Source: Candidatus Latescibacterota bacterium
GTDB lineage: Bacteria > Latescibacterota > UBA2968 > GCA-2709665
Assembly: GCA_965116875.1 (NCBI GenBank)
Contig: OZ220733.1
Location: 3,648,001 to 3,712,000, forward strand
Reading direction: 5' to 3'
DNA length: 64,000 nucleotides
Made by a program: the position numbers and the translations under genes. The notes under the pieces are model-generated. The model saw only the letters and a list, made by a program, of their open reading frames with translations. It was not told the DNA's origin and ran no database searches. Shown one piece after another: positions 1 to 64,000 of the stretch; within the stretch, counting starts at the first letter, position 1, and each line of letters begins with the position of its first letter.

Positions 1-2791
1 TTTCCGGAAGCGTGCTGACGTCCTGCCAGAACCGGCCCGGCCCGCCGGCGCCGTTTGTGGTTTCGTCCGATACGACGATGGTGACCCTGGAGGTATGTTC
101 TCCCTGGTCGGAGGTGGAAACCGAGGTTTTGTCCACGCCCACGACCGTGGCGATGCGCGCAACGCCGGATTCGTTCAGGACCTTCGACTCCACGTCGGCA
201 ACGGTCTCCTGGGTGCGTTCCAGCGGCGTACCCACGGGCATGGCGAGTTCGAGGTCGAACTCGCCATGGTGAACGGCCGGAATGAGTTCCCGACCGATAT
301 GGGGCACCAGGACGTACCAGCAGAAAACAAACGGCAGAATGGCCATCACAACGATGGCGAGGCGGTTCTTCAACGCCCACCGGATCGCGGAAGGATAGAC
401 CCGGCTGATGGCGCCGAAGCCGACTTCAAAGGCATGTATGACGGGCGTAAGCAGCGGAACCGCGACGGCTGCCAGCAGGGACACGACCGTCAACCCGAGT
501 GGAAAGGTAATCATCAGAAGCAGGATCAGCAGTTTGCCGAGCAGGGACAACAACTGGAATATGAGGAATCGCACGACGACGTAGACGGGACCGAGCACGA
601 AGAGTGAGCACAGAAGCAGAACGCCGGCGCCGGCTGCGGGAAACCGCGGGACAACAGACAGACCTCCGCGGCGCATCGGCCATTTGCACGTGCGCCGGGT
701 GGCACTCCAGGTCCATCGAAAGCAGCCGGCGAATCCTTCACCGAGCGGGACCGGCGCGTTGAAAACCAGCAGATCGTGCCAGATGGCGTGGACGATCCGG
801 GATCCGAACGGCGTCGGGTTTTCCGACCACACGCACAGGCCCTTCCAGGCATGCGCCGGTTTCTTCCGGATCTTCAGTACAAGCGCGGCGAAAGGGTAGT
901 ACAGAATCGGGCCAAGGATGACAAGCGCCGCTTTCAGAACCACAATCAGGATTGCGAGTACGACCCAGAGTGTGCGCCAGGTGAATTCGAACACCAGCCA
1001 CAAGACATAGACGAGGCCCCTGAGCGCCAGGGCCGGGAGACGTTTTGGAGATCGATCTCCCGCAAGTGCCTTCAGCCGTGCGAGTGAGTTGAACTGCAGC
1101 AGTTCAGAGTTGAACATGTCGCCGATTGTCGAGCCCGCCCCTCCGCTCCCCGCGATCCGTATCTGCCGGGAAGCCAGCATCGGAATGAAGAAGAGCGCGA
1201 CGGCGAGCGACGCCACGAGTGAAAAGACCACGGTAAGGGACATGTCGCCGAAGACCTGGCCGGCCACGCCTTCGACGAAGACAATCGGAAAAAAGACCGC
1301 GACCGTGGTAAGCGTGGAGGCAAAGACCGCGCCGCCAACCTCGCCGGTGCCCCGGACCGCCGCCGTAACCATGTCGTCGCCCTCTTCGCGGCATCGGAAG
1401 ATGCTCTCCAGTACGACGATCGAGTTGTCTACGAGCATTCCAATGCCCAGCGCCATGCCTCCCAGCGACATGATGTTCAAAGACACGCCGAAAATCTTCA
1501 TGGGAGCGAACGTCGCGACGATGGAAATGGGGATCGCCAGGCTGACGATGCCGGTGTGTGACGGATTTCGCAGGAAGACATACAGCACCAGGATGGCAAG
1601 AATGCCCCCGATGATCGCCGTCTGTTTCACTTCGTCGATGGATCGTTTAATAAACTGCGACTGGTCCGACAGCACTTCCACCTGCATTCCCGGCGGCAGC
1701 GAATAGCCGATGAAGCTGGTCATTTCCTTCAGTTTGACGAACTGCCGCACCTGCGCCGCCCGGTCCGTGGCTTCGGCCTGTTTGATTTCTCCGGCCCGGA
1801 GTCGCTTCACGTAGGCCAGTTGTTCCGGTGTGCCGAACAGACGGTCCCGTACCCGCTGCGCCGCGGCGACGATATTCGCGTCGGCTTCCTTGAAGATATC
1901 GATTTCCACACTCTCCACGCCGTTGACGCGGGTGATGATCTCTCGATCCTTGTGGCCGCGAACAACGTCGCTCACGTCTCTCAGCCGGATATCCGCGCCG
2001 TTTTTCTGTCCGATAACGAGATCGCGGATTTCGTCCACCGTCCGGAACTCGTTGAGGGTGCGCACCATGTACTGGGTCTGGCCGTCCAGAAGACTGCCCC
2101 CGGCGAGGTTGACGTTCTCTTCGCGAAGACGTCTGTTGATGTCGCCGATGCCGAGCCCCATCAGGGCGAGTTGCCGTTCGTTGATTTCAACGCGGATTTC
2201 TTCTTCCAGACCCCCGTGCACCCGTGCCGCGGCCACCCCTTTCATCGCTTCCAGCGCCTGTTTGATTTCCTCCTCGGCAATCAGTCTCAGCGCATACAGA
2301 TCGGCATCGCCGTAAAGACCGATGCGCATGATGGGATCCTGCGTGGGATCGTAACGCAGAATCAGGGGTTTGTTGACGCCCCGGGGCATGTTCAGCCGGT
2401 CCAGGTTCTCCCGCACCGTCTGAACCGCGTCGTTCATGTCCGTGTCCCAGCCGAATTCAAGGATGACGTCCGACATCCCCGCACGGGAAATGGAGACGAT
2501 GCTGGCCAGATTGTTGACAACGCCCAGCCGTTGTTCGATCTGCCTGGAAATCAGGTTTTCTACTTCCTCCGGCGCGGTATCGGGATAGTCCGTACGGATG
2601 GTGAGGGTGGGGTAGGAGATATCCGGCATCAGGGTGAGCGGCAGCTGTTGGTAGGAAATGTAACCGAAGACCGCGACAGCGAGGACGACCATAAAAATGG
2701 CCACCGGCCTGCGGGTGGTGATTTCGAACGTGCGGGAGACCTGCTCCCGTGTGCGGGAAAGGGGATTTCGGGAAGCGGAGTCGTCGTTCAT
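1..2791 (-). CDS. RND efflux transporter permease, AcrB/AcrD/AcrF family (3' end outside window)
   Basis: Not in ORF track because no stop lies in the window. Manual translation from ATG 2791 (AGGA upstream) gives MNDDS...RRPVAIFMVVLAVAVFGYISYQQLPLTLMPDISYPTLTIRTDYPDTAPEEVE, with GMLVDNSIVVLESIFR in TM4. Follows an adaptor gene. Confidence 0.93.
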   Translation of the reverse strand, partial: MNDDSASRNPLSRTREQVSRTFEITTRRPVAIFMVVLAVAVFGYISYQQLPLTLMPDISYPTLTIRTDYPDTAPEEVENLISRQIEQRLGVVNNLASIVSISRAGMSDVILEFGWDTDMNDAVQTVRENLDRLNMPRGVNKPLILRYDPTQDPIMRIGLYGDADLYALRLIAEEEIKQALEAMKGVAAARVHGGLEEEIRVEINERQLALMGLGIGDINRRLREENVNLAGGSLLDGQTQYMVRTLNEFRTVDEIRDLVIGQKNGADIRLRDVSDVVRGHKDREIITRVNGVESVEIDIFKEADANIVAAAQRVRDRLFGTPEQLAYVKRLRAGEIKQAEATDRAAQVRQFVKLKEMTSFIGYSLPPGMQVEVLSDQSQFIKRSIDEVKQTAIIGGILAILVLYVFLRNPSHTGIVSLAIPISIVATFAPMKIFGVSLNIMSLGGMALGIGMLVDNSIVVLESIFRCREEGDDMVTAAVRGTGEVGGAVFASTLTTVAVFFPIVFVEGVAGQVFGDMSLTVVFSLVASLAVALFFIPMLASRQIRIAGSGGAGSTIGDMFNSELLQFNSLARLKALAGDRSPKRLPALALRGLVYVLWLVFEFTWRTLWVVLAILIVVLKAALVILGPILYYPFAALVLKIRKKPAHAWKGLCVWSENPTPFGSRIVHAIWHDLLVFNAPVPLGEGFAGCFRWTWSATRRTCKWPMRRGGLSVVPRFPAAGAGVLLLCSLFVLGPVYVVVRFLIFQLLSLLGKLLILLLMITFPLGLTVVSLLAAVAVPLLTPVIHAFEVGFGAISRVYPSAIRWALKNRLAIVVMAILPFVFCWYVLVPHIGRELIPAVHHGEFDLELAMPVGTPLERTQETVADVESKVLNESGVARIATVVGVDKTSVSTSDQGEHTSRVTIVVSDETTNGAGGPGRFWQDVSTLPE

Positions 2792-2870
2792 GTTTTCCTG
2801 ACCCTGAGTCAGCTGCGTCGACGGGCGGCCTGCCCCTTTGCAGCCGTGCGAAGACCGCTGGGAATCTTAA

Positions 2871-2954
2871 CAGCCCGTTGAAAAAGTCCATCCGGGCTAC
2901 CTGCCTGCCAAGACTTCACTGGCAGGCCTGCAGAGCGACTTTATCAACGGACTG
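2871..2954. mobile_element. Short (84 bp) MITE copy
   Basis: Ends CAGCCCGTTGAAAAAGTC...GACTTTATCAACGGACTG match, in inverted orientation, both ends of the element at 22721-23044. Flanked by TTAA/TCAA. Confidence 0.8.
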
Positions 2955-2967
2955 TCAAGGCAGCTTC

Positions 2968-4158
2968 TTAGCCCGGGGTTTCCTGCGGTTCCTGTCCGGT
3001 GGTATCCGGTTTGGCCGGAATGCGCAGACCCTTGCCTTCGATCACCCGGACCCTGGCCTGATCCTTGAGGCCATTCTGGCCCACGACGACGATGCTGTCG
3101 CCCGGCGAGACGCCGCTGAGAACCTCCAGGTTCCGGGTATCCTCAAATCCCACGTCGAGTTGAATCTTGCGTGCCGTGCTGTCCTGGACGACGAACACAT
3201 GAGGATATCCGTCATCGTAGACGACGGCGCGTTTGGGAACCAGCAGGGCCCGGTCGTGCGTGGCGGTGACGATTTTCGTTGTGACGAACAAACCGGGACG
3301 CAACTTTCCTTGCTCGTCGTCGATGGCCAGCGTAACCCTGAAGGTGCCGCTGTTCGGGTCGATCACCGGGCTGATGCGGATGATCCGGCCCGGAAAATCG
3401 ACGTCGGGTATCAGATCCGTGGTGATGCGGGCCTGCTGGCCGACAGAGATATTGGGCAGTTCTGATCCGGGTATGTGTGCTCTGGATATCAGACTCTTCA
3501 GGTTGACCAGGACGTATAGTTTGGATGTCGGCCCGATCCTGTCGCCCAATTTGACGATCCGTTCCGCCACGATCCCGGATATTGGAGATCGAACCGATGC
3601 ATGATCCAGATCCAGTTGGGCGCGCTGCCACCGGATCCTGGCCTGTTCCAGGTCGAATTCGTCACGTTCATACTCTTCTTTGGAAAGCAGATTCCTGGAG
3701 TAGATTTCCTTGCGGCGCTTAAAGTTGCTCTCCAGTTTGCGGTAAGCGACCTGTGCCTCCGCTTCGGCGAGCTTGAGCTGGTGGTCGACGAGGTGGACAA
3801 GTACCTGGCCCACCTTAACCCGGTCGCCCTCCTCGGCCAGCACCCTTTTGACGAGCCCGGATCCGTGGGCGTAAACATCCACCGTCTCTTCGGCCTCTAC
3901 CTTCGCATTGTAGAGCATATATGAGGAAATCGAACCCTGTTGAACATGATGGACCTTAACGGGTACGCCCTCCGGCGCTTTTTTCTTCTTCGCGGCCGCG
4001 GTCGTGTCGACGGCTGTCGAGTCGACCTTCGTCGAATCCGCCGTCGCTTCAGTCGTGCTCTTGTCCGCGGCCTTTTCACCGCTGCACCCGGCAAGCGCCC
4101 AGCCTGCAAAAATCATCGCCAGCAATACAGGATACTTAACAACGCGTGTTTCCGTCAT
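2968..4158 (-). CDS. RND efflux periplasmic adaptor (membrane fusion lipoprotein)
   Basis: Lipobox LAGC; motifs EEGDRVKVGQVL, RSPISGIV, SPVIDPNSGTF, LRPGLF; adjacent to AcrB-like gene. Confidence 0.93.
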   Translation of the reverse strand: MTETRVVKYPVLLAMIFAGWALAGCSGEKAADKSTTEATADSTKVDSTAVDTTAAAKKKKAPEGVPVKVHHVQQGSISSYMLYNAKVEAEETVDVYAHGSGLVKRVLAEEGDRVKVGQVLVHLVDHQLKLAEAEAQVAYRKLESNFKRRKEIYSRNLLSKEEYERDEFDLEQARIRWQRAQLDLDHASVRSPISGIVAERIVKLGDRIGPTSKLYVLVNLKSLISRAHIPGSELPNISVGQQARITTDLIPDVDFPGRIIRISPVIDPNSGTFRVTLAIDDEQGKLRPGLFVTTKIVTATHDRALLVPKRAVVYDDGYPHVFVVQDSTARKIQLDVGFEDTRNLEVLSGVSPGDSIVVVGQNGLKDQARVRVIEGKGLRIPAKPDTTGQEPQETPG

Positions 4159-4291
4159 CCGTACATCCTTACAGGGCGATAGGTGGATTTTCCCGGCGGC
4201 TTTTCGAACTGAGGGCCTCTCCCGGCACGGCCATCGGGAGATGCATCGACGGCACAGACGACGCCGGTCCGGGCTGAAATTGCCTACACTC

Positions 4292-4321
4292 TTTGACTCC
4301 CCAGACCGGCCGGATGTTTCG
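4292..4321 (-). promoter_or_regulatory. Possible ECF-sigma promoter for the efflux operon
   Basis: Minus strand reads CGAAAC-N16-GAGTCAAA, resembling the AAC...GTC ECF consensus. Confidence 0.4.
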
Positions 4322-4322
4322 C

Positions 4323-4365
4323 AAAAAAAGACGCCGGGCGGCCATTGTTCCGACGGCCCGGACGT
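4323..4365 (-). terminator. Rho-independent terminator after apbC
   Basis: Minus strand ACGTCCGGGC...GCCCGGCGTC followed by T7. Confidence 0.6.
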
Positions 4366-4402
4366 GGGTGGTGCCGGCGCACAGGTCGAATGCGGGGTTG
4401 AC

Positions 4403-5197
4403 TCAAGCTCCCACGGCCTTTCTGACGCCTGACGCGATTTCGTCGTAACGCCTGGAGACAGGGGATTCGGGGTCGCCGGCCGTTATCGGGGCGCCGGTGT
4501 CACCAGCCCTGCGTATCCGCAGGTCCAGGGGGATTTCACCCAGAAGCGGCACGCCGTATTCGGAAGCCATCTTCGCGCCGCCGCCCTTGCCGAAGATATC
4601 TGTCCGGGTATTGCAGTTGCCGCAAATATACTCGCTCATGTTTTCAACGATGCCGATAACGGGAACCTCGACCGTGTTGAACATCCGGATGCCGCGACGC
4701 ACGTCCTCGAGTGCCACGGATTGGGGTGTTGTCACGATGACGGCGCCGTCGAGCCGGGCGGATTGAATCAGGGTGAGCTGGACGTCGCCCGTCCCGGGCG
4801 GGAGATCGATTACGAGAAAGTCCAGCGGCGCCCAGGAAACGTCCCTGAGGAATTGCATCACCATCTTGGCCAGCATGGGACCACGCCAGATCACCGGCGC
4901 TCCCGCTTCGGTGATGAACCCGAGCGAGATCATCTTGACGTTGTGACGTTCGAGGGGGAGGATCCCGCCATTCGCATCCATGTCGGGCGTTTCGTTCACA
5001 CCCATCATGATCGGAACGTTCGGGCCGTAGATGTCCGCGTCCATGAGGCCAACCGCGGCGCCCTGCCTGGCCAGCGCCACGCAGAGATTCGCGGCGGTGG
5101 TGGATTTCCCCACGCCTCCCTTGCCGCTGGCGACGGCGATCAGGCGCCGGACGCCCGGAATCGGCGCGGGTCGAGGTACGTTTTCAGGATTGTTCAT
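4403..5197 (-). CDS. apbC: Mrp/NBP35 family Fe-S cluster carrier ATPase
   Basis: SGKGGVGKST Walker A, DADIYGPN, WRGPM, DLPPGTGD, ENMS and CxxC. Confidence 0.93.
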   Translation of the reverse strand: MNNPENVPRPAPIPGVRRLIAVASGKGGVGKSTTAANLCVALARQGAAVGLMDADIYGPNVPIMMGVNETPDMDANGGILPLERHNVKMISLGFITEAGAPVIWRGPMLAKMVMQFLRDVSWAPLDFLVIDLPPGTGDVQLTLIQSARLDGAVIVTTPQSVALEDVRRGIRMFNTVEVPVIGIVENMSEYICGNCNTRTDIFGKGGGAKMASEYGVPLLGEIPLDLRIRRAGDTGAPITAGDPESPVSRRYDEIASGVRKAVGA

Positions 5198-5233
5198 TGC
5201 GGTGCTTCCCCAGGCGGTTCGTGAGTGCCGCGT

Positions 5234-6358
5234 TCAATCGGACATCTTCAGGCTGTTGCGAACGCAATCGGCCAGGATGGGTACCCCTTCCCGGATATCG
5301 TGGTGCGTCGCATATCCGAAGGCGAGCCTGATGTACGGAACATCCATATTGGATACGTGGAAGGCCTTGCCGGTGGCATAGTCAATACCCATTGACTCCG
5401 CGAGTTGCTCACAGGCCGCGGTGTCGGTGGCGTCGGGCAACTTGACCCAGATAAAGAGACCGCCCTTCGGTCGGCTGAACCACTCGAACGCATCGGGAAA
5501 ACGCGAGAGCATCTCGAACATCAGATCGCGTTTCTTCCTGACGATGGCATTGATTCTGTCCACGTGCGACCAGAGTTCCTCTCTGAAATACTCGCAGACG
5601 ACGGCCGCGCTGAGCGCGCTTGTTCCTCCGTCGCGCCGATATTGAAGAATCCGGTCGAGTAGATCTCGAGGCGCCGCCAGGTAGCCAAGACGGATTCCCG
5701 GCCCCAGAATCTTGGACAGGGATTCTATGTGAATTACCGGCGTATCGTGCTCGAGGGTCCAGAGGGCGGGTTCGTGATGGTCTTCGTAGACGGTGTCGGC
5801 GTAGCAATGATCTTCAACCACCGGTATGGCGTAACGGCCCGCGATATCCAGCAGTTCGCGGCGCCGGCCGAGCGGCATGATCGAACCCGTAGGGTTCTGA
5901 TAGGTTGCCAGGGTATAGATGAATTTCGGTATTCTGTTCCCGGACGCAAGCCGGGCCAGCGTTTCTTCCAGGGCGTCCATTCGCATGCCGTGGTCGTCCA
6001 GCGGGACGCCGACGAGTTCTGCCTTCTCCTTGCGGTACGCGCTCAGCGTGCCCGAATAGGAGAATTCCTCGAGCACAATCACGTCGCCGGGCGACTCGAC
6101 CAGGACCTGGGCGACCAGCGTAACCGCCTGCATGGACCCGGTGGTGAGCGCAATCCGGTCGACGGGCAGGGCAACGCCCTCCCGGTGGGCGAACCTCCGG
6201 GACATGAGCTTTCGGAGCGGTTCGTATCCCAGCGAACCGGGATAGCACGCCAGCTCATCGCCCAGTTCCGGCAGAATGCGCATTGCGGCTTCGGCCAGAC
6301 CTCTGTTTGGAAAGGAGGCCGGGTCGGGACGGCCGCTACCAAAGGGGTATGTCTTCAC
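5234..6358 (-). CDS. PLP-dependent class I/II aminotransferase (LysN/ARO8-like)
   Basis: YQNPTG, VEDHCY, SLSKILGPGIRLG (PLP lysine), PKGGLFIW. Confidence 0.88.
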   Translation of the reverse strand: MKTYPFGSGRPDPASFPNRGLAEAAMRILPELGDELACYPGSLGYEPLRKLMSRRFAHREGVALPVDRIALTTGSMQAVTLVAQVLVESPGDVIVLEEFSYSGTLSAYRKEKAELVGVPLDDHGMRMDALEETLARLASGNRIPKFIYTLATYQNPTGSIMPLGRRRELLDIAGRYAIPVVEDHCYADTVYEDHHEPALWTLEHDTPVIHIESLSKILGPGIRLGYLAAPRDLLDRILQYRRDGGTSALSAAVVCEYFREELWSHVDRINAIVRKKRDLMFEMLSRFPDAFEWFSRPKGGLFIWVKLPDATDTAACEQLAESMGIDYATGKAFHVSNMDVPYIRLAFGYATHHDIREGVPILADCVRNSLKMSD

Positions 6359-6364
6359 AGCGCT

Positions 6365-7993
6365 TCAGATCCCTCTCTCCTTGCCCCGTATTCTGGGGTC
6401 GAGCGTAGCGAGGAGTTCGTCGTCTTCCGTGATTTCAATGGCTCGGACATTGGCCGCCGCACTCCCCTTGCCCAGCGCGTATTTGATCTCCGACTTCAGG
6501 TATTGGGGCGCTATTTCACCAAATCCTTCTTCGACCGTGACCCATTCGTTGCCTTCGGAGTGTACTCTGGGCGCGCTGACCGCCCAGTCGAGGTCCTCGT
6601 CCAGTATCAGTCGCCGTGTGAGTACCTGAAACAGGGAGGACGGGATACGGGTGCCGCCCGATGCGCCGAGGGTCATTACGGGCTCTCCGTCGCTCATGAT
6701 GAGAATGGGGCACATGTTGTTGATGGGCGACTTGCCCGCGTCGACCGAGTTGGGCAGCCCGGAACCGGGATCGAAGCGGGACATGCCGGCGTTCATGATG
6801 AGTCCCATCCTGGGAATGGTCACATACGAGCCGAAACCGGGGCCGTGGGTCAGGGTCAGGGAAGCCATATTGCGGTCGCGGTCCACAACGGAGACGTGGG
6901 TGGTTCCGCCGTAGGAGAGCGGGCGCAGCAACGCCTGCCCGCGCGTACCCTCCGACACATGATCTGCGATTTCGCGGCCCGTTGCTCCGATCTGGATTTC
7001 GGAGGTAAGGGTTTCCAGCGGTACCTTGACGAATCGGGGGTCGCCGAAATACCTGTACCGGTCCAGCCAGGCTGCGCGGATGGTTTCGGTCAGCCCGTGG
7101 GCGAGACGGGCGGCGTCGCGGGCCCAGAGATCCAGTTCAGCGACTTCGGCGATGCGACACATCTGAAGCACGGAAGGGCCGCTGGTACAGAGGGGTGGGG
7201 TGTACAGGTCGTAACCGAGAAACGAGGCGTGGACGGGTTCGACGTGGCGGGCCTGATAGTCCGCGAAGTCTTCTTCCGTGAGTATTCCGCCGTTCTCCCG
7301 AACGTGTTTCACGATTCTCCCGGCGATCCTTCCCCGGTAGAATTCATCGACTCCGTTCTTTGCGACCTGCTCGAGGATCCGACCCAGGCTCGCATTGGCC
7401 GCCCGATCTCTGGTTGTGGGCGCCCCATCGTCGACCAGCAGCAGCCGTTCCGTGTCCCGGTATGTGCGGATCCGCCTTTCGTTCGCTCCCACGGCGCTGG
7501 CGTAATCGGGTGAAACCCGAAATCCGTTCTTGCAAGCGCGTATGGCCGGAACAAGCGCCTGATCCAGCGGCATTTTTCCGTATTTCTCGATCGCCGCGGC
7601 CAGCCCGGCGAGTACGCCGGGAACGGAAATCGCGAGACAGCCCGTCTCGTTGGCCCTGCCGCTGACCAGCGACCCGAAACGTCCGTCTGAGCGGACCACC
7701 TGGAACATCCTGCTCGTGGCGGCCCCCGGCGCGACGGTGTTGAAGTCGATGCAACCGATTTCCCCGTTCATGCAAACCATCAGGGAGCCGCCGTAACCGC
7801 CGACGCCCGTGTGGTGCGGCGTCACCACGCAGGCGAGCAGGGCGGCCGTGACGGCTGCATCGACGGCATTGCCTCCCTTTTTCAATACGTTGACGGCTGC
7901 GGCGTCGGCTTCGGGCTGACCGACGACCGCGGCCTCCTGGAACGTGGCTGACACGTAAAGCGGCCCTCCTTCGAACGCTCGAAATTTACGCAA
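6365..7993 (-). CDS. ggt: Gamma-glutamyltransferase family (Ntn hydrolase)
   Basis: LKKGGNAVDAAV, GVGGYGG, VPG, TTHVSVVD nucleophile Thr, GASGGTRI, APRVH. Confidence 0.9.
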   Translation of the reverse strand: MRKFRAFEGGPLYVSATFQEAAVVGQPEADAAAVNVLKKGGNAVDAAVTAALLACVVTPHHTGVGGYGGSLMVCMNGEIGCIDFNTVAPGAATSRMFQVVRSDGRFGSLVSGRANETGCLAISVPGVLAGLAAAIEKYGKMPLDQALVPAIRACKNGFRVSPDYASAVGANERRIRTYRDTERLLLVDDGAPTTRDRAANASLGRILEQVAKNGVDEFYRGRIAGRIVKHVRENGGILTEEDFADYQARHVEPVHASFLGYDLYTPPLCTSGPSVLQMCRIAEVAELDLWARDAARLAHGLTETIRAAWLDRYRYFGDPRFVKVPLETLTSEIQIGATGREIADHVSEGTRGQALLRPLSYGGTTHVSVVDRDRNMASLTLTHGPGFGSYVTIPRMGLIMNAGMSRFDPGSGLPNSVDAGKSPINNMCPILIMSDGEPVMTLGASGGTRIPSSLFQVLTRRLILDEDLDWAVSAPRVHSEGNEWVTVEEGFGEIAPQYLKSEIKYALGKGSAAANVRAIEITEDDELLATLDPRIRGKERGI

Positions 7994-8004
7994 CGACCTG
8001 TTCG

Positions 8005-8033
8005 ATAATATAAGCGCGCCGTGCGCAGGTCAA
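8005..8033 (-). promoter_or_regulatory. Sigma70-type promoter for ggt
   Basis: TTGACC-N17-TATTAT on the minus strand, 11 bp upstream of the TTG start. Confidence 0.6.
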
Positions 8034-8126
8034 GGGTTTTTTTGTCATTTGGCGATTTTCGGTTGCCGGAACCTCTTGCGCCGGAAACGAACAGGCCGGA
8101 CGTGACCGTTTCTGCCGGTGTCGGCG

Positions 8127-10301
8127 TTACAGTGAACCTGTTCCGGAGGTTACGTATATCGGGCTTGTCCAGGCCTTGGCGCCGTCTGTCTGCGTTACCC
8201 GTACCCAGTAGGGGTGGCAGCCGTCCGGCAATTCGGACTCGCGGCAGGTGAAGCTGGCTTCGCTTCCGACGCCGCCGGGCGCCAGTTCGAAGACAACGGC
8301 AATGTCGATGCCACCCGCGGATATCCGAACGGGCCCTTTCGCGATTTCCCGGAGCGTAACCGCGTGGGAGACGACATCCGTTTGGAAGTCGATGGTTGCC
8401 TGCGGCGGGGCATCCACGGTGAGTATGACGCCGTCGGCGTCACCTGTTGTGACGGATTTCCAGGTCACGGAATGGTCCGAAACGGACTGGATGCCCTCCG
8501 AAGCCGAATCGAATGCGAATCCTTCGGCGCGTCGAATGCGGCCCTGCGCGAGGGTGAGGCCGCCGTCCCAGCGAACAAGGCGGTTGCGTGCGCGAATTCT
8601 CTGGCCCGACCAGGCAATGCGGACCCTGTCTTCCGCGCGGGGTATGGTTTCCGGGAACCTGTGTACGAGCTTCATACCTCTGAATACTTCAACACGCTCT
8701 ATCGGCGCGGTGCCGATCACGTCAACCGCGATTTCAGGAGGATCCAACGTTTTGAGGTCCGACCCCATCGGGTGTCCGTCGGCTGCGACGTTCACGAGGA
8801 TTCGCTGACCCGTGGTGCCATAGCAGCGCCGGGCTTTCAGCGCTTCCCAAAGTCCTCGCCGGCTGAGTTCGGCCGCAAATACGCAGGTGAGCCCCCCGTA
8901 GACGCCGAAGGAGCCGCTGCCGGGGTACGCGGCGCCCGGCCTGCCCTTGTGGTCGTCGCTTCCGGCGGTGAATCCCACCCGATAGCCGTTTTCGAGGGCC
9001 CATTTGAGGAACCATTCGAATTCGCCCCACTCGGAGTAGACTTCCACCAGGCGCTCGACTTCGGGGTCGTGCCAGTCCAGATTGGCGTACCGGCCCCCTA
9101 CGTGGGGAACGAGCAGGACGTCCGTTCCCTTCATCGCCTTGTAGAGATCGGATACGTGAAGGCAATCCGCATGGACGTCGGCCTTGTCCGGAATCAGCAC
9201 GTGGCTGGAGCGATGCAGGGGTCCGGTGTCGCCCGGGAAGTAGACGTTGCGATCGCCGCCGACGGGCGTGTTTCCGGACCATTCGTACCCGACGAAGGCG
9301 ACGAACCGTCCGGGGTCGTTCCGCGTATTCGCCTGGTGTTTGATTTCCTCCCAGACGGCTTCGGTAATCTGAAAATCATTTCCCTGATGCCCTGCGAAAT
9401 CGACAAAGGCGGACTCGCGAGCGAAGCGGAAGTATGAGGACACGGGGTTCGTTCCCACCGTTTCTTCGCTTTGCCCGTGCAGGTCGCCCCAGTACGGCCG
9501 GTATCCGGTACCGGATTCGACGCACCGCATCGGGTTGCTTTTCGCATTCAGGCCGAGAGCCCTGTCTTCGGCCCCGATGCGGAAAATGCCGCGCCGGGGG
9601 GCGACGACGTTTTCAAACCGACGGGTTCCCGCGTCCTCGGGGCGAAAACGAAATGCCTCGGGGAGTCCCGACAGACCGCCGGCATCCACCGCGACTTCGC
9701 CCGTGTAGTCACGGCAAGGATTCCCCCACACGTCCTCCGCCTTAATTCCAACCCAGGCGCACTCGCCGGGCGCAGTCTCCGAAGCGCAGACGGCGACAAG
9801 CTTGTGGGGCGCGCCGCTGACGATGGTCACAGCGGGAGACGGGACCTCCTCGTAGACCCAGGTTCCGCACCAGTCGACCGCAACCCGGAATTCGAACCGC
9901 TCCTTGCAGAAGGTCTGCGCGCGGATCCCGGGAGAGCCTCCGGAGGTGTCTCCCAGCGTGAGGGTAACCGTGTCGCCTTCGGAAAGAGAGTCGTCGAAGA
10001 CATCGATGGTGACGCACAGCCGCCACGGGCGCACGTAGCGCTGTTTTTCGAAGGCGGGTCGGAGCGACGCGGGTCCCGACGTGGATACGGAGGCGTATCC
10101 GGGGGCATCGGGCTCGACGAACTGCGGCGCCTGCCAATCGCTTACGTCACGCCAGGCGATTTTTATGACGCCGCCGTCGTCCACGCCGTACCTGCCGGCG
10201 TGGTAGACGATGCGCCACGTTCCGGTGGCCCCCGCAGTGACCGGTCCCGCGGGGTTGATCTCTGCCCACCCGTAACGCTCGCGAGTTTCCGCGTCGGCCA
10301 T
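8127..10301 (-). CDS. DUF3604-like protein (PHP-fold putative metallohydrolase)
   Basis: WGDLHGQSE, GYEWS, GDRNVY, PHVGG, EVYSEWG, GSDDHKGRPG, ALKARRCYGTTG, AWTSPI. Confidence 0.75.
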   Translation of the reverse strand: MADAETRERYGWAEINPAGPVTAGATGTWRIVYHAGRYGVDDGGVIKIAWRDVSDWQAPQFVEPDAPGYASVSTSGPASLRPAFEKQRYVRPWRLCVTIDVFDDSLSEGDTVTLTLGDTSGGSPGIRAQTFCKERFEFRVAVDWCGTWVYEEVPSPAVTIVSGAPHKLVAVCASETAPGECAWVGIKAEDVWGNPCRDYTGEVAVDAGGLSGLPEAFRFRPEDAGTRRFENVVAPRRGIFRIGAEDRALGLNAKSNPMRCVESGTGYRPYWGDLHGQSEETVGTNPVSSYFRFARESAFVDFAGHQGNDFQITEAVWEEIKHQANTRNDPGRFVAFVGYEWSGNTPVGGDRNVYFPGDTGPLHRSSHVLIPDKADVHADCLHVSDLYKAMKGTDVLLVPHVGGRYANLDWHDPEVERLVEVYSEWGEFEWFLKWALENGYRVGFTAGSDDHKGRPGAAYPGSGSFGVYGGLTCVFAAELSRRGLWEALKARRCYGTTGQRILVNVAADGHPMGSDLKTLDPPEIAVDVIGTAPIERVEVFRGMKLVHRFPETIPRAEDRVRIAWSGQRIRARNRLVRWDGGLTLAQGRIRRAEGFAFDSASEGIQSVSDHSVTWKSVTTGDADGVILTVDAPPQATIDFQTDVVSHAVTLREIAKGPVRISAGGIDIAVVFELAPGGVGSEASFTCRESELPDGCHPYWVRVTQTDGAKAWTSPIYVTSGTGSL

Positions 10302-10491
10302 TTCAACTTCCCTTCAGGTTTCGTTTGACAGCGACTGCCCCGGGTATTCTGATTGAACGGCAGCGCGTGGGGGGCCTGAGTTTCCGCGAGGCGTTTCCTT
10401 TCTGCAGGAAAGGAGTTGGGCGAATTTAAGATATGGGTTATTCGACGTGGGACAAGTGAAATCATGGCAGGGATTCACGCGCCCTTTCCGC

Positions 10492-10520
10492 TTGACCCGA
10501 TGTGGCTTTCAGGTTAACTT
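10492..10520 (+). promoter_or_regulatory. Sigma70-type promoter for glutaredoxin-rarA
   Basis: TTGACC-N17-TAACTT. Confidence 0.5.
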
Positions 10521-10579
10521 TTCGGCGGTTTTCGCGTTCATTCCATTCCCTTCGCCCCGCATGCCGCCGGTCGGTTCCG

Positions 10580-10864
10580 ATGTCCGAACCCCTCCCCGTG
10601 GTCAGGCTTTTCTCCAGGAACGACTGCCATCTGTGCGACGTCGCGAAAGGGCGCATCCAGTCCGCCGGGCGGCGGGTCCCGTTTCGGCTTGAGACCGTCG
10701 ATATAGACGGTGACGCCGAGCTGGCTGCGCGATACAACGACCGGGTCCCGGTCGTACACGTAAACGGGGAAGAAGTGTTCGCGTACCGTGTAAACGAGAG
10801 GGCCCTGGTGCGAATGCTGAAATCGCTGTCGGAACGGACGGGGAGAGGATATGGACGGGGATGA
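10580..10864 (+). CDS. Glutaredoxin-like protein (DUF836 type)
   Basis: FSRNDCHLCDVAK CxxC and RVPVV; start moved to ATG 10580; overlaps rarA start. Confidence 0.85.
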   Translation: MSEPLPVVRLFSRNDCHLCDVAKGRIQSAGRRVPFRLETVDIDGDAELAARYNDRVPVVHVNGEEVFAYRVNERALVRMLKSLSERTGRGYGRG

Positions 10865-12191
10865 CCTGTTCGCCGCTCTTGAGCCTGAGGCGCCGCTTGC
10901 GGACCGGATGAGACCGCGCAACCTGGATGAAGTGCGGGGGCAGGATCACCTTACCGCGCCGGAAGCGCCGTTTCGCAAGCTGATCGAGAGCGACCGGGCG
11001 CCGTCGATGATCTTCTGGGGACCGCCGGGTTCGGGCAAGACCACGCTGGCGCGCCTCGTGGCCGAGTCCACGAAGAGCCGTTTCGTGGCTTTCAGCGCGG
11101 TCACCTCCGGAGTGAAAGTGGTGAGGGAAATCGTCGCGCGCGCAAGAGGGGACCGCCGGAACGGGCGGCGGACCATCCTGTTCATAGACGAGATCCACCG
11201 GTTCAATCGCGCACAGCAGGATGCGTTTCTGCCGCACGTCGAAGACGGCACCATCAGTCTGATCGGGGCCACGACGGAGAATCCATCATTCGAAGTGAAC
11301 GCGGCATTGCTGTCTCGGACGCAGGTGTTCGTGCTGAATCTGCTGGATGTCCCTTCGATATGCGAAATCCTGAATGCCGCGCTCGCGGGAGGCGCGCGCG
11401 GATTGCCGGGTCTGGCCGCCGACAGCGATGCCCTGGAGACGATTGCGAGCGCATCGGAGGGCGACGCCCGGCGCGCGCTCAATGTGCTGGAAACCGTCTG
11501 GGCGTCATTGGAAAACGGCGCGAGGGTGACCGCGGAGTCCGTCAAGGCGGCGATGGGCGGCAAAGCGCTGCTCTACGACAAGAGCGGCGAGGAACACTAT
11601 AACCTGATTTCGGCGCTTCACAAGACCTTGAGGGACAGCGATCCGCATGCATCGCTGTATTGGCTGGCGCGCATGCTTGAATCGGGCGAACACCCGCACT
11701 ATATCCTCCGCCGCATGGTCCGGTTTGCTTCGGAGGATATCGGGAACGCGGATCCGCGGGCGCTTTCAATTACGCTGGCCGCGAAGGAAGCATACGATTT
11801 TCTGGGCAGTCCCGAGGGCGACCTGGCCATTGCGCACGCGGTCGTGTACATGGCCACGGCGCCCAAGAGCAATTCGGTCTACGCGGCTTATGGTGCGGCG
11901 CAAAAGGACGTCAGGGAGCATCCGAACCTGCCTGTGCCGATGCATCTCAGAAACGCGCCGACGGGCCTGATGCAGGAACTGGGATACGGGCGGGGTTATC
12001 AGTACGCGCACGACGACCCGGATGGGGTGGTGTCGCAGAGCCATTTGCCGGAGAATCTGGAGGGACGGGTCTATTATCGTCCGTCCGATCGGGGCTACGA
12101 GCAGAGGATCCGGGAACTGATGGACTGGTGGGAAGCGCTGAGAAGGCGGAAATCCCGGTTGAAAAGCGCACCGGATGAGGATTCACATTGA
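10851..12191 (+). CDS. rarA: Replication-associated recombination protein A (MgsA/RarA)
   Basis: PLADRMRP, WGPPGSGKTT, DEIHRFN, GATTENPSF, YDKSGEEHYNLISALHK, ASEDIGNADP. Confidence 0.96.
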   Translation: MDGDDLFAALEPEAPLADRMRPRNLDEVRGQDHLTAPEAPFRKLIESDRAPSMIFWGPPGSGKTTLARLVAESTKSRFVAFSAVTSGVKVVREIVARARGDRRNGRRTILFIDEIHRFNRAQQDAFLPHVEDGTISLIGATTENPSFEVNAALLSRTQVFVLNLLDVPSICEILNAALAGGARGLPGLAADSDALETIASASEGDARRALNVLETVWASLENGARVTAESVKAAMGGKALLYDKSGEEHYNLISALHKTLRDSDPHASLYWLARMLESGEHPHYILRRMVRFASEDIGNADPRALSITLAAKEAYDFLGSPEGDLAIAHAVVYMATAPKSNSVYAAYGAAQKDVREHPNLPVPMHLRNAPTGLMQELGYGRGYQYAHDDPDGVVSQSHLPENLEGRVYYRPSDRGYEQRIRELMDWWEALRRRKSRLKSAPDEDSH

Positions 12192-12217
12192 AAAGTGCAT
12201 CCACTATTGTGTATATT
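12188..12217 (+). promoter_or_regulatory. Sigma70-type promoter
   Basis: TTGAAA-N18-TATATT overlapping the rarA stop. Confidence 0.5.
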
Positions 12218-12317
12218 GTGGAGGACCATTGTGTACACTTCGGCTTCGGTCGGCTGGGTGCGGAATCTTCACATTTCCAACGATTGATCTGAATTGTCGA
12301 GAGAAGGGAGGCGCAAC

Positions 12318-12371
12318 ATGAGGCTGAACGGAATCTTCCACGTAATCTATCCGCCTCCAGAGGGTTTCTGA
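12318..12371 (+). CDS. Putative 17-aa leader peptide MRLNGIFHVIYPPPEGF
   Basis: Strong RBS AAGGGAGG just upstream of ATG; too short for the ORF track. Confidence 0.5.
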   Translation: MRLNGIFHVIYPPPEGF

Positions 12372-12416
12372 CGGATTCGCAGTCGTACACGTTGCAACTC
12401 GATCGCCCCTCCGGAG

Positions 12417-12450
12417 CCGCGGGTAGGGATTTTCCCCGCGGTATTTTTCT
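12417..12450 (+). terminator. Terminator/attenuator hairpin
   Basis: CCGCGGG...CCCGCGG followed by TATTTTTCT, upstream of the 12497 CDS. Confidence 0.55.
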
Positions 12451-12496
12451 GCCCGCATGTGCGGGCTGTCGTTATTCGGAGGTGACGATCGGTTTT

Positions 12497-12889
12497 ATGT
12501 ACAATTCTGATTTCTGGGAAATCCGGCTGAATCAGCGGGACATTGAGAAGATCCCGAACGAGAATGGAATCTGGTTTGAGTCGCGTGAAGACCGGCAGTT
12601 GCGATACGTGCGGGAAGACCGGGTTGCCGCAGTGGCTGTCCGGATTATCGAAGCGTTCCCGCATTGCCTTACGGACAGACAGCGGGAGGCGGCGCTGCTG
12701 TATTTCCGCCATGGGAAAACACAGCGAGAGATCGCGGAGATTATGGGGATCTCCCGCCGCGTGGTCAGCCAGCACCTGTTCGGCATTACGCGAGGGGGAC
12801 GGCAGGTGGGCGGCGCGATGCGCAAACTGAGGAAGTACTGTGACGAGGAGTCGCTGGGCCCGTGCGTGGGGAATTCCCGGTCGAAGTGA
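12497..12889 (+). CDS. Stand-alone sigma-70 region 4-like HTH protein
   Basis: LTDRQREAALLYFRHGKTQREIAEIMGISRRVVSQHL; GGAGG upstream; no sigma region 2. Confidence 0.75.
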   Translation: MYNSDFWEIRLNQRDIEKIPNENGIWFESREDRQLRYVREDRVAAVAVRIIEAFPHCLTDRQREAALLYFRHGKTQREIAEIMGISRRVVSQHLFGITRGGRQVGGAMRKLRKYCDEESLGPCVGNSRSK

Positions 12890-12900
12890 ACGTCGCCTGA

Positions 12901-12953
12901 CAGCCCGTTGAAAGAGCCCGACCGGCCCCGCCTTCAGGCGGTTTTGTCAACGG
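12901..12953. repeat. Degenerate MITE-end hairpin between convergent genes
   Basis: CAGCCCGTTGAAA...TTTGTCAACGG resembles the MITE terminal repeats. Confidence 0.55.
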
Positions 12954-12965
12954 AAAAACAAGCCG

Positions 12966-14168
12966 TCAGACCGCCCATTTCTTCATCTTCTCTTCGTCCA
13001 GCTCGACGCCCAGTCCCGGCTTTTCGAAAGGTAAGAGTGCGCCGTCTCTGTACCTGAACGGAGTCGTGGTGACGTCGTCCACCAGGAGGGCAGGCCCTAC
13101 CAGGTCCGACGGTACGGTTACGTTATCTGACGCAACGGCAAGGTGGACAAACGCGGCCGTGCCGGGCCCCATCTCCACGGTGCTGCCCAGCAATACGGGG
13201 ATCCCCGCCGTCTGTGCGAGGTGGATCAGGCGTTGACTGCGCAGAATGCCGCCTGCCTGGGAGGGGATGACGTTCATGACGTCCACTGCCCGGTGGCGTA
13301 CGAGGGCCGTGGAAAAACCATCGTCCATGTCGGCCACGTGTTCGATGATCTGAACGGAGGTCTGTTTCCGGACTCGGGCCAGGGAGCAGGCCGCTTCATC
13401 GGCGTTCTCATTGATCCGCTCGGGATTGTCGTTGGCCACGGCGCGGTTCACCGCGACCACCGGCGTCTCGCAAGCGTCGATGCCGGCGGCGGCCATGTCC
13501 CGGATCTTTCCCACGGCCTCGTCTTCCTCCCACGCGCCGCTGGCGTCGGCTTTGAGGTAGACGTCCGGACCCGCTACCTGGCGAAGGCGCGCGATGCGGT
13601 CCAGATCGCGCGGATGATCCTCGCCGACCTTGAGCTTGAAAGCACGAAGGCCACGTGAGACCATCGTACTGATTTCATCCTCAAGCGCATCGAGCTCATC
13701 GTGCAGCGAGACGCCCCGCCGCATATAGGCGACCCAGCAGACGTCGACGCGTTTCTGACGGCGCCCGCCCAGAAGTTCGTATAGGGGGGCGCCGTATTGT
13801 TTTCCGGCAAGGTCGAGCAGGGCGATCTCCACGCCGAACAGCGTGAGACCTCTGAGTTCCGGGTGGATGCCCGCGGGAAGTTCATCGGCGATGCGTGCGC
13901 CCAGGACGTTTCGATCGGCGACGTCGCCGCCTTTCAGCACCTGCAGGAGGAGACCGCGCAGGTCGTCGGCCCGGAGCGGATTCATCCGGTCGGCGATGTC
14001 CGGGACTTCTCCCAGCCCCACGCGGCCGGTGTCCGTGAAGAACTCGAGGATCTGGTATCGGGACCGGCTGAGGTCCTCCCCCGGCTGCAGGTTCTGCGGG
14101 TCCGCGGCATACGTGGTATAGATGCGCGGCACCGAGACTTCCCGCACCTGGACGTCGGTGATCTTCAT
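12966..14168 (-). CDS. Mandelate racemase/muconate lactonizing enzyme family protein
   Basis: MKITDV, GLGE, EIALLDLAGK..GAPLYELLGG, FKLKVG, KPGLGVELDE. Confidence 0.88.
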   Translation of the reverse strand: MKITDVQVREVSVPRIYTTYAADPQNLQPGEDLSRSRYQILEFFTDTGRVGLGEVPDIADRMNPLRADDLRGLLLQVLKGGDVADRNVLGARIADELPAGIHPELRGLTLFGVEIALLDLAGKQYGAPLYELLGGRRQKRVDVCWVAYMRRGVSLHDELDALEDEISTMVSRGLRAFKLKVGEDHPRDLDRIARLRQVAGPDVYLKADASGAWEEDEAVGKIRDMAAAGIDACETPVVAVNRAVANDNPERINENADEAACSLARVRKQTSVQIIEHVADMDDGFSTALVRHRAVDVMNVIPSQAGGILRSQRLIHLAQTAGIPVLLGSTVEMGPGTAAFVHLAVASDNVTVPSDLVGPALLVDDVTTTPFRYRDGALLPFEKPGLGVELDEEKMKKWAV

Positions 14169-14186
14169 GGATGCGGCCCTCGTGGT

Positions 14187-14525
14187 TCAGGCTGAACCCG
14201 TGATACCGAGCAGGTTACGTGTATAGGACAGGAGGCCGGCCGTGACGATGCTGGCGATGAGCAGCACGCCCGCGGGCATCAGTTTTCGGGTCCTGATGAA
14301 TCGACTCAGGGATATCCCGGTCAGCAGCAGGGAGAGCATCAGACCGATGAGCAGGCCCGTTGCCGGGTCCGTGCGTCCGGTCCACCAGGCGTACAGCGCG
14401 ACCAGGCCGCTGATGCCGCCCGCGGCGAGCGAAACCGAACTGTCCGATTTGAGTTTGCCCACGACGCCGCCGGCGATCAGCAGCAGGCCGTAGAGCGCCA
14501 GGACGGTTTGTGCGAGTTGGAGCAT
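14187..14525 (-). CDS. TMEM14 family small membrane protein
   Basis: YGLLLIAGGVVG, SxxSLAAG and RFIRTRKLMPAG pattern; 112 aa, hydrophobic. Confidence 0.8.
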   Translation of the reverse strand: MLQLAQTVLALYGLLLIAGGVVGKLKSDSSVSLAAGGISGLVALYAWWTGRTDPATGLLIGLMLSLLLTGISLSRFIRTRKLMPAGVLLIASIVTAGLLSYTRNLLGITGSA

Positions 14526-14551
14526 GGTTTACCTCCGGTTGCGAATGTCGA

Positions 14552-15556
14552 TCAACCCGTGCGGTATTGATCCACCGTGGCCATATCCAGCGACACCCCC
14601 AGACCCGGTCCTTCGGGCAGAATGAAGTGCCCGTCCTTTATGACAAGGGCCCCGTTCACGACGTCGGCCACGCGGGTGAACGGCAGTTCGTCGCAGGGCA
14701 GGGTCGCGTTTGGAATGGTCGCCTGGACGTGCACGGAATACGCGGCGAGGACGCCCAGGCACAGGCCGCCCATCTGCACCCAGCACGGGACGTCCGCGGC
14801 TTCCGCGATGGCCGCGGACTTCTTCACCTGCTGCGCCGGCCCACCCAGGTTGACGTAGTCGATGCACTCGGCCTTCAGCGCGTTCAGTACGCCTGCGGGA
14901 GGGCCCAGGTGCAACGCGATCGGGATGTGAGTCTTCTGGCGCAGGAGACGGTACCAATCCAGGTTGTTCTTGAGTACGGGATCTTCGAAGTTGGCGACGG
15001 TGCCGATGGGTTCCAGCTCTTCCGCAAGGCGGGCGGCGACGGTGGGGTGCCGAAACGCCGTGTTGGGATCCACGCCGACGGTGTATTCGGGCCCCGTGGC
15101 ATCCGCCATCAGCCTGACGGTTTCCACGATGTTCCAGGGCCGCGCCTTGAGCTTGTGGTTCGTGAAGCCCAGTCCGGCGCCGACCTCGGCCTCGGCCGCG
15201 GTCTCCTCGGGCTGCATGGCGCACGACCAGTAGGAGACGGGGATGCGGTCGCGGATCTTCTCCCCGAAAAATCGCCATAGGGGGATGCCGTAGGCCTGAC
15301 CGGCGACGTCCAGGAGCGCGCACGCGAAGGGGTCGGGTTCGGCGAACGGATCCAGGTTGAGTGGATCCCTACCTGTCAGCGCGGCGGCTCGTTCCGCAAA
15401 CTGGCTTGGCTCGCCCTGGCATTCGCCGATGCCCTCGAGACCGCCGTCGGTGTGGATGCGGCACAGCGTGATCGAATAGATCCTGGGATGGTACCTGGCA
15501 ATAACCGGTATGGGCGGGACTTCCACTTCGAAGAGTTCGATTTCGGTGATTTTCAC
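14552..15556 (-). CDS. Mandelate racemase/muconate lactonizing enzyme family protein
   Basis: GTG start with AAGGAGG, GTGA overlap with the upstream stop; GIGE, ALLDVAGQ, HKLKA, DPN, EDP, GPGLGVSLD. Confidence 0.87.
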   Translation of the reverse strand: MKITEIELFEVEVPPIPVIARYHPRIYSITLCRIHTDGGLEGIGECQGEPSQFAERAAALTGRDPLNLDPFAEPDPFACALLDVAGQAYGIPLWRFFGEKIRDRIPVSYWSCAMQPEETAAEAEVGAGLGFTNHKLKARPWNIVETVRLMADATGPEYTVGVDPNTAFRHPTVAARLAEELEPIGTVANFEDPVLKNNLDWYRLLRQKTHIPIALHLGPPAGVLNALKAECIDYVNLGGPAQQVKKSAAIAEAADVPCWVQMGGLCLGVLAAYSVHVQATIPNATLPCDELPFTRVADVVNGALVIKDGHFILPEGPGLGVSLDMATVDQYRTG

Positions 15557-17058
15557 TTCGAGCCTCCTTTGAGCAGGCACTGTCTGACGGCTGCGAGGCA
15601 GACCTCGACGACCGTGTCCGTATTCATGACAAGGGCGTGCACGTCGTCGCGGTTGCCGGACATTTCGATGAGGAAGGCGGCCGGCGTGCCGCGTTCGGCC
15701 GCGTAGGAGATGCAATAGGGCTCAGGGGGACGGAATTCAGTGATGCGGTCCATGTTTACCTGCTGGTACGCGCCCGCGTATGGCTTCTGGGTCAGATAAC
15801 GGTCCCTCAGACGTTCACGGACGTCCCCATGAATGGCGGCGAGCAGTTCGGCGTCTCCCCTGTGCGGCAGCATCATGATGTAGTCGGCGGTATGGAAGTC
15901 GATGACGCAAAGCGGCCGGCGCCTGTCGATGATGCCCTGGATGACCCGCGTCTCGCGCTCGGATGCGGCTTTCGTGCCCATGTAATTGTAATCCCAGGGC
16001 ATACGTACGTCCTGCGTGTAGTGAAATCCGTCCCAATTGCAATCGAAGTTGCGGTTCAGATCGACGCCCCGGGAGTTCTGGCGGGTGAAACGGTCGAACC
16101 CGCCCGGGTTCTGCACCGGCAGTATCTTGAAGTGCAGATCGCGGGTCTTCAGACCCTCCACGTCAGGATTCCGGGCCAGGATTTCCGCGAGGCGCAGCAG
16201 GCCGTACGCGTTCTCCCATTCCCAGCCATGAATGGCGGCGCCGAAGTACATGGTGGGCCTGGATTCATCGCCGACGTTCAGGGAAACCATCGGCCTGCCG
16301 TCGCTGGAGCGTCCCTCGTCCTCCAGAAAAAGGTCCGGATACCGTTCCACGGTGTCGAACATGAGATCGACGAATCCATCGTAGGAAAGTCGTTCCGGAT
16401 AGTGTTTGCCGTAACGAACGGCGTTGTTGACGATGTTACCCAGGAACAGATATTTGTTTGTGCTGCCCCAGGAATTGTACCACGGGCGTACCGGCGATGC
16501 AAGGTCCATGGCCACGATGCGTCCGTCTCCAACGCTTTCCTCCAGCATGACGGCGCCGCCGTTCAGGTTGGAAATGGCCAGTGCGGAAACGCTCCCGGAG
16601 TTCTCCAGGCCGAGGATCTGGCGCTGGAACATCTGGTTGGCATAGCTCTGATCGGGGGCGCTCGTGACGGTTCCGTACCACCACACGGTGTCGCCGGCGG
16701 AATAGCCCCGGGTCACGTCGTTCTCGATTTCGATTCGCATCTCCGGACGAATGCGGTCCTGCACGTGCGTCTTGCTGAAATGCAGGCCCCGGTTGCGGGC
16801 GTACTCGAAGAGACAGGAGATGACCTGACCCCCGGATTCCGCGAATTCGGTGACGGCGCCGTAGTCCAGACGGTGCAGATTGCGTCCGTCATTCACAGCG
16901 GTGATCACGAATTCATACCGGTTGAGTACGCCGGGGTCGCAGGGTTCGCTTCTGAAGTCCAGGCGTCTGACCCTGCCCGGATAGAGAATGTCCAGATCCG
17001 CCCCGATGGTTCCGCCGGAACCGTCGGAAAGCAGGAGGATGTTCTGACTGGATTGCAT
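15553..17058 (-). CDS. M14 zinc carboxypeptidase-like protein with extra N-terminal domain
   Basis: IHGWE (HxxE), NPGG, RQNSRGVDLNRNF, ERET, DFH, C-terminal FLIE. Confidence 0.8.
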   Translation of the reverse strand: MQSSQNILLLSDGSGGTIGADLDILYPGRVRRLDFRSEPCDPGVLNRYEFVITAVNDGRNLHRLDYGAVTEFAESGGQVISCLFEYARNRGLHFSKTHVQDRIRPEMRIEIENDVTRGYSAGDTVWWYGTVTSAPDQSYANQMFQRQILGLENSGSVSALAISNLNGGAVMLEESVGDGRIVAMDLASPVRPWYNSWGSTNKYLFLGNIVNNAVRYGKHYPERLSYDGFVDLMFDTVERYPDLFLEDEGRSSDGRPMVSLNVGDESRPTMYFGAAIHGWEWENAYGLLRLAEILARNPDVEGLKTRDLHFKILPVQNPGGFDRFTRQNSRGVDLNRNFDCNWDGFHYTQDVRMPWDYNYMGTKAASERETRVIQGIIDRRRPLCVIDFHTADYIMMLPHRGDAELLAAIHGDVRERLRDRYLTQKPYAGAYQQVNMDRITEFRPPEPYCISYAAERGTPAAFLIEMSGNRDDVHALVMNTDTVVEVCLAAVRQCLLKGGSK

Positions 17059-17121
17059 AGTGCCGCCTGTCCACGGCGCTCTCAATTCCGTGCGAAGCGT
17101 GGACCCGTGACGACCGATCGG

Positions 17122-18138
17122 CTATGGTCCTGTGATTGCTGGAGGGTTGACGACATTTCTGAGCGGCTGACCGAGCAGGGCCTTTCTGCAGGTTTCGGCG
17201 GTACTGGTGCGCAGGTCCGTCAGACTCTGCTCCGAGTAGAATGCGGAATGCGGCGTCAATAGCACGCGATGGTGTGCGGCGTGTGCGGGATCCCGCCAGG
17301 CGACGACGAGTGGATCGTCTTCCTTGAGCTGTTCCCATTCGAAAACGTCGATCCCCGCCCCGGCCAGACGGCCGGAAGCGACGGCGTCAGGGATCGCCGA
17401 CGTGTCGACGATCGCGCCGCGGGCGGTATTCACCAGGTACGAACCTTCAGGCATGAGCGCGATGGCCTCGGCGTTTATCAGGTGGCGGGTCTCGTCCGTA
17501 AGCGGGCAGTGGATGCTGAGCGTGAAGGCCTGACCGAGTGTTTCCTCCAGGGTTTCCACGCGGCGTATGCCAAGGGCTTTGGCGTATCCATCCGGCTTGT
17601 ACGGATCGTAAAAACATACGTCCATGCCCAGCGCCCTTGCGCGCAGGGCGGCGGCCGTGCCGATGCGCCCAAGGCCGACAATGGCAAACACGCTTCCGCG
17701 AACGCGTTGCAGGGGCGCCGCCTGGGAGGGCGACCAGGGTCCCTGCGACGCCCGCAGGCGCGAGTTGAGGAACGCGACGCCCCGGATCATCGAGACTGCC
17801 ATGCCCACGGCGGCATCGGCCACGTCTTCGGTACCGTAATCCGGCACGTTGCAGACCGGAATGCCCAGTTCGCGGGCGCGGACCACGTCTACGTTGTCGA
17901 ATCCCACGCCGCCGCGTGCGATGACTCTGCAATTCCGGAGACGATTCAGGGTCAGCCCGGAGAGGACGATATAGTGGTAGGGAATGATGGCGTCGGCGCC
18001 TTCAATCCTGCCCGCGAGTTCGTCTTCCCGCGTCGCGTTCAGGACCCGGACGTCGGCAACGTCGCGCAGGATTTCCGTCTCAAGATCGGGATTCGAGATG
18101 AAATCCGTGATGACGACGTCTGATCTGGGTCCGGACAT
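17122..18138 (-). CDS. D-isomer-specific 2-hydroxyacid dehydrogenase (CtBP-like)
   Basis: GVGFDNVD, NVPDYGTEDVAD, GLGRIG, HCPLT, VNTARG, TPHSAFYS. Confidence 0.92.
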   Translation of the reverse strand: MSGPRSDVVITDFISNPDLETEILRDVADVRVLNATREDELAGRIEGADAIIPYHYIVLSGLTLNRLRNCRVIARGGVGFDNVDVVRARELGIPVCNVPDYGTEDVADAAVGMAVSMIRGVAFLNSRLRASQGPWSPSQAAPLQRVRGSVFAIVGLGRIGTAAALRARALGMDVCFYDPYKPDGYAKALGIRRVETLEETLGQAFTLSIHCPLTDETRHLINAEAIALMPEGSYLVNTARGAIVDTSAIPDAVASGRLAGAGIDVFEWEQLKEDDPLVVAWRDPAHAAHHRVLLTPHSAFYSEQSLTDLRTSTAETCRKALLGQPLRNVVNPPAITGP

Positions 18139-18317
18139 GTTGGATATGGCGGCGTGTGGGAATGAGGGGACGGAAGGTGTTCGCGACCGTTCGGGACATC
18201 AACCTATGTTCGTATTCCGGGCAAGTCAAGCCCATTCCGGTCACCCTCAAGGGTCCCCAAAAACGGGGAGTCGATGCAGTCCGGGCCGCAGTGACCTGTC
18301 GACCCGTCTCAGCCGTC

Positions 18318-18348
18318 GCAGCCCGGATGGGCTTTTTTCAACGGGCTG
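18318..18348. repeat. Solo MITE right end
   Basis: GCAGCCCGGATGGGCTTTTTTCAACGGGCTG closely matches 23015-23044. Confidence 0.7.
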
Positions 18349-19591
18349 CCGGATCGCTCCATCGCTCGCGGGCGTATCGGATGACGTCAGGACCGGGTTT
18401 CACGTAACCGCGCGTGCTGGGAGGCGGCTGGTCGGGGCCGGCGTCCTCCGGGTAGGGCGACCAGCGGTCCTCCACGTAGGGCATGCACGCTGTTTTCCGC
18501 CGGAAGTCGGGAACCGGAAACGGGGCGCCGTTTTCGAGGCAGGAACGCCAGGCCTGCACGCCGACGGCGGCCATGGCAACGCCCCGGTACACGTTCAGAT
18601 AGGGTTGGCGGCCTGAACGGATGGCGCGCGCGAAGTGGAAATTGGTCCAGAAATCTCCGCCTCCGTGGCCGGCCTTCCGGGCGAGATCGCCGTGTTCGGG
18701 CCAGTCGGCGGTGTACGTCCGGTCCAGTGGCTGACCCCTGTCGCGCAGCCAGTCTTCGTGATGTATGCGGACGCAGCTCCAGTGGTTGGGTTCGGCGGTG
18801 GCAATGAGACCCCGTTCACCGTGGATCTCGTAGCGTACCCGGTGGATGGAACTGAGCTGCAGGCCCAGAATCCGAAAGACGGCGCCTTTGTCCATGCGGA
18901 CCAGGATCAAACCGCCCTGATCCCCCACGCGTACCCGGTGGGGAGACTGGGTGGGTTCTTCAACGATCGACAGCGCGTTGACGGATACGGGCATGGTCCC
19001 CGTGATGCACATCAGCGGCGCGAGTGCGTGGCTGCAGTAGTATGTGGGCGGAATCCAGTTGCGCCAGTGATTCAGCCCCGGAGAGATACCCAGGCGCCAG
19101 TTTTCCTCGGCGGCGTGGTTGTATTCTCCTTCGGCGTAGGTGACGTTTCCGATCTCGCCGCTGCGGTACAGGCGGCGCAACTCCTGGTTGGCCGCGGAAA
19201 AAGGGTAGTTTTCGGCGAACATGTAGATCCGACCGCTGGCTTCCACCGCCCGGCAGAGGGCAACGCCTTCGGCAAGCGTCTTGCACGCGGCCGTTTCGCT
19301 CATCACGTGCTTGTCCGCCTGAAGCGCCTTGATGGCGAACGGCGCGTGCTCATGGCTGTAGTTCGCCAGGATGACCGCGTCCATTTCATGCTCGAGGAAA
19401 CGGTCGTAGTCCGTGTACGTGGCCACGCCGTACTCCCTGCCCACCTGTTCGAGCTTCTCCTTCCAGGTATCGCAGAGCGCCACGAGTTTCATACCCACCG
19501 TGTCGGTAGCGCCCCGGGCGAAGCTCTGCCCCCGGCCCACACCGATGATACCGACCCGGATGGGGCCTTTACCGGACTGGTGCTGCGGCAT
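18338..19591 (-). CDS. Gfo/Idh/MocA family oxidoreductase
   Basis: GIIGVGRG, KHVMSE, AENY, GEYNH, YYCSHALAP, GHGGGD. Confidence 0.88.
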   Translation of the reverse strand: MPQHQSGKGPIRVGIIGVGRGQSFARGATDTVGMKLVALCDTWKEKLEQVGREYGVATYTDYDRFLEHEMDAVILANYSHEHAPFAIKALQADKHVMSETAACKTLAEGVALCRAVEASGRIYMFAENYPFSAANQELRRLYRSGEIGNVTYAEGEYNHAAEENWRLGISPGLNHWRNWIPPTYYCSHALAPLMCITGTMPVSVNALSIVEEPTQSPHRVRVGDQGGLILVRMDKGAVFRILGLQLSSIHRVRYEIHGERGLIATAEPNHWSCVRIHHEDWLRDRGQPLDRTYTADWPEHGDLARKAGHGGGDFWTNFHFARAIRSGRQPYLNVYRGVAMAAVGVQAWRSCLENGAPFPVPDFRRKTACMPYVEDRWSPYPEDAGPDQPPPSTRGYVKPGPDVIRYARERWSDPAAR

Positions 19592-19720
19592 CTATGGAGC
19601 TCCTCGCGTTCAAAGTGGCGGAATGGATCGGTTCTCCAATGCGCCTCGTGTGGCAATTGATTTCACCCACGGGTGTTTCGTAGTCGTGCGTTTTTCGTCT
19701 TCTCGTCCCTTCCTCCGCGT

Positions 19721-20578
19721 TCATGCCTCCAGCAACCGCCGGATATATGTACCCTGTTCGCCGACCTTGGCGTCGTCGTCACCCGGACCGAAGTCTTCCA
19801 GCGAAAGGTACCCGGAATAGCCGACGGCTTTGAAGTCACGAACGATCTGGCCGACGTTGGCGATCCCTTCCCGGACGTCGGCGAAGTCCCATTCCCAGAT
19901 CCGGGCGCCGGTCTCGTCACGGCCGGTAACGACAGGGCTGCCGTTGCCGATGTGGCAGTGGGCGAGATAGGGACCGAGCATCTCCATACCCATCCTGGTG
20001 TCTTCGAGGCCCACGCGCAGCATGTTCGGAATATCGTAGATGGCGCCGATCCGGTCCGGGTCCAGGTCGCGCAGCAGTTCGATGGCGCGTGAACAGGTGA
20101 CGGCGACGGTGCCCACGTGAATCTCGTAGAGGATTTTGACGTTATAGGTACGGGCGGTCTCGGCGAGGTTCGCAAAACCTGCCCGCGCATCGAGAAACTG
20201 GGGCCAGTAGGGCTGCGTCCTGTCGTGCCTCGGCGCGCCGATGCGGATCATGGGTGGATTGTCCGGATTCAGCGCGGCGGCGCCCCGGAACAGCTTCTCC
20301 ACGACTTCGGTATCTTCCAACGTCACGTTCGGGGCCAGTGCGATCACCTTTATGCCGGACCGTCTCTCTGCCGCCCGGATCGCTTCGGCCTTCTGAACGA
20401 TGTTATCGGGGCTGACGTCGGACAGGTGACGGCCCCAGAACGAGGGCGCTTCGGAATCGTCTTCCGGGTTGTAACGACAGCGCAATTCGATGCCGTCGTA
20501 CCCATGTTCGGCCAGCTTGTCGAAGGTGCGGTCCAGGTCCCAGCGAGGAAGCATGACCGACGTGCAGGAGAGTTTCAT
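19721..20578 (-). CDS. Sugar phosphate isomerase/epimerase (TIM barrel)
   Basis: GYDGIELR, YEIH, YDIPN, HCH, GYSGYLSLE. Confidence 0.85.
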   Translation of the reverse strand: MKLSCTSVMLPRWDLDRTFDKLAEHGYDGIELRCRYNPEDDSEAPSFWGRHLSDVSPDNIVQKAEAIRAAERRSGIKVIALAPNVTLEDTEVVEKLFRGAAALNPDNPPMIRIGAPRHDRTQPYWPQFLDARAGFANLAETARTYNVKILYEIHVGTVAVTCSRAIELLRDLDPDRIGAIYDIPNMLRVGLEDTRMGMEMLGPYLAHCHIGNGSPVVTGRDETGARIWEWDFADVREGIANVGQIVRDFKAVGYSGYLSLEDFGPGDDDAKVGEQGTYIRRLLEA

Positions 20579-20590
20579 AGGGCCTCCGGC

Positions 20591-21655
20591 CTACGGTATG
20601 AATCGGGTTTTCGGCGTGATTGCCAGGATGAATTCGGTGAGCAGGGCAACGGTCCGGTCCAGGTCCTTCAGCGAGAGAACCTCCACGGGCGTGTGCATGT
20701 AACGCAACGCCACGCTGACGAGGCCCGTGGCCACCCCGGCGCGCGTGAGCTGGATGGCATTCGCGTCCGTTCCCGTCCCCCCCGCCGCGGCCTCGATCTG
20801 AACCGGCACATCGGCCTTTCGCGCCGCGGCCACGAGGCGTTTGAAGACGACGGGATTGATGTTCGCTCCACGGGCGATGACGGGGCCCGCCCCCACCTTC
20901 AGATCGCCGTCCCGGCGTTTGTCGACGTCCGGATGATCGGTGGCGCACGCGACGTCCAGGCCGATGCCGACGTGCGGGTTGATTCCGTACGCACTGGTTC
21001 TGGCGCCTCGAAGTCCGATCTCTTCCTGGACGGTGGCAACCGCGAACAGGGCGGCTCCGGACGTTTTCTCGGACCGGGCAACGCAGCGCAGGGTCTCCGC
21101 CGCGACGTACGCGCCCATTTTGTTGTCGAACGCGCGGGAGACGGCCAGGTCTCCCCGGATCACTTCGAAATTGGGATCGTACGTGACGGGATCGCCGATG
21201 TCGACGACTTTACCGGCCTCCTCCTTGTCCGCTGCGCCGACGTCGATCCAGAGATCGTGAATCTTCGGTGTCTTTTTCCGGTCTTCATCGGTCATCAGAT
21301 GGACCGGTTTCTTGCCGAATACGCCGGGAATGGGGCCGGATGACGTGTGGATGCGGACTTTCCTGCCCGGGATGATATTCGTGTCGAAGCCGCCGATCGC
21401 GTTGACGTAGATGAATCCGTTGTCGTCGATATGGTTGACCTGGAATCCCAGTTCATCCATATGCCCGGCCAGCATGATTCGCGGGCTGCCTTTGGGATTG
21501 TGGACGGCAATCGCGTTGCCGTGCGCGTCAACGGAGACTTTGTCCGCGTATTTCTTCGCTTCCGCCGTCCAGACGTCGCGGACGGGGCCTTCGTACCCGG
21601 ATGGACCGGGCGCATTGAGCATGGATTCGAGAAAAGCACGGGAAGATTTACGCAT
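20591..21655 (-). CDS. M42 family metallo-aminopeptidase
   Basis: GPSGYE, GHMDELG, FDNK, VQEEIGLRGA, GTGTDA, RYMHTP. Confidence 0.94.
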   Translation of the reverse strand: MRKSSRAFLESMLNAPGPSGYEGPVRDVWTAEAKKYADKVSVDAHGNAIAVHNPKGSPRIMLAGHMDELGFQVNHIDDNGFIYVNAIGGFDTNIIPGRKVRIHTSSGPIPGVFGKKPVHLMTDEDRKKTPKIHDLWIDVGAADKEEAGKVVDIGDPVTYDPNFEVIRGDLAVSRAFDNKMGAYVAAETLRCVARSEKTSGAALFAVATVQEEIGLRGARTSAYGINPHVGIGLDVACATDHPDVDKRRDGDLKVGAGPVIARGANINPVVFKRLVAAARKADVPVQIEAAAGGTGTDANAIQLTRAGVATGLVSVALRYMHTPVEVLSLKDLDRTVALLTEFILAITPKTRFIP

Positions 21656-22694
21656 CGCTTTCCTTTCTGTTTACTGCGCGTCTCCGGCATTGTTCGATGA
21701 CGCGGATCAATTCGCGTGATTCGTGGATCCCGATATGGGGCTCCGCGTTTCCCGTCAATGTATCATGGATGTTCGCGTAAAAGTCGAGCTGGGCTTCCGG
21801 GCGGATCGGCACGGTCTCTTCCCGCCACGGGAGCCGGTCCTTGTTGTCATAGCTGCGCCCGGGCGCCGCGCCGTCGAAAACCTCCAGTTCCGGCGCCTGT
21901 TCGGGGTTGTAATACCGGATATGAAACGCGTCTTCCGACTGGGCGAGGGTTCCGTGACGACCGCACACGTGCCAGGGCGGAAGCGGGAGGGCGGCGGCCT
22001 GATTGATCTCCAGATCGAGAAGCTGGTTCCGCAGGGTCTTGAGCCAGACCTTCACCACGTCGTCCGCGTCTCCGCGCGTCGCGACGGCCCAGAGGCTGCA
22101 TTGCGTATCGACAACGGGCGTGCCATCCGAGAGATACAGCAACTGGTCGATGTAGTGGGCGCCGTAGTTGTTGAGCATACCGCCGCCGTGTTTGCGCAGG
22201 CTCTGCCAGTCACTGCGTCGCACGTAGCGCGTCAACGACCTTCGGATGAGGTATACCGGACCGAGGATTTCGCTGTCCAGGATGCCTTTGAGCGTCTGGG
22301 TCTCGGCAGCGAGGCGATGCGGCTGGTAGACAAGTACGCGGCGGCCGTGCCGCTCCGCCTCGTCAATGATACGGTCGGCCGATTTGAGGGTGGTGGTCAT
22401 CGGCTTTTCGAGGATGACGTGACAGCCTTCGCGGAGCGCTCGACGGGCGTGCCGTTCGTGGAGTCTTGTAGGGGTTGCGACGACCAGTATGTCAGGGCGT
22501 TCTTTCTTCCAGAACGCTCCGGGAGTCCGGTATGTCCGGCAGCCGGACAGAGCCGCCGCCTCCTGGAGACGCTCGGGGAGCGGGTCGATTACGGCGGCGA
22601 GCTGGAAATTCGGCGCATCCTTGAGTTTATTGAAGTGTATGGACCATCCGGCCCGGCCCAGTCCGGCTATCGCCACCCTCAACTCTGTCGACAT
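21648..22694 (-). CDS. Gfo/Idh/MocA family oxidoreductase
   Basis: GLGRAG, ATPTRLH, LEKP, GGGMLNNYGAHYIDQ. Confidence 0.9.
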   Translation of the reverse strand: MSTELRVAIAGLGRAGWSIHFNKLKDAPNFQLAAVIDPLPERLQEAAALSGCRTYRTPGAFWKKERPDILVVATPTRLHERHARRALREGCHVILEKPMTTTLKSADRIIDEAERHGRRVLVYQPHRLAAETQTLKGILDSEILGPVYLIRRSLTRYVRRSDWQSLRKHGGGMLNNYGAHYIDQLLYLSDGTPVVDTQCSLWAVATRGDADDVVKVWLKTLRNQLLDLEINQAAALPLPPWHVCGRHGTLAQSEDAFHIRYYNPEQAPELEVFDGAAPGRSYDNKDRLPWREETVPIRPEAQLDFYANIHDTLTGNAEPHIGIHESRELIRVIEQCRRRAVNRKESDA

Positions 22695-22720
22695 CTCTGG
22701 TATCCCGAGGCATTTGCTAA

Positions 22721-23044
22721 CAGTCCGTTGAGAAAGTCGCTCTGCAGGCGAGGCCTGGTGTTCCGGCCCGGAAATATGTCACCATTCATCCGCCGATTCA
22801 TCCCGTCTGGCGGCGTTGCCTTCGCTCGGTGACCGTAAGCAGGTCGCCTTGCTCAGGCGCCTTGCCAGCCGGGCGACTCGGCGGCCAAATTTCGGCAATC
22901 TATTTCCGGGGCGGAACACTTGCCATTGTGGTCGAAGACAAGGCGCGCGACCGAGTCCCATCCTGCGATTCGGCGAGGGAGCGCAACGCAGTATTTCGAC
23001 CGCAAGGGCCGGCCGTAGCCCGGATGGACTTTTTCAACGGGCTG
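22721..23044. mobile_element. MITE, 324 bp, 18-bp TIRs, CTAA target-site duplication
   Basis: Left CAGTCCGTTGAGAAAGTC and right GACTTTTTCAACGGGCTG match at 16/18; CTAA lies on both sides; no transposase inside. Confidence 0.85.
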
Positions 23045-23058
23045 CTAACGTGAGAAAG

Positions 23059-23087
23059 TTGACGGCGTTGCTTTCTCTGTCTATATT
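23059..23087 (+). promoter_or_regulatory. Sigma70 promoter for membrane protein-polX
   Basis: TTGACG-N17-TATATT. Confidence 0.6.
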
Positions 23088-23103
23088 CCTGCGAACGGCG
23101 TAG

Positions 23104-23132
23104 AAGATAAATCCTGCGACCCAATTGTCCAA
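23104..23132 (-). promoter_or_regulatory. Possible sigma70 promoter for the leftward catabolic run
   Basis: TTGGAC-N17-TATCTT on the minus strand. Confidence 0.4.
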
Positions 23133-23265
23133 AGGAATCATGAGGGGTTTTCGCTGGATCCGGGCGTCGTGCGTGCTGGTCATCTTTCTTTGAATTGTCA
23201 GGAGGTCCGCGGTGGGAACCGGGTCGGAACGTCCGGGTGCTTCCGAGGGGGTCAGATCGACAACG

Positions 23266-23787
23266 ATGCAGGCGGCGATTCTGGGCATGCTCGTTGTAAA
23301 TGTCCCGCTGTTGCTGGTCAGCTTCGGGATGGGTTACGCGTCGCGTTTCGACCTGATGTCGGTGTCGGTGAGCGCCCACCTGAAGGTGGGGCTTCTCGCC
23401 GCGTTTCTCACGGTCCTGACGCAGACGACGACGATGTTTTACTTTATGGGAACGGGTTCCGCGATCAAGGCCGAGGTGCGGGAGCGAGGTCTGAGTCCGG
23501 AGTTTCTGGCGCGCGCCCGCTCGTTCAAGGGGGGTTTCTTCTACCTTCTGACCCTTGGTATTCTGCTGATTATGGCCGCAGCAATGATCGGTGGCGGCGC
23601 CCACGCCGACCTGCTGTGGAGCGGCGGCGAAGGGGGCCGTACATTTTACCAGATCCTGCACGAGGTCCTGGCGATCCTGAGTCTTCTGGTGAATATGATC
23701 GCGTTTGCCCTCACACCCATCTATATCCGGAAGAACAACCGGTTGCTGGACGACGTAGGCAGTACACGGGCCGCGGCACAGGAGTAG
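23266..23787 (+). CDS. Hypothetical membrane protein (about 4 TM)
   Basis: Four hydrophobic segments, His residues near helix ends, motif YFMGTG; GAGGGGG upstream. Confidence 0.7.
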   Translation: MQAAILGMLVVNVPLLLVSFGMGYASRFDLMSVSVSAHLKVGLLAAFLTVLTQTTTMFYFMGTGSAIKAEVRERGLSPEFLARARSFKGGFFYLLTLGILLIMAAAMIGGGAHADLLWSGGEGGRTFYQILHEVLAILSLLVNMIAFALTPIYIRKNNRLLDDVGSTRAAAQE

Positions 23788-23840
23788 ACGGCCGCGGCCG
23801 GGGAACGCACCGCCGCCTGCAAGCGGATCACGGAGGGACT

Positions 23841-25562
23841 ATGGACAACCGGGAGGTCGCGGATATCCTGGAGGAGATGGCGACGTTGATGGAATTGAAC
23901 GGCGACAGCGGTTTTCGCATTCGCGCGTACGCCAACGCCGCCCGGGCAATCGATTCCCTCCGGGATCCGGTCGCCGCGCTGGCAGCCGGGGGAAAGCTGG
24001 ATTCGGTCCGGGGTATCGGGAAGGGGCTCGCCGGGCGGATCGGCGAACTCGTGGAAACCGGACATCTGCCCGGCCTGGAGGAATTGAAAGCGTCCGTCCC
24101 GGAAGGATTAATGGAAATGACTGAAATACCGGGTCTCGGGGCCAAAAGAGTGCGCGCGATCTACGAAGAACTGGGCATCGTGGACATCGATGCGCTCTCC
24201 AGAGCCTGCGACTCAGGCGATCTTGAGGCGATGAGCGGATTCGGCCGCAAGACCGCCGAACGGATCGCCCACGGCATTCAATACATGCAGAAGCACCGGG
24301 GCCGGTTTCTGTGCGATTACGCAGGCCAGGACGCGGGGGCCGTTCGGGCGTTCCTCGAAGACCGGGCGAACGTGGACCGCGTGGCCGTGGCCGGATCGAT
24401 ACGACGCCGCATGGAAGCGCACAGCGACCTCGATCTCGTGGCAAGTACAGAGGACCCCGATGCGCTGGCCGTGGCATTTACAGGCTATGGAGAAGTGGCC
24501 GAAGTTGTCGAAACCGGGGAATCGCGGGTGAGCGTGATACTGAAGTCGGGCATGCGCGCGAATCTGTGGATGGTGGAGGAGCCGGCGTTCCCGACGGCAC
24601 TGCATTGCGCTACGGGAAACGAGGCGCACGTTGCGCAGATGTACGACAGAGCGTCCGAATTGGGACTGAAGCTGGACGAGCGCGGTCTCTTCGATGGCGA
24701 ACGTCGAATCCCATGTGGAGACGAGTCCGCGTTATACAAAGCGCTGGGACTGTCTGAAATCCCGCCGGAACTGCGCGAGGGTGCCGGCGAAGTCCGGTTG
24801 GCCGGGACCGGGGGGCTCCCGAAGCTGGTGTCGCGCGCGGACCTGCGAGGTACGCTTCACGTGCATACCCGGCACAGCGACGGCCGGGCGGAGCTGAGGG
24901 AGATGGCGAAGGCGGCGGCCGGTCTGGGATATGAATACATAGGGATATGCGACCACAGCAAGGCTGCGGCCTATGCGAACGGCCTGACCGAGGACAGGGT
25001 CCGCGCCCAGTGGGAGGAGATCGACAGCGTACACGATGAACTCGACGACATCCGGGTGTTGAAGGGCATCGAAGTGGATATTCTGGGCGATGGACGGCTG
25101 GACTTCGAGGACGAATTCCTGTCGGAGTTCGAAGTCGTCGTGGCGTCGGTGCATTCCAGGTTCGGCATGACCGAGGTCGAGGCGACTGAGCGGATCGTGC
25201 GCGCGGTTCAGAATCCTCACGTACACATCCTGGGACATCCCACGGGGCGATTGTTGCTTTCGCGAGAGGGTTATCCGCTGGACCACCGTGCGGTAATCGA
25301 CGCCGCGGCCGAGGCCAATACCGCCATCGAGCTGAATGCCAATCCACGCCGGCTGGACATGGACTGGCGGCATATCGGATACGCACGGGAAAAGGGCGTG
25401 AAGATTTCCATCAATACCGATGCACACAGCATCAAGGGACTGGAGCAGATGGATTATGGTCTGGGCGTCGGTCGGAAGGGCGGACTGACGGCCGAGGACG
25501 TCCTGAATGCGATGTCCCTCGATGAATTCCAGTCATGGTGCACGGAATCTGAAGATGCTTGA
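23841..25562 (+). CDS. polX: DNA polymerase X / PHP exonuclease fusion
   Basis: MDNREVA start with GGAGGG; FRIRAY, GLGAKR, AGSIRR, DLD; PHP motifs HVH, DHS, GIEVDI, HPTGR, NTDAH. Confidence 0.93.
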   Translation: MDNREVADILEEMATLMELNGDSGFRIRAYANAARAIDSLRDPVAALAAGGKLDSVRGIGKGLAGRIGELVETGHLPGLEELKASVPEGLMEMTEIPGLGAKRVRAIYEELGIVDIDALSRACDSGDLEAMSGFGRKTAERIAHGIQYMQKHRGRFLCDYAGQDAGAVRAFLEDRANVDRVAVAGSIRRRMEAHSDLDLVASTEDPDALAVAFTGYGEVAEVVETGESRVSVILKSGMRANLWMVEEPAFPTALHCATGNEAHVAQMYDRASELGLKLDERGLFDGERRIPCGDESALYKALGLSEIPPELREGAGEVRLAGTGGLPKLVSRADLRGTLHVHTRHSDGRAELREMAKAAAGLGYEYIGICDHSKAAAYANGLTEDRVRAQWEEIDSVHDELDDIRVLKGIEVDILGDGRLDFEDEFLSEFEVVVASVHSRFGMTEVEATERIVRAVQNPHVHILGHPTGRLLLSREGYPLDHRAVIDAAAEANTAIELNANPRRLDMDWRHIGYAREKGVKISINTDAHSIKGLEQMDYGLGVGRKGGLTAEDVLNAMSLDEFQSWCTESEDA

Positions 25563-25697
25563 AACATGGATGGACAGGATGAACAGGATAGAGGCCACAG
25601 ACACTGAATGCGGTTCTGTGCCTTGCCTTGGTTGAGTGATTCTGAGATTTTTTCTGCATTTCGGTTTTCATCCTGCCCATCCTGTGTATCCATGTTT
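25562..25697. repeat. Inverted pair of ACAGGAT-type repeats
   Basis: AAACATGGATGGACAGGATGAACAGGAT and ATCCTGCCCATCCTGTGTATCCATGTTT; further copies at 44131-44161 and 56307-56336. Confidence 0.75.
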
Positions 25698-25754
25698 GAT
25701 GATGTTCGCAGCCATTCGGATATAGTCCTCAACTGCAACAGACCTGGAGATCGC

Positions 25755-26486
25755 GTGACACGCGAAGAGATTTACGAAACGGTTCAATCTCTGGCCGTTG
25801 AAAAGGACCTCTACGCCGCGAGCGAGTTCGTACTCGGACTCTGGGAAGAGACCGACGTGGCAAAGGTTTTTGAAGACCTCATGCTCGATTGTTATTGGAA
25901 GGCAAAGTCCACGGAGCATGTGATCCACTTCGCAAACGCGGGCATCCATTATTGTCTCACACACGCGTGTGAATACGATAAGGACGACGATTCCGCGAGA
26001 GAGCTTCGGTTCGCCGCCAAGAGGATGGCCACCAACGCCGCGTCGTTCACGTGGATCGGCTGGGAGGAACCGGGCGTGGCGATTTCGCCCGAGCAGATGC
26101 GCCAGGGTCTCGCCTGCGCACGGTACGCCGTCCGGCAACTCCATGAACTGGACCCGACGGACGCGCAACTCGCCTTTACGTACTGGTATCTCGGCGTGCA
26201 TCTCATGGCGGATGGGTCGTACGCGGAGGCGCTGTCGATATTTGAAGCGGCCAGAGACTACAGCGCGTCGGATGGCAGGAACCTGGATAACCGGACCATG
26301 CACGAAGGCTACATCGGGCTGACGAAGATCCTCTCGGGCGACACCAAAGCCGGCGAATCGGAGTTCGACGCATCCATCGCCGCGCTGAAATCCCGCGATA
26401 GCGAAGATGCCGCGTTCTTCGTGAAGCAACTCGTGGGCGGACGGGCGTTTTTCGAGAATCGCAAGGCGGCAGACGCGGAGCGATAA
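25755..26486 (+). CDS. Hypothetical alpha-helical (TPR-like) protein
   Basis: GTG start after GGAG; helical pattern such as YWYLGVHLMADGSYAEALSIF. Confidence 0.65.
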   Translation: MTREEIYETVQSLAVEKDLYAASEFVLGLWEETDVAKVFEDLMLDCYWKAKSTEHVIHFANAGIHYCLTHACEYDKDDDSARELRFAAKRMATNAASFTWIGWEEPGVAISPEQMRQGLACARYAVRQLHELDPTDAQLAFTYWYLGVHLMADGSYAEALSIFEAARDYSASDGRNLDNRTMHEGYIGLTKILSGDTKAGESEFDASIAALKSRDSEDAAFFVKQLVGGRAFFENRKAADAER

Positions 26487-26639
26487 CGGTCACCTCACCC
26501 ATCTGCTGCACCTTGAGGCATATCTCACACGAAGCCACGAAGGCACAAAGACACAGAGGGAAAGCCGAAAACCGTTAACTGTTGCATTTTGCGACACTTG
26601 TCTCATACCGTCGCGTAAGGTTGGTTATCACAAGGAGCA

Positions 26640-26812
26640 GCCTTTCGTCCACACCATTGACCCCGCAGCCGGAGCCGCTCCCTGAGCCTGTCGAAGGGTC
26701 GGCGAAGGTTGAAGAAGCACCGAAACACGAGCGTTTCGACATTTCGACAAGCTCAATGCAGGCATGCTCAGCGTCGACGGTTGGGCAAGTACCGATCCGC
26801 AGTAGCAAGTGC
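26640..26812. repeat. ~170-bp palindromic element (TCGACAAGCTCA core), copy 1
   Basis: Aligns by eye with the reverse complement of 58152-58322. Confidence 0.75.
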
Positions 26813-26941
26813 AATAGTTGACAACGATTCACTTCTTCTGGCAATAGGTGGAAAGACGTAAGGATACCACGCTGCACCCCGGCTGCCAGGCGCTGCGGCT
26901 TGAGTTCATCCGCTGTATTTGCCCGACTTGTAGAAAAGCAA

Positions 26942-26970
26942 TTGCACAGGTTTGGCAGGTTTGATATATT
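26942..26970 (+). promoter_or_regulatory. hicBA promoter
   Basis: TTGCAC-N17-TATATT containing a CAGGTTTG direct repeat. Confidence 0.55.
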
Positions 26971-27062
26971 CGCTATCGGGCCCCGATACAGTCAGTAGCG
27001 CCCGCCCCGCTTCTTTATTATCGTGGATCTTGGTGCGACGGATGATTCTCCAGGAGGATCCA

Positions 27063-27248
27063 ATGGCTGCGAGAAATTTAACCGCGGTGATTACAAAAGA
27101 GGATGATTTGTACGTTGCCGATTGTCCGGCATTGGGTACGGTAAGCCAGGGTACTTCCCCAAAGGAAGCATTGGAAAACCTCAAGGAAGCCACGACACTT
27201 TACCTTGAAGAAACCGGTGCTACGGTGACGGAGTTCAAGATTGCCTAA
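27063..27248 (+). CDS. hicB: HicB-like antitoxin (short form)
   Basis: YVADCPALGTVSQGTSPKEALENLKEA; AGGAGG RBS. Confidence 0.88.
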   Translation: MAARNLTAVITKEDDLYVADCPALGTVSQGTSPKEALENLKEATTLYLEETGATVTEFKIA

Positions 27249-27471
27249 ATTGCCATCGAACAAGTCCGGCAACGACGTAATAGCAGCACTGGAAAAACTC
27301 GGATTCAGTTTTGTGAGGCAAAGTGGCAGCCATGTTGTTCCAAAGCGACTCGATCCGATCAAAAGCAGAGTAGCTGTTGTTCCTGCTCACAAACGACTGA
27401 CGCGCGGCACCATTAGCGGTATTCTCAAACAGGCGGGTATTGATCGGGACGATTTTCTAAGTGTCATATAA
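27241..27471 (+). CDS. hicA: HicA toxin (mRNA interferase)
   Basis: ALEKLGFSFVRQSGSH, VPAHKRLTRGTISGILKQAGI; overlaps hicB. Confidence 0.88.
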   Translation: MPKLPSNKSGNDVIAALEKLGFSFVRQSGSHVVPKRLDPIKSRVAVVPAHKRLTRGTISGILKQAGIDRDDFLSVI

Positions 27472-27772
27472 ACATTGAAAAACGCTGCACGCGAGGGTTT
27501 GTCGGTTAGAGCGACAAGCCCTCTTATGCATAAAGCCCATATCGCCAGAGAATTGGCGGCGAATTCACAACCTGCGAGCGTACTTTTTGCTTTAATTGAC
27601 ACTGTATTGCTGAGACATTGGAATAAGTTGGGATCAGTCTTGAGAGACAGTTGTCCGCATGGTTTCTTGAGGTCAACCCCTTATGACCAACAAATGGAGC
27701 GTGGAAGCCGCTGGAGCATTGCTTGAAGCACTCTACCAGCCGCACTGTCAATTCTAGAGTCGACTGCATCCT

Positions 27773-29326
27773 ATGAACGTCAAGGACCGTCTGCTGTTGA
27801 CCGGGCGCAATCTCCTCGGCAGTCTGTCGCGCGACGACGGCTACCTGCCGTACTGGCACATGGCCGTCGACGGCGAGTTGCGCGCCATGTACCAGTTTCG
27901 GCCGCGCTGCACCGGCCACAACGTCGGCCGCTGGTGGAACGCGATGCTGCGGCTCGAGCGCGCCGCCGGTTTCGAGATCCCCGTGGAGATGGAAGCGGCG
28001 ATGCTGGAGAACAGCCGGCGTCTGTCCGACAACGCCAGCGGCATCTTCCTCGAGGACGTCGACCCCAGGGACCCCGCGACCTGGTACATCCATTCCTACC
28101 GCGAAAGCATGCTGTCATTCGGACTGCTTGTCGAATGTCGCGGCAGTGAACGCGCCGCGGAGTGGGGCCAACGGGCGATCGAGGGGATGAGCTGCGCCAG
28201 CCGGGACCTGACGAAGTGGAGGTTCTCGTTCGACGGCGGACCTGAGCGGGCAAAGCACGGCAACAGCGCCGCCCCGGCGTACACCCACGGCCGCGCCATC
28301 GAGGGTCTGCTCTGTTTCCACGCGGCCACCGGCGCGCCGGCCGCCCTCGAGGAAGCGGAGCGCCTGGCCGAGTTCCACTTCGGATACGTGCTGAACGCGG
28401 ACGGCAGCCTCGCCGGGGGCAGCGGCCATCACACCCACTCGTACCTCAACACCCTCCGCGGCCTGCTGATGCTGGCCGTACTCCAGGGTTCCCGCGAACG
28501 CCAGGAGCGGATATACAAGACCTACCGGGATGCCGTATCCGGGATGATCACCCGCTCGGGGTTCGTCACCCACGACATCGGCAACCGGTACGGCGGCGAC
28601 ATCGCCTCGGCCGGGGACATCGCCCACGTCGCCCTGTTGCTGTGGGACCTGTTCGCCGACCCCGGACTGCTCGACGATGCCGAGCGCATTGCACGGACCC
28701 GGCTGTTTCCGGCGCAGGTGCGGGAACCGGTACCGATCCGGCCTGCCGTAGCGGATGACCCCCGCGACTGTTACCGCGACCTTCCCAACCGTTTCGTGGG
28801 TACCATCGGCGGCTCCGTAGGCCACGTCAGCGGTCAGACCTGCGTCACCGATTTCACCGCCGCCACCCTGCACAGCCTGATCGAGCTCTGGACACGGACC
28901 GTTGACGTGGAGGAAGAAATCGTCCGCGTGAACTTCCACTTCAACCGCGAAGTGCCGGGTGTGGGGGTGAGGGCGGAGCGCGATGAAAACGGGGGGCGGG
29001 TCATCGTGGTCAACCGAACCGGAAAGGAGCTGCGCCTGCGCTTCCCGGGCTGGGCTGATGAGTGTACCTGCTCGGTGACCGTCGACGGACGGCCTGTCGA
29101 GACAACGGTGGAGAACGGGTTCGTGGTGGTGGCGCAGGGTGAAGTGGCAACGACCACCGAATTGCGTTTCGCTGTTCCCGAGTACGAGGAGGAGGAGTTG
29201 TCGCGGGACCCGTCCGCCGAAGAAGAGACGGTGACCTTTCGCTGGCGCGGAGACGAGATCACCGGCGTCAGCGGCGGCGGGGCCTACATGGCGCCGCGTC
29301 CGGCAATCTGCCATTCGCTGCTGTAG
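27773..29326 (+). CDS. Hypothetical protein, possible (alpha/alpha)6 glycoside hydrolase-like
   Basis: 517-aa GC-rich ORF with helical N-terminal part (THGRAIEGLL, HTHSYLNTLRGLL) and beta-rich C-terminus with LRLRFPGWA, as in GH127-like proteins. Confidence 0.55.
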   Translation: MNVKDRLLLTGRNLLGSLSRDDGYLPYWHMAVDGELRAMYQFRPRCTGHNVGRWWNAMLRLERAAGFEIPVEMEAAMLENSRRLSDNASGIFLEDVDPRDPATWYIHSYRESMLSFGLLVECRGSERAAEWGQRAIEGMSCASRDLTKWRFSFDGGPERAKHGNSAAPAYTHGRAIEGLLCFHAATGAPAALEEAERLAEFHFGYVLNADGSLAGGSGHHTHSYLNTLRGLLMLAVLQGSRERQERIYKTYRDAVSGMITRSGFVTHDIGNRYGGDIASAGDIAHVALLLWDLFADPGLLDDAERIARTRLFPAQVREPVPIRPAVADDPRDCYRDLPNRFVGTIGGSVGHVSGQTCVTDFTAATLHSLIELWTRTVDVEEEIVRVNFHFNREVPGVGVRAERDENGGRVIVVNRTGKELRLRFPGWADECTCSVTVDGRPVETTVENGFVVVAQGEVATTTELRFAVPEYEEEELSRDPSAEEETVTFRWRGDEITGVSGGGAYMAPRPAICHSLL

Positions 29327-29545
29327 GGTGGTTGACGGGGGCCTGGCGCCGCCTTCCGGGTTAGCGAGTCCGATAGTGGGTTGATCGGCAGGCGGAAGAG
29401 GTGTCCCGAAGCCAACGTCTCTCACGTATCAGGCGCAGGCCACGATGCGTGGAGGATCCGGATCGGCTGGAGGGCGGTCGCGGGTGAATTGTGGACGGAT
29501 GAACCAGATTCGAGCCTTCGCGACGTCTGATATCGGGGATCATTC

Positions 29546-29620
29546 ATGGTTCCGAATCTGAGCAGAAAAGTCGCACTTGTGACGGGCGGAAACCGCGGGA
29601 TCGGTCGTTTCGTCGTGTAA
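29546..29620 (+). pseudogene. 5' remnant of an SDR oxidoreductase gene
   Basis: Translates as MVPNLSRKVALVTGGNRGIGRFVV* (TGxxxGIG), then stops. Confidence 0.7.
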
Positions 29621-29970
29621 TCGGCCGGAATTTCAGCATCGAGAACGGTGCTGCGGTATTTTCGAAAGGAGTAGGGGAACGAGATGCCGACACGAAGGAA
29701 AAGACATTATGGTTGACAAGAGGCAGGATTTATTTCTTCTTTTTGCGTATGCTGGTTTTTCAGAACAATGCACGGGATATGATTCAGGAGGTAATCGATT
29801 TGAAGGAGAGACGTTAAGAAGGAGGTTCGGGCTGCTATTTGAGGGCCTCCCCGGAAAAAGGTTGCTGAAAACATGCCTGAATCGCCGTGAGAAAAAGCAA
29901 GACATTTTTTCGTGAAGCGGGGCGTGGTTGGAGTAGCCAGTTGTTCCTTTTTCTAGCATAGGAGGGCACT

Positions 29971-30216
29971 ATGGGCTTTGCATCAACAGTCGTAACAACA
30001 GCCCACAGGCTGATTGATATAATTGCCCCGGGTAATCCTGCGAAGGACGTCGAAGACGAGACAGTGACGGATCATCCCATTGACGACGTTGACGAAGCCC
30101 TCTGTGATATAGCCAATGCTGACGAGAGGGCTGGTCGTGGTGAGGTTATGTCGGATTCAGAAATGGCGAGATACTTTCCCAATAGCGCTCGCCGGCGCCG
30201 GGAGAGACGTCGTTGA
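29971..30216 (+). CDS. Putative antitoxin
   Basis: AGGAGGG RBS; acidic; ADERAGRGEVMS pattern; TTGA overlap with relE-like gene. Confidence 0.65.
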   Translation: MGFASTVVTTAHRLIDIIAPGNPAKDVEDETVTDHPIDDVDEALCDIANADERAGRGEVMSDSEMARYFPNSARRRRERRR

Positions 30217-30581
30217 GTAAAAGGAAGAAAAAGAGGACTGGGAGACGAAAACCTGCCGGCAAGAGAAAACCTGTTGGTGAGAGATCCAGGAAACGTATTC
30301 TGGTAGTGAAAAAGAGAGTTGGAAAAGATCTGGAGAATATTCCCGTAGAACGCAGGGCGGCACTTCAGGAAAAGATTGACGATCTGCAGGACAATGCCTT
30401 TCCGCGAGGGGCAAAGAAAGTAAAAGACGAGAAGAACCTTGAAGGTCTTCCATATTACCGTATCCGCAGTGGTGACTGGCGAGTCGTTTATACTGTCGAC
30501 GTTGAGGAGGTAACGGTTTACATTGCAGGACACCGATCATCTGTTTACGGCTATCTGTCAGAGGCAAGAGACCTACCCTGA
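30213..30581 (+). CDS. RelE/ParE family toxin
   Basis: PRGAKKV, YRIRSGDWRVVYTV, GHRSSVY. Confidence 0.85.
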   Translation: MSKRKKKRTGRRKPAGKRKPVGERSRKRILVVKKRVGKDLENIPVERRAALQEKIDDLQDNAFPRGAKKVKDEKNLEGLPYYRIRSGDWRVVYTVDVEEVTVYIAGHRSSVYGYLSEARDLP

Positions 30582-30782
30582 CGCCGCTCTGAGTCGCCCG
30601 CAAGTGACCTCATGTCGAAACAATCCGACTGTCTTTTTAGATGAGCTACTCCAGGAAAACTGGCAAGAGCCCTGGCGAGAGCCGCCCTGGAAAGTCGCAA
30701 GCAAGCGCAGAGAGTAAACAACGGTGATACACCGGATGAAACCCAAAGCTTCAGATCTAACCCACGGCTCCTGAGAAGAAAT

Positions 30783-30818
30783 GAGAAACGCCCGGGGATT
30801 CCCCGGGCGTTTCTCTTG
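30783..30818. terminator. Strong hairpin (terminator-like)
   Basis: GAGAAACGCCCGGGG-ATT-CCCCGGGCGTTTCTC, perfect 15-bp stem. Confidence 0.7.
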
Positions 30819-30879
30819 GGATCTCAGTATCTTTCAAGTCAAATGCAAAAGTCCACCCTGAAAGGAATAGCTCAACGAG

Positions 30880-32916
30880 ATGGCTTCACGAATGGAAACG
30901 ACCAGTCCGGAAGAGCCTGTTGATCCCTTTTCTGAACTGACGTGGGACGATCTGGAGGAATGGGCCGGCAGTCGCATTGTCGCCCGGGGTCGGTCCTATC
31001 GGAGAAAAGGGGCTGTTCGGGAATTGCAGCGCGACGAAGAAGAGGACGCGCTGGTCGCCTCGGTTGTGGGCAGTCGCCTCTACGCCGTAAGGGTGCGCAT
31101 CGACGGAAGCAAGGACCTGATATCCGAATGCACCTGTCCCTACCGGACAACGTGCAAGCACGCCGTTGCCGTCGTGGTGGAATACCTGGAGATGGTCAAG
31201 ACCCGAACCGCCGTCGGTCGCGTTGAGGCTGACGACCCGCGCCTCGAGGAGTTGGACGCAATCACGCAAGATGACGACGAGAAACTGGAATTTTACGTGG
31301 AAGAGGACCTGGAAGAAGAGCCGCAGGAATCTGACGTGAATGAACCTGACGAGGAGTCTGCCGAGACACTTTCGGAAAGTTCCGGAACCGGTCAATCCGG
31401 AGACGCTTCCTTGCGCGCCTACATGCAAGAGCATACCAAAGCCGAACTCGTAGAACTGCTGTTGGAACTCGCCGAAACGCACGACGAAGTGCGCCAGTCG
31501 CTCGAAAACCGCCGCAACCTGACCTCGGGGGAGACCCGCAGGGTGCTGAAGAGCATCCGCTCCGAGATCGCTACGCTGGAGGAACCCGCATGGGAAAGCC
31601 ACCATTACGGGTACCGCAATACGGATCGCCTCAAGGCAATGCTTCAGGCGCTGGTGGCGTCCGGACAGGCTCACGCCGCCGTGCGGCTGGGACCGGAACT
31701 TCTGGCCGCGGGCACCCAGGCGCTGGAGTACGAGCATGAAGGAGAGTCAACCGGAGCGATCAGCGATTGCCTCGACGTTCTTTTTTTGGCCCTCGACAGA
31801 ACGTCCATGCCGCCCGCGGACCGTATTGAATGGGTCCTGGACATGGCCCTTGCAGACGAGTATGAACTTTGCTGCGAAGGACTCGAAAATCTCTGGGAGG
31901 GAGACTATGCGGAAAGCGATTGGTCGGAGGTGTGCGACCGCCTGGCGCGGCGCCTCGACAATCAAGAGCAAACTCCCGGAGATGATGAGTTATCGCGCGA
32001 CTACCGCCGGGACCTGATCGCCGACTGGCTGATTCACGCCCTGGAAAAGGCCGGCAGACAGAAAGAGATCGTCCCACTGTGCAAGCGAGAGGCCCCCATC
32101 ACCTTGAGTTACAATCGCCTGGTGGGTCGCCTGGTGGCCGAGCGCGAGTGGGACGAAGCGCGGCGCTGGTGCCGGCAGGGGATTGAGGCGATTGCCGACC
32201 GATATCCAGGCCTTCAAACGGAGCTTCGAGAGCAGCTGCAGACAATCAACCAGCAAAGCGGCAATCCACTCGCCGGGGTTGCCTTGCAGGCGGAGGAGTT
32301 TTTCGCCGGGCCCGGAGCGGAGGGTTTCCAGGCGCTGTGCAATGCCGCCCGCGGGCTGGGCGTTGGCGAGGGCGTCGAGGCGTGGGGCCGGCACTTTCTG
32401 CAAACCGGCCGGCGGCCGAGAAGCGGCAGGAGACGAAAGAGCGACCCGAAGATAGACTGGCCGCTGCCTGCTCCGGAAGTCGACATGCCGGCGTCGCGTG
32501 ACCATGATGAGGTGCCTATGGTCGACGTGCTGATGCAGTTGGCCATTGCCGAGAAGAAGCCGGACGAGGTGGTGAAGTGGTACGACGAATCCAGAAGGAC
32601 CCGGGCTGAGCACTGGCAGCGTGACGCCAACCTTGACGATGAAGTGGCCGACGCCATCGCGACCACCCATCCCGACCGGTCGGTGGCAATCTGGAAGGAA
32701 TTGGCGGAGAACGAGATCGCACGTGTAAAGCCGAGCGGATACCGGGAGGCCGTGCCGTATCTGCGCCAGGTCAAAGATGTACTCAGCCGCTCCGGTCGCG
32801 AGGGGGAGTGGAAAGAATACCTGGCCGCTCTGAGACAGCAGAACAGGCGCAGACCTCGATGCCTGGAAGAGCTATACAGGCTCGAGGGCGGTCGCCGGCG
32901 CATTGTGGACGGTTGA
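30880..32916 (+). CDS. SWIM zinc finger family protein
   Basis: ARGRSY and CTCPYRTTCKHAVAV (CxC...CxH), acidic linker, helical C-terminus ending RRRPRCLEEL. Confidence 0.85.
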   Translation: MASRMETTSPEEPVDPFSELTWDDLEEWAGSRIVARGRSYRRKGAVRELQRDEEEDALVASVVGSRLYAVRVRIDGSKDLISECTCPYRTTCKHAVAVVVEYLEMVKTRTAVGRVEADDPRLEELDAITQDDDEKLEFYVEEDLEEEPQESDVNEPDEESAETLSESSGTGQSGDASLRAYMQEHTKAELVELLLELAETHDEVRQSLENRRNLTSGETRRVLKSIRSEIATLEEPAWESHHYGYRNTDRLKAMLQALVASGQAHAAVRLGPELLAAGTQALEYEHEGESTGAISDCLDVLFLALDRTSMPPADRIEWVLDMALADEYELCCEGLENLWEGDYAESDWSEVCDRLARRLDNQEQTPGDDELSRDYRRDLIADWLIHALEKAGRQKEIVPLCKREAPITLSYNRLVGRLVAEREWDEARRWCRQGIEAIADRYPGLQTELREQLQTINQQSGNPLAGVALQAEEFFAGPGAEGFQALCNAARGLGVGEGVEAWGRHFLQTGRRPRSGRRRKSDPKIDWPLPAPEVDMPASRDHDEVPMVDVLMQLAIAEKKPDEVVKWYDESRRTRAEHWQRDANLDDEVADAIATTHPDRSVAIWKELAENEIARVKPSGYREAVPYLRQVKDVLSRSGREGEWKEYLAALRQQNRRRPRCLEELYRLEGGRRRIVDG

Positions 32917-32974
32917 GCCCGGAGTGCCGGTTCGAGAATCCGGATCGAAAAGAACGAAAAAATGGAGGTCAACC

Positions 32975-33763
32975 ATGGATATGAATCTGAAGGGAAAAGT
33001 CGCACTGGTGACTGGAGCGAATCAGGGGATCGGTCTTGCATCTGCGCTGGGTCTGGCGAAGGAGGGGTGCGACGTTGCGATCTGCGCGCGGCGGGAAGAG
33101 ACGCTCGCAGCGGCGGCTGATCAGATTGAGGCGCTCGGTGTTCGTGTCGCCGCCATTCAGGCCGACGTGCAGAATCCGGACGACGCGGGTAGGTTCGTGG
33201 ATGAGGCCGCCGCACGGCTGGGCGGGATCGACGTTTTGATCAACAACGTTGGCGGCCGGTCCGGCGACAGGTTCATGGACTCGACACACGAGGATTGGGT
33301 GGAGACCTTCGACAGGAACGTGTTCCACGGGGTGCGGCTGACCCGGCTGGTGGTTCCCCACATGCGAGCTCGCTGCGGGGGGTCTGTGGTATTCATTTCC
33401 TCGATCTCGGGATGGATTCCGCAGCTGAGCGGCGCGGTGCAGTACGGCGCGTCCAAGGCCGCGCAGATCTTCATGGCCGAGCCGATAGCGCTCGAACTGG
33501 TGCACGACCGCATCCGCGTGAACGTGGTGTCGCCCGGATCGATCATATTCGAAGGCGGCGGATGGGACAATATGCGTCAGGAAAAGCCGGAAGTATTCGC
33601 CGCTTACGAGAAGAACGGCTTTCCCATGGGAGGCCTGGGCACGCCCGAAAACGTCGCGGACGTGGTCGTGTTCCTGGCTTCGGACCGCTCCCACTGGGTG
33701 AACGGCGAGAACATACGCGCTGACGGACTCGAACAGCCTGTTCCGGCGGTACGTCCGTGGTGA
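32975..33763 (+). CDS. SDR family oxidoreductase
   Basis: TGANQGIG, INNVG, YGASK, RVNVVSPG; GGAGG RBS. Confidence 0.92.
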   Translation: MDMNLKGKVALVTGANQGIGLASALGLAKEGCDVAICARREETLAAAADQIEALGVRVAAIQADVQNPDDAGRFVDEAAARLGGIDVLINNVGGRSGDRFMDSTHEDWVETFDRNVFHGVRLTRLVVPHMRARCGGSVVFISSISGWIPQLSGAVQYGASKAAQIFMAEPIALELVHDRIRVNVVSPGSIIFEGGGWDNMRQEKPEVFAAYEKNGFPMGGLGTPENVADVVVFLASDRSHWVNGENIRADGLEQPVPAVRPW

Positions 33764-33789
33764 GCGCGGGACAAAAGAGGAATCCCGGG

Positions 33790-34449
33790 ATGATGGTTCC
33801 CAACGAAGATCTGAATGTTCGGCGGTCAAGGACGCGCGAGATTATTGGTTTGCTGAAGGGGATTTATCCCGACGCCGAATGTTCGCTGACGTACGAAAAC
33901 CCGCTCCAGCTGTTGATCGCCACGATTCTCTCCGCGCAATGTACGGACGAACGGGTCAATATGGTGACGCCGATCCTCTTCGAGCGCTATCCCACGGCAG
34001 CGGATTATGCCGATGCGCCGCCGGAGGAATTGGAGGATGTGATCCGTTCCACGGGGTTCTTCCGCAACAAGGCGCGAAACATCCAGGGCTGTTGCCAGGC
34101 GCTGGTCGTCAGACATGGCGGCGAGGTTCCGCGTTCGATGGATGAACTGGTCGCGCTGGACGGCGTTGGTCGAAAGACCGCCAACGTGGTTCTGGGCAAT
34201 GCGTTCGGTATTGCCGAAGGCGTGGTGGTGGATACGCATGTCCGCCGCATTTCCAATCGTCTGGGTCTGACCCGAAGGCAGGACCCGGTCAAAATAGAAC
34301 AGGATCTGATCGTTCTCGTGCCAAGGAAAGACTGGGTGGACCTGCCGCATCTGTTTATCCATCATGGGCGAGCGATATGCAGCGCCAGGGCGCCTGACTG
34401 CGATGCGTGCGGCGTGGGTGCGCTATGCCCTTCACAGGGTCGGGCGTGA
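33790..34449 (+). CDS. nth: Endonuclease III
   Basis: LLIATILSAQCTD, GFFRNKA, GVGRKTANVV, VDTHV, Cx6Cx2Cx5C. Confidence 0.96.
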   Translation: MMVPNEDLNVRRSRTREIIGLLKGIYPDAECSLTYENPLQLLIATILSAQCTDERVNMVTPILFERYPTAADYADAPPEELEDVIRSTGFFRNKARNIQGCCQALVVRHGGEVPRSMDELVALDGVGRKTANVVLGNAFGIAEGVVVDTHVRRISNRLGLTRRQDPVKIEQDLIVLVPRKDWVDLPHLFIHHGRAICSARAPDCDACGVGALCPSQGRA

Positions 34450-34556
34450 CTTCGCGGTCGTAAGAGATTGCCATTGCCGGCACAGATCGGTTGGAGCCTT
34501 TCTCCGTCGTTTTTGGAAACGGCGGATTTTTTGTCGAAATTTGTCGAAATTGGGGC

Positions 34557-34585
34557 TTGACTTTCGGCATCTGCAAGGATAAATT
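34557..34585 (+). promoter_or_regulatory. Sigma70 promoter for dksA-like gene
   Basis: TTGACT-N17-TAAATT. Confidence 0.55.
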
Positions 34586-34763
34586 TTCGTCCGAAAAATT
34601 GGACCTGGAACAGTCTGTATCCGGGATCGGGGCCGGTCCAGTTGAGAAAAGTCGTGTGGTTTTGTGAGCATTTTCGGGAGAAAGATATCGACGACATTTT
34701 CTGTTGTCGATATCGGATGTAGATTTCAGAGGTCAGGATTGGCGCCGGGGAGGTAAAGGGCAT

Positions 34764-35198
34764 ATGGCTGAGAAACTGTCTCTCGAAAGGCTTGCGTTCT
34801 TCAAACGGCTCCTGCTGGATCGAAAGAAGGACCTGCTGAAGCATACGCTCCTGGAAGATGCGGACATCAATGAACTGAGAAGCGATCGCTCGGCGGACCC
34901 GTTCGATATGGCAGGAAACGCATCTTCCGTTGAGCTGATGGCAACGCTGGGCAACAACGAGCGCCGTGAGCTTGCGGAGATCGACCACGCGCTGGGCAAG
35001 ATCGACGAAGGCACGTACGGTATCTGCGAGGTGTCGGGGGAACTGATCGGTGAAATGCGGCTGGAAGCCATTCCCACGGCGCGGTATACCATGCAGGTCC
35101 AGCAGGAACGGGAACGGAACCCACAATTCGTCGACCGGCCAAGACGCCGCGTCATCTCGGCAGAGGACCTTCCGATGAGCGGCGACGAAGACTCCTGA
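34764..35198 (+). CDS. TraR/DksA family transcription factor
   Basis: Coiled coil with DPFDMA (DxxDxA), ALGKIDEGTYGIC, RLEAIPTARY; GGGAGG RBS. Confidence 0.88.
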   Translation: MAEKLSLERLAFFKRLLLDRKKDLLKHTLLEDADINELRSDRSADPFDMAGNASSVELMATLGNNERRELAEIDHALGKIDEGTYGICEVSGELIGEMRLEAIPTARYTMQVQQERERNPQFVDRPRRRVISAEDLPMSGDEDS

Positions 35199-35218
35199 CG
35201 TGGAGCGAAATGGGGGCA

Positions 35219-35252
35219 CAAAGGGCGATTCGAAGCAGGATCGCCTTTTTTT
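35219..35252 (+). terminator. Rho-independent terminator
   Basis: AAAGGGCGATTC...GGATCGCC followed by a T run. Confidence 0.7.
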
Positions 35253-35295
35253 GTTTCTGTAACCACAAGGGGAGGACGGTACGCATGAAAACCAT

Positions 35296-35445
35296 GGCAC
35301 CCACAAGGGGTGCCCCTACGATGAGGGGGTACCCATCGGGACGGGGATGGTTACATGCATCCACCGCTTGTTAGCGCGCATATGGCAATGCAGCGCGAAT
35401 TTTATCGGATTGTCGTGCACGTAGGGGCGTTCCTTGTGGGCGCCC
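35296..35445. repeat. Inverted pair of GTAG-type REPs (REPIN-like)
   Basis: GGCACCCACAAGGGGTGCCCCTAC and GTAGGGGCGTTCCTTGTGGGCGCCC, about 100 bp apart between convergent genes. Confidence 0.75.
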
Positions 35446-35473
35446 GGCATTGGTATCTGCACAGGGCCGTTTT

Positions 35474-36235
35474 TCACCCTCTTACGGCTTCGACCATGTT
35501 GCGGCAGCCGTGGAGGTAGATGCCGGTGTCTACCGACAGAGCGATGTATCGCACGCCGGCGTCGATCCAGCGTTTCGCCGCGTCGGGGCTGTCTGCAAAG
35601 GTACCCACGGTGAGTCCGGCCTTATTGATCTCAACGGTAGCCTCTCGCATACGGTCCACCACGCGCGGATCGCTCACCTGTCCCGGGATACCCAGTGACT
35701 GGGAGAGGTCGTAAGGACCCAGGAAGACCACGTCCAGGCCGGGTACGGCGATGATCGCGTCCAGGTTTTCCAGGCCCTCCACGCCTTCCACGTGGATCAG
35801 GACCATGGACTCCCTGTTCAGGCGCTCGAAGATCTGTCCGCCTTCCGCGAAGTACCGGGCCGCGCGGGTGTAGGGCGAAACGCCCCGCATCCCCAGCGGC
35901 GCGTACTTCGCCGCCTCCACGAGCGACTCGGCGTCGGAACGGGTGCGTATCTGCGGGACCTGGACGCCCTCCGGGCCGATGTCCAGCGCCCGGAGCACCT
36001 GGGGCGGGTCGTTTTCCCGGACGCGCACGATCGGGGATATCCCGGCGCCCTTCGCCACGCGGCACAGGTTCTCGGTGGTCTCGATGTCCAGCGGACCGTG
36101 TTCGGTGTCCAGGATGACGAAGTCAAAGCCGGCGTACGCGGCGATTTCGACGAGGGCGCCGGATGCGAGGTTGACAAAGGGGCCCAGGACGACTTCGCCG
36201 GCGTTCAGTTTGGCTTTCAGGCTGATTTCAGACAT
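35474..36235 (-). CDS. HpcH/HpaI aldolase family protein
   Basis: GFDFVILDTEHG, PIVRV, YAPLGMRG, FLGPYDLS. Confidence 0.92.
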   Translation of the reverse strand: MSEISLKAKLNAGEVVLGPFVNLASGALVEIAAYAGFDFVILDTEHGPLDIETTENLCRVAKGAGISPIVRVRENDPPQVLRALDIGPEGVQVPQIRTRSDAESLVEAAKYAPLGMRGVSPYTRAARYFAEGGQIFERLNRESMVLIHVEGVEGLENLDAIIAVPGLDVVFLGPYDLSQSLGIPGQVSDPRVVDRMREATVEINKAGLTVGTFADSPDAAKRWIDAGVRYIALSVDTGIYLHGCRNMVEAVRG

Positions 36236-36338
36236 GGCGCATCTCCGCGACAGGGGTCGGATCTTTGGAACGGTTGAATCGTCAAATATAGCCCGCCACC
36301 GAAAACGTGTAAAGCGGAAAGCCCCGGCGCCGGGCCGC

Positions 36339-36367
36339 TTGACATTCGAACGCCGCATCCGTATATA
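36339..36367 (+). promoter_or_regulatory. Sigma70 promoter
   Basis: TTGACA-N17-TATATA. Confidence 0.6.
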
Positions 36368-36402
36368 TGAGGCATGAAATCTGCAGCGGGAAGGAGGCCG
36401 GA

Positions 36403-36531
36403 ATGAACACCGATCTGCGAGAATTCGCATTACGCCTTAAAGTCATCGAGATTCTCAAAAGATACTGCTGGGTACGGCACCAGCTGAGGGTCATTCAACT
36501 CTGGAAGAAACTCTACATCCATCCGAATTGA
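36403..36531 (+). CDS. Small protein, 42 aa (not in ORF track)
   Basis: AAGGAGG-N5-ATG; MNTDLREFALRLKVIEILKRYCWVRHQLRVIQLWKKLYIHPN; promoter before and terminator after. Confidence 0.7.
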   Translation: MNTDLREFALRLKVIEILKRYCWVRHQLRVIQLWKKLYIHPN

Positions 36532-36554
36532 CTTATGCGAATCGAATGCTGATC

Positions 36555-36590
36555 AGGCGCCCGGGCGGAGACGGTCCGGGCGCCTTTCTA
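36555..36590 (+). terminator. Terminator after the small ORF
   Basis: AGGCGCCCGGGC...GTCCGGGCGCCT followed by TTCT. Confidence 0.65.
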
Positions 36591-36707
36591 TTGTCCGGGA
36601 CATCGGTCGAGCGGCCGTTGGGAGACGCCGGTTCCCAACACGGGCACATCCCATCGAGATGATTTGGGTTGATCGTCATCCGTCGATTCGTTAGATTTCC
36701 GGCCGAT

Positions 36708-37382
36708 ATGGCTTCCGGACAGGACAGGATTCGCGAGGTTTTCGACCGGTTGATGGATGCTTTCGGACCCCAGGGCTGGTGGCCGGCGGAAATCCCGTTC
36801 GAAACCATGGTCGGGGCCATATTGACGCAGAATACGGCCTGGACGAACGTGGAACGAGCGATGGGCAGGCTCAAGGGCGCCGGTGCGCTGGATGCCGGGA
36901 CCATGCTCGATATGCCCGAAGTCGAACTGCAAACCCTCATCCGCCCCGCGGGTACCTTCCGCGTAAAGGCCAGGAGGCTGAAGGCATTTCTGGCGTACTT
37001 TGTTTCCGAGTACGGCGCCGACGTTTCACGGATGGCGGACGTCCCCGCAGGGCGTCTGCGCGAGGAACTGCTGTCGGTAAACGGGATCGGACCCGAAACC
37101 GCGGACTGCATCCTGCTGTATGCGCTTGATAAGCCGAGTTTTGTGGTGGATGCATACACGCGGCGGGTTTTCGGACGACTGGGACTGCTGGACCCGAGGC
37201 TCGACTATCACGACATACAGCGCAAGTTTCAGGCCGCGGTGCCCGTAGATGCCGAGGTCTTCAACGAGTATCATGCGCTGATCGTGGCGCTGGGCAAGAA
37301 GGTGTGCCTGCCAATGCCCCGGTGTGGACAGTGCGTGTTGAACGCGATTTGTGAAACGGGAGGAACGAATGGCCAGGTTTGA
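36708..37382 (+). CDS. Endonuclease III-related HhH-GPD DNA glycosylase
   Basis: WWPA, GAILTQNTAWTNV, GIGPETADCILLY, VVDAYTRR, 4Fe-4S Cys motif. Confidence 0.9.
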   Translation: MASGQDRIREVFDRLMDAFGPQGWWPAEIPFETMVGAILTQNTAWTNVERAMGRLKGAGALDAGTMLDMPEVELQTLIRPAGTFRVKARRLKAFLAYFVSEYGADVSRMADVPAGRLREELLSVNGIGPETADCILLYALDKPSFVVDAYTRRVFGRLGLLDPRLDYHDIQRKFQAAVPVDAEVFNEYHALIVALGKKVCLPMPRCGQCVLNAICETGGTNGQV

Positions 37383-38193
37383 GCTGTGTTTCAATACCAG
37401 TACGGTCAAGCCCGCGTCCCTGGACGAGAAGATCCGCGCGGCGGGCGACGCGGGTTATGATTCGATTGAACTCTGGAACGACGACCTCACGGAATGGGAA
37501 CGGGGCGGTGGGACGTTGTCCGACATCAGACTGATGCTGGATGACCACAATCTCACGGTGCCCGACGTGGTCCATCTTTCCGGTTGGATGGACGCGGAGG
37601 ATTCGGTTTTCGAGTCAGAGCTTCTCGCGGAGGCCCGGCGGCGGATGGAACAGGGCGTGGCTGTCGGCGCGGCGCGCATCATAGCCGGACCCACGCTCGG
37701 TCGGGCGGACCTGAACCTGGCCGCGGACCGTTATTGCAGGCTGATGGAACTGGGGCAGGAGGTTGGATGTCTGCCCGCACTCGAATTCCTGGGCTTCGTG
37801 GAGCACGTCAATAACGTCGACGTGTTGATGGAGATCGTTTCGCTCACGGACCATCCGGGAACCACGGTGGTGATGGACGCGTTCCACATCTATCGCGGCG
37901 GCGGGCGGGACGAGGATATCCTGAAAGTGCCGGGGGCGCAGGTGTCCATTTTCCATATTGACGATGCGCCGCGAACGGACCGCCCGAGGGAAGCGCTTGC
38001 GGACGGTGACCGGGTGTATCCCGGCGACGGGATTCTGGACCTGCGAAAGATGCTGGAGATGCTGGCCTCGCAGGGATTTTCCGGCCCGGTGTCGCTGGAA
38101 CTGTTCAATGAAGACCTCTGGCGACAGGACCCGGGCGAAGTGGCCCGGGTGGGCGCGGAGAAGGTGAGACGACTGATCGAGACCGTGGAATGA
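37369..38193 (+). CDS. Sugar phosphate isomerase/epimerase
   Basis: AGYDSIELW, LEFLG, DAFH, HIDD, RVYPGDG, SLELFN. Confidence 0.88.
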   Translation: MARFELCFNTSTVKPASLDEKIRAAGDAGYDSIELWNDDLTEWERGGGTLSDIRLMLDDHNLTVPDVVHLSGWMDAEDSVFESELLAEARRRMEQGVAVGAARIIAGPTLGRADLNLAADRYCRLMELGQEVGCLPALEFLGFVEHVNNVDVLMEIVSLTDHPGTTVVMDAFHIYRGGGRDEDILKVPGAQVSIFHIDDAPRTDRPREALADGDRVYPGDGILDLRKMLEMLASQGFSGPVSLELFNEDLWRQDPGEVARVGAEKVRRLIETVE

Positions 38194-39194
38194 ATGCGCA
38201 AAGCCGCGACATGGTAACCGTTGGCAAAACGGCGATCCCCGGATCGACCGTACTTGCGCCCCTGGCCGGTGTCACGGACCGTTCTTTCCGGCTGCTGTGC
38301 CGTGAGCAGGGAGCGGGTCTGGCCGTGACGGAGATGGTGAGCGCCAAAGGCCTGGCGGACGGCAGCGAACGTTCGAGCCGGTACCTGGACTTCGACGGAG
38401 ACGAGCATCCGATTTCCGTGCAGATATTCGGTTCCGAACCCGAAGAAATGGCCGAAGGCGCGCGGGTGGCGGCCGAGCGCAATCCCGATATGCTGGACAT
38501 CAATTGCGGTTGTCCCGTGAAGAAGATCGTGAACCGGCGCGCGGGCGCGGCCCTGTTGAAGGACCCGTCGCGGCTGGGCAGGATCGTATCGGCGATGGCG
38601 CGGGCGGTCTCCATCCCGGTTACGTTGAAGATGCGCAGCGGATGGGACGATGCGGAAAGGGCATCCGACGTCGCGCGCCTGGCCGAGGACATGGGCGCCG
38701 CCGCGATTGCCGTGCATGGCCGGACGCGCCAGGCCGGCTTCTCGGGCCGGGCGGACTGGGACGTGATCCGGGAAGTATCCGAAGCCGTATCGATTCCCGT
38801 CATCGGCAACGGAGACGTCAGGGACCCGCTGGCGGCGAAAGACATGATGGAGCAGACCGGATGTGATCTCGTGATGGTGGGCCGATGGGCAATTGGCGAT
38901 CCGTGGCTGTTCGGACGGATCGAGCATTATCTGACGACCGGTGTGATGCCGGCCGCGCCGACCGCGGGCGAACGGGTGAGGATGGCGGTCCGGCACCTGC
39001 GACTCTCGGTACAAAGCAAGGGGCTGCCCGCCGGGGTCCGTGAGATGAGAAGGCACCTGGCCGCGTATATCAAGGGGATCGACGGCGCGTCGGCGTATCG
39101 GCGCGAATTGATGACGGAGGACGACCCGGATGCGGTCGAAGCGATTCTGAGCGCCATCCGTCTGAATGCAGAGGAGGTATCGGGTGAGGCCTGA
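38190..39194 (+). CDS. dusB: tRNA-dihydrouridine synthase B
   Basis: LAPLAGVTD, TEMVS, QIFG, DINCGCP, VHGRTR, PVIGNGD. Confidence 0.92.
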   Translation: MNAQSRDMVTVGKTAIPGSTVLAPLAGVTDRSFRLLCREQGAGLAVTEMVSAKGLADGSERSSRYLDFDGDEHPISVQIFGSEPEEMAEGARVAAERNPDMLDINCGCPVKKIVNRRAGAALLKDPSRLGRIVSAMARAVSIPVTLKMRSGWDDAERASDVARLAEDMGAAAIAVHGRTRQAGFSGRADWDVIREVSEAVSIPVIGNGDVRDPLAAKDMMEQTGCDLVMVGRWAIGDPWLFGRIEHYLTTGVMPAAPTAGERVRMAVRHLRLSVQSKGLPAGVREMRRHLAAYIKGIDGASAYRRELMTEDDPDAVEAILSAIRLNAEEVSGEA

Positions 39195-39960
39195 GCAGGT
39201 CCGGCACGTACTGGAGGCGGTTCGCGGGAACGAACTGGACGTGGACAGCGCGATGGATCGGTTAAAGAATCTGCCGTTTGAAGACCTGGGGTTCGCGCAC
39301 GTGGACCATCACCGGGCAATGCGGCAGGGGTTCCCCGAGGTGATTTTCTGCCAGGGCAAGACCGCCGAACAGGTGGTGGAAATCGCACGCCGGATTTCGG
39401 ACGCGGGCTCCACGCTTCTGGCAACCCGGGCCGACCGCGCTCACGCGGACGCGGTTCGTTCCGCGTTGCCGGGGGTGGATGACAACCCCGTCGCGAGAAC
39501 GTTGCTGTTACACGGTCGTACTCGGGGCGACGTCGCAACGGTGGGCGAGGTCCTCGTCATTTCGGCGGGAACGTCCGATCTTCCGGTTGCGGAAGAAGCG
39601 GTCGTGACGGCAGAGGCGATGGGAAGCCGGGTGAAGAAGCTGTACGACGTGGGTGTCGCGGGGATTCACCGGTTGTTCGCCTACAGGGAACAAATCGATC
39701 GGGCGGCGGCGATTGTGGTTGTGGCGGGAATGGAGGGCGCGTTGCCGTCGGTCGTGGGTGGTCTTGTGGGAGTACCCGTGATTGCGGTGCCCACCAGCGT
39801 GGGCTATGGCGCGAGCTTTGGCGGACTCGCCGCGTTGCTGGGTACGTTGAATTCCTGTGCGCCCGGCGTTGCGGTGGTGAATATCGACAATGGATTCGGC
39901 GCCGGTTTTTTCGCGGGTCTCGTCACGCGCGCGCAGGGCCATGGAACGGATGGATCGTAG
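39184..39960 (+). CDS. larB: Nickel pincer cofactor biosynthesis protein LarB
   Basis: DHHRAMRQGFPE, AGTSDLPVAEEA, DVGVAGIHRL, AGMEGALPS, PTSVGYG, VNIDNGFGA. Confidence 0.94.
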   Translation: MRPEQVRHVLEAVRGNELDVDSAMDRLKNLPFEDLGFAHVDHHRAMRQGFPEVIFCQGKTAEQVVEIARRISDAGSTLLATRADRAHADAVRSALPGVDDNPVARTLLLHGRTRGDVATVGEVLVISAGTSDLPVAEEAVVTAEAMGSRVKKLYDVGVAGIHRLFAYREQIDRAAAIVVVAGMEGALPSVVGGLVGVPVIAVPTSVGYGASFGGLAALLGTLNSCAPGVAVVNIDNGFGAGFFAGLVTRAQGHGTDGS

Positions 39961-39963
39961 CCG

Positions 39964-41418
39964 CTACCGGCGTCCCAGGCCGAGGCGGTTCTCGATGGAA
40001 AAGGGGCGTCCGTCCGTATCCGCGAGCGGTCGCGCCGGGAACGAGCCTTTCGTTTTGAGACTGAAAACGACCAGAAAGAGCAGCGCAACGGGTACGGCGA
40101 GCAGGTCTGCCGGCAGGTTCGGCGCCAGATAGATGAGGCAGATCCAGGCGATGAAGCCCGAACCCATGGATGCGAGCGCGCCGGGCAGATTGGACCTGGG
40201 CCACCAGATACCGGCGGTGAGCGGCACGAAGAGGGTGGCCAGAAGGATCGACCACGAATTTACCATCAGCGTGTAGACGGTATTGTGCGCCAGCGCCAGG
40301 TAGAGGGCGATCATCCCCAGAAGAGGGACGCTGACGCGGCAGATCCTGAGAATGGAACGTTCGTCGGCGTCCGGACGGACGTAACGGGCCAGGTCCCATC
40401 CAATCACGCTGGCAGGGGCGAGCAGGGCGCTGTCCGCGCTGCTCATCAGGGCGGATACGAGAGCGCCCAGGAATACCGCCATCGCCAGGGGCGAGAGGTA
40501 TTTCATGCCCAGCTGCATCATGATCATATCCGGGTCGGCGATGTTGGGAAAGATGAGGGTCCCGGCGATGCCGAGAAAGACCGGCAGCAGCCCCACCGTG
40601 AGATAGAGCGCACCGGCAAGGTAGGCGCTGTTCTGTGCGACGGTCTCGCTCCTGCTGGAAAGGCTGCGCTGAATCAGATCCTGACCCGCCAGATTCCCAA
40701 GGCCGATGACCAGCCAGTCCCGGGCGTAGGCGAACCAGCCGGGCGCGCCGGCGTCACGCGGATACATGTAGAACCGTTCTTCCGGAATACGCGCGCTGAT
40801 GGCCGACCAGCCTCCCATATCGTTCAGCAGCAGCGGCGTGATAACCAGAAGCCCCACCGTCAATACGGCAACCTGGATGGAGTCCGTCAGCGTGACCGCC
40901 CACATGCCCCCCGCGGTCGTGTACACCAGGACGATAGCCGCGCCGATACAGATGCCCAGGGTGGGGTCGAGTCCGGTAAGCGACTGGATTACCCGCCCGA
41001 AGGCGACCATGAGAGACGCCACCCAACCCAGATACGCGGGAATGGTGCACAGTGCGGCGACAGCGCCGGCGGAGGGCCCGAAGCGGCTTTCGAAAAAGCC
41101 CGCGATGGTGGTCAGGCCCATCCTGCGCATGATCCTGACGTAGAAGAGTCCCGCCAGAAAGAGGCAGAGGGCCGCGCCGAACGGATCGGCGATAACGCCC
41201 GGAAAACCTTTCTTGTAGGCCTCGCTTGCAGCGCCGATGACGATCCCGCCCCCGAACCACGTGGCCGCCAGGGTCCCCGTGGCCAGCCAGATCCCCAGCC
41301 TCCGTCCCGCAACGATGAAGTCCGCGGAACCCTTGATCCGCCGGCCGGCGTACAGTCCCACCGCGAGCGTCAGCAGGACGTAGATCGAAAGACCGAGGAT
41401 GATAGGAAGGTTGTGCAT
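39964..41418 (-). CDS. Sodium:solute symporter family transporter
   Basis: FIVAGRRL, ATWFGG, QDLIQR, SALMSSADS; about 13 TM. Confidence 0.9.
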   Translation of the reverse strand: MHNLPIILGLSIYVLLTLAVGLYAGRRIKGSADFIVAGRRLGIWLATGTLAATWFGGGIVIGAASEAYKKGFPGVIADPFGAALCLFLAGLFYVRIMRRMGLTTIAGFFESRFGPSAGAVAALCTIPAYLGWVASLMVAFGRVIQSLTGLDPTLGICIGAAIVLVYTTAGGMWAVTLTDSIQVAVLTVGLLVITPLLLNDMGGWSAISARIPEERFYMYPRDAGAPGWFAYARDWLVIGLGNLAGQDLIQRSLSSRSETVAQNSAYLAGALYLTVGLLPVFLGIAGTLIFPNIADPDMIMMQLGMKYLSPLAMAVFLGALVSALMSSADSALLAPASVIGWDLARYVRPDADERSILRICRVSVPLLGMIALYLALAHNTVYTLMVNSWSILLATLFVPLTAGIWWPRSNLPGALASMGSGFIAWICLIYLAPNLPADLLAVPVALLFLVVFSLKTKGSFPARPLADTDGRPFSIENRLGLGRR

Positions 41419-41477
41419 GGCGAATGTCGGTATCCGGCTTCAGGAGTATATGAAGATGATCCGGTGACGTTCCCGGC

Positions 41478-42629
41478 TTACTCGATCCGGTTGTGCTGTT
41501 TCATGATCTCGAGCAGTCGATCCAGCGGGAGTCCCGGCATCGTCCTGTTGTCCCGTCCGGTCATGGTGTCCGCAGCGCAAAGCGCGTTGACGATGGCTTC
41601 TTCGGTCGCCTCCACCGTGGCCTGCAGGAGCGGGTTGAGGCGGCGGTCGCGGAGGGTGTGAACGGTATCCACCATCGCCGGGACCCGCGGGATGCGGCGC
41701 GCGGTGGAGAATGCGAGTGCAAGGTCGCCGCTGCTGGTTCTGGAAAACGTGCCGGTGCGGCTCACGCCCAGTGCGGATCGCTTGCAGAGCCGGCGAAGTT
41801 GAATGGGGATCAATGGCGCATCGGTGGCGATGACGATGACAATGGAGCCGTCGCGGGTCGGCTTGCGCGGCGCCATGGGAAGATGCCGTCCCACGGGAAC
41901 GCCGTCGATGACCAGATTGGCACGGCGGCCGCAGTTTGCCACAACGAGTACGCCCAGGGTATACGCGCCCTGGGCACTGTCAAGTACACGCGACGCGGTT
42001 CCGATGCCGGCCTTGAAGCCATAGGCGCGCATCCCGGTACCGGCGCCCACCGACCCTTCCGGAACCCGTCCGTCCGCCGCGGATTCAATCGCCCGGATGA
42101 CGTGTTCCTCTTTCACGTGGCGGCCCGCAATGTCGTTGAGTCCGCCGTCGTAACATTCGGCCACGACGGGAAGGGGCACGCGCCCCGGATTTTTCTGAAG
42201 CATATAGGCGACAACGCCGCTGTACCCTTCGCCGACGCTCAGCGTGTTCGTCACGACCACCGGCACCTCCAGCAGACCCCGCTCGTTGATCCATTCCATT
42301 CCCGTCATTTCACCGTTGCCGTTGAGCGCTACCGCCGAGGCGAAGACCTGGTTCAGATAGACGTCGTCGGCGTGCGGCACCACCGCGGTGACACCGGTGC
42401 GCACGGGACCCTTTCCAACTTCCAATTCTCCCTCGCCGGTGATCAGGGTGACGTGCCCCACCCGGACGCCGGCGACGTCCGTGATGGCGTTATGCGGGCC
42501 CGGCTTTAGCGCGCCGATGCGGATACCGAGATCCCGTGCGCGGGGCCGCCGGGCATCCGCGGCGCCCATGCAGAGCGCCAGGGTGAGGAGCGTGAGTAAC
42601 GATCGCGCCAGGTATGTGTGAGGATCCAT
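41478..42629 (-). CDS. DmpA/P1 (S58) family aminopeptidase, signal-peptide-like N-terminus
   Basis: NAITDVAGVRVGH, RTGVT, NGNGEMTG, EGSVGAGTG, GSIVIVIATDAPL, ATEEAIVN. Confidence 0.92.
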   Translation of the reverse strand: MDPHTYLARSLLTLLTLALCMGAADARRPRARDLGIRIGALKPGPHNAITDVAGVRVGHVTLITGEGELEVGKGPVRTGVTAVVPHADDVYLNQVFASAVALNGNGEMTGMEWINERGLLEVPVVVTNTLSVGEGYSGVVAYMLQKNPGRVPLPVVAECYDGGLNDIAGRHVKEEHVIRAIESAADGRVPEGSVGAGTGMRAYGFKAGIGTASRVLDSAQGAYTLGVLVVANCGRRANLVIDGVPVGRHLPMAPRKPTRDGSIVIVIATDAPLIPIQLRRLCKRSALGVSRTGTFSRTSSGDLALAFSTARRIPRVPAMVDTVHTLRDRRLNPLLQATVEATEEAIVNALCAADTMTGRDNRTMPGLPLDRLLEIMKQHNRIE

Positions 42630-42677
42630 ATCGCTTGGCTGAGAGTTCCGCACGGCGGAGGGCCGGCTGCCAAAAAC

Positions 42678-43871
42678 TCAACGGATTCGAAACACCGATC
42701 TGAACGAAAAACCGCCGATGGTTGTACCCATCCGGCCGGCCGCGTGGGTCCTGCCCTTCCACACGAAACTGCCGAACGTTCCGAACAACCCCACCAGGAC
42801 CGTGTATGGAATCTGCATGAGTTCCCACACAGGCAATAGAGGGAGGAGGTCCGTCCGGCCGAAGCGTCGCGCGCCTCTCCACACCACGCCCAGGTCCCCC
42901 AGCGTCTTGACCGCCAGACACGACAGGGGGACGCCGACAGCGGATTCCAGTACTCCGAGGACAATTCCGGCGGGTACGAGGAGGTTGATCAGAAAGACAT
43001 TTGCGAGATAGACGGAAAAGACGGGATTCAACGCCGCCATCCGTCGGGCGTTCGATGCCCATCGCCGACGCTGGTTCCAGAAACCGGCGATGGATTCCGC
43101 CCGCCGGGTGCTGACAAAGGTATGAGGGTGGTCTGAAAATGCGGTCTTCGCGCCAGCCCTGCGAAACAACTGAAGCAGGAGAACGTCGTCGCCGGAAGGG
43201 CAGCGGGCAATCTCTTCGAAGCCGTCAACACGTTCGAAGAGGGCTTTCCGATAGCCGAAGTTCTGCCCCGATGCGGCCAGCGGCACGCCGAGGTTGGCCG
43301 CGCCGGCCGATGCGGACATCAGTGCGAGAAAGTCGAAGGCCTGCAGTCGCTCCGCTGGCGTCAGCCGTTCACCGGCGTTTTTTAATTGCGAGAACCCGAT
43401 GACGGCGTCCGCGCCGGTTTCGAGCTGCGATACCATTCCCGAAATCCAGGTGGCCGGTACCGAGCAGTCCGCGTCGGTGGTCAGTATGATCTCGCCCCGC
43501 GACGCCCGGATGCCCTCCGACAGCGGGCGCTTCTTTGCTGCCATGTGCTGAAAGGCGTCGGTGACCTCGATGCCCCGGAAGTGGGGGTAAGCCGTTGCGA
43601 AACGCGTCACGACTTGCGCCGTCCCATCCGTCGAGCCGTCGTCGACGACCACGACTTCGTACCGGTCAGCGGGATAGGTCTGGCTGACCAGTCCCTCGAG
43701 GCAATCACCGATGAACCCGGCTTCGTTTCTGGCCGCAATGACGACCGATACGAACGGATGGGAACCGGCGGGATCGGGTTGGCGTTTTCGGCGTAGACCA
43801 ACCAGAAACGCCAGTGCGGCGCCGAAGTAGAACGCCGTTGATATCAGCAGCAACGCATTGATCAGAGTCAT
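42678..43871 (-). CDS. Glycosyltransferase family 2 (membrane-bound)
   Basis: AARNE, VDDGSTD, TTDADC, SGDD, QRRRW; N- and C-terminal TM segments. Confidence 0.92.
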   Translation of the reverse strand: MTLINALLLISTAFYFGAALAFLVGLRRKRQPDPAGSHPFVSVVIAARNEAGFIGDCLEGLVSQTYPADRYEVVVVDDGSTDGTAQVVTRFATAYPHFRGIEVTDAFQHMAAKKRPLSEGIRASRGEIILTTDADCSVPATWISGMVSQLETGADAVIGFSQLKNAGERLTPAERLQAFDFLALMSASAGAANLGVPLAASGQNFGYRKALFERVDGFEEIARCPSGDDVLLLQLFRRAGAKTAFSDHPHTFVSTRRAESIAGFWNQRRRWASNARRMAALNPVFSVYLANVFLINLLVPAGIVLGVLESAVGVPLSCLAVKTLGDLGVVWRGARRFGRTDLLPLLPVWELMQIPYTVLVGLFGTFGSFVWKGRTHAAGRMGTTIGGFSFRSVFRIR

Positions 43872-44130
43872 AAACACGGAGATTCGAGGGCTGCCGGGGT
43901 TGGATTCAGGACGCAGGGGTCGAAAGAGCGGGTTACGGTCCAGGCGCGAATGATACACGGAGACCGTTGGACAAGATTTATAATAGTTTGTTTTTAATGC
44001 ACTTAACTAAATACATATCCACTACGATTGACGTCGTCGAGTCGGGTTCGCCACACGGGTGAAGCGCGGTCCATTCTCGATGGATTCATGAAAAGAATCT
44101 GGATTGGGTCGTTTTTCGGCTCTTGTGACT

Positions 44131-44161
44131 TTATCCTGTGTATCCTGTCCAACCATGTAAA
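44131..44161. repeat. ATCCTG-type repeat copy
   Basis: TTATCCTGTGTATCCTGTCCAACCATGTAAA matches 25668-25697. Confidence 0.65.
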
Positions 44162-44188
44162 CTCACGCTCTTTGAATCAGGGAGGCGG

Positions 44189-45244
44189 CTACTTCACCTC
44201 TTCGATATCGTAGAACATGCCCTTGATGCCTTCGGAGCAATTGTTGCAGATGGGTACAGCGGACCGGTCCTTGAGAATGGCGTTCCGGAAGCCCGTATAT
44301 GCCTCTCCGGACCAGACGCTGTCGAAGTCCGGGTCCTCCAGCGCATTGCCCAGACCATAGTGCACGTCTTTGTCGAAACAGCAGGGCGACACGGCCCCGT
44401 CCCAATTGACGACGGTACTGTACCAGAGATGCCTGCAGGAATTCGTGATTTTGCCGTTCATCGTCAGCTGGTCCGCGTCGTAAAGGTAGCGGCTGTAGGA
44501 TTCGTCTTCGGGAAGGAAATGTTCCGCTTCCGCATCTGTATAGACCTGGGCCGTTTTCAGCGAGAGCCGGTCCACACCCAGTTCCCGCGCGAGTTTCCGG
44601 GCGGCCTCGATCTCGGCTTCGTTGTGCTTGAAGATGATGAACTGCAGATGAATGACGGGGTGGCCGGCATTCAGCGTCTTCTTGGCCGCGCTCAGAAGCC
44701 GGATCCCGTCCAGCACGCGGTCGAAGTTTCCGCCCACGCGGTATTTGACATAGGATTCCGGGGTCACGCCGTCCAGGGAGACCACGATTTCGTCGAGGCC
44801 GGAGGTGACGATATCCTCCGCATCGCTTCGGCTGCGGATGTAGTGGACATTGGTGCTGGTGATGGTGGGAACGTTGTGCGCTTTCGCCAGACGGACCATG
44901 TCGGTCAGCCGCTTGTTGATGAAGGGTTCGCCCTGGTTCCACAACATCAGCAGCAGGAGGTCCTTCGCCTGTTCCTCGAAGATCCGCTTGAAGGCATCGT
45001 ATTCCATCGTACCCCGGGGCCTTGTCAACCCCCCATTGCCGGATGGACAGAGCGGACACTTGAGGTTGCAGAGGTTGGTGGGCTCCACCATCAGGACGAA
45101 GGGGCGGCCCATCCGGATATCGCGGCCGGCCAGGCGAGAGAGCATGTACGAAGAAACAACCCTGGCCAGGTTCCAGACGCGCCGGGCCGTCAGCGTCCGA
45201 TGGTAACGCGCAACGGTCCCGGGCAACAGTCTGAGTGAGAGCAT
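44189..45244 (-). CDS. Radical SAM protein with SPASM/twitch domain
   Basis: EPTNLCNLKCPLC (CxxxCxxC), GEP, SLDG; C-terminal C...WDGAVSPCCFD...CNNC. Confidence 0.92.
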   Translation of the reverse strand: MLSLRLLPGTVARYHRTLTARRVWNLARVVSSYMLSRLAGRDIRMGRPFVLMVEPTNLCNLKCPLCPSGNGGLTRPRGTMEYDAFKRIFEEQAKDLLLLMLWNQGEPFINKRLTDMVRLAKAHNVPTITSTNVHYIRSRSDAEDIVTSGLDEIVVSLDGVTPESYVKYRVGGNFDRVLDGIRLLSAAKKTLNAGHPVIHLQFIIFKHNEAEIEAARKLARELGVDRLSLKTAQVYTDAEAEHFLPEDESYSRYLYDADQLTMNGKITNSCRHLWYSTVVNWDGAVSPCCFDKDVHYGLGNALEDPDFDSVWSGEAYTGFRNAILKDRSAVPICNNCSEGIKGMFYDIEEVK

Positions 45245-45246
45245 AT

Positions 45247-46347
45247 CTATTTCCAGCGGGAGGGCGCCAGTGCGCCTGCGGCGCAGATGACGACGACATA
45301 CGGTACGGAAATCAGTTCAAGGAGTGGAAACAACCGGAGGATCTTCCGCGCGCTGAAACGGCGGGCGGCCCTGAACAGCAGCAGCCAGTCGGCGAGTACC
45401 TTCGCCGCAACCATCAGGCCGAAGGGGACGCGGAAGGCCGGGTACCGCCACGCGAGGAAAGGCGCAGCCGCGAGAGCCACGTGGAATATATAGATACACG
45501 CGGCCACAAGCAAGACTGAATATCCGTAATGGACCGCCTTCGACTGATAGCGAACCTGACGGCGGAACAGCCCGTCGGTATGGGGTTGCGAATCCACTCT
45601 GGCCTCCGGATTGAACCGGATGCGCCAGGTCGTCCGCCTGGCGATCCGCCGCATCAGCAGGACGTCGTCCCCGCCGCGAATATGACCGATCGGCCCGAAG
45701 CCGCCGGCATCGTGAAAGGCCGTCCTGCGGTAGGCCAGGTTCCGACCGGAACAGGTCAGGGGAAAACCCAGGCCCATGCTGCCCGCCGCAAGCGTGGAAA
45801 CCACGAGGCCCTGCAGGGCGAGCAGTCCGGAAAGCAGCCCTCTTCCCGGCAAGAGAGGGGCATATCCGGCGACCATGCCAACGTCGGGGTCGAATGCGCG
45901 GACCGTAGATGCGATCCAGTCGGAGGAGGGGATACAGTCGGCGTCGGTGGTGAGGATGATCTCCCCGGCGCCCGCGCGGATGCCCGCGTCCAGCGCGTTC
46001 TTTTTCGGGCAGGCGAGGGCGCCCTCGGTAACCCGCACGACCTTGAGTCCGGGAATCCGATCCGACCACGCGAGCGCCCGGCGTGCGGTATCGTCGGTTG
46101 AACGGTCGTCGACGACGATGACCTCGGTGCGTTCGGAGGGGTACGTCTGTTCGGCGAGAGCCGCGAGGCAGGTTTCGATGCGATGGACTTCGTTACGGGC
46201 GGCAATGACGACAGTGACGTCGTGGATTTCCGCGTTGCAACCCGAGGCCATGCGATTCAGGCCTCTATGGATGGCGCCTGCAACGATGACGTAGATCAGG
46301 CAGAGGAAGTATGAGTCGAATACCAGCGCTTCCATCGTGGAGGTCAT
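45247..46347 (-). CDS. Glycosyltransferase family 2 (membrane-bound)
   Basis: AARNE, DDRSTD, PKKNAL, TTDADC, GGDD; start moved to ATG 46347, which overlaps the upstream stop. Confidence 0.9.
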   Translation of the reverse strand: MTSTMEALVFDSYFLCLIYVIVAGAIHRGLNRMASGCNAEIHDVTVVIAARNEVHRIETCLAALAEQTYPSERTEVIVVDDRSTDDTARRALAWSDRIPGLKVVRVTEGALACPKKNALDAGIRAGAGEIILTTDADCIPSSDWIASTVRAFDPDVGMVAGYAPLLPGRGLLSGLLALQGLVVSTLAAGSMGLGFPLTCSGRNLAYRRTAFHDAGGFGPIGHIRGGDDVLLMRRIARRTTWRIRFNPEARVDSQPHTDGLFRRQVRYQSKAVHYGYSVLLVAACIYIFHVALAAAPFLAWRYPAFRVPFGLMVAAKVLADWLLLFRAARRFSARKILRLFPLLELISVPYVVVICAAGALAPSRWK

Positions 46348-47525
46348 CTGGCACAGGCGCGGCGGGCATCGCCGATACACTGCCTGATCCAGGCCAGATT
46401 GGCTTCGGGCATGATACCGTAATTGTAGAACGAAAAGCGGCGGACGCCCAGGTCCAGCGCGCGATCGACGCCCGCGCCGAGTGTCGCAGCGTCCGGAGAA
46501 GCGGGAGGATAGGCCTGGAGGCCCACCACGAGTTGCTGCGGGTTTCTCAGGTCGGGCACGATTCCGGAAATGGTCTCCCCGATCCGGCCGGCGTCCGGCG
46601 TGTAGGCGAGGGTTTCCGCGTAATCCGCGATTTCCGCGAGGCGCGAGCGGTCGATTGCAGCGTTGAACCGGTCGCCCATAAAGATGGTTGAAACAGGGAC
46701 CCCGGCGGCTGCCCTGACCTCTTCCAGCAGGCTTGAGACAACCTCGTCGCGCATCCGGACGAATGGCTCGAGCTGAGGCACGGTGGCGGTGAGCTCCTCG
46801 GGGGACTCTGCGGGCGGGATGCCGGATGCCAGAGTCTGGCGCAGTCTGGACGCGACGGCCCTTGAAAGGGCATCGGGATCCAGGCCTGTTTTTTGCGCCC
46901 GCGCCCGGCAGGCGTCGCAGAAGCAGAGGGAGAGCAGCATTCGGCCGCCCGGCCCCAGATCGACGCCGTGCTTGACGTGATAGTGGGTGTGTCCGAACCC
47001 GCCATACGAGAGGGATTCGCACTCGAGAAGGGCGATGCCGTAGTTCGCCGCAAGATCTCCGGCCAGCGCCGAGGCGAAGGCGCGTACCCCCGGGTTGGCC
47101 GGGCAGAGCCAGGATGTGCTGACGTCTCCCGTACAGGTGACTTCGGCGCACTCGGGGTGACGCCCCGCCTGAAATGAATTGTGGAGGAATACCGTCCAGG
47201 CGATGAGCTCGATTCCGGCCCCGGCCGCGGCATCGGCGGCGTCAGCGTACCAGTTGTCCCCGCCCATCAGCGGGCTGACGTGCGGTTTGATGGGTGTATC
47301 GGCATAGAGGCCCGGATCGGGCTGAAAATAGATGGCGGCCTGCGGGATCTGAAGAAGCACCTTTCCCGGCGAATGGGGGCGCAGCATCTCGAAGGTATGG
47401 TACGCCGATGCCACGCTGATGCCATCCAGACCGACGTCGTCCCGGAGCCGTTTTGCGATGGCCCGGGCGTCGCCGTCTGCCAGGTCCCACGGGTATGTCC
47501 AGAGGGTTGTGTGAAAGTCGGTCAC
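46344..47525 (-). CDS. Hypothetical protein, glycoside-hydrolase-like TIM barrel
   Basis: YPWD, ASAYH, AWTVFLHN, LCPANP, LCFCDAC, FYNYG; GTG start after GGAG. Confidence 0.65.
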   Translation of the reverse strand: MTDFHTTLWTYPWDLADGDARAIAKRLRDDVGLDGISVASAYHTFEMLRPHSPGKVLLQIPQAAIYFQPDPGLYADTPIKPHVSPLMGGDNWYADAADAAAGAGIELIAWTVFLHNSFQAGRHPECAEVTCTGDVSTSWLCPANPGVRAFASALAGDLAANYGIALLECESLSYGGFGHTHYHVKHGVDLGPGGRMLLSLCFCDACRARAQKTGLDPDALSRAVASRLRQTLASGIPPAESPEELTATVPQLEPFVRMRDEVVSSLLEEVRAAAGVPVSTIFMGDRFNAAIDRSRLAEIADYAETLAYTPDAGRIGETISGIVPDLRNPQQLVVGLQAYPPASPDAATLGAGVDRALDLGVRRFSFYNYGIMPEANLAWIRQCIGDARRACAR

Positions 47526-47586
47526 GATGGCTCCAGTTGCAGGTGGTATGCGACGGGGCGATCTGCTATCGATCCCTGATGCGTTG

Positions 47587-47615
47587 ATAGTACCCACTGT
47601 TTACGGCGATTGCAA
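47587..47615 (-). promoter_or_regulatory. Sigma70 promoter
   Basis: TTGCAA-N17-TACTAT. Confidence 0.6.
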
Positions 47616-47677
47616 GGGGTTTCAGAGCGACCACATTATGAAATCTCTCCCCTCTCCCGTCTTCCTTCTACCCGTTT

Positions 47678-48820
47678 CTATATGTATCCCGTCGAGCCAT
47701 CCGGCCGGACGGGCGCCGTTCGCTGCCAGTGAGGCGGGTCTGTATCCGCAAGCGCGTCTTCGTTCACCTCGATTCCCAATCCCGGGCGGTCCCTGAGTTC
47801 GAGGTATCCGTCCACCGGCAGGTACGGATCCGGGACGTACTCCATCCATTTGGAGCCGACGGGGATGACGTATTCGAGGATCTTGAAGTTGTGCGTCGCC
47901 GCGGCGAAGTGCACGTTGACCGCCGTGGCGATCGGTCCCATCGGATTGTGCGGCGCGATGGTGACGTAGTGGGCCTCGGCGATGGCCGCGATCTTTCGCA
48001 TCTCCAGAAGGCCCCCGCAGACGCAGACGTCGGGCTGAATGATGTCGGCGGCCCTGGCGGCGATGAGGTTCAGGAACTCGAAGCGCGCGTAGAGACATTC
48101 CCCCGTTGCCAGCGGTACCTGCATCTGCTGCCGCAACTGCTGCCAGGCGGGGATGTGTTCCGGCCTGAGGGGCTCTTCGTAGAACAGGGGGTCATAGGGC
48201 GCCAGCGCGTTGGCGAGCTGCAGGGCTCTGACGGGTTCGAAGATTTTCGCGTGTGGGTCGAATGCGAATTCCCAATCGTCGGGCGTGTGCTTTCGGAGGC
48301 TCTCGAAATACTCGCCGGCGGCCGCGCAGATCCGGCCCCATCGATTCGCGTCCGGATTCAGCAGGAAGGGGCTGGTCTTGAACGCCGTGAACCCCCATTG
48401 GTCATTCAGACGGTGCGCGCCTTCCGCCGCAGCCTCTCCGGTCGGTCCGCCGCAGCTCTGGTAGACCCGTACGCGGTCTCTCAGGTTGCCGCCCAGAAGC
48501 ATATATACGGGAACGTTCGCGGCTTTGCCGCTGATATCCCAAAGCGCGTGTTCAATGCCGGAAATCGCGGCGAGGCCGGTACCCCCCGCGGGGAAACGAA
48601 ACTGCTGATGAATCTTCATCATCAGATATTCGATGCGGCGGGGGTCTTCGCCGACAAGCCACGTGGCGACGTAGTCGACAATGGGCTCGATGGAGAGGTC
48701 CGGCCCGATGGAATAGGCTTCGCCCCATCCGGACAGGCCCTCGTCGGTTTCGACTTTCACAAGCGCCCTTGGACGGTTGCTGTACGTCACGAGAAAGGTC
48801 TTTACCGCGGTGATTTTCAT
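47678..48820 (-). CDS. Acid-sugar dehydratase (DgoD-like), mandelate racemase family
   Basis: GWGEA, ALWDISGK, DPH, EEP, TGE, QPD, APHNP, PGLGIE; AGGAG RBS. Confidence 0.88.
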   Translation of the reverse strand: MKITAVKTFLVTYSNRPRALVKVETDEGLSGWGEAYSIGPDLSIEPIVDYVATWLVGEDPRRIEYLMMKIHQQFRFPAGGTGLAAISGIEHALWDISGKAANVPVYMLLGGNLRDRVRVYQSCGGPTGEAAAEGAHRLNDQWGFTAFKTSPFLLNPDANRWGRICAAAGEYFESLRKHTPDDWEFAFDPHAKIFEPVRALQLANALAPYDPLFYEEPLRPEHIPAWQQLRQQMQVPLATGECLYARFEFLNLIAARAADIIQPDVCVCGGLLEMRKIAAIAEAHYVTIAPHNPMGPIATAVNVHFAAATHNFKILEYVIPVGSKWMEYVPDPYLPVDGYLELRDRPGLGIEVNEDALADTDPPHWQRTAPVRPDGSTGYI

Positions 48821-49077
48821 GGTGGCAACTCTCCTCTTTGCGTGGATTCGGCGCCGGAGTCTGATTCCGGATTGTACCGAAAGAGATCGCCAGGCGTACA
48901 TTCAAGCGCCTGGCAGAGAGATTCAATGGTGGCCAGGTCGATCCGCTTTGCCCGGTTGTTGTAGATGGCCGAGACGGTATTGGCCTGAAGCCCTGTCAGC
49001 GCGGCGATTTCGGAGATCCTGTACGGACGGTCCGGGCCCTTTTCGGCCATAAGTACGTGGAGTTGGAATCTCAGCAT
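48817..49077 (-). CDS. Cro/C1-type (HTH_26) transcriptional regulator
   Basis: ISEIAALTGLQANTVSAIYNNRAKRIDLATIESLCQALECTPGDL. Confidence 0.88.
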   Translation of the reverse strand: MLRFQLHVLMAEKGPDRPYRISEIAALTGLQANTVSAIYNNRAKRIDLATIESLCQALECTPGDLFRYNPESDSGAESTQRGELPP

Positions 49078-49351
49078 TTCTCTGAACGTGCTGGAGTCGA
49101 AGCCGCCAGACGGTTGTGCGTCAACCCGCGGTCGTGAGAAATATAAATTACGCGATAAATAATAAAATATATAGTTTTAAACGTAATTAGTTACTTGTTT
49201 TTTAAAAATGCAACGTGATGGAAAGTTGACGCCATTGGCGCCGGGTTGGAGATCCGGTTCACAGGTTGTTGGAATGGAACTTTCCCGGGAGGGGACCGAT
49301 CGCGTCCGTTTTCCCGCAAAGACGGCGTTTTTCCGCATCGGTCGGGATCCC

Positions 49352-49852
49352 TCAGTCTTTGAAGGTGAGCGAGATGCCGGCCTTGGCTGCGTACTTGTTC
49401 TCCGTGCCTTCGGCCACCCCCCGGTCCAGGGTGGTTTCCGCAAAAAACCGAAACGGTCCAAGCATCTTCAGGTTGATCCCCGCCACGGCGGTTAGAAGCA
49501 CCTTGCTGGCCGACCCGTCGATGAGTTCGGCATCCGATTCTTCCTTCGTGTATATAAAACCGCTTCCAGCCCCGCCATAAATCCGGAGGTTGTCCCCCAG
49601 ACTGAACTTGTAGAGTCCCCGGATGGAAACGGGCACGGTAATCGCACCGGATTTCTCGTAGTACTCTCCGGCCAGCATCACCCCCGCCGGTTTGCTTCCG
49701 AACGGCAGAATGATGGACCCGTGCCAGCCGGGTTCCTTGTCTTCGACGTAGAGTCCGCCCCCTGCGCGTATGGCGATCTGTGCCTGCGTCTCCGTGGAGG
49801 CCGCGCACATAAGGCAGAACGTGGTCAACGCGGGGGCGAGGTATCTGATCAT
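49352..49852 (-). CDS. Small outer-membrane beta-barrel-like protein
   Basis: Signal peptide ending TQA-Q; amphipathic strands (IYGGAGSGF); C-terminal AGISLTF. Confidence 0.65.
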   Translation of the reverse strand: MIRYLAPALTTFCLMCAASTETQAQIAIRAGGGLYVEDKEPGWHGSIILPFGSKPAGVMLAGEYYEKSGAITVPVSIRGLYKFSLGDNLRIYGGAGSGFIYTKEESDAELIDGSASKVLLTAVAGINLKMLGPFRFFAETTLDRGVAEGTENKYAAKAGISLTFKD

Positions 49853-49901
49853 CGTTGGAGTCTCCTTTCGCGGTAAGTTCGATCTGATCCGGTCCTCGAC
49901 T

Positions 49902-50264
49902 TCAATATCGGTAAGCAATTCCCATTCGGCGGGCAGCCGCACGCAGGTTTCCTTCTGAAGTCCAAAGCGGCAGGTCGGACAGCCGGGCCGACGCCATCAG
50001 GTGCGCGTCGATCAGGCCGACTCCGGAGGCGGACAGCCGGTGATGATCGATGAAATGAAGGACTTCCCGGTCGCTGGCCATGGAGACCTGCGGCAGGGTC
50101 TGCAGCAGCGTGAGGAATTCCGTTCGGTTGTTCAGGGTCCCGCACGCGAGTTCTCCAACGATCAGCGGATGGCACGCAACCCTCGCATTGCGCAGGAGCG
50201 ATTTCAGCCGTCCGTTCCCCGATCGAAGGAACGAGACCCAGATTGGCGTATCGACAAGAACCAT
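49902..50264 (-). CDS. vapC: VapC PIN-domain toxin
   Basis: MVLVDTPIW, GELACG, GLIDAHL, LWT. Confidence 0.88.
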   Translation of the reverse strand: MVLVDTPIWVSFLRSGNGRLKSLLRNARVACHPLIVGELACGTLNNRTEFLTLLQTLPQVSMASDREVLHFIDHHRLSASGVGLIDAHLMASARLSDLPLWTSEGNLRAAARRMGIAYRY

Positions 50265-50266
50265 GG

Positions 50267-50464
50267 CTATGGTTTACAGGGACGTCGCCGCGGGACCGGC
50301 AACAGGCTTTCCTCCGAACCTTCGAGCTCCGCCAGCCGCCTGCTGCTCTCGCGGGCGATCAGGGCTTCGAGGCCAAGCCTGACCAGGGCGGTTTTCTGTT
50401 TGATACCGGTTAACGTAGATGCACGTTTCAACAGGTCGCCGTCGATATTCAGCGTCGTTCTCAT
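50267..50464 (-). CDS. vapB: VapB antitoxin
   Basis: MRTTLNIDGDLL...KTALVRLGLEALIARE. Confidence 0.9.
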   Translation of the reverse strand: MRTTLNIDGDLLKRASTLTGIKQKTALVRLGLEALIARESSRRLAELEGSEESLLPVPRRRPCKP

Positions 50465-50469
50465 ATGCT

Positions 50470-50500
50470 ATAATATGCATAATTTATACATATAAGTCAA
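50470..50500 (-). promoter_or_regulatory. vapBC promoter/operator, likely leaderless transcript
   Basis: TTGACT-N17-CATATT about 7 bp before ATG; imperfect palindrome ATATGCATAATTTATACATAT. Confidence 0.6.
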
Positions 50501-50744
50501 TGGCAATCAGATGCGGTGAAACATCATATCGATGAATCGAAAACAGGATGGACGCCACGATGAAACTTGCGTGAGGTACGGACCGGCGGTATGTTATGCA
50601 TGGGCGAACGGCCGGTCTTTCCTCCCTCTTTCCTTTAGGAGAGAGGGCCGGGGAGAGAGGTCTGGGCGGAGGGGAGAGGTGGATTTTGATCCTGGTTTTC
50701 GTTTTAAGCTGACAGCCGACGACTGATCGCTTATGTGCTGAACA

Positions 50745-51185
50745 ATGACTGAGAAATTCAAACTGATTCCCGAAGCCCACGTCTTCCTCATGAACGGTAA
50801 CGACGAAGTGTTGTTACTGAGACGATTCAATACCGGGTTTGAAGACGGGAAGTACAGCGTGATTGCCGGGCATATCGACGGAAACGAGGAGGTCCGGGCT
50901 GCCGCGATCAGGGAAGCGCGTGAAGAGGCGGGAATCGAGATCAGGCCGGCCGACATCGAGGTGGTGGGGGTGATGCACCGGAAGAGCGAGGACGAACGCG
51001 TGGGTTTTTTTCTCGCGGCATCCAGGTGGCATGGCGACGTCGTTAACGCCGAGCCGCACAGATGCGACGACCTGTCATGGCATTCGGTCCGCAATCTCCC
51101 GTCCAATATGGTGCCATACGTCAGGCGGGCGCTGGATAACTATCTGAACGGAAGGTTCTACGACAGCTTCGGCTGGGAAGAATAG
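50745..51185 (+). CDS. NUDIX hydrolase
   Basis: Nudix box GHIDGNEEVRAAAIREAREEAGI. Confidence 0.92.
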   Translation: MTEKFKLIPEAHVFLMNGNDEVLLLRRFNTGFEDGKYSVIAGHIDGNEEVRAAAIREAREEAGIEIRPADIEVVGVMHRKSEDERVGFFLAASRWHGDVVNAEPHRCDDLSWHSVRNLPSNMVPYVRRALDNYLNGRFYDSFGWEE

Positions 51186-51272
51186 CAGGGCCTTCCAGTC
51201 GGCCGCCTCGCGGTGCAGGCCCGGCGGAACATACCGAAGCCCCGACCTGCGCGAGAAAGGACATCAAGTACC

Positions 51273-51722
51273 ATGGACGACAGGACAATCGATCTCACGG
51301 TCTCGATACCCCCTCAATTCCGGGTCCTTCTGGTCACCCTTGGCGTTGTCCACGTCATAGGCGGCGCTCTTTTTCTGAGCGGCGGGCATGGTTTCTTCGG
51401 TATCCTGAATCTGGTCCTGGGCCCCTCATGGCTCTCGTGGGGTCTGTTCTACAACCGAATCAACAGGTATGCCATCGCCATTGATGACGAGCATATCGAA
51501 ATCGCCCGGGGCCTTTTCCGCCGGCGCAGAATCCCCTGGTCGTCGATATCGGAAATCCGCTTCGAGTCGACGCGGATGGACATCCTGGTAAACGGGGAAA
51601 AGATCGCCACGGTGAATTTCCGGGAAATCAGCTCTGGCGGGAGCCGGCTGCTCAGAGACGAAATGGTCACAAGACTCAGCCCTGTCGCCGAGGCGAACGG
51701 GGTGTCGATTGTTGGCGTATAG
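51273..51722 (+). CDS. Hypothetical membrane protein (2 TM plus PH-like domain)
   Basis: Two TM helices, then RRRIPWSSISEI. Confidence 0.6.
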   Translation: MDDRTIDLTVSIPPQFRVLLVTLGVVHVIGGALFLSGGHGFFGILNLVLGPSWLSWGLFYNRINRYAIAIDDEHIEIARGLFRRRRIPWSSISEIRFESTRMDILVNGEKIATVNFREISSGGSRLLRDEMVTRLSPVAEANGVSIVGV

Positions 51723-51841
51723 CCGACCTGCAAGCATCGATCGAGTCGTTTCCGTTCGATTTGCAGAAGACCAGAGTCAATTGGGGAACGGAACCTCGGT
51801 GCGAATCGTGCAAGGGTGAATAGCCAGTTCGAGGCGTGAAG

Positions 51842-52585
51842 ATGAGAGATTCTTCGGAAGGGAACTTCAGCTATTTCGCGGAAATCGCGGCATCGTACGA
51901 TCGGGTCCAATCGGTCCTGAGTCCTCCCTATCAGAGAGGGCTCGAGATGATCGTCGAGCTGATCCCGTTCGATCCGGACGACCCGTTCGCGTTCGTGGAT
52001 CTGGGCTGCGGAACGGCGGAACCCTCGGCGCGGGTGCTGGAACGCTTTGGCCGCGCGACCGGCGCCTGTATCGACAACGAACCGGAGATGCTCCGGATCG
52101 CGAAACGGAAGCTGGCGCAGTATTCAGGTCGGATCGAGGTTCGGGAAGCCGACATCACTGATTGCGCCATCCCGCCGTGCGACCTGGTTTTCTCAGCCAA
52201 GACCTTTCACCACGTGCATCCGGATCGTCTGCCTTCGCTTATTGCGAGAATCGCGAGCGCGCTGCGGCCCGGCGGTTGTTTCATCCTTTACGATACGATG
52301 TCGATCGGGCCCGGATGGTCAGCCGCGTTCCGGCAGCAGGCTTCGCGGTTCCGCGAGCGCCACGTTCAGCGCGCGATCGATTCGGGGAGGGTGACCCGGG
52401 AGGAAATCGACGCCCGGCGGGAGTACAAGCGGAGGATGAAGGCGACGGGGAAGGACATTGAGTACGAGCACCGCGCGGAAGACCTCATCCGCACGATGAC
52501 GGGGGCGGGGTTCGAGGAAGCCACTGTGGCCTGGCGGTTATTCGCCGACACGATTCTGCTGGCGTTTTTGCAGGCGGGCGAATAA
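51842..52585 (+). CDS. Class I SAM-dependent methyltransferase
   Basis: VDLGCGT, FHHV, LRPGG. Confidence 0.88.
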   Translation: MRDSSEGNFSYFAEIAASYDRVQSVLSPPYQRGLEMIVELIPFDPDDPFAFVDLGCGTAEPSARVLERFGRATGACIDNEPEMLRIAKRKLAQYSGRIEVREADITDCAIPPCDLVFSAKTFHHVHPDRLPSLIARIASALRPGGCFILYDTMSIGPGWSAAFRQQASRFRERHVQRAIDSGRVTREEIDARREYKRRMKATGKDIEYEHRAEDLIRTMTGAGFEEATVAWRLFADTILLAFLQAGE

Positions 52586-52651
52586 TGACACGAGAACGAG
52601 CAAAACAACGACTCGAAGGATTTACTCGAATTTGTCCTTGAGGTCTGCCGA

Positions 52652-53101
52652 TCACTCTTCCGCGAGACGTAACGCTTCTTTTTTTAAATTCTTGCTGAAA
52701 TAAAACCCGACATTCTCAAGGCTTGTCAGCAAAGGTCTAATGGACGAAACGATCCCTCTCTGCTTTGCGAGAACCAGTACTCCGACCGTTCCGACAACGT
52801 CGAGCCCGTACTGCCTGGCAACTCTTCTGGCGCGGAGGTCATCCGTGACTATTCGGCAATTGTATTCTCGAGCGAGTGCAATAGCCTCTGCTTCACCATC
52901 GTCGACGATCGTCTTCAAAGTTGTCGCTAATGACGGATCGGATAGTCGCGTTACTTTCAGCCAGGGGACTGAGATTCCGAATTCCCGTTGCACAGCCGGC
53001 GGAATTATTATGGTCCGATACAGCGCTGATAGGATTTCGACGATTCCGATGCGTTCGAGCGCAATCAGGCATGTGCTATCGGACACGATGCGCTCGCTCA
53101 C
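52652..53101 (-). CDS. DUF3368 PIN-like protein (putative toxin)
   Basis: IVSDSTCLI, PPAVQRE, GEAEAIALA, DDLRAR, GTVGVL. Confidence 0.88.
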   Translation of the reverse strand: MSERIVSDSTCLIALERIGIVEILSALYRTIIIPPAVQREFGISVPWLKVTRLSDPSLATTLKTIVDDGEAEAIALAREYNCRIVTDDLRARRVARQYGLDVVGTVGVLVLAKQRGIVSSIRPLLTSLENVGFYFSKNLKKEALRLAEE

Positions 53102-53322
53102 TCGCCGACTTCCTCACGCAACTCCTCAGGAGAATAATTAAAGATTGGTACCTGTTGTTGGCCAAGCAGATCCATGAACTCGCGTTTGGAGCGGCCGGCA
53201 GTTCTAGCTGCCTGTCCGAGTGACACCTTACCAGTTTCATAGAGCTTGATAGCAAGGAGCATCTTCGCCTCTTCTCGAGATAGTCCGGAAGGAAGCTCGA
53301 CTCTCAAATCAGTTGCGACCAT
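53098..53322 (-). CDS. UPF0175 family protein (putative antitoxin)
   Basis: LAIKLYETGKVSLGQAARTAG; GTGA overlap with the DUF3368 gene. Confidence 0.88.
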   Translation of the reverse strand: MVATDLRVELPSGLSREEAKMLLAIKLYETGKVSLGQAARTAGRSKREFMDLLGQQQVPIFNYSPEELREEVGE

Positions 53323-53395
53323 AGTAGGTGTCCCCGGCAGCAAGTAATCGGTAAGTATTGGTGTATCAATCAGACCAGGTGCACACTCCAGGTGA

Positions 53396-53423
53396 AATAT
53401 AAACCAATCCCACCTAAAGTCAA
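53396..53423 (-). promoter_or_regulatory. Sigma70 promoter for UPF0175-DUF3368
   Basis: TTGACT-N16-TATATT. Confidence 0.5.
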
Positions 53424-53631
53424 AAGCCTTGGCCGTCGAAGAACAGATCGATGTTCCTACGCGACGAATTTCAGTTGAGGAAAAGGTCACGAGCACCATT
53501 GACAGATCAGGTGTGCGCGCAAGACGTCCTATTGTGATAATCAAGGATCGAGCTACGGCGATTTCAGCCAATGGTTGGTGAAGGGCGCGGTTGTTGATTG
53601 GAAGTCCTGGTTAACACGCAAGCAATCCCTG

Positions 53632-53930
53632 CTATTGCGATCCGGCGCTGACAACGGGTTGCGTCGACTCGTGCGAGCAGAGGACGACCAGCAGATTGCT
53701 GACCATGTTCGCCCTCTGTGCTTCGTTCAACTTGATCACCTCGTCGTCCATCAGTCGCTTCAGGGCCATCTCCACCATGCCGACGGCGCCGTCGACGATC
53801 TTCGCCCTCGCTGAAATGACCGCCTCGGCCTGCTGGCGCTGCAGCATGGCGTTGGCGATTTCCGGTGCGTAGGCCAGGTGGTTGATTCGCGCCTCGTCGA
53901 TCTCCACACCGGCTTTCTGAACGGTGAGCA
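53632..53930 (-). pseudogene. 3' fragment of an SPFH/band-7 protein gene
   Basis: [29 protein letters not shown]...[10 protein letters not shown] is a typical SPFH C-terminus; the N-terminal part is missing. Confidence 0.75.
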
Positions 53931-53941
53931 TGGGAACCACG

Positions 53942-55168
53942 ATGTCTGAAGTCGTCTCGCTTGTTGATCGGATCGAAGCGGTCCCCGTTGTCGCAACGGG
54001 CGTACGATGGTCGGCGATGCGCGAAGGAAGGGCGTCCGACGACTATTTCGCTCGTTTTCCCGAGTGCAGGACCGACCCGCTGAGGAACGACTACGGCAAC
54101 GCGCGCGCCTTCCCGGAACCGTTCGCGAGGGGCGGCGGGCTCTTTCCCGTACTTCTGAAGATGGCGGACGGGACGCTTTGCTGCGCAACGCGGACCGGTT
54201 CACGTCACGCCGGAAGCGGGGGCGAAATCAGCCTTTCGTTCTCCTTGGATCGTGGCGAGAACTGGACGGACTATCGCACGGCAGTTCGGGGAGATCCGGA
54301 TGGAGATATCGACGTGCGGAACCCGGCGCTCGGCCAGGCGGCCGACGGCGACCTCATTCTGGCCTACGGGGTGATGCGCGGGATCGACGTCCGGGGACGC
54401 ATATCGACGTCCGATCCCTATGAATCGATCCAGGTGATCCGTTCGGCCGATGGCGGGGCGACGTGGTCCGATCCCGGGACAGTCCCGTTCCCCGAAGAGG
54501 ATCTCCTGCTCCACCCTCATGGACAGATGCGATGTCTTTCGGACGGGACCCTGGTATTCAACGCGCGGGGGTTCTACACGAAAAAGGCTTACAACGAAAG
54601 ACCGGGCCTTCCGGCGAGGATGAGCTACCTCTACCGGTCGCGTGACGGCGGAAGGACCTGGTCGGAGACAACCCTCGTCAAATCAGGCGGGAGCGAGACA
54701 GGATTCCTGGCCCTGAACGAAGCACACTGGCTCGCGTACGTCCGATTCAACGACGGACCGAATCGGATCGCCCACTCGGTTGACGGCGGGAAGTCCTGGT
54801 CGCGGTGGGAGACGTCCGAACCGGAATCCGAAGAACACGGCGCACGGACGAAAGGTAAGTCATGGGCCGCCTCGCCGGGCAGTATCGCCACGTTGCCGAA
54901 CGGCAATGTGCTGATCACGTACGGGTACCGCGCGTATCCCTTCGGCGTGCGCGCCATTGTAAGCCGAGATGGCGGCAACACCTTCGACGCGAATCGGGAG
55001 TACATCATCAGCGACACGGCCTACCATCCGGACTGCGGGTATCCGAGTACCGTGTGCTTCGAGGACGGTACCATCGTAACGGCCGCGTATTCGCTGATGG
55101 ACGTCGCGCATCCGGAGTGGGGCACGTGCTGCATCGCCTACCGGTATCCGCAGAAGAACTTCGACTGA
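53942..55168 (+). CDS. Sialidase-family (BNR/Asp-box) protein
   Basis: Five Asp boxes ([40 protein letters not shown]) and DCGYPS. Confidence 0.85.
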
Positions 55169-55392
55169 AGCGGTGAGACGGTAGAGGTGAGACGGTAGAA
55201 GAAGCCCTTGCCCGCCTATTCTTCCGACTTGCCTGCGGCATAAAAAGAATCCCGTTTCGGCACCCGATCTCTCCCGTCTTCCTTCTCACCAGGTGGTGAG
55301 GCGGGATGTGTTCCTCTCCCCGCTTCTGAGGGGCCGGGGAGAGGTTACGGCACCGTCAGTTCGTCTGTTGGACCATTCCAGGAGCCGATTTC

Positions 55393-56130
55393 ATGCTGAC
55401 GCAGATCTCTTCTTCCGTATACTGCTGGTCGGAAACCCACGGAGCCGCCAGGAATGAGCCCTATCCGTGGAACAGCTTTGTTATCCGGACAAATCACGGG
55501 GACGACCTGGTCCTTGTCGATCCGCTTCCGCTCTCGGCCGAAGAAGAGAGGGAGATCGAAGCCCTGGGCGACCCCGCGCATATACTTCTGACCTGCGAGT
55601 ACCACCTGCGCGAGTCGGTAGCATTCAGGAAACGATGGGGTTGTGACATTCGCATTCACGCGGCCGGATCGGAATATTCCGAAGCGATGATCGACAAGAC
55701 GTTTCGGGACGGAGACCTGCTGTCGGACCGGATTGAAGTCATCCACATTCCGGATGCCTACCATATCGATGAGGTCGCGTTTCTGGTGCGGGGAGACGGG
55801 AATACGATGATCGTGGGAGATGCGGTCTGCGGAGGCCGTAAGGATCGAGGCATACCGGACGGTGAAATCTGGATCAACGCACCCGAATACGTCGTTGCCG
55901 ATCTGTCATGCGCTCGAGATTCGCTGCGCAAGCTCACTGTTCATTCATTCGAAAGGATGGCTTTCGGACACGGATCGCCGATCCTGCGCGCCGCCGGCGA
56001 CCGGTTCACGGCATTCCTGGAAGATGATGAGGCCTGGGCCACACTGGAATCCGAGAAGGCCGAAAGAACGAACCCCGCCTCCCTGGAATTCATTCGTGAG
56101 ATGCAAGCGAGGAAAACGCGTGGCAGGTAG
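55393..56130 (+). CDS. MBL-fold protein with degenerate metal motif
   Basis: VLVDP, ILLTCEYHLR, IVGDA, FGHG. Confidence 0.7.
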   Translation: MLTQISSSVYCWSETHGAARNEPYPWNSFVIRTNHGDDLVLVDPLPLSAEEEREIEALGDPAHILLTCEYHLRESVAFRKRWGCDIRIHAAGSEYSEAMIDKTFRDGDLLSDRIEVIHIPDAYHIDEVAFLVRGDGNTMIVGDAVCGGRKDRGIPDGEIWINAPEYVVADLSCARDSLRKLTVHSFERMAFGHGSPILRAAGDRFTAFLEDDEAWATLESEKAERTNPASLEFIREMQARKTRGR

Positions 56131-56261
56131 GGCCGTAAGCGGGTAGGGGAGAGAAGTCCCCTGAATGCGGTGAGACGCATGACGTAGAGGTTAGAGATGA
56201 CCCGCCTCATTTCGTTTCAATTTATGCCGGAGGTATAGAGGAGGAACAGATCGGCAAAGAT

Positions 56262-56336
56262 CTCTTCTCCCGTCTACCCTCTCCCGTCTCCCCGTCTTTA
56301 GGCTTTTTATCCTGCCCATCCTGTCCATCCATGTAA
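56262..56336. repeat. CTCCCGT-type short repeats plus an ATCCTG-type copy
   Basis: TCTCCCGTCTACCCTCTCCCGTCTCCCCGTCT then TTATCCTGCCCATCCTGTCCATCCATGTAA; related units near 47650, 55175 and 55270. Confidence 0.6.
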
Positions 56337-56382
56337 GTTATGTACGTAGAGATGTATTGAGGGACATAAAGGAGGTTTCATC

Positions 56383-56778
56383 ATGCCGCATGACAGCAAC
56401 TTGAGCCTTTCGGTGATCGGACAGATTTCCGTAACCGTCCAGGACCTCGACCGGGCCGTGGCTTTTTACCGTGACAAGCTTGGAATGCAGTTCCTGTTTC
56501 GCGTGCCGGGAATGGCTTTCTTCAATTGTTCGGGCGTACGGCTTCTGCTGGGGCTATCGGAAGATGGATCGGCGGACGTGCATGCCTCGGTCCTCTATTA
56601 CAAGGTGGAAGATCTCGAAGGCACGTGCGAGGAACTGCGTTCGCGCGGCGTCGAATTCGAAATTGGGCCTCACAAGATCGCCGATATGCCCGATCACGAA
56701 CTGTGGATGGCGTTCTTCAGGGACTCCGAGACGAATCTGATGGCGCTCATGGCCGAGAAGCCGAGAGGTAAGCAATAG
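56383..56778 (+). CDS. VOC family (glyoxalase/bleomycin resistance) protein
   Basis: QISVTVQDLDRAVAFYRDKLG, MAFFRDSETN; AAGGAGG RBS. Confidence 0.92.
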   Translation: MPHDSNLSLSVIGQISVTVQDLDRAVAFYRDKLGMQFLFRVPGMAFFNCSGVRLLLGLSEDGSADVHASVLYYKVEDLEGTCEELRSRGVEFEIGPHKIADMPDHELWMAFFRDSETNLMALMAEKPRGKQ

Positions 56779-56805
56779 GCGCCGCACGCCGGATGGAGCA
56801 GGCCG

Positions 56806-57258
56806 ATGGAAGAACTCGAAGAACTGTCGTTTTCACTTCGCTGCATCATCGACAGGCCCGTGGCTGAAGTCTTCGCGGCCGTCACGGACGGGTCCGCGAT
56901 CAGTACCTACTTCACGGACGATGCGAGTGCAGGTTTGGAAGCCGGTCGAACGGTCATCTGGCGATTCGGCGACATCGAGGTGGACGTCGCGGTGGAGGAG
57001 GTGATCCGCAACCGGAGAGTCGTCTGCAACTGGCCCGCTTCCAACGACGTCGGCTACAGGACCCGCTTCACGTTCGAATTCGAAGCACTGAAAGGCGGCA
57101 CGGGGATTTCGGTGAGTGAATCCGGATGGCGGCCGGATCGGGAGGGGATCGACAGCGCGTTCGATCAGTGCTCCGGCTGGACGCACTTCTTCGCGAGTCT
57201 CAAGGCGAGGCTTGAATACGACGTGGACATGAAGCGCTTCTACGACGACGAGGCTTGA
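56806..57258 (+). CDS. SRPBCC (AHSA1-like) domain protein
   Basis: IDRPVAEVFAA, ESGW, GWTHFFASLKARLE. Confidence 0.88.
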   Translation: MEELEELSFSLRCIIDRPVAEVFAAVTDGSAISTYFTDDASAGLEAGRTVIWRFGDIEVDVAVEEVIRNRRVVCNWPASNDVGYRTRFTFEFEALKGGTGISVSESGWRPDREGIDSAFDQCSGWTHFFASLKARLEYDVDMKRFYDDEA

Positions 57259-57517
57259 TCGACCGCCATCAATCCAGCAAAATCCGCCAACGGATCCATA
57301 GACGCTGGCGAACAACGCGCGCCGTGCCGGGCGGACCGGTTTACGGCGCGTTTCGTTTGCACCGTACATGGAAACGCGGACTGCGGATTCCCTTTCCGCG
57401 GGCTGCGGAGGCGTGGATTTGTCGAACGATCAGGACAATACACGTCGCCGTCGTCAGTGTGACGGGCGTCATTCCCATCCACTGGAAGAGGTTTCTTGTG
57501 CGTTTATTGAACGGCGG

Positions 57518-58018
57518 TTAAGCGTTATCTTCATCCTGCCCGGGAGGGGGATCCGCCGGGCCTGAGGCTCTCCGCAGACCGCGCCAGATCGAATAGATCA
57601 GCATCGGAATGCCGACCAGGATCAGGAATGGAACCAGCGCGTAGATGACCACCAAGTGGGGTCCCAGCAAGCCCCCAGCGAGACTGAACAGGACCGCGAG
57701 CGGCGTTGCGATCGCCAATCCGACCAGGATCCAGACCCGGGGGGTGCCGCTGACGCCCCTCAACAGCCGCTGCGCGAGCAATCCGATCAACGCGCCGGCG
57801 ATAAAGAACAGAACCAGGCCGGACAGGATGCTCGGAAGCGCATAGAGCAAGCCGAACGGGTGGGGGTGATGCATCGTACCGAAACGAATCCCGGCCACCA
57901 GCACCTGAAGAATGCACAGCCCCAGGCCGAACCACACCGGCAGTTTCCAATAATCCCATGAGCGGCGATTTGGCGCTTCCGGTTGACCGGTAGCGGAAGC
58001 TTCATCGGTGGGTTCCAT
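57518..58018 (-). CDS. Hypothetical membrane protein (4 TM)
   Basis: Four hydrophobic segments; GGGGAG RBS. Confidence 0.7.
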   Translation of the reverse strand: MEPTDEASATGQPEAPNRRSWDYWKLPVWFGLGLCILQVLVAGIRFGTMHHPHPFGLLYALPSILSGLVLFFIAGALIGLLAQRLLRGVSGTPRVWILVGLAIATPLAVLFSLAGGLLGPHLVVIYALVPFLILVGIPMLIYSIWRGLRRASGPADPPPGQDEDNA

Positions 58019-58151
58019 TGTGATCTCCCCTCTACCTGCTATCTATGCTAATACAGAAAGTCAAAATACGTGCAGTGATCGGATTCGCTCTCAAATGCGT
58101 AGTGCCATTTTTGCTTTTGTTAACGGGTGCAGTAAATAGCTGACATCAATT

Positions 58152-58322
58152 GTGCATGCTACGGTGGACAGGAACTTGCCCAAATGGGGCGCTGAGGATG
58201 CTTGCATTGAGCTTGTCGAAATGTCGAAGCGCCCGCGTTTCTGCACGCTTTTTCCTTCGCCGACCCTTCGACAAGCTCAGGGAGCGGCTCAGGTTGGCCG
58301 GTCAATGTGGTGGCAAAAAGGT
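58152..58322. repeat. ~170-bp palindromic element, copy 2 (inverted)
   Basis: CCCTTCGACAAGCTCAGGGAGCGGCTC and TGAGCTTGTCGAAATGTCGAA match 26640-26812. Confidence 0.75.
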
Positions 58323-58674
58323 GAACTATCTGGTGCTCCTCAGAATGATAATTCACAAAACCGTTTCGTTCCATCAACGCCTTCATTAGCGGACGGTTGC
58401 GATTTTCTGTTCCATAATCCGGGAATCCGTTGCAATTCGTGAACCTTTGACCGCATAAATGCGCCTTGCAGGGTAGAGGAAAGGCGATCTCGTTGACATT
58501 GTGTGACAGGCCACAGGTACAATTTTCGCAACGTTTGAAGTGAATTCACTGCTGTCCAAGAACCGTTGGATTCTCAGAGAAGAGGATCGAAGAGTGGCTT
58601 CAATTCGCGGTCTTGTACGGGTTTGATTCGGATAGTGGAAACCAGGTTGCCATCGGTCGATGTTTGTTGTAACG

Positions 58675-58895
58675 CATGTCATTCTGAGCGCGCTGGCCTC
58701 CTCAGGATGACATGTTTTGCGAAGGTGTGGGCTCAGTGTTTTGCCAATCGTTATCGCAAGACATATCAATCACAGCGCAGCGAAGAATCTCCCGTATTCT
58801 CGATTGTACGTGTCGCATTTGGTCTTTGTGGATGAACTTGTGCGCGGACACGTAAACTGCCTTTTGCCCTCCTCAGGATGACAGTCTTCGCAAAA
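58675..58895. repeat. GTCATTCTGAG/CTCAGGATGAC palindromic repeats
   Basis: Hairpin CATGTCATTCTGAG...CTCAGGATGACATG at 58675-58714, AGCGCAGCGAAGAATCT near 58774, second CCTCCTCAGGATGACA near 58869. Confidence 0.65.
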
Positions 58896-59035
58896 GCAGG
58901 ACCGACTCGTTCCGCCAATGGCTGTGGACGATCTTCCAGCCATTTCATTCGCATATTTTCGCCGTATATCTAATCCGTTTTTGGACAGGTGTGAAGTGAT
59001 TTGAAGTTTCTCAAGGTCATCCGGGAGAGAAAGCC

Positions 59036-59857
59036 ATGATACTCGAAGACGAAGCGTTAACAAAACATCCGTTTCTGCCGACAAGGCCCGACGTCACCAT
59101 ACTCGAAAGTTCTGAAAAGATAGACGAGATCGATTGCCGGGAGTTGCAGTGGTGGCTCGCCATTCCGGAACTGGGCGAACACTGCCTTTGGGCAGCCTAT
59201 GAGTCCGACACGCTGGCGTTAACCGCGGTCGTCGAGATTGTGTCCACTGTTCCTGCGACGATCCGGAACATCGACTGCGTCGAACTCCGATTGAGAGAAT
59301 GGTTGGCTCGGGACGATTGGCCGGCGGACTTTAACCCCGGGCTCATGTACGCACTGCTGGACGAACGGCAGGCGAGGTGGCTTTCCGTCGTCAAGACTCG
59401 ACATGGAAGACGCGTTTTTGAAACCGTGGGGGATAAATGGTTTGAGGAGAACTGGGGGGGAAAGATGAGCCGCCGAATCGTTGATGACGGTCGCTACCGG
59501 CGCCAACCCGATGGCTCGTATAAAACTGGCAACGGTACAGGGATCGGCGCAGGCACCTACGACGTCACGATCGGAAGCAATACGTTCTGCTGTCTCCGTG
59601 TTCTGGACGCCGACCTTTCTACGCCGAACGGCGGCGAACTTGTGGAAGCATTCATTGAACGCGAAGGGCGGACCGTATTCTTTAGACGGTACGACGGGAG
59701 GTTTTTCCGCGACGGGGACCTGATCGCCAGGTATCCGGATAATCGCCGAATCGTCATCAACGACATAGTGTATGTGCATCATGACTGCACCGGGCGAGCT
59801 CACGACACGATCACGCAATTTGCTTTACAACCTGTTCGCTCGCAGGTATGCCAGTGA
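59036..59857 (+). CDS. Hypothetical protein, stand-alone paralogue of the adjacent ECF C-terminal domain
   Basis: GGGAGAG RBS; colinear similarity with the C-terminal part of the next ORF. Confidence 0.8.
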   Translation: MILEDEALTKHPFLPTRPDVTILESSEKIDEIDCRELQWWLAIPELGEHCLWAAYESDTLALTAVVEIVSTVPATIRNIDCVELRLREWLARDDWPADFNPGLMYALLDERQARWLSVVKTRHGRRVFETVGDKWFEENWGGKMSRRIVDDGRYRRQPDGSYKTGNGTGIGAGTYDVTIGSNTFCCLRVLDADLSTPNGGELVEAFIEREGRTVFFRRYDGRFFRDGDLIARYPDNRRIVINDIVYVHHDCTGRAHDTITQFALQPVRSQVCQ

Positions 59858-59898
59858 CTTCGGTTGAAATGCATCGCACATATTGCAACGGTTTCCGA

Positions 59899-61299
59899 AT
59901 GACAGATATACACGACCAACAATTGGCCAGGCAGATCCTGAAGGGTAACGAGGCCGCCTTCGTTATACTGGTCCGACGCTACGAGCGCGTGATTGCTGCG
60001 TTGATCCGTTCCCGGATCGGTTCCGGCGAACAGGTGCAGGACGTGATGCAGGAAACCATGGTCCACGCCTGGCGCGGCCTGCGCAGGGAGACGCCCCGCA
60101 ACGTGCGTCCGTGGCTGCTGCAGGTGGCACGCAACCGCTGCCAAGATTACTTCAGATCGCCCCAGCGCCGCGAACTGTACGTCGGGACCGAAGTCCTGAC
60201 ACCGCTGGTCAACCGCAGCGGGCTCGCGCAGTCACGGGAGCGGGAGGCCGCCACGGCGATCCTGGAAGCCATGGACGAAGTGCCCGATCGCGAGCGCGCC
60301 GCCCTGAAGGCGTTTTATCTGGACGGTCTGAGCATCGCCGAAATCGCCGCTCGTTACCGCAGTCCCCACGGCACGGTCAAACGCCGTCTTTCGCACGGCC
60401 GCGACCGTATCCGAATGGCATTGGGAATCACCCCAACGAAGAGGAAGATCGTCATGAACGCAAGACAACAAGACTTTCCGCGACTTCGACCCGAGATTCG
60501 GATTTACCCCAGCGCGGAGAAACCCTTCCGTATCGATTTCAAGGAAATGGCCTGGTGGTTTGTAAAGCCGGAAGTCGGCGATCGGGTCGGCCGTGGTTAT
60601 TACGACGGGGAAAAGGACGGCTGCGCGCCCTGGCGTCTGACCGAAACGGTCTGGCTGACCGCCCGCCGGCCGGCGGTGATCCACGGACGAACCTGTGTCG
60701 AAGTGGATGTCGAGGAGGTGGAGGTCGAGAAGATGAGGTTCCGGAAGAAGCCACTCGAGGAGAGGAGCCGCATTAAACGGGTATGGGGATGTTTGTCTGA
60801 TGACGAGGTGGAGTGGATCGCCGTGGAATCGCAAGAGGCCGACGGCGTAAGAGAACTGGAGACCTTTCTGGACGACAGATTCCACGACGACTGGTGGGGC
60901 TCAAGGCGCATCGTCGAGGACTGCGGATTCTTGTCCGAACGGGCCGATGGCACCTGGGTCAGAGGGCCGGATGCCCCCGCCTTCACAGGCGCCGGCGTGT
61001 TCGACGTCCACGTCGGGGGGCGTCAGTTCACCTGTCTGCGGGTCTTTGACCTCGATAAAAACGCCACAGAGCGAGAGGTTCTGGTTGAGGCCTATATCAC
61101 TCGCGCGGGACGCACAGTCCTGTTCCGCCGCTACAATGGGAGCCGCTGGGGCAAGAGCGACGCCCCGCCGCACAACTGGGGCGAAGCGATGACGTGGGAA
61201 GAGGAACTGCCCGAAAACGACCGCATCGTCATCGACGGGCTGACTTACGTGCACTTTTACGACATCCTGTCGGCGGCGGCCTGCGGAATCGCCGATTGA
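59899..61299 (+). CDS. ECF sigma factor with long C-terminal extension
   Basis: Sigma2 QDVMQETMVHAW...WLLQVARNRCQDYFR; sigma4 FYLDGLSIAEIA...GTVKRRLSHGR; about 280 further residues. Confidence 0.9.
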   Translation: MTDIHDQQLARQILKGNEAAFVILVRRYERVIAALIRSRIGSGEQVQDVMQETMVHAWRGLRRETPRNVRPWLLQVARNRCQDYFRSPQRRELYVGTEVLTPLVNRSGLAQSREREAATAILEAMDEVPDRERAALKAFYLDGLSIAEIAARYRSPHGTVKRRLSHGRDRIRMALGITPTKRKIVMNARQQDFPRLRPEIRIYPSAEKPFRIDFKEMAWWFVKPEVGDRVGRGYYDGEKDGCAPWRLTETVWLTARRPAVIHGRTCVEVDVEEVEVEKMRFRKKPLEERSRIKRVWGCLSDDEVEWIAVESQEADGVRELETFLDDRFHDDWWGSRRIVEDCGFLSERADGTWVRGPDAPAFTGAGVFDVHVGGRQFTCLRVFDLDKNATEREVLVEAYITRAGRTVLFRRYNGSRWGKSDAPPHNWGEAMTWEEELPENDRIVIDGLTYVHFYDILSAAACGIAD

Positions 61300-61326
61300 C
61301 GGTCGCATTGCACGGACGATGACCGA

Positions 61327-61902
61327 CTATCGCACCCGGCGGTAGCTCATGGTGTGCGCCATCGTCTCCTTGCCGTTCTCGTACATCGTCCAGGTCTGCG
61401 ACATCCCGTCCGCCCCGTCGAATGCGATCGAGACCGAATGCATGTGCGACTCGTCAGGGGAATCGAGAGAGCCATCGACCAGTTCTAACGCAATCACTCC
61501 GTCGGTGGATTCTGCCAGACTCATCTGCGGCTGATTACCCTTCGCGCAGTAGTGGGTCATCCAGAGCTTGCCGCCCCGGTCGTGGTACACGGAGATCATC
61601 TCCTTCGGCGTGTCCGGGAAGTTGCGCTCGACGATGACGCTGCCGTTGGCCGCCATCCGGTACTCCGTTGCAACCGTAATCATCGCGGCCTTCCCGCCTT
61701 CAGACCCCCCGCCACCTGGCATCGGCATTTCGGATTCCCAACGCCCGACCAGCGATTTCAATCGCTCAAACTCCGCCGAGCCCACGTATGCTCCGGCATG
61801 TTTCTCTGCTTTTTCTTCCGGTTTGCCCCCGTCATTCCCCGCGAAAACCGAAAAAGCGAAAACTGCACACAGTACGGGCAGAAAAATCGACGTTCTTTTC
61901 AT
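61327..61902 (-). CDS. Hypothetical exported protein
   Basis: Signal peptide; FERLKSLVGRW, MTHYCAKGNQP, HMH; AAAGGAG RBS. Confidence 0.75.
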   Translation of the reverse strand: MKRTSIFLPVLCAVFAFSVFAGNDGGKPEEKAEKHAGAYVGSAEFERLKSLVGRWESEMPMPGGGGSEGGKAAMITVATEYRMAANGSVIVERNFPDTPKEMISVYHDRGGKLWMTHYCAKGNQPQMSLAESTDGVIALELVDGSLDSPDESHMHSVSIAFDGADGMSQTWTMYENGKETMAHTMSYRRVR

Positions 61903-62086
61903 GCGGACGGCTCCTTTCCATTGTCGGTCCCGAATCCTCCCTTGAAGATCCGTAGTTGATTCAACATAACTCCTGCATCTTACGAAAATGCAAATATTCC
62001 ATTTGCCTCTGAAGCTGCTGATTTGTCAACGGGCAATCTCGGCCGCAAATTTACCTGCTCCCGATGTCGTGCGCAATACGCAATAA

Positions 62087-62847
62087 CATCCACAAGAAAA
62101 CGCATCAGGCGAAAACAGACTCACCGAGGGATTCAAAGAGCTAATTTACCTGGAAGCCCATCCCCATCCTGTCTTTGACGCCGATACAATAGATGTCCGT
62201 GTTGGTTTTTGGCCACTCTCTGAATTCGATTCGGTATTAGCCGAACAAGTCGATTCAGCATTGTCGAGACAGGCATCGATCAGCGATCCCGCGCAGCAGA
62301 TTTATTCGCTAAGACTTGACGTATTTCGTCCTCCGCCCTCGGATCGCCTGGTTTTCTCGAGCCAAATACCCTTTCAAAGTTCGCCGATGAGGTTTACCAT
62401 TCCAACCGCTGGATTTGAGGGTGTCTATATCGCACGGCCCCGCGTTATCGACCCTTCCGGAAAGGTACACCATATCTGGTACTCGACGGAGGTGGAGGGC
62501 GAGAAGCCGTACGCTCCAACTATTTATCTGGGAATTCATCCTGGCCGCGACTATATGTTTGGGATCTACACTATTACGAAAATCGCATATACGTCGGTGG
62601 TGGCGATTGGGACAAGAATCAGGGGCCAGTTGACATCTGGTCATTTTCGTCAGATCAAAATGGTTCAGCGCATCGACTCCAAAAGGAAATAACGGTTGAT
62701 GACGAGTCAGTGGATCGTTTCCGGACGTGCGCCGGACGGCTGGTAGTGCCGGGAATTGATGCCACGGAATCCTGGAAATATGGCAATATCCACATAAAAG
62801 AGCGTGGGAGATGGTACAAGCAAAGGACTCTGCCTACGTGCCAATGA
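62087..62847 (+). pseudogene. Frameshifted remnant of a beta-rich protein gene
   Basis: Frame is open from 62087 with no convincing start; removing 2 nt at TATAT (62552-62556) gives PGRDYVWDLHYYENRIYVGGGDWDKNQGP...; stop at 62845-62847. Confidence 0.5.
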
Positions 62848-62885
62848 TTAAAGAGACAATACGCCTTTAATATTCGGAGAGCACA

Positions 62886-63063
62886 ATGTCTGATCATCGA
62901 ATGAATTTCCTAATCAGAGAAATGACAAAAGAGTTTCGAAGCGTTTGTGCCAGCGTGGCAATGGTTGTCCGTACTGCCCCAAGTCAAATAGTGCGCCTGG
63001 TTGTCCTAACGCTAGGCCTCGGGTCAGGACCAGCTGCGATCCTGTACATTCAGAAGATAGTAA
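62886..63063 (+). pseudogene. 5' part of a gene (ABC-exporter-like N-terminus) interrupted by IS5
   Basis: GGAGAG RBS; LVVLTLGLGSGPAAILYIQKIV resembles TM1 of ABC exporters; frame runs into the IS end. Confidence 0.5.
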
Positions 63064-64000
63064 GGAATCTCTGATTAAGTTGCCAATTGATTATGTGGGT
63101 ATGAAGTCGTATATAAAGGATAAGGATGTCCGCGTGTTGTGATTTGTGATGGATCAACATAGAACGAGGTGCCCAGCGATGAAACAAATGAGTTTTTCGG
63201 ATCTGTCGTATAGAACGAAGAAGAAGCAGACGCGCAGAGAACGATTTCTGGAAGAGATGGATGCGGTGTTGCCGTGGGAGATTCTGCTTAAACCCATTGA
63301 GAGGAAGTATCCGAAACCTGGAAACGGTCGTCGTCCGATAGGCGCGGAGGTGATGCTGAGGATCTACTTCATGCAGCAATGGTATGGGTTGAGCGATCCG
63401 GGTATGGAGGACAGTCTGTATGACGTGGAATCGATGCGCCGTTTCGCCGGTGTGGACATCAACGGGGTGCCCGATGAGACGACGATCTGCAAGTTCCGGC
63501 ACTTTCTGGAGGGGCATGGTCTGACCGAAGCCTTGTTTGAGCAGGCGAAGCGGTATCTGTCGGGGCGGGGCATGATCGTCAGTGAAGGCACGATTGTGGA
63601 CGCCACGATCATTCATGCGCCATCGTCGACGAAGAACCGGGAACGCAAGCGGGACCCCGAGATGAAGAGCACGAAGAAGGGCAACACCTGGCATTTCGGC
63701 ATGAAGGCGCACGTGGGCGCCGATGTGAAGGGGCGGGTGCACAGTATGGTCACCACCGCCGCTTCGGTGCATGACTCGCAGGTGATGGACGCGTGCCTGC
63801 ATGGAAAGGAGCAGACGATCTACGGCGACAAGGCCTATGCGGACCAGACGCGAAAGGAACAGGCCGAATCCAATGACATCGAATGGCGGGTGCTTCGCAA
63901 GGCCCGCCGTGGCAAGCGTCTCAACTGCGCGGACCTGTCGTTCAACAAGAAGAGCAATCGCACACGCGCACGGGTCGAACATCCCTTTGGCGTGATCAAG
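63064..64000 (+). mobile_element. IS5 family insertion sequence (right end outside window)
   Basis: Probable left IR GGAATCTCTGATTAA preceded by GTAA; transposase follows. Confidence 0.85.
63179..64000 (+). CDS. IS5 family transposase (partial)
   Basis: MKQMSFSD...TRRERFLEEMDAVLPW, MLRIYFMQQWYGLSD, PDETTI, VDATII, FGMKAHVG, YGDKAY, RARVEHPF. Confidence 0.96.
   Translation, partial: MKQMSFSDLSYRTKKKQTRRERFLEEMDAVLPWEILLKPIERKYPKPGNGRRPIGAEVMLRIYFMQQWYGLSDPGMEDSLYDVESMRRFAGVDINGVPDETTICKFRHFLEGHGLTEALFEQAKRYLSGRGMIVSEGTIVDATIIHAPSSTKNRERKRDPEMKSTKKGNTWHFGMKAHVGADVKGRVHSMVTTAASVHDSQVMDACLHGKEQTIYGDKAYADQTRKEQAESNDIEWRVLRKARRGKRLNCADLSFNKKSNRTRARVEHPFGVIK

Follow-up and report, generated by a model that had tools for sequence, protein, structure and literature searches.

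An ECF sigma factor with an unannotated C-terminal domain and a free member of the same domain family inserted downstream of its promoter motif

Within the window (the whole stretch of DNA analysed, 64,000 nucleotides), the gene for an unfused protein, P0001, is followed on the same strand by the gene for an ECF sigma factor, P0002, whose C-terminal extension is homologous to P0001 (Table 1). This locus raises the question of what the extension does for the sigma factor and why a free relative of it stands directly upstream. The host is an uncultured sponge-associated bacterium, and the sigma factor is of the stress type.

Table 1. Features of the P0001/P0002 locus (window coordinates; residue numbers of P0002 refer to its 483-aa reading)
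Feature	Position	Strand	Description
Divergent gene	57518-58018	-	166 aa, hydrophobic by eye, no Pfam family
ECF-type promoter motif	58441-58467	+	GAACCTTTGACCGCATAAATGCGCCTT; -35 GAACCTTT, N13 spacer, -10 CGCCTT
Insertion, ~1.4 kb	58481-59895	.	between promoter/Shine-Dalgarno block and sigma start, relative to genus members without P0001
REP-like inverted repeats, 440 bp	58550-58989	.	GTCATTCTGAG...CTCAGGATGAC; absent from four other pair-bearing genomes
P0001 (ORF A)	59036-59857	+	273 aa; free protein, predicted all-beta, exclusively unfused clade of the domain family
P0002 (ORF B), ORF-finder reading	59848-61299	+	483 aa; ECF sigma factor carrying the domain at its C-terminus
P0002, probable true reading	59899-61299	+	466 aa, from ATG 59899
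Sigma-70 regions 2 and 4	59968-60408	+	residues 41-107 and 137-187
C-terminal extension homologous to P0001	60466-61254	+	residues 207-469; BLASTP

The N-terminal half of P0002 is a conventional ECF (group 4) core of ∼180–200 aa, with regions 2 and 4 present and region 3 absent. Pfam assigns PF04542 (Sigma70_r2, 1.2e-14) and PF08281 (Sigma70_r4_2, 2e-10) to these regions, and the protein scores 75.8 bits against the NCBIfam sigma70-ECF superfamily model TIGR02937 (cut-off 42.9). The closest solved chain to the core is E. coli sigma-E (1or7, 2.1e-15), and SigW and SigL were also matched. Because homologues of P0002 are 460–472 aa long and the 17-codon leader that begins at 59848 is closed by a stop in the relative G055, ATG 59899 is most likely the real start; P0002 would therefore be separated from P0001 by a 41-nt gap rather than overlapping it.

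A BLASTP comparison of the two proteins returned a single colinear alignment between residues 10–248 of P0001 and 207–469 of P0002, with 88/269 identities (33%) and an E-value of 2e-30 in this one-against-one search; it contains every motif pair from which the initial annotation had deduced colinearity. That annotation had also taken the extension to be an undescribed domain resembling neither SnoaL nor TPR, and the searches bear this out: at E up to 1, Pfam and NCBIfam, with their SnoaL and TPR models, gave no match to the extension or to P0001, and the source databases name such proteins only 'hypothetical protein'. No common Pfam family was present among 35 aligned family members. The domain family comprises 238 clusters at 50% identity (E <= 1e-3), drawn from sediment, gut and sponge-symbiont data, and both free (∼255–285 aa) and fused (∼415–470 aa) lengths are common in it.

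The AlphaFold2 model of P0001 (pLDDT 91.2, pTM 0.89) consists, according to DSSP, of strands throughout with just four helices of four residues each. When the PDB was searched by sequence, neither P0001 nor the family profile gave anything below E 0.16, and the proposed Foldseek comparison likewise gave no PDB match at E <= 1e-3. The class I anti-sigma domain, an N-terminal helical bundle wrapping sigma2 and sigma4, is lacking in the P0001 model, on which this point was judged rather than on a +1 protein of a split system. The LolA-like superfamily (LolA, LolB, RseB, LppX, VioE, EPDR, YmcC-like) is characterised by an unclosed antiparallel beta half-barrel with a hydrophobic cavity, and a weak LolA/RseB/YmcC-like match of the model hints at a hydrophobic small molecule as ligand. 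RseB/MucB, the LolA-like proteins of the sigma-E/AlgU pathway, are periplasmic and act on the anti-sigma factor RseA/MucA rather than on sigma; the PDB sequence searches detected no similarity between them and the domain family.

The genomic arrangement of the domain in other organisms points to its role. Related loci were collected with a profile built on 10 rows. Among 80 metagenome loci from the sigma-associated clades, the domain is fused at 46; at another 26 it is immediately preceded by the family's sigma ORF, in most cases with a 4-nt overlap (ATGA or GTGA). Of the remainder, five have no upstream context, one has the sigma gene at a distance of 350 nt upstream, and two show no sigma gene within 3.5 kb. 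Split pairs are also present in the named isolates Bacillus niameyensis (sigma factor of 194 aa, +1 protein of 255–261 aa) and Lederbergia. Since 72 of the 75 loci with upstream context have the domain as part of a sigma factor of this ECF clade or as its overlapping +1 gene, we read it as the cognate cytoplasmic regulator of its sigma factor. The earlier suggestion that the extension is cytoplasmic and tied to sigma is supported.

With its sigma2–sigma4 core followed by a soluble C-terminal domain, P0002 resembles ECF41 (SnoaL-like, e.g. M. tuberculosis SigJ), ECF42 (TPR) and ECF238 (Cys-rich, CorE/CorE2). In the descriptions of PMC7826278 and PMC8999054, sigma factors of these types have no canonical anti-sigma gene, possess a conserved autoregulatory ECF promoter and signal in the cytoplasm as a single protein, properties that P0002 would share. 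The extension of P0002 differs in lacking SnoaL, TPR and Cys-rich motifs, in its length of ∼265 aa, in its all-beta fold (as predicted from the P0001 model) and in having no Pfam family; its domain also occurs as a translationally coupled +1 gene and as an orphan clade. The length sets it apart from the ∼120–150-aa SnoaL-like extensions of ECF41, ECF56, ECF294, ECF295 and ECF205, and from the short Cys-rich extensions of ECF238, ECF287 and ECF288. P0002 has no Pfam TPR match, which separates it from ECF42 (TPR-rich, ∼200 aa), and no DUF1835 match at E up to 1, which separates it from ECF264 (∼350 aa). ECF33 (EcfQ-type) is described in PMC7826278 as having the -35 element TGAACCTTT, a -10 element containing 'AC' and a one-TM zinc-finger anti-sigma factor at +1; the -35 element is identical to that of the present locus, but here the -10 element is CGCCTT or CGTC and no membrane anti-sigma gene is found at +1. 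The same source describes soluble +1 anti-sigma factors of the ChrR type (cupin-like domain, ECF11), which are cytoplasmic partners encoded directly downstream of, and overlapping, the sigma gene; in contrast to these, P0001 has no helical anti-sigma domain in its model, no zinc-finger motif and no cupin match. Compared by description, none of the extension groups in PMC7826278 (supplement included; later groups may lie outside the comparison) or in PMC8999054 fits P0002. Literature searches linking ECF sigma factors with Poribacteria, or with LolA-like proteins, found nothing.

The absence of an adjacent membrane anti-sigma gene, asserted in the initial annotation, holds for the +1 position, where the gene 3' of P0002 is convergent and no one-TM zinc-finger anti-sigma factor is found; on the other side, the divergent gene encodes a protein that appears hydrophobic by eye (Table 1). 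Synteny of this 166-aa membrane protein and a 191-aa secreted-looking protein with the fused gene is limited to the genus. PADLOC defence families were not matched by P0001, P0002 or the two flanking genes (E up to 0.01), nor was P0001 found in a plasmid collection by tblastn. Rfam models gave nothing near gathering score between 57900 and 62300, the sole match being a palindromic stretch at 58207–58280 (both strands, 23 bits against a threshold of 97).

In genus members without P0001, the block immediately preceding the sigma ATG aligns with the candidate ECF promoter found upstream of P0001 here, and the motif recurs upstream of fused or split sigma genes at many loci across phyla. It was found within 170 nt at 23 of 58 metagenome loci versus 0 of 58 shuffles. 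The strict motif has a single match in the 5.45-Mb genome (shuffles, 0 per Mb); the relaxed motif has 27 and is not enriched, because shuffles give 2–6 per Mb. Each of five relatives contains 1–3 strict matches, as does the reversed control, and searches of the genome and these relatives with either form identified no nameable regulon beyond the operon. The four other genomes that carry the pair have the motif ∼115–140 nt upstream of the free gene; orphan P0001-like genes lack it. No terminator-like site was detected between P0001 and P0002 in a consensus terminator scan. Because the free gene sits downstream of the sigma factor's ECF-type promoter, P0001 and P0002 plausibly form one regulatory unit. 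Transcript evidence comes from Logan contigs of one metatranscriptome (0.05 share of words), in which uncovered parts are uninformative: contigs from a 95–97% similar relative cover part of P0001, the P0001/P0002 junction (59810–60029) and the extension, which is weak evidence, and the start of one contig from a near relative at ∼58474–58475 is a weak hint.

P0001 reached this position by insertion. Blastn synteny with four genus members (G045, G053, G058 and G052) and alignment of the upstream regions delimit a segment that separates the promoter/Shine-Dalgarno block from the sigma start; in G053 the counterparts of window positions 58480 and 59896 are just 9 nt apart. The unit shared with P0001 copies in other contexts is 58989–59872. 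The repeat unit GTCATTCTGAG within the insertion occurs 27 times in the genome. The initial annotation regarded P0001 as a free copy of the extension, that is, a local paralogue, and the tree contradicts this: P0001 belongs to a starred clade in which 27/27 rows are unfused, far from the P0002 extension, and its members reside mostly in genomes without a fused sigma factor. The free gene is intact and under purifying selection (dN/dS 0.12–0.40), which on this point bears the annotation out.

The pairing extends beyond this genome. It is present in 5/15 genomes of the genus, and a fused gene followed by a free paralogue, of independent origin, is found in 5/151 Poribacteria genomes sampled (G172, G183, G192, G283 and G190). 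In all five of these a separate GAACCTTT...CGCCT motif precedes the free gene by ∼80–100 nt. The G172 pair (locus L121), the only Poribacteria pair on the tree, places its fused and free members within one starred clade of four rows.

Our preferred explanation, which we consider probable though far from assured, is as follows. P0002 would be a self-contained cytoplasmic signalling protein with its own C-terminal all-beta domain (∼265 aa) as cognate regulator. Because the domain is fused to, or translationally coupled as the next gene with, members of one ECF clade, it most likely binds the sigma2/sigma4 core, and it may keep that core inactive, or tune it, until a cytoplasmic ligand binds. The sigma factor would drive its own promoter, GAACCTTT-N13-CGCCTT. 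P0001 belongs to an old and diverged clade with this fold, whose members are always unfused and normally function in the absence of such a sigma factor. In part of the genus it is carried by the insertion, which separates the sigma start codon from the presumably autoregulated promoter, and because of this position P0001 would now be the first gene of the sigma operon. As the promoter's only visible output besides sigma, P0001 may be induced by sigma and bind the same compound or a related one, serving as a buffer or effector through which feedback arises.

The most serious alternative, which we regard as possible but on the whole doubtful, is that P0001 is a hitch-hiker with a sigma-independent job, whose landing in the sigma operon was neutral or mildly disruptive and has no regulatory meaning. 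P0001-clade proteins evidently need no such sigma factor, since 70 of the 86 matching Poribacteria genomes contain one of them and nothing else of the family; in that phylum, a gene for a PhyH-like dioxygenase (PF05721, 3.2e-7) lies on the same strand within the 5-kb flanks at 43/80 loci, and the motif is missing from the P0001-like copies that G047 and G136 have in a different setting. Within the genus the gene is patchy, with four changes on the sigma-gene tree (14 rows), at least three of them forced gains or losses, and because of this patchiness and of a genome (G056) that retains just a decayed P0001 fragment, the cassette appears dispensable. Synonymous divergence is also discordant between loci L048 and L052 (dS 0.057 for the sigma gene versus 0.353 for the free gene), and the AGAGGA Shine-Dalgarno sequence that formerly served the sigma ATG is now cut off from it by the insertion. 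Against a hitch-hiker, the insertion falls exactly between promoter and start codon, and the reading frame has been kept intact under purifying selection in five species-level genomes. The Poribacteria pairs place free paralogues of independent origin under the same promoter type, and a further P0001-like gene is found in G060 immediately 5' of an ECF gene with an extension, here a sigma–TPR fusion (TPR matches in Pfam).

P0001 might instead act on sigma in trans, in line with the initial annotation, as a decoy, anti-sigma competitor or heterodimer partner that imposes negative feedback once sigma is active. The free domain of the split systems must work in trans, P0001 stands under the sigma promoter, and a close free paralogue with its own promoter in Poribacteria would fit inducible feedback. 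We nevertheless judge this role for P0001 unlikely: it shares only 33% identity with the extension, its clade lives without this sigma factor, and conservation at ∼10 positions of the sigma-associated members does not extend to its clade, which has a conserved set of its own (C34, T59, E201, an inserted C-T-G and H256). These distinct conserved residues argue for a different ligand or partner.

That the domain is primarily an enzyme rather than a sensor, with the fusion coupling transcription to substrate turnover and P0001 as the catalytic paralogue, seems improbable. VioE is an enzyme within the LolA-like fold, the P0001 clade conserves a Cys/His/Asp set (C34, C251, H256, D257), and genes for small-molecule enzymes lie nearby (PhyH-like in Poribacteria; ANT(6), GNAT, AadA-like and APH-like at L101 and L107). 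These neighbours vary between phyla, however, no catalytic motif was found and no family was matched, and the structural scores are too weak for transfer of function. Finally, the idea that P0001 is what remains of a duplicated sigma gene after decay and loss of the sigma half, for which only adjacency and C-terminal homology speak, can be dismissed, as a six-frame search of 58000–59040 with the family sigma profile recovered no sigma remnant (best E 0.22, negative score), comparison with genus members shows the gene to be inserted, it evolves under the constraint given above, and it belongs to a distant, all-free clade.

ECF sigma factors with fused extensions are regarded as the sigma counterpart of one-component systems, and to our knowledge mechanisms have been worked out for only a few extension types. 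The present family adds a sizeable and fully unannotated type. Because fused, split and orphan forms occur naturally, its mechanism is directly testable, and one split pair is available in a named isolate genome, that of Bacillus niameyensis. Sister species that share promoter and sigma factor and differ in the inserted free paralogue provide a natural experiment, which shows the recruitment of an output or feedback gene by a regulatory module. A well-defined promoter such as this, with a single strict site in the present genome, would be a suitable part for engineering orthogonal sigma factors. More tentatively, the domain, read as a half-barrel, may represent a new class of regulator that acts on sigma in the cytoplasm in response to a hydrophobic ligand, an intracellular counterpart of RseB, and the extra free copy may be a recurrent feedback design. 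If so, the domain would bind the ECF sigma factor directly, in cis in the fused proteins and in trans where it is encoded at +1, and an extra free copy would have come under the sigma promoter at least twice independently. In Latescibacterota this would have happened when a diverged orphan was inserted, in Poribacteria through a tandem duplication that included the promoter. The extra copy would then build a ligand-buffer or decoy feedback loop, a design principle for ECF sigma factors with extensions.

BLASTP aligned residues 10-248 of the free protein P0001 colinearly with residues 207-469 of the ECF sigma factor P0002 (33% identity, E 2e-30), which bears out the colinearity with the C-terminal extension described in the initial annotation. 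The N-terminal 190 residues of P0002 form an ordinary ECF sigma core (Sigma70_r2, 1.2e-14; Sigma70_r4_2, 2e-10) that passes the NCBIfam sigma70-ECF cut-off and has E. coli sigma-E as its closest solved chain (2.1e-15). Because P0002 homologues are 460-472 aa long and the relative G055 has a stop codon inside the 17-codon leader counted from 59848, the true start is most likely a downstream ATG, 41 nt past the P0001 stop. No terminator-like site was found between the two genes.

Features of the window around the P0001-sigma pair
Feature	Position	Strand	Remarks
Upstream same-strand gene run	53924-57258		BNR/sialidase-like, metallo-beta-lactamase-fold, glyoxalase/bleomycin-resistance-type and AHSA1/SRPBCC genes; synteny limited to the genus
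Palindromic element	58207-58280		GAGCTTGTCGAA...TTCGACAAGCTC
Strict promoter motif	58441-58467		
Extra sequence	58481-59895		~1.4 kb
REP-like inverted repeats	58550-58989		440 bp; GTCATTCTGAG...CTCAGGATGAC, ...CAGCGAAGAATCTC
Unit common to P0001-like genes in other contexts	58989-59872		these being a second copy in G047, and G136 of another family
P0001 ORF	59036-59857	+	273 aa
P0002 ORF	59848-61299	+	483 aa
Most likely P0002 start	59899	+	ATG
DDE transposase gene	63146-64000	+	DDE_Tnp_1 plus DUF772; continues past the window end

Neither P0001 nor the P0002 extension matched a Pfam or NCBIfam model, no common Pfam family was found among 35 aligned domain members, and free and split proteins (the latter encoded as a separate +1 gene) are named solely "hypothetical protein" in public sources. 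An exhaustive HMMER search with P0001 (E <= 1e-3) gave 238 clusters at 50% identity, in which free proteins of ~255-285 aa and fused proteins of ~415-470 aa, with the domain at ~195-450, were both common. The domain occurs in 45 of 168 genomes of the window's phylum, including all 14 other genus members; the near relatives, all MAGs, are recorded as Candidatus Latescibacterota and some as Gemmatimonadota. Three copies are present in the window's genome: P0001, P0002 and, at 5.38 Mb, a second fused gene that is only distantly related. This third copy (locus L003, C1:5377948-5381113, outside the window) is nearest P0191 and ~34% identical to P0002; a ~1.86 kb insertion interrupts it (N-part 5377948-5378316, C-part 5380181-5381113) and holds a putative transposase-like ORF on the opposite strand. 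An AlphaFold2 model of P0001 built from the 35-sequence alignment was confident (pLDDT 91.2, pTM 0.89) and all-beta, and the helical bundle of the class I anti-sigma domain type was absent from it. Foldseek returned no match to this model at E <= 1e-3, the best rows being YmcC-like and LolA-like proteins at a TM of about 0.3.

The ORFs of retrieved loci were scanned with profiles built for the domain and for the sigma core of the family. Among 80 metagenome loci retrieved by patterns derived from sigma-associated free forms, the domain was fused in 46 and the family's sigma ORF lay immediately upstream in 26; the remaining eight comprised five without upstream sequence, one with sigma 350 nt upstream and two with no sigma within 3.5 kb. 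The 26 split junctions were mostly 4-nt overlaps (ATGA or GTGA), which mark translationally coupled gene pairs and not sequencing frameshifts. Bacillus niameyensis and an isolate of Lederbergia share this split form, with a sigma of 194 aa and, after it, a domain protein of 256-261 aa. A second free copy nearby was seen at none of the 46 fused metagenome loci, and no conserved neighbour genes were found around the fused gene outside the genus. Its occurrence either as part of the sigma of one ECF clade or as the overlapping +1 gene gives the domain the genomic signature of a dedicated regulator, one that would bind sigma.

In genus members without P0001, a conserved block leads straight into the sigma ATG (GTGAACCTTT...CGCCTTGCAGGGTAGAGGA...ATG). 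The same ECF-type pair of -35 (GAACCTTT) and -10 (CGCCTT or CGTC) elements, 12-16 nt apart, lies 5' of the family's sigma genes, fused or split, at loci from Latescibacterota, Poribacteria, Brocadiaceae, Pseudomonadales and Bacillaceae. This motif was found upstream in 23 of 58 metagenome loci and in none of 58 shuffles; the window hit is the sole strict match in 5.45 Mb (shuffles, 0 per Mb). A relaxed motif was not enriched in the genome and gave no further regulon members. Positive autoregulation is usual among ECF sigmas, and the motif placement fits such a predicted circuit. ECF33 is reported to have a -35 element identical to that of the family but a membrane zinc-finger anti-sigma. A second motif site, GAACCTTTGACC...GGTAGGTCGCCT, is found elsewhere in the genomes of two relatives (G052:C1:3492974 and G054:C1:5032593, mutually similar); it could be a real target there, and is absent from the window's genome.

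Relative to genus members G045, G053, G058 and G052, the extra sequence in the window separates the promoter/Shine-Dalgarno block from the sigma ATG, from which the former AGAGGA ribosome-binding site is thus parted. The REP-like stretch between promoter and P0001 is peculiar to the window and missing in other pair-bearing genomes; its repeat 11-mer occurs 27 times in the window's genome, and the stretch shows added contig depth in DNA runs. The palindromic element, with a weak Rfam match on both strands (23 bits, where the gathering score is 97), is probably another repeat. The P0001-sigma pair is not unique to the window's genome, a prospect raised in the initial annotation, being present in 5 of 15 genomes (G000, G047, G048, G054 and G055). 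On the sigma-gene tree this distribution needs four changes, at least three of them forced by starred branches. The disagreement for L048-L052 between the synonymous divergence of the sigma gene (0.057) and that of the free gene (0.353) points to a putative exchange of the cassette between lineages. A further genus member carries P0001-like sequence only as a decayed fragment interrupted by stop codons (G056:C2:1599589-1600151), and no fused sigma gene was found within the 4 kb fetched around it. The motif is ~115-140 nt 5' of the free gene in each of the other four genomes that carry the pair, so P0001 is the first gene behind the sigma's predicted promoter. Sponge metatranscriptome contigs with 95-97% similarity to the window span 58475-58639, a portion of P0001, the junction (59810-60029) and the extension; such contigs are no proof of a transcript, and DNA may occur in libraries of this kind; "sponge metagenome" is the label of the single RNA run containing part of the window stretch.

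Maximum-likelihood analysis of 131 domain sequences placed P0001 in a starred (99) clade whose 27 rows are all unfused and span Latescibacterota, Poribacteria, Pseudomonadota, Chloroflexota, Planctomycetota, Actinomycetota and Armatimonadota. The P0002 extension belongs to another starred clade, far from the first, in which 13 of 17 rows are fused. The description of P0001 as a free copy of the extension's domain thus holds for homology and fails for local duplication. Conserved residues particular to the P0001 clade are C34, T59, E201, an inserted C-T-G and H256, and about ten positions that sigma-associated members conserve are not shared by it. Purifying selection acts on P0001 and its orthologues (pairwise dN/dS 0.12-0.40; fused gene, 0.18-0.28), and no sigma remnant was found upstream; a local duplicate or decayed sigma gene, the latter raised in the initial annotation, is ruled out by these results and the all-unfused clade.

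Genes ~60% identical to P0001 occur at roughly 50 Poribacteria loci, none with the promoter motif and just one with a sigma within 5 kb (L076, ~1.8 kb upstream). Of 151 Poribacteria genomes sampled, 86 had the domain, and 70 of these had a single complete unfused copy and nothing else, as did 4 of 4 in a further sample. A same-strand gene for a PhyH-like dioxygenase (~274 aa) flanked the P0001-like gene, within 5 kb, at 43 of 80 loci (Poribacteria L055-L106 and L114); the window's genome has a homologue (40% identity) at a distant site, C1:4223528-4224283. P0001-clade genes adjoin genes of antibiotic-modifying type: GNAT and streptomycin adenylyltransferase genes in a Latescibacterota MAG (L101, 3309-4824), and methyltransferase, AadA-like nucleotidyltransferase and APH-like kinase genes in a Caldilinea MAG (L107, 4144-7942). 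In another genus of the same family (G060, locus L066), a P0001-like gene (4920-5789) lies 124 nt upstream of an ECF42-like sigma-TPR fusion (5913-7361); no promoter motif was found there, and the genome lacks a fused member of the domain family.

For the role of P0001 we lean, tentatively, towards a sigma-induced buffer or effector. That it is an incidental hitch-hiker in the sigma operon is somewhat less probable, and a trans-acting decoy or partner of sigma slightly less probable again.

An independent parallel to the P0001 placement was seen in five Poribacteria genomes (G172, G183, G192, G283 and G190), where a free paralogue lies 0.3-1.2 kb downstream of a fused gene; in all five, a separate GAACCTTT...CGCCT motif precedes this free gene by ~80-100 nt. 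The tree groups the fused and free members of the G172 pair (L121) in a single starred clade with 4 rows. A free copy of the regulatory fold has thus come under this sigma's type of promoter on at least two occasions and in different ways. No such extension or +1 protein is described in the parts of the ECF classification consulted, and full-text literature searches found no paper on such an ECF extension. Taken together, we conclude that these genes probably constitute an undescribed ECF family in which an all-beta domain would act as a fused or split cytoplasmic regulator under an autoregulated promoter.
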